Virus record (IMG/VR): IMGVR_UViG_2706794678_000004
DNA from: a virus
Taxonomy: Duplodnaviria; Heunggongvirae; Uroviricota; Caudoviricetes
Length of the DNA: 5,727 bases
Reading direction: 5' to 3' (one strand)
The translations under genes and the position numbers were made by a program. The notes beneath the pieces were generated by a model. The model had not been told where the DNA came from. It saw only the letters and a list, made by a program, of their open reading frames with translations, and did no database searches. Within the stretch, counting starts at the first letter, position 1, and each line of letters starts with the position of its first letter. This document shows, piece by piece, positions 1 through 5,727 of this stretch.

Positions 1-167
1 ACGGCAGCAAGCCAGTAATGGGTTAAGTGATAACAGGTGTCTGGAAATATAGGGGCAAATCCAGCGTTCATCAGCCCCCGCATTGCCGACAGGATCACAG
101 ACGGGGGGCGCAACTGGTTGTCGTTCAACTGGCCCAGCTACCGTTCTTGTATCAGAGGTGTGGCTGC

Positions 168-1559
168 ATGACAACACCAGTCTGGCGTAATGATGACCTG
201 GAAGGCGCTGTCATTGGCGCATTCTTTCTGCGTGGGGCAGATCATGAAGTGATGGATATTCTGATCACACTACCGGCGGACATTTTTTCTGTACGAGCGT
301 ATCGGGATATCTACACAGGCATCTGCAGACAGGCCCGTGTTTCAGGAGTGATTGACCCCGTGCTGTTGTGTAATGAGATGCCGGAACTTGCCCCGGTGAT
401 TACTGATACCGGGCGTAAAACCTGGGTGAAGTCTTCACTGGAGCACTATGTTGCAGCGTTGCGGCGCAATGCCGCACTGCGCGATGCAGAAAAAACACTG
501 AATGAGGCGCTGCAGAAATTACGTGATGCGCATACCTGTGAAGCAGCTGAAGATGCCCTGAAGGATGCGCAGAACATGATGGTCACACTGTCGACAGGAA
601 AGGGCGTCATTCAGCCGGTACATATTGATGATGTGCTTCCGGAAGTGGTTGAGCGTGTTGAATGCCGGAATCAGGGGCTGGAGAAATCCAGGACGTTGAT
701 GACCGGTATTGATGAACTGGACGCAAAAACAGGCGGTATGGAGCCCGGAGACCTGGTATTCATTGCCGCCCGTCCTTCGATGGGGAAAACCGAACTTGCG
801 CTGGACATCATCGACAAGGTGACTGAGCAGGGGCATGGTGTGCTTCTGTTCACCATGGAGATGGCGAACATCCAGATTGGTGAACGTATGGTGTCTGCGG
901 CTGGAGGGATGCCAGTATCACGCCTGAAATCTGTGGCTCACTTTGAAGATGAAGACTGGGCGCGTTTCTCACAAGGGGTGGGGCGGATGACCGGGCGCAA
1001 TATCTGGATGGTGGACCAGGCGAACCTGACCATTGATGAGATATGCGCAACAACGAAACACCATCTGATTAAACATCCGGAAACGGCGCTGGTGGTGGTT
1101 GATTATCTCGGGCTGATAAAAACCCGAACCACGGGGCGTCATGACCTTGCCGTGGGTGAAATCTCAAAGGGGCTTAAAGGCCTGGCAAAATCCGGTGGTT
1201 TTCCGTTGATTGCGCTGAGCCAGCTCTCCCGCGGTGTGGAGTCCAGACCCAATAAACGTCCCATGAACTCAGACCTGAAAAATTCCGGAGAAATAGAGGC
1301 GGATGCAGACATCATTCTGATGCTTTACAGGGATGAAGTGTACAACCCGGATACACAGGCTACAGGCATAGCAGAAATTAATATCACGAAACAACGTAAC
1401 GGTTCTCTGGGGACGATTTACCGGCGTTTTTATAACGGACATTTTCTGCCTGTGGACCAGGAAAGCGCACAGGTTCTTTCCACCCCAATGCGGCAGCCCC
1501 AGCCGCGCAGATACAGCAATACACGTACCGACAGCAGTAAGATGGAGCGTTTCTTTTGA
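168..1559 (+). CDS. Replicative DNA helicase, DnaB family (phage replication module)
   Basis: The reading frame is open from 27, but the ATG at 168 is preceded by AGAGGTG (154-160) at about 9 nt and gives 463 aa, a typical DnaB length. The 47 residues upstream are Cys/Arg/Gln-rich and unlike DnaB. Motifs read directly: 'DLVFIAARPSMGKTELALD' (Walker A-like), 'FEDEDWARFS', 'LIALSQLSRGVESRPNKRPMNSDLKNSGEIEADADIILMLYRDEVY' (DnaB C-terminal RecA-like domain). Stop TGA at 1557-1559. Confidence 0.85.
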   Translation: MTTPVWRNDDLEGAVIGAFFLRGADHEVMDILITLPADIFSVRAYRDIYTGICRQARVSGVIDPVLLCNEMPELAPVITDTGRKTWVKSSLEHYVAALRRNAALRDAEKTLNEALQKLRDAHTCEAAEDALKDAQNMMVTLSTGKGVIQPVHIDDVLPEVVERVECRNQGLEKSRTLMTGIDELDAKTGGMEPGDLVFIAARPSMGKTELALDIIDKVTEQGHGVLLFTMEMANIQIGERMVSAAGGMPVSRLKSVAHFEDEDWARFSQGVGRMTGRNIWMVDQANLTIDEICATTKHHLIKHPETALVVVDYLGLIKTRTTGRHDLAVGEISKGLKGLAKSGGFPLIALSQLSRGVESRPNKRPMNSDLKNSGEIEADADIILMLYRDEVYNPDTQATGIAEINITKQRNGSLGTIYRRFYNGHFLPVDQESAQVLSTPMRQPQPRRYSNTRTDSSKMERFF

Positions 1560-1813
1560 ACAACCAGACAATGACTTTTACCTCTGAACAATTGCGTAAA
1601 CACGCGCAGGAAATGTTGCGACAGGCGGAACAACTGGAAAAAACAGGTGTAACAAAAGATGCCATTCGTCGGGATATGGTGCCAGCGCTCAGGGAACTGA
1701 TGCAGGCGAAACATCGCGCACAAAAAGCGGTGGATGAGCTCGTTGATTGTGTGGCAGAGCTGGAAACCAAAGTTGGAAAGTTTGAAAAAATGGTGCAGGA
1801 GGTGCTGCGCTGA
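1556..1813 (+). CDS. Small hypothetical phage protein (predicted coiled-coil, 80-85 aa)
   Basis: ORF in the six-frame track. A TTG at 1556 overlaps the helicase stop (tTTGA) with GGAG at 1544-1547 about 8 nt upstream; the first ATG is at 1571 with no obvious SD. Charged, heptad-like composition (EQLRKHAQEMLRQAEQLEK...ELETKVGKFEKMVQEVL). Its stop TGA (1811-1813) overlaps the rusA ATG (TGATG). No family recognised. Confidence 0.5.
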   Translation: MNNQTMTFTSEQLRKHAQEMLRQAEQLEKTGVTKDAIRRDMVPALRELMQAKHRAQKAVDELVDCVAELETKVGKFEKMVQEVLR

Positions 1814-2184
1814 TGCGCCATGAGTTTATTTTACCTTATCCGCCGACGGTGAATACTTACTGGCGACGTCGTGGCAGCACATATTTTGTATCAAAAGTTG
1901 GTGAGCGTTATCGCCGTGATGTGACGCTAATTGTTCGCCAGCAGCGGCTGAAATTAAACCTGTCCGGAAGGCTGGCGATAAAGATTATTGCAGAGCCACC
2001 GGATAAGCGCCGTCGTGACCTGGACAATATCCTGAAAGCACCACTGGATGCGCTGACGCATGCCGGACTACTCATAGACGACGAGCAGTTTGATGAAATC
2101 AATATTGTGCGCGGTCAGCTCGTTCCTGGTGGGCGACTGGGCGTGAAGATTTATGAAATCACAGGTGATAACGATGGCGCGTGA
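1813..2184 (+). CDS. rusA: Crossover junction endodeoxyribonuclease RusA (Holliday junction resolvase)
   Basis: 123 aa; '[15 protein letters not shown]' and '[30 protein letters not shown]' closely resemble the E. coli RusA family as recalled (…DRRRRDLDN…DALT…DD). ATG at 1813 is coupled to the upstream stop. Confidence 0.9.
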
Positions 2185-2560
2185 TATTCAGCAGGTTATG
2201 GAACGGTGGGGGGCTTGGGCTGCAAACACTCATGAAGATGTATCCTGGGCGTCGATCGCTGCTGGTTTTAAAGGGTTAATTCCGTCGAAAGTGAAATCAC
2301 GCCCTCAGTGTTCTGATGATGATGCAATGATAATTTGTGGCTGTATGGCCCGGTTGAACAAGAAAAATCAGGATTTGCACGATTTGCTGGTGGATTATTA
2401 CGTAGGTGGAATGACTTTTATGAGTCTGGCACGGAAACATGGGTGTTCGGATACCTGTATTGGCAAGCGCCTGCAGAAAGCGGAAGGGGTTATTGATGGC
2501 ATGTTGATGATGCTTGATATCCGGCTGGAGATGGACAGATACGTAGAACGAATTATGTAG
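2174..2560 (+). CDS. Q: Late-gene antitermination protein Q (small QuuD/YbcQ-type)
   Basis: The ATG at 2174 is preceded by AGGTGA (2163-2168) and overlaps the rusA 3' end by 11 nt. 128 aa '[61 protein letters not shown]...[26 protein letters not shown]' matches the DLP12 QuuD-type Q antiterminator as recalled. Position immediately upstream of a promoter/terminator pair and the lysis module fits. The track ORF start at 2153 lies inside rusA and is less likely. Confidence 0.85.
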
Positions 2561-2564
2561 GTGC

Positions 2565-2594
2565 TTGACCAGACACATTGTCCGGGGCTATATT
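2565..2594 (+). promoter_or_regulatory. Candidate late promoter (PR'-like): TTGACC-18 nt-TATATT
   Basis: -35 TTGACC at 2565-2570, 18-nt spacer, -10 TATATT at 2589-2594, starting 5 nt after the Q stop codon. Predicted transcript start near 2601-2603; the leader begins with hairpin CGCCAG-caaaat-CTGGCG (2602-2619). Confidence 0.45.
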
Positions 2595-2655
2595 CCTCAC
2601 GCGCCAGCAAAATCTGGCGTCGGGATTGGAACCCCGGATAGAGACCGCGACAGAC

Positions 2656-2680
2656 ACACGCCGCGAGCGTGTTTTTTATT
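2656..2680 (+). terminator. Intrinsic terminator (tR'-like) ending a ~75 nt leader RNA
   Basis: Stem ACACGC (2656-2661), loop cgcga, stem GCGTGT (2667-2672), followed by a run of six T then ATT (2672-2680). Confidence 0.5.
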
Positions 2681-2805
2681 GTCGTATGCACGCGCACATC
2701 TGAATTATGGTGGGGCGCATGGGGGAGCTGAAAAGCTCGCCGGTCGGTTTCCCGGTAGTTCCAACCCTGTGCGTCTCACCACCCGATGATTGGAACCTGA
2801 CGGTG

Positions 2806-2834
2806 TTGACAGTTTCAGGTTTGCAGTTTACATT
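2806..2834 (+). promoter_or_regulatory. Second candidate sigma70 promoter (consensus -35 TTGACA)
   Basis: TTGACA at 2806-2811, 17-nt spacer, TACATT at 2829-2834 (4/6 match to TATAAT). Function unclear; it may be the true late promoter or a promoter for the downstream ORF6N gene. Confidence 0.3.
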
Positions 2835-2869
2835 TCCCCGCGGTGCTCAAAACACCTCGAAAGCGGTAT

Positions 2870-2897
2870 CCACACCCGATAGCCATGTGGTTTTTTT
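2870..2897 (+). terminator. Candidate intrinsic terminator
   Basis: CCACA (2870-2874) ... TGTGG (2886-2890) stem with an 11-nt loop, followed by seven T (2891-2897). The loop is longer than ideal. Confidence 0.35.
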
Positions 2898-3040
2898 GTG
2901 TCCAGAATTCTTGGTTTATGACCGGGTGTGCGGCTAATACAATACCAGCAATGGAAATACGCCCGCCGACTTTCGACGGTTTTGAGCGCCCGGTCACCCT
3001 CTCAAAAGGGGTAAATCAAAATATTCGAAAGGACATGTCT

Positions 3041-3604
3041 ATGAATCGCACGTCTATTGAAAAACTCCCGTCACTTACGCATAACCATCTTCCTGTCATG
3101 ACAACAGAGCTGCTGGCTGATTTGTACGGAACAGAGCGCCAGCGTTTGACAAACAATTTCAATCGAAACAAAGAACGGTTTATAGAAGGTAAACATTTTT
3201 TCCTGATAGAAGGTGATGCGTTACGAGAGTTGAAGAACGAAAACTCTTTAAGAGTTTCTGTGAAAATTGCCCGTAACGTTCGCTCCCTCATCCTCTGGAC
3301 AGAACGTGGCGCAGCCCGTCACGCCAAAATGCTCGAAACCGATCAGGCGTGGGAAGTGTTCGAAAAACTGGAAGACTGTTATTTCAACCAGAAACAGCCA
3401 CCAGCGGCACAAAACACATCTATCGAAAATGATGGATGCGCATTACTGAGCCACTTCGATAAACACGGTCAGGTTGAGTTCACGGAAAAGGTACCCGCCG
3501 ATGCGATGGTATGTACTCTGGAACGGTTTAAATTTTATCTGGAGCAACACGGGTGGATCGTTGCCCGTAAAGAGCAACTGGTGGAGCGGTTGATGCGGTT
3601 TTAA
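3041..3604 (+). CDS. ORF6N-domain protein (phage antirepressor / Rha-like DNA-binding family), 187 aa
   Basis: The ATG at 3041 is preceded by AAGGA (3027-3031) at 9 nt; the 66 codons upstream in the same frame (from 2843) are Cys/Trp-rich and overlap the promoter/terminator region. 'LPVMTTELLADLYGTERQRLTNNFNRNKERFIEGKHFFLIEGDALRELK...LWTERGAARHAKMLETDQAWEVFEKLEDCYF' matches the ORF6N domain pattern as recalled (V-LDsdLAeLYG-etk-LN--v-RN--RF-e-F-L---E...fTE-Ga--ls--l-sd-A). Stop TAA at 3602-3604. Confidence 0.65.
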   Translation: MNRTSIEKLPSLTHNHLPVMTTELLADLYGTERQRLTNNFNRNKERFIEGKHFFLIEGDALRELKNENSLRVSVKIARNVRSLILWTERGAARHAKMLETDQAWEVFEKLEDCYFNQKQPPAAQNTSIENDGCALLSHFDKHGQVEFTEKVPADAMVCTLERFKFYLEQHGWIVARKEQLVERLMRF

Positions 3605-3680
3605 AAATTTTTTCCGAAAACTTTACGATCGTAAAAAGTTGAATATCCTGTTAAGAGTGGTTACTACGCCACACAGCTTA

Positions 3681-3705
3681 AACCCGCCGATGAGCGGGTT
3701 TTTTT
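3681..3705 (+). terminator. Intrinsic terminator downstream of the ORF6N gene
   Basis: AAACCCGC (3681-3687 core CCCGC), loop cgatga, GCGGG (3694-3698), followed by seven T (3699-3705). Confidence 0.65.
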
Positions 3706-3755
3706 ATACCTGAAAAACGGCACAGGACGTTAAACGTGCTGGTGGTCAGATGAGT

Positions 3756-3784
3756 TTGCAGATGTGATGACATATGGTTATTAT
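3756..3784 (+). promoter_or_regulatory. Candidate promoter for the tRNA array
   Basis: TTGCAG (3756-3761), 17-nt spacer, TATTAT (3779-3784); the -10 ends 9 nt before the first tRNA 5' end (3794). Confidence 0.3.
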
Positions 3785-3793
3785 TCTGCCTCC

Positions 3794-3870
3794 GGCCCTT
3801 TAGCTCAGTTGGTCAGAGCGAGCGACTCATAATCGCCAGGTCGCTGGTTCAAGTCCAGCAAGGGCCACCA
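3794..3870 (+). tRNA. ileZ: tRNA-Ile2 (anticodon CAT, lysidine type; ileX/ileZ-like), CCA encoded
   Basis: Cloverleaf read by hand: acceptor GGCCCTT/AAGGGCC, D-stem GCTC/GAGC, anticodon loop CTCATAA (CAT at 3828-3830), T-arm GCTGG-TTCAAGT-CCAGC, discriminator A, CCA 3868-3870. Closely resembles E. coli ileX as recalled; tRNA-Met cannot be excluded from the anticodon alone. Confidence 0.85.
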
Positions 3871-3871
3871 A

Positions 3872-3948
3872 CCACCACTAGCTCATCCGGATAGAGCATC
3901 AACCTTCTAAGTTGACGGTGCGAGGTTCGAGTCCTCGGTGGTGGGCCA
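3872..3948 (+). tRNA. argN: tRNA-Arg (anticodon TCT), CCA encoded
   Basis: Acceptor CCACCAC/GTGGTGG (unusual C1-G72), D-stem GCTC/GAGC, anticodon stem TCAAC/GTTGA with loop CTTCTAA (TCT at 3906-3908), T-arm CGAGG-TTCGAGT-CCTCG, discriminator G, CCA 3946-3948. Confidence 0.8.
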
Positions 3949-3950
3949 GC

Positions 3951-4026
<76 letters not shown>

Positions 4027-4029
4027 TAT

Positions 4030-4104
<75 letters not shown>

Positions 4105-4548
4105 GCGAGATTTGAGACGAAGGTTGTTATTTGCACTGACACAATATTGTGTGGGAATGTCTGACTCCTTACCATCTCCTGTTCTGTGATGTTGTTTTGT
4201 TGCAGTTCCAGTGCTCTTTTTTCAGCACCAGAATGGTGCATTGTCGGTCAGGTTACGTAGTGAACCTCTGGCAGGGGACTGATGATTCATCATTCTGGTG
4301 TTGTAAATATCTCTTCGGACAACTTACAAAATATTCTAAGCAAACCCCGGGAACACACTCTTAACTGCCTTGGCTGGCGGTTTTTTGTACAGCGCTCGGT
4401 ATGTGTGAGCTGGAAATCAGATTTTGCATGGACTGGAATCATGCTGTTATTTAGGGGCGAAGAACTGGCTTTTTCTTCCGCCTTCTCACCAGTAACGATT
4501 AGAAAAATAATGAAATGCCCCCCTCCGGGGAGGAGGACCGTAGAAAAA

Positions 4549-4811
4549 NNNNNNNNNNNNNNNNNNNNNNNNNNNNNNNNNNNNNNNNNNNNNNNNNNNN
4601 NNNNNNNNNNNNNNNNNNNNNNNNNNNNNNNNNNNNNNNNNNNNNNNNNNNNNNNNNNNNNNNNNNNNNNNNNNNNNNNNNNNNNNNNNNNNNNNNNNNN
4701 NNNNNNNNNNNNNNNNNNNNNNNNNNNNNNNNNNNNNNNNNNNNNNNNNNNNNNNNNNNNNNNNNNNNNNNNNNNNNNNNNNNNNNNNNNNNNNNNNNNN
4801 NNNNNNNNNNN
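4549..4811. other. Run of 263 N (assembly/scaffold gap or masked sequence)
   Basis: Uninterrupted n characters. All track ORFs crossing it (4282-4845 +, 4290-4823 -, 4515-4853 +, and the X-containing part of 4486-4992 -) are artefacts inside the N run. Confidence 0.99.
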
Positions 4812-4992
4812 GTATCTGACCATGTTGTTTCAGGTCAGATATTAGCGACCTGAGTTTGTTTTCGTCGTTGGGTAATGCTTTATCGAACAGGCGTTTACCT
4901 GAACGATTAATGGCAACAGCGTGATGCGTATCTTTACCGACATCAACGCCGATAAAGACCTGGACGGATTCGTAATCGCTGGATTCGGTCAT
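4812..4992 (-). CDS. IS110-family (DEDD/Piv-type) transposase-recombinase, N-terminal 60 codons only (5' partial; rest lost in the N run)
   Basis: Minus-strand ATG (complement of 4990-4992) with GGGAG SD about 6 nt upstream. 'MTESSDYESVQVFIGVDVGKDTHHAVAINRSGKRLFDKALPNDENKLRSLISDLKQHG' has the IS110-family N-terminal signature (hydrophobic-G-[IV]-D-V-[GS]-K with the first catalytic Asp, then NDE..L..L as in IS900/IS110 recalled). Confidence 0.7.
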
Positions 4993-5205
4993 TCTGTCTC
5001 CCTTGTATATGGGTTAACCAGATAACCACGGGGAGCAGGTACCGGCATCCACGTTACAGACGGTCCCGGCAAAAGTGCCTGACCTGACCCCTATTAGCGG
5101 TTACCAGCGCCCCACCAGACCCGGTGACATCACCCCCCGGATCATGGACGACTGGGGGCAGTAATCATGCCGGGTCTGGCTGGCTAACACCCCATTATAA
5201 GGGGT
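4812..5205 (-). mobile_element. IS110-family insertion sequence, partial (recombinase 5' end plus upstream non-coding end); boundaries not determinable
   Basis: Recombinase N-terminus plus about 200 nt of GC-rich, stem-rich sequence upstream of it (4993 to about 5205). IS110 elements lack terminal inverted repeats, so the junction with phage DNA before the holin start (5230) cannot be placed by eye. Confidence 0.4.
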
Positions 5206-5229
5206 ACGAATAAAGTAACGGGGCGGGAT

Positions 5230-5445
5230 ATGTATCAGATGGAAAAAATATCAACAGGCATTGCCTACGGCACCTCCGCCGGCAGTGCCGGCTACTGGTT
5301 TTTGCAGTGGTTGGATCAGGTCAGTCCATCACAGTGGGCTGCGATTGGTGTGCTGGGAAGTCTGCTTCTGGGGCTTCTGACTTATCTGACAAATCTGTAT
5401 TTCAAAATAAGAGAAGACAAGCGTAAGGCTGCGAGAGGTGAATAA
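5230..5445 (+). CDS. S: Class II holin, S21-type pinholin with dual start (Met1/Met4)
   Basis: 71 aa '[71 protein letters not shown]' is near-identical to the phage 21 S21 pinholin as recalled. Two TMDs, with a Gly/Ala/Ser-rich TMD1. Stop TAA at 5443-5445 overlaps the next ATG (TAATG). Confidence 0.9.
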
Positions 5446-5727
5446 TGTCGCCATCATTACGCAAGGCTGTTGCAGCTGCTATTGGTGGTGGGGCTGTTGC
5501 TATAGCATCTGTGTTAATCACTGGCCCAGGTGGTAACGATGGTCTGGAAGGTGTCAGCTACATACCATACAAAGATATCATTGGTGTATGGACTGTATGT
5601 CACGGACACACCGGAAAAGACATCATGCTCGGTAAAACGTATACCGAAGCAGAATGCAAAGCCCTCCTGAATAAAGACCTTGCCACTGTCGCCAGACAAA
5701 TTAACCCGTACATCAAAGTCGATATAC
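5445..5727 (+). CDS. R: SAR endolysin (R21-like lysozyme), 3' truncated by window end
   Basis: Hand translation from the ATG at 5445: '[94 protein letters not shown]'. The N-terminal Gly/Ala-rich weakly hydrophobic segment is a signal-anchor-release (SAR) domain, followed by a lysozyme domain start resembling phage 21 R as recalled. It is absent from the ORF track because no stop lies within the window. Confidence 0.85.

Follow-up and report, generated by a model that had tools for sequence, protein, structure and literature searches.

The window, by which we mean the whole 5,727-nucleotide stretch of viral DNA that was analyzed, contains a gene for a 187-residue ORF6N-domain protein, located downstream of a λ-type Q antiterminator gene and upstream of a tRNA array (Table 1). 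Two antisense-RNA modules, arranged in tandem and of the kind seen in immI of phage P1, occupy the 480 bases between Q and the gene. An earlier note on this DNA had treated the upstream region as a plain late leader, overlooking the RNAs of the IsrK, C4 and sRNA-Xcc1 classes that the Rfam models find there. The order it gave, late terminator, gene and tRNA array, is borne out, with the IsrK terminator upstream and four tRNA genes downstream, and the ORF, its AAGGA Shine-Dalgarno (SD) sequence and the terminator downstream of it are all present as stated. As for the late terminator itself, the hairpin at 2656-2672 on the + strand and the T-run that follows are real, and are here refined as the intrinsic terminator of IsrK.

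Table 1. Features of the Q-to-tRNA interval; nucleotide positions are those of the window and residue numbers those of the 187-residue protein
Feature	Position	Strand	Details
Q antiterminator gene, λ type	2153-2560	+	Pfam Phage_antitermQ, 2.7e-52
Late (PR'-type) promoter = IsrK promoter	2565-2594	+	TTGACC, 18-nt spacer, TATATT; promoter scan
IsrK-type short RNA	2601-2677	+	Rfam isrK, 77.5 bits vs gathering score 50
C4-type antisense RNA, module 1	2703-2786	+	Rfam RF01695, 71 bits vs gathering score 45
Upstream ORF, 76 codons	2707-2937	+	begins at conserved AUG inside C4
Module 2 promoter	2806-2834	+	TTGACA, 17-nt spacer, TACATT; promoter scan, 10/12 matches
Short decoy leader, module 2	2842-2897	+	a1 hairpin, b1, terminator-like hairpin, T7
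Leader a1 hairpin	2846-2853	+	CTCAAAAC; GGTG/CACC stem
Leader b1	2857-2863	+	TCGAAAG
Leader terminator-like hairpin	2870-2874 / 2886-2890	+	CCACA / TGTGG; T7 at 2891-2897
sRNA-Xcc1-class RNA	2920-3003	+	Rfam RF02221, 77.4 bits vs gathering score 53
Xcc1 b'	2970-2976	+	hairpin-2 loop, CTTTCGA
Xcc1 a'	2980-2986	+	3' junction, TTTTGAG
Target a2	3016-3021	+	TCAAAA; complementary to a'
Target b2	3025-3031	+	TCGAAAG; complementary to b'; overlaps SD
Shine-Dalgarno	3029-3033	+	AAGGA; 7 nt before ATG 3041
AnrP-like ORF6N gene	3041-3604	+	ATG 3041, TAA 3602-3604; 187 aa
N-domain, ORF6N/winged-helix	residues about 12-115		
Disordered linker	residues 118-130		
Portable C-domain	residues 131-187		
Intrinsic terminator after gene	3680-3709	+	stem-loop 3680-3701, 8 bp (5 G-C), then T-run
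tRNA array Met(CAT), Arg, Thr, Gly	3794-4104	+	ARAGORN; context, outside cassette

The ORF6N gene and its protein

The protein matches the Pfam ORF6N profile (PF10543) with 74.4 bits against a cutoff of 27.8 (E = 8.8e-21), the match joining residues 13-97 to profile positions 5-86 of 86; the Pfam Rha, KilA-N and Bro-N domains gave no match, and the ANT/KilAC domain (PF03374) is absent. It is also matched end to end by PHROG 2379 (187 positions; E = 4.4e-85; residues 2-187 on profile positions 3-187), a family whose label, anti-repressor, is the curators' annotation only, and the C-terminal 70 residues alone match this profile at 3.6e-18. The earlier assignment of the gene to an antirepressor-like class of regulators stands. 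A database search returned 4661 homologues at E ≤ 0.001, and comparison with one E. coli homologue gave a dN/dS of 0.13 for the whole ORF, and the same value for its C-terminal part taken alone. Because of this number of homologues and this dN/dS, ORF 3041-3604 is, as judged by sequence comparison, a real gene under selection rather than a chance ORF.

The core LILWTERGAARHAKMLETDQAWEVFEKLEDCYF is invariant at 30 of 33 positions among 12 aligned sequences. The C-domain is a mosaic, with at least three variants in the aligned relatives, and in E. coli these C-terminal 70 residues also occur (90% identity) joined to a Phage_pRha domain. A word-indexed homologue search with these 70 residues returned only 17 close fragments plus the Rha fusions. 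No NCBIfam family matches the protein, a PDB sequence search with a 40-sequence profile gave no match at E ≤ 1, and Foldseek against the PDB gave none below 1e-3. The C-domain, which is exchangeable, has the look of a module for partner specificity.

The model of the N-domain resembles DNA-binding winged helices (Dachshund, pSK1 Par, the MerR family, RacA and Xis), and ORF6N was reportedly predicted to be a DNA-binding domain by Iyer et al. in 2002. The protein might, then, be a sequence-specific DNA-binding activator of the early or Q operon that binds no repressor, subject to the same RNA gating. We consider this unlikely: proteins with the same conserved core carry antirepressor C-domains, e.g., KilAC/ANT and P22AR-C, and both the look of the C-domain and, as annotation only, the PHROG label point the other way.

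The closest characterized relative is AnrP of the Salmonella prophage Gifsy-1 (STM2616, SL2578), with 49.5% identity over residues 3-184, or 97% of the protein. On this alignment the protein is a member of the AnrP family, roughly half identical to Gifsy-1 AnrP and carrying a different C-domain variant. Expression of AnrP raises antQ-operon mRNA and induces Gifsy-1, and IsrK supplied in trans raises anrP translation about 140-fold (PMC4825925). The regulatory activity tied to lytic induction that the earlier note had proposed fits what is known of this homologue (PMC4825925).

Two antisense RNA modules and their predicted targets

Module 1 begins with the late promoter. IsrK derives from an antitermination-regulated promoter (Sy et al.). 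In an alignment of eight loci, the -35 element and CCGGGGCTATATT of the late promoter are invariant, and a 12-nt segment of the spacer changes with the family of the upstream Q. We take it that λ's Q-binding element sits at this same position in the spacer. A c4-a1b1 match (2588-2640, 50.1 bits; Rfam) places a1/b1 decoy hairpins for C4 within IsrK, and the core of C4 pairs with IsrK at -34 kcal/mol. C4 itself folds at -44.9 kcal/mol (z = -5.0). Downstream of C4 there is an a2-like site, TTGGAAC at 2790-2796, but a b2/SD partner was not found, so that only a2 is left. Module 1 has thus lost its own SD target here. A recombination junction lies near 2805, and the module probably now serves as the leader of the late promoter.

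The upstream ORF that begins within C4 has AUGs at transcript nt 107 and 119, as does Gifsy-1 orf45, and it stops 104 nt before the ORF6N ATG. Its length ranges from 15 to 76 codons between loci. That it forms a conserved coding unit is improbable; this was considered and rejected, as was translational coupling of the orf45 type. Among 13 loci, the AUGA stop/start overlap is found in Gifsy-1 only.

Module 2 is complete. Nine of 19 other Xcc1-type loci have a TTGAC(A/G/T) -35 element at the corresponding place before the leader, with a -10-like hexamer that was read by eye; for the remaining loci, the 130-nt segment examined ended short of the promoter region. The a1 and b1 segments of the leader are exact complements of a' and b' of the Xcc1-class RNA, and the complementarity among a1/b1, a'/b' and a2/b2 is exact throughout. 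Duplex formation with the Xcc1 core is far stronger for the leader (-32 kcal/mol) than for the target (-14 kcal/mol), and because of this difference the leader is likely to act as a decoy. The leader's hairpin stem covaries between loci, as judged by eye; its fold is thermodynamically unremarkable (z = +0.7), and the terminator-like hairpin is weak. The Xcc1-class RNA has a fold z of -1.6, and this RNA and C4 both have a CACCC-like tail after the outer stem. We read the RNA at 2920-3003 as a C4-like antisense RNA whose predicted target is the SD of the ORF6N gene.

Across loci, 14 distinct Xcc1 loop sequences were found, each matched by its own SD-proximal site. The covariation test compared duplex energies with those of permuted RNA-leader pairings: the mean cognate loop/target duplex is -18.1 kcal/mol versus -11.0 +/- 0.87 for the permuted pairs, and none of 20000 permutations reached the observed energy. 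A column-wise count on a MAFFT alignment was dropped in favor of duplex energies because loop and target are not in a constant register from one group of loci to the next. For the upstream decoy, a fixed-offset permutation test was weaker (7/20000), because the distance to the decoy differs between locus groups. Complementarity and covariation of the Xcc1 loop and the SD site are shown by these data. Of 40 related loci from different species, 31 have C4 or Xcc1 ahead of the ORF6N gene, and in 28 of these 31 no more than about 140 nt separate the end of the RNA from the start of the ORF. No statement of a cis antisense mechanism for sRNA-Xcc1 was found in the literature.

Distribution and state of the locus

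Of 5426 complete E. coli genomes, 1249 carry IsrK, C4 and ORF6N as a contiguous cassette, and the cassette sits behind three or four different Q families. The gene directly follows Q in Gifsy-1 and in E. coli prophages with λ-, DUF1133- and 82-type Q, and the same tRNA array lies 3' of the gene in E. coli VL40. The O104:H4 chromosome also has the same Xcc1 module, next to kil, gam, recT and exo. In the wider family, the proposition that Q is always the upstream neighbor was rejected, as only about 5 of 62 upstream neighbors, in loci from diverse species, are Q-type. Because the upstream neighbor across diverse species is usually not Q, the cassette appears to be mobile.

The earlier note had pictured the gene as a stand-alone moron at a site normally held only by tRNA and toxin genes, that is, an autonomous cargo gene in the late leader, expressed by Q readthrough. 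Its own promoter-like site, SD and terminator suit such a cargo gene, as does the scarcity of Q-type neighbors just described. Yet the gene recurs at this exact post-Q position, behind several Q families and with its RNA leader, an outcome of the kind that the earlier note had itself named as refuting its reading; the moron reading has already been largely refuted by synteny. Further, its SD is embedded in the covarying antisense target, and its homologue feeds back on Q expression and acts on phage induction. We regard the moron reading as very improbable.

The state of the prophage raises the question of decay. In the assemblies with this locus, the host prophage is riddled with IS elements and its portal gene is broken by IS4. 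From integrase to DnaB, the gene tables of these assemblies list no called gene with a repressor-type Pfam hit, cI and cro not having been searched for, and the gene's cognate partner may be missing in cis from the host prophage. These features, with the loss of b2/SD from module 1, would suit a decaying relic without current function, a reading we hold to be quite improbable: the ORF is intact and its dN/dS low, the complementarity within module 2 is perfect, and the Q, holin, lysozyme and terminase genes are intact. Moreover, according to the Gifsy literature, antirepressors can act on other resident prophages.

A proposed circuit and its relation to known systems

The reading we favor, and think probable, is that the gene encodes an AnrP-family regulator of prophage induction and that this regulator is the payload of an RNA lock like that of P1 immI. 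The protein would consist of an ORF6N winged-helix N-domain joined to an exchangeable C-terminal specificity domain. The gene is presumably transcribed from its own promoter in module 2. The late promoter might feed it as well, either because the IsrK terminator is leaky or because Q makes RNA polymerase resistant to terminators; lysis genes lie downstream, and therefore late transcription should pass through the ORF6N gene. The Xcc1-class RNA, probably excised from the same transcript, would pair through a'/b' with a2/b2 and so cover the SD. By analogy with the action of P1 C4 on icd-ant, we infer that this pairing represses translation. The short terminated leader RNA, with its a1/b1 copies, would then be a decoy that frees the SD as it accumulates, much as IsrK does in Gifsy-1. 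Once made, the protein would derepress the early operon and raise Q, an activity known from Gifsy-1 AnrP alone. More Q would mean more transcription of the gene, and this positive feedback could commit the prophage to induction.

The same arrangement could be read as a type I toxin-antitoxin-like or abortive-infection module, with the antisense RNA as antitoxin and a protein that arrests growth. In P1, the cell-division inhibitor icd is likewise under the control of C4, sRNA-Xcc1 precedes the toxin gene symE in Xanthomonas integrons, and PADLOC gives weak matches (1.4e-07) to the candidate defense models PDC-S05. These PADLOC matches, however, are confined to the ORF6N domain. Overexpression of IsrK is indeed toxic in Salmonella, but the toxicity in Gifsy-1 comes through AntQ, not AnrP, and cells expressing anrP alone grew normally (PMC4825925). 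A toxin-antitoxin-like or abortive-infection module is thus highly improbable here.

There is nothing unusual about the ORF6N gene as such; what is of interest is the Xcc1-type lock, a variant on a known system. There is a good chance, in our view, that the sRNA-Xcc1 family is a second widespread class of C4-like cis antisense RNAs, with a1/b1 as decoy and a2/b2 over the SD of a neighboring gene, usually an induction regulator of the ORF6N type, and that here, stacked behind the IsrK/C4 module, it forms part of a double RNA lock wired to Q antitermination. The covariation supplies the family with a concrete cis target, the neighbor gene's ribosome-binding site, and isrK/c4-a1b1, C4 and sRNA-Xcc1, which go under separate names in Rfam as three families, would be joined in one regulatory design. 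The locus would also exemplify the way in which lambdoid prophages tie an induction regulator to their late promoter, such that a leak of late transcription can feed back on the early operon; this may bear on spontaneous induction of Shigella prophages and of Shiga-toxin phages in E. coli. For annotation, thousands of "ORF6N domain-containing protein" entries could become readable along with their RNA leaders.

The nearest known system is antQ-isrK-orf45-anrP-isrJ of Gifsy-1 (Hershko-Shalev et al. 2016, PMC4825925). It has the same order as the window, i.e., Q, IsrK with its terminator, a C4-type RNA (STnc1160 in Gifsy-1) and a gene for a 187-residue ORF6N protein, with tRNA and lysis genes downstream, and the positions of the upstream AUGs agree. 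The same isrK- and C4-type RNAs were found in Gifsy-1 and in the E. coli loci. The window differs in having a complete extra module, consisting of promoter, decoy leader, Xcc1-class RNA and a2/b2, between C4 and the gene, in having a λ-type rather than an 82-type Q, and in the variant of the C-terminal domain. AnrP synthesis in Gifsy-1 requires orf45-anrP translational coupling (PMC4825925), whereas the upstream ORF in the window has no stop/start coupling to the gene. Also, isrJ (RF01393) gave no match in the window at E ≤ 1, while the Gifsy-1 copy scores 100 bits.

In immI of P1 and P7 (c4, icd, ant1/ant2), the parts are likewise a promoter, a1, b1, an RNA with a' and b', a2 directly behind this RNA, and b2 at the controlled gene's ribosome-binding site; in the P1 record the annotated order is a1, b1, c4, a2, b2 and gene, and the RNA and its target lie on one co-transcribed RNA. 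Both C4 and the Xcc1-class RNA of the window agree with this class in lying ahead of the gene on its own strand and in having an outer stem with two hairpins. Unlike P1, the window has no icd-like gene, and its gene-proximal RNA is of the Xcc1 rather than the C4 class. P1 Ant was rejected as a homologue of the protein: P1 Ant1 gave E = 6.3 in BLASTP against it, and has only an ANT/KilAC domain (1.2e-30).

The Xcc1-class RNA shares with sRNA-Xcc1 (RF02221) an outer stem that encloses two hairpins, and the CACCC-like tail. The literature describes sRNA-Xcc1 as an integron-encoded, trans-acting and virulence-linked sRNA of Xanthomonas campestris, and mentions, without a mechanism, its presence upstream of an ORF6N gene in APSE phages and of symE in Xanthomonas. 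In the window and 19 related loci, in contrast, the RNA precedes an ORF6N gene in cis; the targets at the SD of this gene covary with it, and a decoy lies upstream.

There is a further likeness to the immunity system of satellite phage P4, in which the processed CI RNA pairs with repeated sites on both sides of it (seqA, seqB and seqC). The Gifsy-1 authors named IsrK a structural homologue of P4 seqA, and P4 CI acts by premature transcription termination of the replication genes (PMC4825925, discussion). In the window, the downstream target differs from that of P4 in overlapping the SD. At the level of the protein, work by Iyer, Koonin and Aravind from 2002 is said to describe domain shuffling among the Rha, KilA-N and Bro-N phage regulators. 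The present protein is similarly modular, with a DNA-binding-like N-domain and interchangeable C-domains.

The ORF6N gene and its prophage

The window is a piece of a lambdoid prophage (table below). Its bases 1-4548 and 5220-5727 were 100% identical to three NCBI assemblies (comparison loci L089-L091), and the protein cluster at 99% identity bears the name Shigella sonnei. According to the gene tables of these assemblies the prophage is riddled with IS elements and has intact Q, lysis and terminase genes. The Pfam matches listed in these tables for the called genes between integrase and DnaB included none of repressor type. At 27-400, the first approximately 50 residues of the DnaB-like ORF (GTG at 27) were not helicase-like by eye; the DnaB gene of the identical assemblies encodes 463 aa, versus 510 aa for the window ORF, and has an IS3-family transposase gene directly upstream. 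The segment 4549-5219, an N run followed by about 400 bases whose minus strand encodes, by eye, the N-terminus of an IS110-family-like transposase, stands in place of 227 bases found in the otherwise identical assemblies, which makes an IS insertion between the tRNA array and the holin gene likely. The tRNA gene at 3794-3870 was called tRNA-Met (CAT) by ARAGORN; in homologous loci RefSeq labels its counterpart tRNA-Ile, which points to a lysidine tRNA of the ileX type.

Features of the window and of the region ahead of the ORF6N gene
Feature	Position	Strand	Basis
DnaB-like helicase	27-1559		
RusA	1813-2184		
Q antiterminator, lambda-type	2153-2560		
Module 1 promoter, IsrK next	2565-2594	+	
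c4-a1b1	2588-2640	+	Rfam, 50.1 bits
isrK	2601-2677	+	Rfam, 77.5 bits
C4 antisense RNA	2703-2786	+	Rfam, 71 bits
Module 2 promoter, TTGACA-17-TACATT	2806-2834	+	
a1, CTCAAAAC, in short leader	2846-2853	+	
b1, TCGAAAG, in short leader	2857-2863	+	
Hairpin and T7	2870-2897	+	
sRNA-Xcc1	2920-3003	+	Rfam, 77.4 bits
b' loop of Xcc1-class RNA, CTTTCGA	2970-2976	+	
a' junction of Xcc1-class RNA, TTTTGAG	2980-2986	+	
a2, TCAAAA	3016-3021	+	
b2, TCGAAAG, overlapping SD (3029-3033)	3025-3031	+	
ORF6N ATG	3041	+	
ORF6N gene	3041-3604	+	
Four tRNAs	3794-4104		
N-masked run	4549-4811		
IS110-like transposase fragment	within 4549-5219	-	by eye, without profile check
Holin, S21-type	5230-5445		

An earlier note had described the 187-codon ORF as a stand-alone ORF6N gene with its own SD and terminator. 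The gene is real: it matched Pfam ORF6N at 8.8e-21, has homologues numbering in the thousands, and gave a dN/dS of 0.13 against an E. coli homologue. Its expression signals were also confirmed, with AAGGA 7 nt ahead of the ATG and a strong intrinsic terminator stem-loop 3' of the ORF at 3680-3701. The AlphaFold model of the protein (pLDDT 77) has three parts: residues 12-115 form the N-domain, residues 118-130 a disordered linker, and a beta-hairpin with two helices makes up the small C-domain. Conservation of the core LILWTERGAARHAKMLETDQAWEVFEKLEDCYF was nearly complete in a 12-sequence alignment, with only 3 of 33 positions varying and 30 invariant; the mosaic parts were residues 30-80 and the C-domain, the latter with at least three variants. 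Other E. coli proteins combine this core with KilAC/ANT and with P22AR-C domains. At 90% identity, the C-terminal 70 residues of the window protein recur at the C-terminus of a Phage_pRha-domain protein, whose gene lies at the ompW end of a different prophage. In strain RM8082 the ompW site carries an IsrK-C4-Xcc1-ORF6N cassette instead of the Rha gene. The C-domain matched no Pfam family, and no PDB entry by sequence or by fold. Such a portable, fast-swapping domain would fit a partner-specificity module, for example a repressor-binding surface, and the protein could act either as an antirepressor or as a DNA-binding activator.

Two tandem antisense RNA modules

Structured RNAs fill the 480 bases from Q to the ORF; each lies on the + strand and exceeds its Rfam gathering score. 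The earlier note had overlooked all four (isrK, c4-a1b1, C4 and sRNA-Xcc1); the "late terminator" that it placed at 2656-2672 does exist, but belongs to IsrK as its terminator. In the immI record of phage P1 the order is promoter, a1, b1, c4, a2, b2, icd, ant, with a2 3 nt after c4 and b2 11 nt ahead of the icd ATG; a1 and b1 are upstream copies of the targets a2 and b2. A P1-type immI module is present twice in the window, in tandem.

Module 1 consists of IsrK and the C4 RNA. In an alignment of its promoter region the -35 element and CCGGGGCTATATT were invariant, and a 12-nt spacer segment (2571-2582) was constant within a Q family and different between families. In lambda the Q-binding element lies in that spacer, which favors taking the promoter at 2565-2594 as the late promoter. 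The IsrK hairpin loop UUGGAAC complements the C4 junction GUUCCAA and IsrK GAGACCG complements the C4 loop CGGUUUC, the pairing amounting to -34 kcal/mol. An a2-like TTGGAAC lies 3' of C4 at 2790-2796. In the window, module 1 lacks the b2, SD and ATG that follow in short-form loci such as Gifsy-1, where the C4 loop CGGTGAT is matched by ATCACCG-GAGGG just ahead of the anrP ATG; near 2805 the sequence instead changes into the -35 element of the second promoter. The loop GCAAAAUC of IsrK hairpin 1 (2607-2620) was invariant, with its stem, in 8/8 aligned loci of any Q family. C4 offers it no complementary partner; instead of being an antisense target, the loop might act as a sigma-70 pause or qut element or bind a chaperone.

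Module 2 has its own promoter, a decoy leader and the Xcc1-class RNA. Among the 19 Xcc1-type loci surveyed for pairing, the hairpin-2 loop took 14 different sequences. Exact complementarity to the loop over 6 nt or more was seen next to the SD in nearly every locus, L019 being weaker, and most loci repeat the site in the upstream leader. For example, in E. coli EC12 the loop CTACTGA faces the site TCAGTAG, in Serratia CTCGTTTA faces TAAACGAG, and in a Chromatiaceae genome TCCTTTGAG faces CTCAAAGGA. Over 14 non-redundant loci, cognate duplexes averaged -18.1 kcal/mol, versus -11.0 +/- 0.87 for randomly permuted RNA-leader pairs; none of 20000 permutations reached the observed energy, and the cognate RNA was the best binder of its own leader in 11 of the 14. 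The Xcc1 core gave a duplex of -32 kcal/mol with the decoy leader versus -14 kcal/mol with the target, a strong upstream pairing like that of IsrK with C4. The loop and the SD site are thus complementary and covary. From the P1 C4 and IsrK experiments, the Xcc1-class RNA would be expected to repress translation and the decoy to relieve the repression. The searchable literature treats sRNA-Xcc1 as a trans-acting sRNA; the covarying SD target points to a cis function for the family.

Distribution of the cassette

The earlier note had read the gene as a moron between the late terminator and the tRNAs. The synteny survey found the 187-aa gene after a lambda-type Q in E. coli prophages (L001, L005), after a DUF1133-type Q in an E. 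coli prophage (L003) and in Salmonella (L006), after an "Antiterm"-type Q in L026, and after the 82-type Q of Gifsy-1. Because a contiguous isrK-C4-ORF6N(5') stretch occurs in 1249 of 5426 complete E. coli genomes, the gene is essentially a conserved component at this position, and it is not a moron in the sense proposed. In more distant species Q is seldom the upstream neighbor, only about 5 of 62 neighbors being Q-type. Far more constant was an RNA: among 40 loci sampled across species, 31 had C4 with isrK, or sRNA-Xcc1, ahead of the ORF6N gene, and in 28 of these the RNA ended at most about 140 nt from the ORF start. It is an RNA, and not Q, that usually accompanies the ORF6N gene in this sample.

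The tandem C4 and Xcc1 arrangement is rare in E. coli, with full coverage in 5 genomes; the Xcc1 module as such was found in 163. One of these is O104:H4 2011C-3493, in which the module precedes a 224-aa ORF6N gene. In this stretch (L092, 3501-4379) the module is unannotated and 87.7% identical; it sits in a prophage region of recombination genes, near gam, recT, exo and genes for a Rha protein and a kil-like product. At the same ompW-proximal site of two E. coli strains, one locus has ash and a Rha protein with the window-type C-domain (L086, 2388-3217), and the other has IsrK-C4-Xcc1-ORF6N with no Q gene upstream (L093, 2580-3804). Exchange thus involves the whole cassette, which does not need an adjoining Q. 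Two stacked C4- or Xcc1-type RNAs around ORF6N genes were seen in L012 (2745-2945 and 3749-3950), L011 (2637-2720 and 3208-3292) and L046 (1498-1579 and 2840-2926), and one paper reports five sRNA-Xcc1 copies in Xylella at a spacing of about 385 nt, so arrays of such cassettes seem common. In Actinobacillus phage vB_Apl-pPE4 (L004, PP818812.1) gene order and sizes match those of the E. coli VL40 prophage (hok, genes of 600, 291 and 555 bp, and next ORF6N), and the aligned ORF6N proteins are closely similar; Actinobacillus as the host looks doubtful.

Comparison with AnrP of Gifsy-1

Gifsy-1 STM2616, which is AnrP, was 49.5% identical to the ORF over its full length and follows Q directly in Gifsy-1, preceded by matches to isrK and C4. 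In Gifsy-1 the readthrough transcript isrK-orf45-anrP comes from the isrK promoter, and short IsrK supplied in trans activates translation some 140-fold; AnrP increases the level of antQ-operon mRNA and triggers Gifsy-1 induction, and AntQ, not AnrP, accounts for the system's toxicity (Hershko-Shalev et al. 2016, PMC4825925). The same authors likened IsrK and the processed RNA STnc1160 to seqA and CI of phage P4, and IsrK is the short product of an antitermination-regulated promoter (Sy et al. 2020). The upstream ORF of the window has the same conserved AUGs as Gifsy-1 (nt 107 and 119), but runs for 76 codons and stops 104 nt ahead of the ORF6N gene. Among 13 loci this ORF varied from 15 to 76 codons, and the AUGA overlap was present in Gifsy-1 only; orf45-type coupling was therefore rejected as a family feature and does not apply to the window. 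Unlike Gifsy-1, the window had no isrJ in the Rfam search. Its place is occupied by a 3' untranslated stretch with the strong terminator at its end (3605-3709), which is not homologous to isrJ, had a sub-threshold Trp_leader as its sole Rfam match, and could be the source of a different 3'-derived sRNA. In sum, the ORF is an AnrP-family induction regulator, of a gene family common in enterobacterial prophages, in a known kind of cassette, and the second, Xcc1-class lock is what sets the window's cassette apart as a variant.

Follow-up and report, generated by a model that had tools for sequence, protein, structure and literature searches.

The interval between tRNA-Gly and the holin gene in this phage sequence is very probably a 680-bp non-coding spacer of a Shigella sonnei lambdoid prophage, split by a copy of the insertion sequence ISEc20, with the run of Ns inside it representing an assembly gap over that repeat. 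A preliminary description made from the sequence alone had treated the interval as a Stx-type cargo slot whose content was a genuine unknown. Closed relatives support neither point: in these, positions 4105-4548 are the start of the 680-bp spacer, and closed genomes with an insertion at the same site show only spacer and the remainder of a 1,450-bp ISEc20. Ordinary spacer shared with related prophages, together with a standard IS remainder at the same site, is also the outcome under which the preliminary description had been prepared to give up its own proposal. The finding is therefore an ordinary one and already essentially known in its parts (a known IS, a known spacer and a repeat-induced gap), and it shows that a slot with a "missing toxin" and an N run could be explained without new sequencing, by exact-protein look-up of closed genomes.

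The window, by which we mean the whole 5,727-nt stretch analysed, carries, from left to right, a gene for a replicative helicase, a small ORF, rusA (1813-2184), Q, a gene with an ORF6N domain (3041-3601) and four tRNAs; the tRNA-Gly-to-holin interval comes next, and after it a class II holin gene and the 5' part of an endolysin gene (Table 1). An isrK/C4/ORF6N antirepressor module is sited between Q and the tRNAs. The interval under study (4105-5229) comprises 444 bp with no credible ORF, then 263 N, then 408 bp of an IS110-family element, and leads into the holin. RefSeq labels the tRNA array of the relatives, which is the same as the one found here, Ile-Arg-Thr-Gly. The lysis genes resemble the cassette of phage 21 (S21 pinholin, R21 endolysin) in that the holin matches PF04971 and begins MYQME, giving a dual start at Met1/Met4, and in that the lysozyme gene overlaps the holin stop codon. 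PF00959 was found on the endolysin gene of one relative (locus L022), and the holin is 100% identical to its counterpart in the IS-free locus L025. The difference from phage 21 lies upstream of the holin, where an IS splits the leader at a distance of 10 bp from the start codon.

Table 1. Features of the window discussed in the text (positions are those of the window unless a locus is named).
Feature	Position	Strand	Basis or remark
Q antiterminator	2174-2557		PF06530
Promoter-like site TTTGCA-18-TATTAT, just 5' of tRNA array	3755-3784	+	consensus scan only
Four-tRNA array	3794-4104	+	ARAGORN; Rfam tRNA matches
tRNA CAU (Met/Ile2)	3794-3870	+	ARAGORN
tRNA Arg-UCU	3872-3948	+	ARAGORN
tRNA Thr-UGU	3951-4026	+	ARAGORN
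tRNA Gly-UCC	4030-4104	+	ARAGORN
ORF, 61 aa		-	overlaps tRNA-Gly
Module A, 3' trailer of tRNA cassette	4105 to ~4390	+	spacer 1 to ~290
Conserved structured RNA	4132-4304	+	RNAalifold, 54 sequences
ORF, 71 aa, GTG start	4149-4364		low credibility
ORF entering the Ns	from 4282		98 aa in locus L022 (8470-8766)
Terminator-like hairpin and T-run, end of tRNA cassette	4363-4388	+	scan
Start of module B, untranslated leader of class II holin genes	4404-4548, on into gap	+	
GC-rich terminator-like hairpin within module B	4517-4538	-	scan
N run, assembly/scaffold gap	4549-4811		263 N
ISEc20 transposase, first 60 codons (DEDD IS110-type)	4812-4992	-	start at 4992
ISEc20 non-coding left end, 227 nt, predicted bridge-RNA region	4993-5219	-	terminus ...AAAGTAAC at 5219
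Last 10 bp of original spacer (GGGGCGGGAT), between IS and holin ATG	5220-5229	+	identical to L025 spacer 671-680
Holin, class II (phage 21 S-type), 71 aa	5230-5445	+	PF04971 'Bacteriophage P21 holin S', E = 1.5e-35
Endolysin gene, 5' part (RrrD/R21-like)	5445-5727	+	RefSeq 'lysozyme RrrD' in homologues

In Stx-converting phages of the 933W/H-19B type, the late region runs through Q, a short-RNA/terminator region, tRNAs, the slot, holin and endolysin. The window shares with these phages the order Q, tRNAs, slot, S and R, which the preliminary description had recognized and which is borne out by the match of Q to PF06530, the ARAGORN tRNA assignments and the match of the holin to PF04971. It departs from them in its tRNA set (Ile2-Arg-Thr-Gly), in the phage-21 class II holin, in the isrK/C4/ORF6N module between Q and the tRNAs and in the slot itself, which contains 680 bp of non-coding DNA in place of stxAB or any other ORF. 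No Stx-like ORF was detected in the slot or in the intact 680-bp spacer, where no ORF has a Pfam match, and since the intact slot of the relatives measures only 680 bp, stxAB could not fit into it. Other elements of the preliminary description also stand: nothing resembling StxA or StxB is encoded, the ORFs of 4105-4548 are short or odd (and, as found here, match nothing in Pfam or PHROGs), and the N run is present. Its IS110-type recombinase can be named as ISEc20 at 99-100% identity, but what is visible of it is mostly the 227-nt non-coding left end and not coding sequence. Transcription of the slot from a putative Q-dependent late promoter is plausible.

Relatives were located by exact-sequence look-up of the window's RusA protein, and closed and draft genomes obtained in this way gave 100% matches to window positions 1-4548 and 5220-5727. 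CP022457.1 (locus L027), the genome of Shigella sonnei 2015C-3566 (PMC6456863), is 99.96% identical over 1-4548. Positions 4105-4548 are 100% identical in seven complete E. coli genomes, and in each uninterrupted locus fetched they form the first two thirds of a tRNA-Gly-to-holin spacer of ~680 bp that carries no annotated CDS. The complete IS-free spacer of 680 bp occupies 8293-8972 of locus L025, with which both flanks of the interruption are collinear: window 4548 aligns with L025 8736 and window 5220 with L025 8963, and between these two points lie exactly 226 bp of ordinary spacer without an IS. Comparison of the whole spacer with a phage database returned weak partial matches only, which lie 3' of tRNA-Gly in the LT-IIb phage and vB_EcoS-683R6 and cover 45 nt before the holin; the nmpC-essD intergenic region of K-12 DLP12 has no similarity to the spacer. 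On sequence comparison, the 680-bp spacer is a mosaic of two modules, here called A and B.

The sequence from 4812 to 5219 (or 5228) is 99-100% identical to more than 1,200 records annotated 'IS110-like element ISEc20 family transposase'. A scan of contigs with the IS end yielded 11 copies of ISEc20, which were used to define its ends and targets, the ends being fixed from eight full copies aligned by their ends. The full element is 1,449-1,450 bp long and reads GTGCCCC...AAAGTAAC in the orientation of the window. The full copy at locus L013 encodes a 398-aa transposase that matches PF01548, the N-terminal DEDD (RuvC-like) domain (E = 8e-49), and PF02371 in its C-terminal part (E = 8e-22), and the 60 codons visible in the window are identical to the N-terminus of this protein. 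The ends of the element, GTTACTTTATT... and ...AATAGGGGCAC, are not inverted repeats, and the combination of a 227-nt left end with a 26-nt right end is the pattern of the IS110 group. The readable part in the window is the 5' 408 bp, or 28% of the element. Its terminus lies 10 bp 5' of the holin ATG and abuts GGGGCGGGAT-ATG, and these last bases of the spacer are likely the ribosome-binding region of the holin. The copy in the window thus agrees with annotated ISEc20 in nucleotide sequence (99-100% over 408 bp), in terminus, in the first 60 amino acids and in its G-run target, and differs in its exact location, as this precise IS/holin junction is absent from 5,426 complete E. coli genomes. 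ISEc20 occurs in multiple copies in the sampled Shigella and E. coli genomes, and it is one of the 12 IS types resident in S. sonnei 53G (PMC7373316).

The content of the gap can be predicted from two loci in which ISEc20 has hit the same G-run of the same spacer, one in S. flexneri SFBU1023 (L013) and one in E. coli ECMA0423 (L019). In both, the distance equivalent to that from window 4548 to 4812 is 1,271 bp, made up of 230 bp of spacer and 1,041 bp of IS. By analogy, the gap in the window is predicted to hold ~1,271 bp, namely spacer positions 445-674 and the distal 1,041 bp of ISEc20, and on this basis the slot most likely measures 2,133 bp, not the 1,125 bp shown. The right flank of the IS in L013 and L019 is not a holin, and these loci are rearranged. 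Because the exact junction is absent from the complete E. coli genomes, we infer the simple-insertion structure from two exact junction flanks and the analogous genomes. A short-read assembly would have broken at this place because ISEc20 is multicopy and module B recurs in other prophages.

The number of Ns is an argument against a simple insertion, as 263 is unequal to the predicted 1,271 bp and a real size estimate would imply a deletion derivative. The gap would then be truly 263 bp long, after loss of the larger part of ISEc20, of some of the spacer or of both, with a dead IS stub left beside the holin. As 263 is no conventional placeholder length, it may come from a size estimate made by the scaffolder; in IS-rich Shigella genomes, deletions caused by IS elements and truncated copies of these are frequent, and the relatives are annotated with many partial transposase pseudogenes. 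We nevertheless consider such a deletion unlikely, given that on the right side ISEc20 ends exactly at its terminus, within a G-run of the kind that it usually targets, that the left flank ends in the middle of unique spacer and not at an IS end, that full-length ISEc20 occupies the same site in other genomes and that scaffold gap estimates over repeats are unreliable.

It is highly improbable that the gap conceals additional cargo, such as a moron, a toxin or a defence gene, besides the IS remainder and spacer. The gap sequence is unread, and this position hosts morons in other lambdoid phages: stx is sited after the tRNAs in Stx phages, and DLP12 has nmpC between quuD and essD. Against this, both flanks are collinear with the 680-bp spacer in genomes that are 100% identical on either side, IS insertions at the same site hold nothing else, the distance from end to end is ~1,440-1,450 bp in all eight aligned full copies of ISEc20, and the one copy that was translated contains a single 398-aa transposase ORF. 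Likely nothing is hidden in the gap beyond the known parts.

Under the simple-insertion reading, two mosaic modules, A as tRNA trailer and B as holin leader, would make up the 680-bp non-coding spacer; ISEc20 (1,450 bp) would recently have entered a G-run 6-10 bp 5' of the holin start in the antisense orientation; and the assembly would have broken over the repeat, so that the scaffold shows 263 Ns for ~1,271 bp. Such an insertion places 1.45 kb of antisense IS between the leader and the lysis cassette. Since the 10 bp next to the ATG are retained, lysis-gene expression would probably change little, provided that read-through by Q-modified polymerase occurs. The insertion may be seen as a further step in the IS-driven decay of prophages in Shigella, and as a natural case in which ISEc20 has taken a G-run target, here one in the likely ribosome-binding region of a holin.

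The choice of this site is in keeping with the other copies of the element. Flanks of ISEc20 are G-rich at about nine independent sites (...GGGGG | IS | GGGG/GGCG...), and in E. coli ML35 the element likewise lies 5' of a class II holin, at a target (GTCTGGGGG|GGGGCCGGA) that resembles the one in the window (GTCTGTCGGGGG|GGGGCGGGA). In the IS110 group, the long left end encodes a bridge RNA that specifies both target and donor, and the right end is short (PMC11208160, Durrant et al. 2024). As in the IS621 bridge-RNA system, ISEc20 pairs a long left end with a short right end, inserts in a sequence-specific manner and has a left end predicted to fold into two stem-loops (z = -2.55); a TTGACA in its right end could complete a junction promoter, as in IS621. 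One of the loops also carries segments identical to both sides of the donor junction. In this second stem-loop, TAATAGGGG repeats the right-end terminus exactly, a match reached by 4 of 300 shuffles, and GTAACGTG agrees at every base with the bottom strand of the right-end | left-end junction, a match that 21 of 300 shuffles reached; in the folding model, a stem-loop with such segments has the look expected of a donor-binding loop. Short similarities to the two strands of the G-run target are seen in the first stem-loop, at CUGCCCCCAGUC and CCGGGGGGUG. Unlike in IS621, this target-loop complementarity is short and indistinguishable from chance, and the match CGGGGGG in the left end was not significant against shuffles (131/300). 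By analogy with IS621, we infer on good grounds that targeting by ISEc20 would be RNA-guided. As IS110 targets are RNA-chosen and all copies examined sit in G-runs, the G-run before the holin would be a natural target of ISEc20.

The DNA between tRNA-Gly and the gap shows no sign of coding capacity. Six spacer ORFs compared with Pfam and PHROGs gave no match, and a 63-aa 'hypothetical protein' annotated in locus L008 is not conserved in the S. sonnei-type spacer. One candidate for a small protein would be the 98-aa ORF starting at 4282, which is called as a gene in one assembly (L022) and is intact in closed S. sonnei-type genomes. We give this possibility very little credence: the ORF matches nothing in Pfam or PHROGs, it runs from module A into module B, two modules that are found independently of one another in other genomes, and it is frameshifted by a 1-nt deletion in L002, a relative that is 99% identical. 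Homologues of the region have many indels that are not multiples of three, and its variation instead fits RNA pairing.

Module A goes together with the tRNA array. Homologues with 70-75% identity follow tRNA-Gly in the LT-IIb prophage, phage vB_EcoS-683R6 and other prophages, and a conserved 20-mer of the module retrieved at least 120 stretches of viral contigs; in 54 of 64 distinct sequence variants, tRNA-Gly(UCC) is located directly 5' of module A. An alignment of 54 sequences yielded a conserved structure composed of a closing helix, in which 4132-4138 pair with 4209-4215, and a long imperfect hairpin of ~29 bp, in which 4222-4252 pair with 4265-4304. In this alignment 97.5% of cells are paired, compared to at most 59% when the partners are slid, and the covariation score of 0.247 (0.185 when shuffled) was reached in none of 500 shuffles. 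Nine pairs show changes on both sides. About a dozen positions are predominantly G-U and would be C-A on the opposite strand, which assigns the structure to the plus-strand RNA. Folded as a single sequence, 4105-4395 gives no significant structure (z = -1.16), and the support for the structure therefore comes from the comparative analysis alone. Searches of Rfam 15 found no non-tRNA match at E <= 1 in the window from 4105 to 5229, and in the intact spacer of another locus (L001 6001-6681) nothing but two weak plant-microRNA matches, which at E 0.2-0.4 are at chance level and far below the gathering score. A literature search for phage tRNA-trailer RNAs found nothing relevant.

In our reading, the tRNA cassette is a self-contained unit, and module A supplies its 3' trailer and its terminator. 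The terminator-like hairpin and T-run at its end have an equivalent GC hairpin and T-run in the EC571 and RM9088 homologues. The promoter-like site just 5' of the array suggests that the cassette may have its own transcription independent of Q. In terms of what marks a moron-type autonomous unit, the candidate promoter and terminator of the tRNA cassette come from consensus scans alone. The long duplex of module A would most likely be a hairpin for processing or stabilisation, perhaps with an RNase III site, or else form the body of a small RNA derived from the trailer. A more far-reaching proposal, to be held tentatively and on balance doubtful, is that the region from the 4132-4304 structure up to the terminator at 4388 is an undescribed and widely conserved phage non-coding RNA, which would be transcribed from the cassette's own promoter in the lysogen and would work in trans, as a regulator or a sponge, or else serve as a switch, operated by RNase III processing, by which tRNAs and lysis mRNA are uncoupled.

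The nearest conceptual analogue of module A may be 3'ETS-leuZ of E. coli, reportedly an RNA derived from the 3' external transcribed spacer of a tRNA transcript. The two have in common a position directly 3' of the last tRNA of an operon, an intrinsic terminator at the end, predicted in the case of module A, and a conserved structure. There is no sequence similarity between the two, and the long near-perfect duplex of module A, in contrast to 3'ETS-leuZ, looks more like an RNase III substrate. The conserved RNA after tRNA-Gly(UCC) in many lambdoid prophages is the sole potentially new item of this analysis and a modest lead; should it prove functional, the known regulatory RNAs of phages would gain a tRNA-trailer RNA.

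Module B (spacer 300 to 649/675) is present at ~85% identity in ~1,650 of 5,426 E. coli genomes, has no conserved ORF, and in phage contexts is located directly 5' of a class II holin. A strong plus-strand terminator lies within it ~35 nt before the holin (L025 8906-8937). The minus strand has a conserved promoter-like sequence, TTGACA-17-TAAAAA, and ~100 nt past it a 12-bp stem with an internal GAAA loop and a U-run; these elements are at L025 8740-8797 and 8833-8861. Such an arrangement may specify a ~100-nt small RNA on the minus strand that is antisense to the holin leader and falls within the gap of the window. In a covariation check of the 12-bp stem, for which the search pattern fixed the 5' arm, two variant 3' arms favour opposite strands. 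Module B also adjoins iss in the phage remnants of ColV plasmids.

The stretch following the antiterminator gene Q, read in the preliminary description simply as a late promoter and terminator, proved to be more complex, as it contains four Rfam hits, all scoring above their gathering thresholds, and an ORF6N antirepressor-like gene (see table). Together these look like an antirepressor control module, positioned immediately 3' of Q and resembling P1 immI and Gifsy-1 isrK-anrP.

Coordinates of features in the window and in related loci (L numbers)
Feature	Location	Strand	Evidence or remark
Rfam hits between Q and the ORF6N gene	window 2588-3003		four Rfam matches
c4-a1b1	window 2588-2640		Rfam, above gathering score
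isrK	window 2601-2677		Rfam, 77.5 bits, above gathering score
C4 antisense RNA	window 2703-2786		Rfam, 71 bits, above gathering score
sRNA-Xcc1	window 2920-3003		Rfam, 77.4 bits, above gathering score
ORF6N antirepressor-like gene	window 3041-3604
tRNA-Gly(UCC) trailer RNA structure	window 4132-4304	+	alignment A4
Second minus-strand hairpin	window 4538-4517	-	beyond the candidate RNA
ISEc20 left end	window 4993-5219	-	TACTTT, -10-like hexamer
Candidate minus-strand RNA	L025 8731-8861	-	holin-upstream leader
Locus with ISEc20 5' of a holin gene, E. coli ML35	L003 2878-3060
IS3-family element in helicase gene	L022, L024, L028, ~3300-4580
Module B on ColV-type plasmid pE956_1	L006 3001-3344		further instance L007

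The trailer of tRNA-Gly(UCC) contains a conserved plus-strand RNA structure with covariation support and many G-U pairs; it matches no Rfam family and recurs in at least 54 different variants from lambdoid prophages. In the uninterrupted spacer between this tRNA and the class II holin gene in L025, the part masked by the N run of the window encodes a candidate minus-strand small RNA, in which a conserved promoter-like site (TTGACA-17-TAAAAA) is followed by ~100 nt, then by a 12-bp stem containing an internal GAAA loop, and finally by a U-run. Such an RNA would run antisense to the late transcript immediately 5' of the holin gene. This holin-upstream leader (module B) is additionally retained at ~85% identity beside iss and fragments of Rz/Rz1, both on ColV plasmids and in chromosomal islands; among E. 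coli genomes it occupies 643 plasmid places, and it is without annotation at every place.

ISEc20, the IS110-family element splitting the spacer, occupies a site identical to that of the window in S. flexneri SFBU1023 (L013) and E. coli ECMA0423 (L019). In both, GGCGGGCTCCCGTTTTTT and then an unrelated ORF (MAKKDDNLKRL...) stand at the other flank in place of the holin gene, which suggests either that the locus was rearranged between ISEc20 copies or that the element has a second target of similar sequence. A further copy in E. coli ML35 lies 139 bp 5' of a different class II holin gene, in a target (GTCTGGGGG|GGGGCCGGA) similar to that of the window. G-rich holin leaders may be recurrent ISEc20 targets. 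The 26-nt right end of the element in L013 contains TTGACA, and in a circle joining the two ends this hexamer would be ~17 nt from TACTTT; circularized ISEc20 would have the same arrangement as the junction promoter described for IS110 elements.

Several closed genomes with the same prophage carry an IS3-family element that splits the replicative helicase gene. The prophage is decaying through IS insertion at more than one place; the helicase gene is intact in the window.

Follow-up and report, generated by a model that had tools for sequence, protein, structure and literature searches.

In insertion sequences (ISs) of the IS110 family, a non-coding RNA encoded beside the recombinase gene recognises both the target and the element's own ends. 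One member of this family, IS621, has reportedly been described together with its bridge RNA by Durrant et al. 2024 and Hiraizumi et al. 2024. ISEc20 is one of 12 ISs in Shigella sonnei 53G; for the species, Hawkey et al. list 13 ISEc20 positions in their ISMapper table, and, among the rows examined, ~8 of these 13 positions are occupied in nearly all isolates shown (PMC7373316).

We analysed a window of 5,727 nt (by which we mean the whole stretch of DNA under study) that is interrupted at positions 4549-4811 by 263 Ns, the sole N run that it contains. An earlier note on this DNA had described the run as lying beside a truncated recombinase gene, and both the coordinates and the 60 codons visible at its edge agree with that description. 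Taken together, our data suggest that the N run is probably an undersized assembly gap within an intact copy of ISEc20, located upstream of a prophage holin gene. It would then be a data artefact of a kind already known. The features of the window to which we refer are as follows.

168-1559: gene for a DnaB-like helicase
1813-2184: RusA gene
2174-2560: gene for a Q-type antiterminator
3041-3604: ORF6N gene
3794-4104, plus strand: four prophage tRNA genes, with anticodons CAT, TCT, TGT and TCC
4105-4548, plus strand: intergenic prophage backbone from the tRNA cluster to the gap, not part of the IS (100% identity to S. sonnei 53G and six complete chromosomes)
4549-4811, no strand: N run, with an expected hidden content of ~1,271 bp (coordinates, and the sequence of three relatives)
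4812-4992, minus strand: 5′ part of the ISEc20 recombinase gene (60 codons and 1 base), encoding the start of the DEDD/RuvC-like domain (open reading frame, PF01548, and 100% identity with annotated ISEc20)
4993-5219, minus strand: 227-nt non-coding end of ISEc20 (left end, LE) upstream of the recombinase gene, a candidate bridge RNA (100% identity to ISEc20, predicted fold)
5220-5223, no strand: GGGG, what is left of a G7 target run where the IS meets the prophage, 6 bases before the start codon of the holin gene
5230-5445, plus strand: class II holin gene, directly downstream of the IS (Pfam PF04971 on an identical product, RefSeq annotation)
5445-5727, plus strand: 5′ part of a phage lysozyme gene, truncated by the window end (PF00959 on a homologous product)

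Judged from its sequence, the window belongs to a defective lambdoid prophage of the S. sonnei type and spans its replication, late-control and lysis region. Positions 1-4548 and 5220-5727 are 100% identical to, and collinear and co-oriented with, the chromosome of S. sonnei 53G (HE616528.1), and the same locus was found at 100% identity in six further complete chromosomes; in all of these, 53G included, the two parts of the window lie only 226 bp apart. Because the flanks are collinear, co-oriented and this close together in finished genomes, the two contigs that make up the window must have been joined in the right order and orientation. The backbone at 4105-4548 is in addition 99.2% identical to E. 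coli VL40. In its empty form, the site consists of 226 bp followed by seven G and the holin gene; it reads ...GTCTGTCGGGGGGGCGGGATATG, whose final ATG is the holin start codon, and the 226 bp are non-coding in all complete genomes examined.

Elsewhere in the window, four strong Rfam matches stand in a row at 2588-3003, from the Q-like gene to the ORF6N gene (c4-a1b1, 2588-2640; isrK, 2601-2677, 77.5 bits; C4 antisense RNA, 2703-2786, 71 bits; sRNA-Xcc1, 2920-3003, 77.4 bits). This row looks like a C4 antisense immunity module of the P1/P7 type, which would control the antirepressor-like gene downstream. The first tRNA gene (3794-3870) was called Met (CAT) by ARAGORN, and a 99%-similar gene is annotated in RefSeq as tRNA-Ile; this Met/Ile ambiguity is usual for the CAT anticodon, which may be lysidine-modified. 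At the left end of the window, positions 1-52 are the 3′ end of an IS3-family transposase gene, and the scaffold opens at a repeat. In S. sonnei chromosomes, 115 bp lie between the end of this transposase gene and the DnaB-like gene downstream of it, and the prophage is riddled with ISs.

On the minus strand, an open reading frame starts with the ATG at 4992-4990 and enters the N run at 4812, leaving 181 bases visible (60 codons plus 1 base), whose product reads MTESSDYESV...LKQHGQI. This 60-aa peptide matched Pfam PF01548 (DEDD_Tnp_IS110) with E = 5.6e-12 over residues 14-59. Since the match is limited to profile positions 1-47 of 155, the visible part represents the N-terminal third of the first domain only. 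At the DNA level, 408 bp of the window (4812-5219) are 100% identical to the recombinase-proximal end of ISEc20. RefSeq loci that carry the annotation 'IS110-like element ISEc20 family transposase' are likewise 100% identical over 408-412 bp, 1,299 records match this end at 99% identity or above, and GenBank phage records label the element 'IS110 family ISEc20'. The earlier reading of the peptide as an IS110-family recombinase is therefore confirmed, and the element can be named as ISEc20 (IS110 family, IS110 group) from the DNA identity. We compared six ISEc20 copies, all of which measure 1,449 bp between the flanking G runs, are free of passenger genes, and vary at six positions, none of them near the break at 4812. 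The element so defined carries a recombinase gene of 1,197 bp (398 aa) preceded by a 227-nt non-coding stretch.

With so few codons of a 1,197-bp gene visible, ~1,016 bp of coding sequence are missing, which is beyond the capacity of 263 bases. The argument of the earlier note that the gap is too small for the rest of the gene is borne out by this figure and by the spacing in relatives described below. A program-made list of open reading frames nevertheless gives a minus-strand frame running through the Ns (4486-4992, including the stop codon TGA at 4488-4486). This stop had been placed at 4483-4485, that is, off by 3. Because 263 is not divisible by 3 and is probably not the true length, reading the same frame through the Ns is meaningless, and so is the 168-codon frame that appears to bridge the gap; no database record was found for its product. 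The peptide to the left of the gap (...FFYGPPPRRGAFHYFSNRYW) is translated non-coding prophage backbone. It had been rightly judged not to be transposase-like, as is to be expected of a translation of intergenic prophage DNA; this DNA is not the far side of the gene, and its 100% identity to S. sonnei 53G places it in the prophage.

We then judged the hidden sequence from related loci. A 30-mer spanning the IS-holin junction matched four non-identical contigs in IMG/VR (viral_contigs), L004 to L007, with 0 matches in genome_contigs and 0 in metagenome_contigs. A search with the opposite IS junction added one contig, L044, which shares only that junction. The sequences at the two edges of the gap, GGAGGAGGACCGTAGAAAAA and GTATCTGACCATGTTGTTTC, are both present as identical 20-mers in L005, L006 and L044, where they are separated by 1,271 bp, 1,272 bp and 1,271 bp, respectively. 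The initial 230 bp of the fill in L005 are 100% identical to the empty site and the rest is 99.8% identical to ISEc20; the 230-bp backbone segment is kept in all three insertion-bearing contigs, and no gene other than that of the IS was found in their fill. When the fill of L005 was spliced into the window, an uninterrupted open reading frame of 398 aa resulted, with matches to PF01548 (E = 6.9e-49, over the whole domain) and PF02371 (Transposase_20; E = 7.1e-22), the latter being seen in the reconstruction and so reflecting the coding of an intact copy at this site, not that of the source strain. PF02371 is the C-terminal Transposase_20 domain, which bears the catalytic serine.

As these relatives hold 1,271-1,272 bp at the site, the N run would be ~1,008 bp too short, unless the element is truncated, for which there was no evidence. 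We infer that the source strain has the same content as the relatives. The true stretch is most likely ~1,271 bp long, made up of 230 bp of prophage backbone and, from ISEc20, ~1,041 bp with the far end of the element and 338 codons of the recombinase gene, and nothing else. The earlier note had counted the rest of the recombinase gene as missing; ~230 bp of prophage backbone probably have to be added to it.

How the Ns arose can be pictured as follows. A copy of ISEc20 would have inserted into the G7 run that lies 6-10 bases ahead of the holin start codon, so that the recombinase gene of the IS reads away from the holin. With ISEc20 present in many copies in the lineage, an assembler would be unable to extend a contig through it and would have halted there; a scaffolder would then have joined contigs 1-4548 and 4812-5727 and written the unresolved stretch between them as 263 N, a value that would be an estimate and no measurement. 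We infer from several observations that the Ns arose in this way, by scaffolding. Two draft contigs of the same region, L016 (5,424 bp) and L017 (5,243 bp), have their ends within ~130 bp of the window's ends, which makes the window look like a complete, repeat-bounded short-read scaffold. Two of the contigs with the IS-holin junction begin inside the element (L004 132 bp and L007 1,075 bp into the IS), showing that these assemblies were also broken within ISEc20. A length of 263 is neither round nor a conventional placeholder and is typical of a scaffolder's distance estimate. The earlier suggestion of a collapsed multi-copy IS repeat fits the multiple copies of ISEc20 in S. sonnei (PMC7373316).

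Some details count against a scaffold gap. The left contig stops at 4548, 226-230 bp before the IS and in unique DNA; the sequence past this point is single-copy and assembles readily in other S. sonnei drafts. The right contig, for its part, reaches 408 bp into a multi-copy element. A mosaic boundary was considered as the reason for the left end at 4548 and rejected, because every related locus runs on unbroken, and a difference between copies was rejected as the reason for the right end at 4812, with none of the six variable positions lying near it. For a paired-end library, 1,008 bp is a big underestimate; it could arise where the gap is spanned by none but the longest inserts, or where both edges were extended by gap-filling. 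Our conjecture is that read-pair-guided, partial gap-filling from both edges would leave arbitrary stops and an unreliable N count. The Ns may also be a deliberate mask, but all other loci that we examined show this IS and this backbone without masking, which makes a mask based on content unlikely. The result matters mostly for quality control: the N count is unusable as a length, and nothing should be deduced about the gene content at 4549-4811 beyond the rest of a known IS.

The fact that the left contig halts exactly at the start of the hidden backbone, for which a simple repeat collapse does not account, would be explained by a real gap with a more complex structure. In one form, the 230-bp backbone segment would have been deleted next to ISEc20 (~1,041 bp missing); in another, an IS-holin contig from a different prophage copy would have been mis-scaffolded through shared sequence. 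L044 and the PPompW prophages indeed carry unrelated DNA at the recombinase-proximal side of ISEc20, PPompW being without lysis genes, so that rearrangements beside ISEc20 do occur. However, both flanks of the window are 100% identical to and collinear with a single S. sonnei locus, and the 230-bp segment is retained in each of the three relatives. To our knowledge, recombination by IS110-family elements is not expected to cause adjacent deletions. We regard a complex structure as unlikely.

The arithmetic of the gap also permits a true N length, as would result from base-for-base masking, over a genuine remnant of ISEc20. In that case ~230 bp of backbone and ~33 bp of the far IS end would make up the 263 bases and, with the 408 visible bp, define an internal deletion of 1,008 bp, a number divisible by 3. 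Truncated or frameshifted N-terminal open reading frames of ISEc20 are common in public data, and deliberately masked stretches occur in some sequence collections. Against this, a search with the 60-aa fragment returned 58 short open reading frame sequences, and 0 of the 17 inspected is cut at or just after residue 60. Genomic contexts were looked up for two of them: P0001 occurs in plasmid-like surroundings or beside a lymphostatin-like gene, and P0007 is interrupted by a Tn3-family transposase gene; neither is by a holin. As judged by eye from the sequences, no direct repeat is suitably placed for a 1,008-bp deletion, and the in-frame length is a coincidence with a one-in-three chance. When the two edge sequences were searched with a spacer of N{250,280}, there were 0 matches in viral_contigs, so that no contig in that collection has 250-280 bp separating the edges. 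A true-length remnant is, in our view, quite unlikely.

We consider it very unlikely that the gap hides something else, such as a prophage late region that was deleted or rearranged in association with the IS, or an internally deleted derivative of ISEc20. In Stx phages, toxin genes are located between the tRNA cluster and the lysis genes, and the earlier note had raised the possibility of a cargo gene under the Ns. Passenger or cargo DNA within or beside the IS has nothing in its favour except that the content is unseen, and it is extremely improbable: at the empty site, all complete genomes examined have just 226 bp, which are non-coding, the three occupied relatives carry backbone and IS alone, and none of the six compared ISEc20 copies departs from 1,449 bp or has a passenger. 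A toxin or other cargo at the stx position of Stx phages was rejected because of the empty sites and the three occupied relatives.

The IS-prophage junction lies at 5219/5220, where GGGG is followed by CGGGAT and the holin ATG. The occupied site has G6 at one side of the IS and G4 at the other, and the empty site has G7. G runs were seen at both junctions in all of five different ISEc20 sites, with G6-7 on one side and G2-5 on the other; ISEc20 thus has a sequence-specific target and produces no long target-site duplication. We note that the G7 target run (window 5220-5232; L001 5170-5189) probably serves as the ribosome-binding region for the holin gene, the product of which starts M-Y-Q-M.

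In the complete E. coli RefSeq genomes that we searched, the insertion upstream of the holin was not found: the best-matching place covers 59% of the query, a smaller share than any place with the IS-holin junction beside the left flank would give. The complete S. sonnei-type chromosomes that we saw lack the insertion too. All four contigs with the IS-holin junction (L004 to L007) share flank variants at positions corresponding to 5391 and 5418 of the window, and the two that reach to the left of the gap (L005 and L006) also share variants at 4284, 4287 and 4393. The window has none of these variants, and its flanks are purely of the S. sonnei type. This suggested independent insertions at the same site, and the simplest reading of the flanking sequences is that the same G7 site would have been struck separately in the S. 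sonnei lineage, although recombination close to the IS may have produced the pattern instead of a separate insertion. We mildly favour the view that the G7 run at the holin start is a recurrent RNA-guided target of ISEc20, hit independently across prophage lineages and repeatedly uncoupling the lysis genes from late transcription. What the window adds is one more polymorphic ISEc20 insertion in an S. sonnei-type genome, lying between the lysis cassette of a decayed prophage and its late-transcription region, in agreement with the known expansion of ISs in Shigella.

In two records (L018, the PPompW prophage LC567818.1, at 1842-3300, and L044 at 1650-3100), ISEc20 lies past the prophage tRNA cluster and is oriented as in the window, but the DNA that adjoins its recombinase-proximal side is unrelated. 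In PPompW, the lysis genes are missing and the terminase genes follow directly, an arrangement that may represent an IS-associated loss of the lysis cassette. Separately, in the ISEc20 rows of supplementary file 9 of PMC7373316, the left and right flank coordinates are 69-399 bp apart and not a few bp. Within these rows, several of the differences are ~255-257 bp, near the summed non-coding ends of ISEc20, and the offsets would fit a removal of only the open reading frame from the 'IS-free' reference used in PMC7373316.

For the 227-nt non-coding end of ISEc20, the predicted fold has two large stem-loops (minimum free energy of -98.3 kcal/mol, z = -2.55). The first stem-loop contains GCCCCC and CGGGGGG, which match the G/C-run target over 6-7 nt. 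In the second, TAATAGGGG matches over 9 nt the bases with which the opposite IS end closes, and GTAACG (6 nt) complements the C preceding this end together with its first five bases (GTTAC). By analogy with the family, we regard this end as a candidate bridge RNA. Because the putative guide matches are short (6-9 nt) and lie in G/C-rich sequence, and Rfam has no family matching the 227-nt end, the likeness is suggestive only.

Compared with known copies of ISEc20, the window displays only 28% of the element, the remainder being N. What is visible agrees with the ISEc20 copies in E. coli, Shigella and Stx/PPompW prophage records, which have the same 227-nt non-coding end followed by the start of the recombinase gene, and the G-run type of target is common to the copy in the window and those in E. 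coli FDAARGOS_944, Nissle 1917 and PPompW. IS621 is a different element; as in IS621, a putative non-coding RNA region lies upstream of the recombinase gene and has two predicted stem-loops, one with short matches to the target and the other with short matches to both IS ends. The N run itself resembles known scaffold gaps at collapsed ISs in short-read assemblies of Shigella and E. coli in being unbroken and of non-conventional length, in separating contigs that are neighbours in finished genomes, and in having a multi-copy element at the gap and other repeats at the scaffold ends. It differs from them in that its left break lies 230 bp outside the repeat, its right break 408 bp inside, and its stated size is probably ~1 kb short.

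What the first reader, a model, noticed from the sequence alone, without database searches (positions are those of the whole stretch)
4993..5210. Stem-rich GC-rich leader upstream of the IS110-family recombinase: candidate bridge-RNA-like ncRNA
The ~200 nt upstream of the minus-strand recombinase start is non-coding and dense in inverted repeats: CCAGACCCGG (5114-5123) / CCGGGTCTGG (5171-5180), nested CCCCC…GGGGG, ACCCC-attataa-GGGGT (5189-5205), GGCA-aaag-TGCC and GGTTAACC (5012-5019). IS110-family elements (IS621 is the described example) encode a structured bridge RNA in the non-coding end upstream of the recombinase, which specifies target and donor recognition. This region has the right position, orientation and character for such an RNA, and it sits exactly in the prophage cargo slot next to the lysis genes.
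Basis: partly seen in the sequence, partly recalled or inferred. Interest (0 to 1): 0.7.

Follow-up and report, generated by a model that had tools for sequence, protein, structure and literature searches.

The report
Bridge RNA gene of insertion sequence ISEc20
The stem-rich stretch is the left non-coding end of the known mobile element ISEc20, and it almost certainly encodes the guide ("bridge") RNA that tells the element's recombinase where to insert; this class of RNA is already described, and a published table already flags it for this element.

Summary
Window 4812-5219 (minus strand) is the first 408 bp of ISEc20, an IS110-group insertion sequence. It sits in a G/C run 10 nt upstream of a prophage holin gene. 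The rest of the element is hidden in the N gap.

The 227-nt leader (4993-5219) folds into a 5' hairpin followed by two stem-loops with large internal loops. Across 48 diverged relatives (66-99% recombinase identity), 96% of cells in 33 tested stem pairs form standard pairs. Eighteen of the 33 pairs show compensatory changes, and 0 of 500 shuffles reach this.

The loop segments behave as guides:
- First loop: CUGCCCCC and GGGGGG match the C-run target. Relatives with different loop sequences sit in correspondingly different flanks.
- Second loop: UAAUAGGGGU and GUAACG(UG) match the element's own right and left ends.
- Permutation tests give 0/20,000 for the right-target and left-donor guides and 22/20,000 for the left-target guide.

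If the circle junction carries one C, it forms a TTGACA-N17-TACTTT promoter, as reported for IS621.

Durrant et al. 2024 (Supplementary Table 5) already list the ISSfl4/ISEc20 cluster as having a bridge RNA detected in the left end. The finding is therefore correct but not new. Transcription, recombinase binding and the exact core were not shown here.

The parts
4812..4992 (-). First 60 codons of the ISEc20 DEDD recombinase (start ATG at 4990-4992); the rest is lost in the N gap
   Evidence: ORF. Pfam PF01548, E = 5.6e-12. 100% identical to 'IS110-like element ISEc20 family transposase' loci.
4993..5219 (-). Left non-coding end (LE) of ISEc20, 227 nt, from the element terminus GTTAC (5215-5219) to the recombinase ATG
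   Evidence: Ten copies with different flanks, nine E. coli copies plus the window, all start at GTTACTTTATTCG. The empty prophage site L002 lacks this DNA.
5028..5206 (-). Predicted bridge RNA, about 179 nt. The 5' end is inferred from the -10 box; the 3' end is the end of the third stem-loop
   Evidence: A fold with the guides held single-stranded gives three stem-loops.
5188..5206 (-). 5' stem-loop UACCCC-UUAUAAU-GGGGUG
   Evidence: A hairpin forms at this position in 48 of 48 relatives despite different sequences.
5114..5180 (-). Second stem-loop, the target-binding loop.
   Evidence: Helix 1: 15 pairs, 8 with changes on both sides, 97.2% of cells paired.
5154..5161 (-). Left target guide CUGCCCCC. 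It has the sense of the target top strand, so it would pair with the bottom strand
   Evidence: Matches left flanks ending in [C/T]GCCCC. Variant guides in L074 and L086 match their own left flanks 8/8 when read one nt 3' of the scoring register (sequences; the same register is allowed). Permutation: 230 observed vs 220 expected, 22/20,000.
5133..5138 (-). Right target guide GGGGGG, complementary to the top strand of the C run to the right of the crossover
   Evidence: The reverse complement equals the 6 nt that follow ..GGGGCA at the right junction at 225 of 234 positions in 39 relatives (0/20,000 permutations). All variant types match their own flank: CACCCC, CAAGGT, CTCTCA, CGCCCT.
5030..5113 (-). 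Third stem-loop, the donor-binding loop. Basal stem GGGGCGCUGGUA / UACCUGCUCCCC; apical hairpin at 5062-5084
   Evidence: Helices 3-5: 10 of 14 pairs show changes on both sides.
5087..5096 (-). Left donor guide UAAUAGGGGU, same sense as the element's right end ..TTAATAGGGGCA
   Evidence: The right end is read from intact copies. Variants GGGAC, GAGGC, GGAGC and GGGGCC in relatives are mirrored in their own right ends: 321 observed vs 313.5 expected, 0/20,000.
5050..5057 (-). Right donor guide GUAACGUG, the reverse complement of C-GTTAC at the left terminus. It complements CACGTTAC if the ends are joined through one C
   Evidence: Inverted repeat I5 (5049-5057 with 5215-5223). GTAACGTGG is nearly invariant in all relatives.
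5212..5217 (-). -10-like box TACTTT at the LE tip. The matching -35 (TTGACA) lies in the right end, which is not in the window
   Evidence: A reconstructed junction gives TTGAC[AG]-N17/18-TAC[CT][TA]T in 59 of 59 relatives. The junction itself is inferred, not observed.
5220..5227 (-). Left half of the target (minus strand CCCGCCCC), part of the G run upstream of the holin gene
   Evidence: The empty site in L002 reads cccGCCCCCCCgacag on this strand.
4549..4811 (.). Run of 263 N. It hides about 1,040 bp of ISEc20 (the rest of the recombinase gene and the right end) and about 220 bp of phage DNA
   Evidence: The element measures about 1,449 bp in intact copies. In the empty site L002, 227 bp separate the positions matching window 4548 and 5220.

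Best explanation
Window 4993-5219 (minus strand) is the left end of ISEc20 and encodes its bridge RNA, also called seekRNA.

**Proposed mechanism, by analogy with IS621.**
- When the element excises as a circle, its right end (..GCTTGACAACTTAATAGGGGCA) abuts its left end (GTTACTTTATT..). This creates a sigma-70 promoter, TTGACA-N17-TACTTT.
- The promoter drives an RNA of about 180 nt with a 5' hairpin and two stem-loops, each carrying an internal loop.
- The first loop holds CUGCCCCC and GGGGGG. [quoted passage not shown]
- The second loop holds UAAUAGGGGU and GUAACG(UG). [quoted passage not shown]
- The DEDD/serine recombinase bound to this RNA then exchanges strands next to a shared C. Here it placed the element in the G/C run 10 nt upstream of the holin start codon.

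**Shown here.** Element identity and ends, conserved structure with covariation, and guide complementarity and co-variation with flanks and ends.

**Inferred.** Transcription and its start site, recombinase binding, the exact circle junction and core, and the cleavage position.
For: **Identity and position.**
- The DNA is 100% identical to annotated ISEc20. Pfam PF01548 and PF02371 match the full recombinase.
- Ten copies in different flanks, nine E. coli copies plus the window, share the same ends. The empty prophage site lacks the sequence.

**Structure.**
- RNAalifold on 48 sequences predicts two long stem-loops.
- For 33 hand-specified pairs, 96.0% of cells form standard pairs. Eighteen pairs and 161 cells carry changes on both sides. 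0 of 500 shuffles reach this, and slid controls give 26-52% paired.
- Many G-U pairs make the structure specific to the recombinase-sense strand.
- The 5' hairpin is present in 48 of 48 sequences.
- With guides held unpaired, the fold has three stem-loops like the IS621 RNA.

**Guides.**
- Right target guide vs right flank: 225/234 positions, 0/20,000 permutations.
- Left target guide vs left flank: 22/20,000.
- Left donor guide vs right end: 0/20,000.
- Independent variant guide types each match their own flanks.
- The right donor guide is complementary to the left terminus.

**Promoter.** -35/-10 spacing of 17-18 nt in 59 of 59 reconstructed junctions.

**Literature.** Architecture and promoter logic of IS621 (PMC11208160; PMC11208158). 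The ISSfl4/ISEc20 cluster is listed with a bridge RNA detected in the left end.
Against: - There is no expression or binding data for ISEc20.
- The single-sequence fold is only z = -2.67, and the opposite strand folds about as well.
- In the minimum-energy fold the two target guides pair with each other, because the target is a homopolymer.
- The circle junction was not observed. Counting C residues at E. coli sites gives 1, 2 or 3 C for the junction depending on the site, so the core and the promoter spacing rest on non-homopolymer relatives.
- The left-target-guide signal is weaker, and its register differs by one nt between C-run and non-C-run types.
- The element in this window cannot be shown to be complete, because of the N gap.
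Confidence: 0.9

Rival explanations
1. The stems are only a structured 5' leader of the recombinase mRNA. They would control translation or stability and have no guide function.
For: In the unconstrained fold, a fourth hairpin pairs CUCCC with the Shine-Dalgarno GGGAG at 4998-5004. The same CUCCCC is the 3' arm of the third stem-loop, so a switch is conceivable. [quoted passage not shown]
Against: This does not explain why unpaired loop segments co-vary with DNA outside the RNA: the target flanks and the far right end of the element. A leader role could exist alongside the guide role, but it cannot replace it.
Confidence: 0.06
2. The repeated motifs (ATAGGGGC inside the left end and at the right end; GTAAC / GTTAC) are DNA binding sites for the recombinase, like sub-terminal repeats. 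The stems would be incidental.
For: The left-donor-guide segment and the right end are direct repeats that change together. Co-evolving protein-binding sites could produce the same pattern.
Against: - Stems with 18 compensatory pairs and many G-U pairs indicate selection on a single-stranded RNA of one strand.
- The target-side segments track host flanks that differ between relatives. Fixed protein sites cannot do this.
- For IS621, RNA-DNA pairing has been shown structurally (PMC11208158).
Confidence: 0.03
3. It is ordinary GC-rich phage DNA, or chance inverted repeats.
For: The single-sequence z-score is modest and similar on both strands.
Against: The sequence is absent from the uninterrupted prophage site. 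It is present in 1,443 E. coli genomes, in the best-matching records always under ISEc20 annotation and at unrelated loci. Covariation in distant relatives excludes chance.
Confidence: 0.01

Closest known systems
IS621 bridge RNA (Durrant et al. 2024, PMC11208160; Hiraizumi et al. 2024, PMC11208158)
   Same: - Encoded in the left end, upstream of and on the same strand as a DEDD plus serine recombinase.
- About 177-180 nt, with a 5' stem-loop, then a target-binding loop, then a donor-binding loop.
- In each loop the 5' side has the sense of the DNA top strand and the 3' side is complementary to it.
- The second loop is the more conserved.
- The -35 box lies in the right end and the -10 box in the left end.
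   Different: - The recombinases share only 25-35% identity over parts of their length.
- The target is a [C/T]G-C-run homopolymer, not ATCAGGCCTAC in REP elements.
- There is no CT core. The two partners appear to share a single C (donor ..GCA-C-GTTAC).
- The two target guides are complementary to each other.
- There is no experimental work on ISEc20.
seekRNA of IS110-type elements, e.g. ISEc21 (Siddiquee et al. 2024, PMC11187229)
   Same: A guide RNA from the non-coding region upstream of the transposase gene in IS110-type elements, with segments matching both strands of the target.
   Different: That paper does not mention ISEc20 or ISSfl4 in its main text. It reports that a shorter form of 70-100 nt was sufficient for ISEc11, an IS1111-type element, and that an even shorter region sufficed for ISEc21.
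IS1111-group bridge RNAs / seekRNAs
   Same: The same recombinase family and the same guide principle.
   Different: In the IS1111 group the RNA lies in the long right end and is flanked by 7-17 bp sub-terminal inverted repeats. In ISEc20 only about 30 nt lie between the recombinase stop codon and the ..GGGGCA terminus, and the RNA is in the left end.
ISBma3 (Burkholderia) and actinobacterial relatives of ISEc20
   Same: About 66-82% recombinase identity. They share the left-end architecture, the same GTTAC and ..ATAGGGGCA termini and mostly the same C-run target.
   Different: Some relatives carry reprogrammed target loops: CTCTCA-type, CAAGGT, CGCCCT. Actinobacterial members have a longer 5' hairpin.

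Membership tests
IS110-family bridge RNA (IS110 group) | Encoded in the long non-coding left end, upstream of and co-oriented with a DEDD (PF01548) plus PF02371 recombinase | tested here: met
   Left end of 227 nt at 4993-5219 (-). Pfam hits. ISEc20 annotation.
IS110-family bridge RNA (IS110 group) | [quoted passage not shown] | tested here: met
   96% of cells paired, 18 pairs with compensatory changes, 0 of 500 shuffles, 5' hairpin in 48 of 48.
IS110-family bridge RNA (IS110 group) | First internal loop: the 5' side matches the left target (pairs with the bottom strand), the 3' side complements the right target (top strand), and both co-vary with the flanks | tested here: met
   Right target guide 225/234, 0/20,000. 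Left target guide 22/20,000. Variant loops match their own flanks.
IS110-family bridge RNA (IS110 group) | Second internal loop matches the donor (right end and left end of the element) and is the more conserved loop | tested here: met
   UAAUAGGGGU vs the right end TTAATAGGGGCA, and GUAACG vs CGTTAC. Co-variation 0/20,000. The loop columns are nearly invariant.
IS110-family bridge RNA (IS110 group) | [quoted passage not shown] | tested here: inconclusive
   TTGAC[AG]-N17/18-TAC[CT][TA]T in 59 of 59 reconstructed junctions, if one C joins the ends. The junction was not observed, and C-run sites give 1-3 C.
IS110-family bridge RNA (IS110 group) | The RNA is transcribed (about 177 nt) and bound by its recombinase | not testable with these tools
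   No expression or binding data are available.
IS110-family bridge RNA (IS110 group) | Detected by a bridge-RNA covariance model | not testable with these tools
   Rfam 15 gives no hit in the window. It also gives none for the validated IS621 locus, so it holds no usable model. Published detection for the ISSfl4/ISEc20 cluster is in Durrant Supplementary Table 5.
IS621 subgroup | CT core dinucleotide at both ends | tested here: not met
   The junctions read ..GCCCC|GTTAC and ..GGGGCA|C... Only a C is shared. This is a subgroup trait, not one that defines the family.
IS1111 group | RNA in a long right end, with sub-terminal inverted repeats of 7-17 bp | tested here: not met
   Only about 30 nt lie between the recombinase stop codon and the ..GGGGCA terminus. 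The structured RNA lies in the left end.

The most novel reading that the evidence does not exclude
The ISEc20/ISBma3 clade may use a variant of the bridge mechanism in three respects.
- Donor and target would share only one nucleotide (donor ..GCA-C-GTTAC, target ..NC|N..) instead of a CT dinucleotide.
- The natural target would be a hypermutable G-C(8-11) homopolymer, so insertion would depend on tract length.
- Loss of the element may leave a 4-C frameshift scar.

None of this appears in the main text of any paper in the searched library.
Probability: 0.3. Interest if true: 0.35.

Novelty: already known. Interest (0 to 1): 0.2.

Why it matters
Bridge RNAs are programmable two-guide RNAs that direct insertion, excision and inversion of DNA. 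Each well-defined natural system adds an orthologue and a set of design rules.

For this window the practical points are modest. The stem-rich DNA belongs to an insertion sequence, not to the phage. It should be annotated as the ISEc20 left end carrying a bridge RNA gene. The element sits between the prophage late-gene region and the holin-lysozyme cassette, which may affect lysis gene expression.

The guide assignments and target consensus given here could be used to predict ISEc20 insertion hot spots, namely [C/T]G followed by a long C run, in E. coli and Shigella genomes.

Tried and rejected
- **Rfam.** Searches of the window at the gathering threshold and at E <= 10 found nothing in the left end. 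The control on an IS621 locus also found nothing, so this says nothing either way.
- **Core position from E. coli empty sites.** Rejected as unreliable. Intact alleles carry C-rich runs of 7-11 nt: focB CCCCTCCCCCC, rtcB CCCCGCCC, terminase ACCACCCCC, phage site C7. The junction sums imply 1-3 C in the circle.
- **Two 4-C alleles.** These first suggested that the six C belong to the element. Both alleles are annotated as frameshifted, so they look like scars of element loss, not ancestral targets.
- **Right-hand C run as part of the element.** Considered and rejected. Its length and sequence vary between copies with identical guides (CCCTCC, CCTCTC, 5-7 C, more than 50 C). A long run would also break the conserved -35/-10 spacing.
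- **CCCCC/GGGGG and the pairs RNAalifold draws between the two donor-guide segments.** Not counted as stems. The donor-guide pairs show almost no changes on both sides (one pair, 2 of 48 sequences). The few such changes in the C/G pairs are those expected if both segments track the same target.
- **A covariance model of this clade to test against IS621.** Not built. A negative result would be uninformative at 25-35% protein identity.
- **Literature search** for ISEc20, ISSfl4 and ISBma3 found no paper describing this RNA in its main text.

Full report
**What is in the window.** The window is part of a lambdoid prophage. It carries a replicative helicase-like ORF, a RusA-like ORF and a Q-like ORF. 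It also has isrK, C4 and sRNA-Xcc1 RNA matches, an ORF6N-type gene, four tRNA genes, and then a holin and a lysozyme gene. Positions 4549-4811 are N.

Immediately to the right of the gap, 4812-5219 matches 'IS110-like element ISEc20 family transposase' loci at 99.8-100% identity. The match covers at least 80% of the query in 1,238 E. coli genomes, at many unrelated places. The DNA from 5220 onward matches holin/lysozyme regions of prophages that lack the element.

In strain VL40 the same prophage is uninterrupted. The tRNAs are followed by 227 bp of phage DNA and then the holin gene, and the site reads, on the minus strand, catatcccGCCCCCCCgacag. The finding's region is therefore not phage DNA. 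It is the left end of an insertion sequence that landed in a G/C run 10 nt upstream of the holin ATG.

**Check of the observation.** No ORF of 40 aa or more lies in 4993-5229.

As a single sequence, the minus-strand RNA folds to -98.3 kcal/mol with z = -2.67 against shuffles. The plus strand does about as well, z = -2.77. The fold alone would not be convincing.

**Element and ends.** The 60 residues visible in the window match Pfam PF01548. The full 398-aa protein from an intact copy matches PF01548 and PF02371. Ten copies with different flanks, nine E. coli copies plus the window, share the left terminus GTTACTTTATTCG. That terminus is preceded by [C/T/G]GCCCC. The nine E. coli copies also share the right terminus ..GCTTGACAACTTAATAGGGGCA, followed by 5-7 C. 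The element is about 1,449 bp long, of which 408 bp are in the window.

**Conserved RNA structure.** A protein search and a genome scan gave 80 related loci with 66-99% recombinase identity. They come from Shigella, Burkholderia (ISBma3), other Proteobacteria and many Actinobacteria. Their left ends align along their whole length.

For 48 sequences no more than 96% alike, RNAalifold predicts two long stem-loops. I then specified 33 stem pairs and left the putative guides unpaired.
- 96.0% of cells form standard pairs.
- 18 pairs and 161 cells carry changes on both sides.
- None of 500 shuffles reaches any of the five measures.
- Sliding the partners by 1-3 columns drops pairing to 26-52%.
- Many pairs are G-U, which would be C-A on the other strand. 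The structure therefore belongs to the recombinase-sense transcript.

A 5' hairpin forms in 48 of 48 sequences although its sequence differs widely. With the four guide segments held single-stranded, the ISEc20 RNA (window 5206 to 5028) folds into a 5' hairpin and two stem-loops with large internal loops. This is the architecture described for the 177-nt IS621 bridge RNA (PMC11208160).

**Guides in the first loop.** The first loop carries CUGCCCCC (5154-5161) on its 5' side and GGGGGG (5133-5138) on its 3' side. The left flanks of ISEc20 copies end in [C/T]GCCCC, and the DNA after the right terminus begins with a C run.

The decisive evidence comes from relatives whose loops differ.
- GGGGUG, ACCUUG, UGAGAG and AGGGCG are each the exact reverse complement of the six nt that follow ..GCA at their own right junction: CACCCC, CAAGGT, CTCTCA, CGCCCT.
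- The 5'-side segments GUUCCUCU and AACCCUCU match their own left flanks 8 of 8, read one nt 3' of the register used in the table (sequences; one search allows both registers).
- Over about 40 non-redundant loci, the right-guide match is 225 of 234 positions against a permuted mean of 195 (0 of 20,000 permutations).
- The left-guide match is 230 against 220 (22 of 20,000).

**Guides in the second loop.** The second loop carries UAAUAGGGGU (5087-5096), which has the sense of the right end TTAATAGGGGCA. It also carries GUAACGUG (5050-5057), which complements the left terminus C-GTTAC. Variants of the first segment in relatives (GGGAC, GAGGC, GGAGC, GGGGCC) are mirrored in their own right ends (321 against 313.5, 0 of 20,000). 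As in IS621, the donor loop is the more conserved of the two.

**Junction, core and promoter (inferred).** In relatives with non-homopolymer targets, the two junctions fit a donor junction ..ATAGGGGCA-C-GTTAC.., in which only one C is shared with the target. GUAACGUG would then complement eight nt, CACGTTAC, spanning that junction.

With this junction, 59 of 59 elements give TTGAC[AG], a spacer of 17 or 18 nt, and TAC[CT][TA]T. For ISEc20 this is TTGACA-N17-TACTTT. That is the reconstituted promoter described for IS621. In the integrated copy in this window the -35 position is occupied by phage DNA with a poor match, so strong expression would be expected only from the circle.

This part is not proven. 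At E. coli sites the number of C implied for the junction is 1, 2 or 3, depending on which intact allele is used. Two alleles with only four C are both annotated as frameshifted, so they look like scars of element loss. The core is in any case not the CT of IS621.

**Comparison with what is known.** ISEc20's recombinase is only 25-35% identical to that of IS621 over the alignable parts, so this is a distant member of the IS110 group. Durrant et al. 2024 predicted bridge RNAs in 85.7% of IS110-group elements. Their Supplementary Table 5 lists ISSfl4, clustered with ISEc20, with 'Detected Bridge RNA End: LE'. Some NCBI records already name relatives 'IS110 family RNA-guided transposase'.

No paper in the searched library describes the ISEc20, ISSfl4 or ISBma3 RNA, its guides or its target in the main text. 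Rfam 15 has no model that finds even the IS621 RNA, so its silence on the window carries no weight.

**Verdict.** The region is the bridge RNA gene of ISEc20, at about 90% confidence. Transcription, protein binding and the exact crossover remain untested. This is a correct call on a known kind of element, already flagged computationally for this very insertion sequence, so novelty and interest are low. The residual points of interest are the homopolymer target, the single shared C in place of a CT core, and the 4-C scars.

Noticed in passing
window 2588-3003: Rfam matches above gathering score to c4-a1b1 (2588-2640), isrK (2601-2677), C4 antisense RNA (2703-2786) and sRNA-Xcc1 (2920-3003). They lie just upstream of an ORF6N-type gene (about 3041-3604). 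This looks like a P1/P7-type C4 antisense immunity module inside a lambdoid prophage.
   Followed up: no
window 3794-4104: Four tandem tRNA genes between the Q-like gene and the lysis genes, with anticodons CAT, TCT (Arg), TGT (Thr) and TCC (Gly). ARAGORN calls the CAT gene tRNA-Met, while RefSeq annotates the identical gene in strain VL40 as tRNA-Ile.
   Followed up: partly
window 4549-4811: The run of 263 N does not preserve length. By comparison with intact ISEc20 and the empty site, it replaces about 1,040 bp of the element plus about 220 bp of phage DNA. The completeness of this ISEc20 copy cannot be judged.
   Followed up: partly
window 5220-5229 and holin gene 5230-5445: ISEc20 sits 10 nt upstream of the holin ATG, between the Q/tRNA region and the holin-lysozyme cassette, and is transcribed in the opposite direction. 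It may interfere with late transcription into the lysis genes. A Shigella flexneri copy (L012) has the same right flank, CCCCCCGACAGACCTG, so this site has either been hit more than once or been inherited.
   Followed up: no
L091 (focB, strain ETEC1730) and L095 (terminase, strain SMN152SH1): At two ISEc20 insertion sites, genomes without the element carry only G+CCCC and are annotated as frameshifted. Intact alleles carry 9-11 nt there (CCCCTCCCCCC, ACCACCCCC). These look like scars left by loss of the element through deletion between the flanking C runs.
   Followed up: partly
L013 (E. coli ECMA0423), right junction: This ISEc20 copy is followed by CGTTACCTCATCGG instead of a C run, giving ..GGGGCA-C-GTTACC. 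That is the sequence expected for an end-to-end junction joined through one C, followed by unrelated DNA.
   Followed up: no
L064, L048, L078, L081 right junctions; L072 first loop: Very long C tracts follow the right end in some actinobacterial relatives: at least 56 C in L064 and 13 C in L048. L072 has a G run expanded to about 13 inside the right-target-guide region. This points to homopolymer slippage at both the target and the guide.
   Followed up: no
L001 (E. coli FDAARGOS_944), both flanks of ISEc20: The 16-nt sequence GGGCAGCTCCTGCCCC occurs on both sides of this copy. That is far longer than the 1-2 nt expected from the recombination model.
   Followed up: no
window 4998-5041: CUCCCC, the 3' arm of the third stem-loop (5030-5035), can alternatively pair with the Shine-Dalgarno GGGAG (4998-5002) of the recombinase gene in the unconstrained fold. 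This could link RNA folding to recombinase translation.
   Followed up: no
window 5194-5200 and relatives: The loop of the 5' hairpin is UUAUAAU, which contains a perfect TATAAT. Proteobacterial relatives keep GATAAT, TACAAT or AATAAT in the same loop, whereas actinobacterial relatives have a longer hairpin without it. Its meaning is unknown.
   Followed up: no
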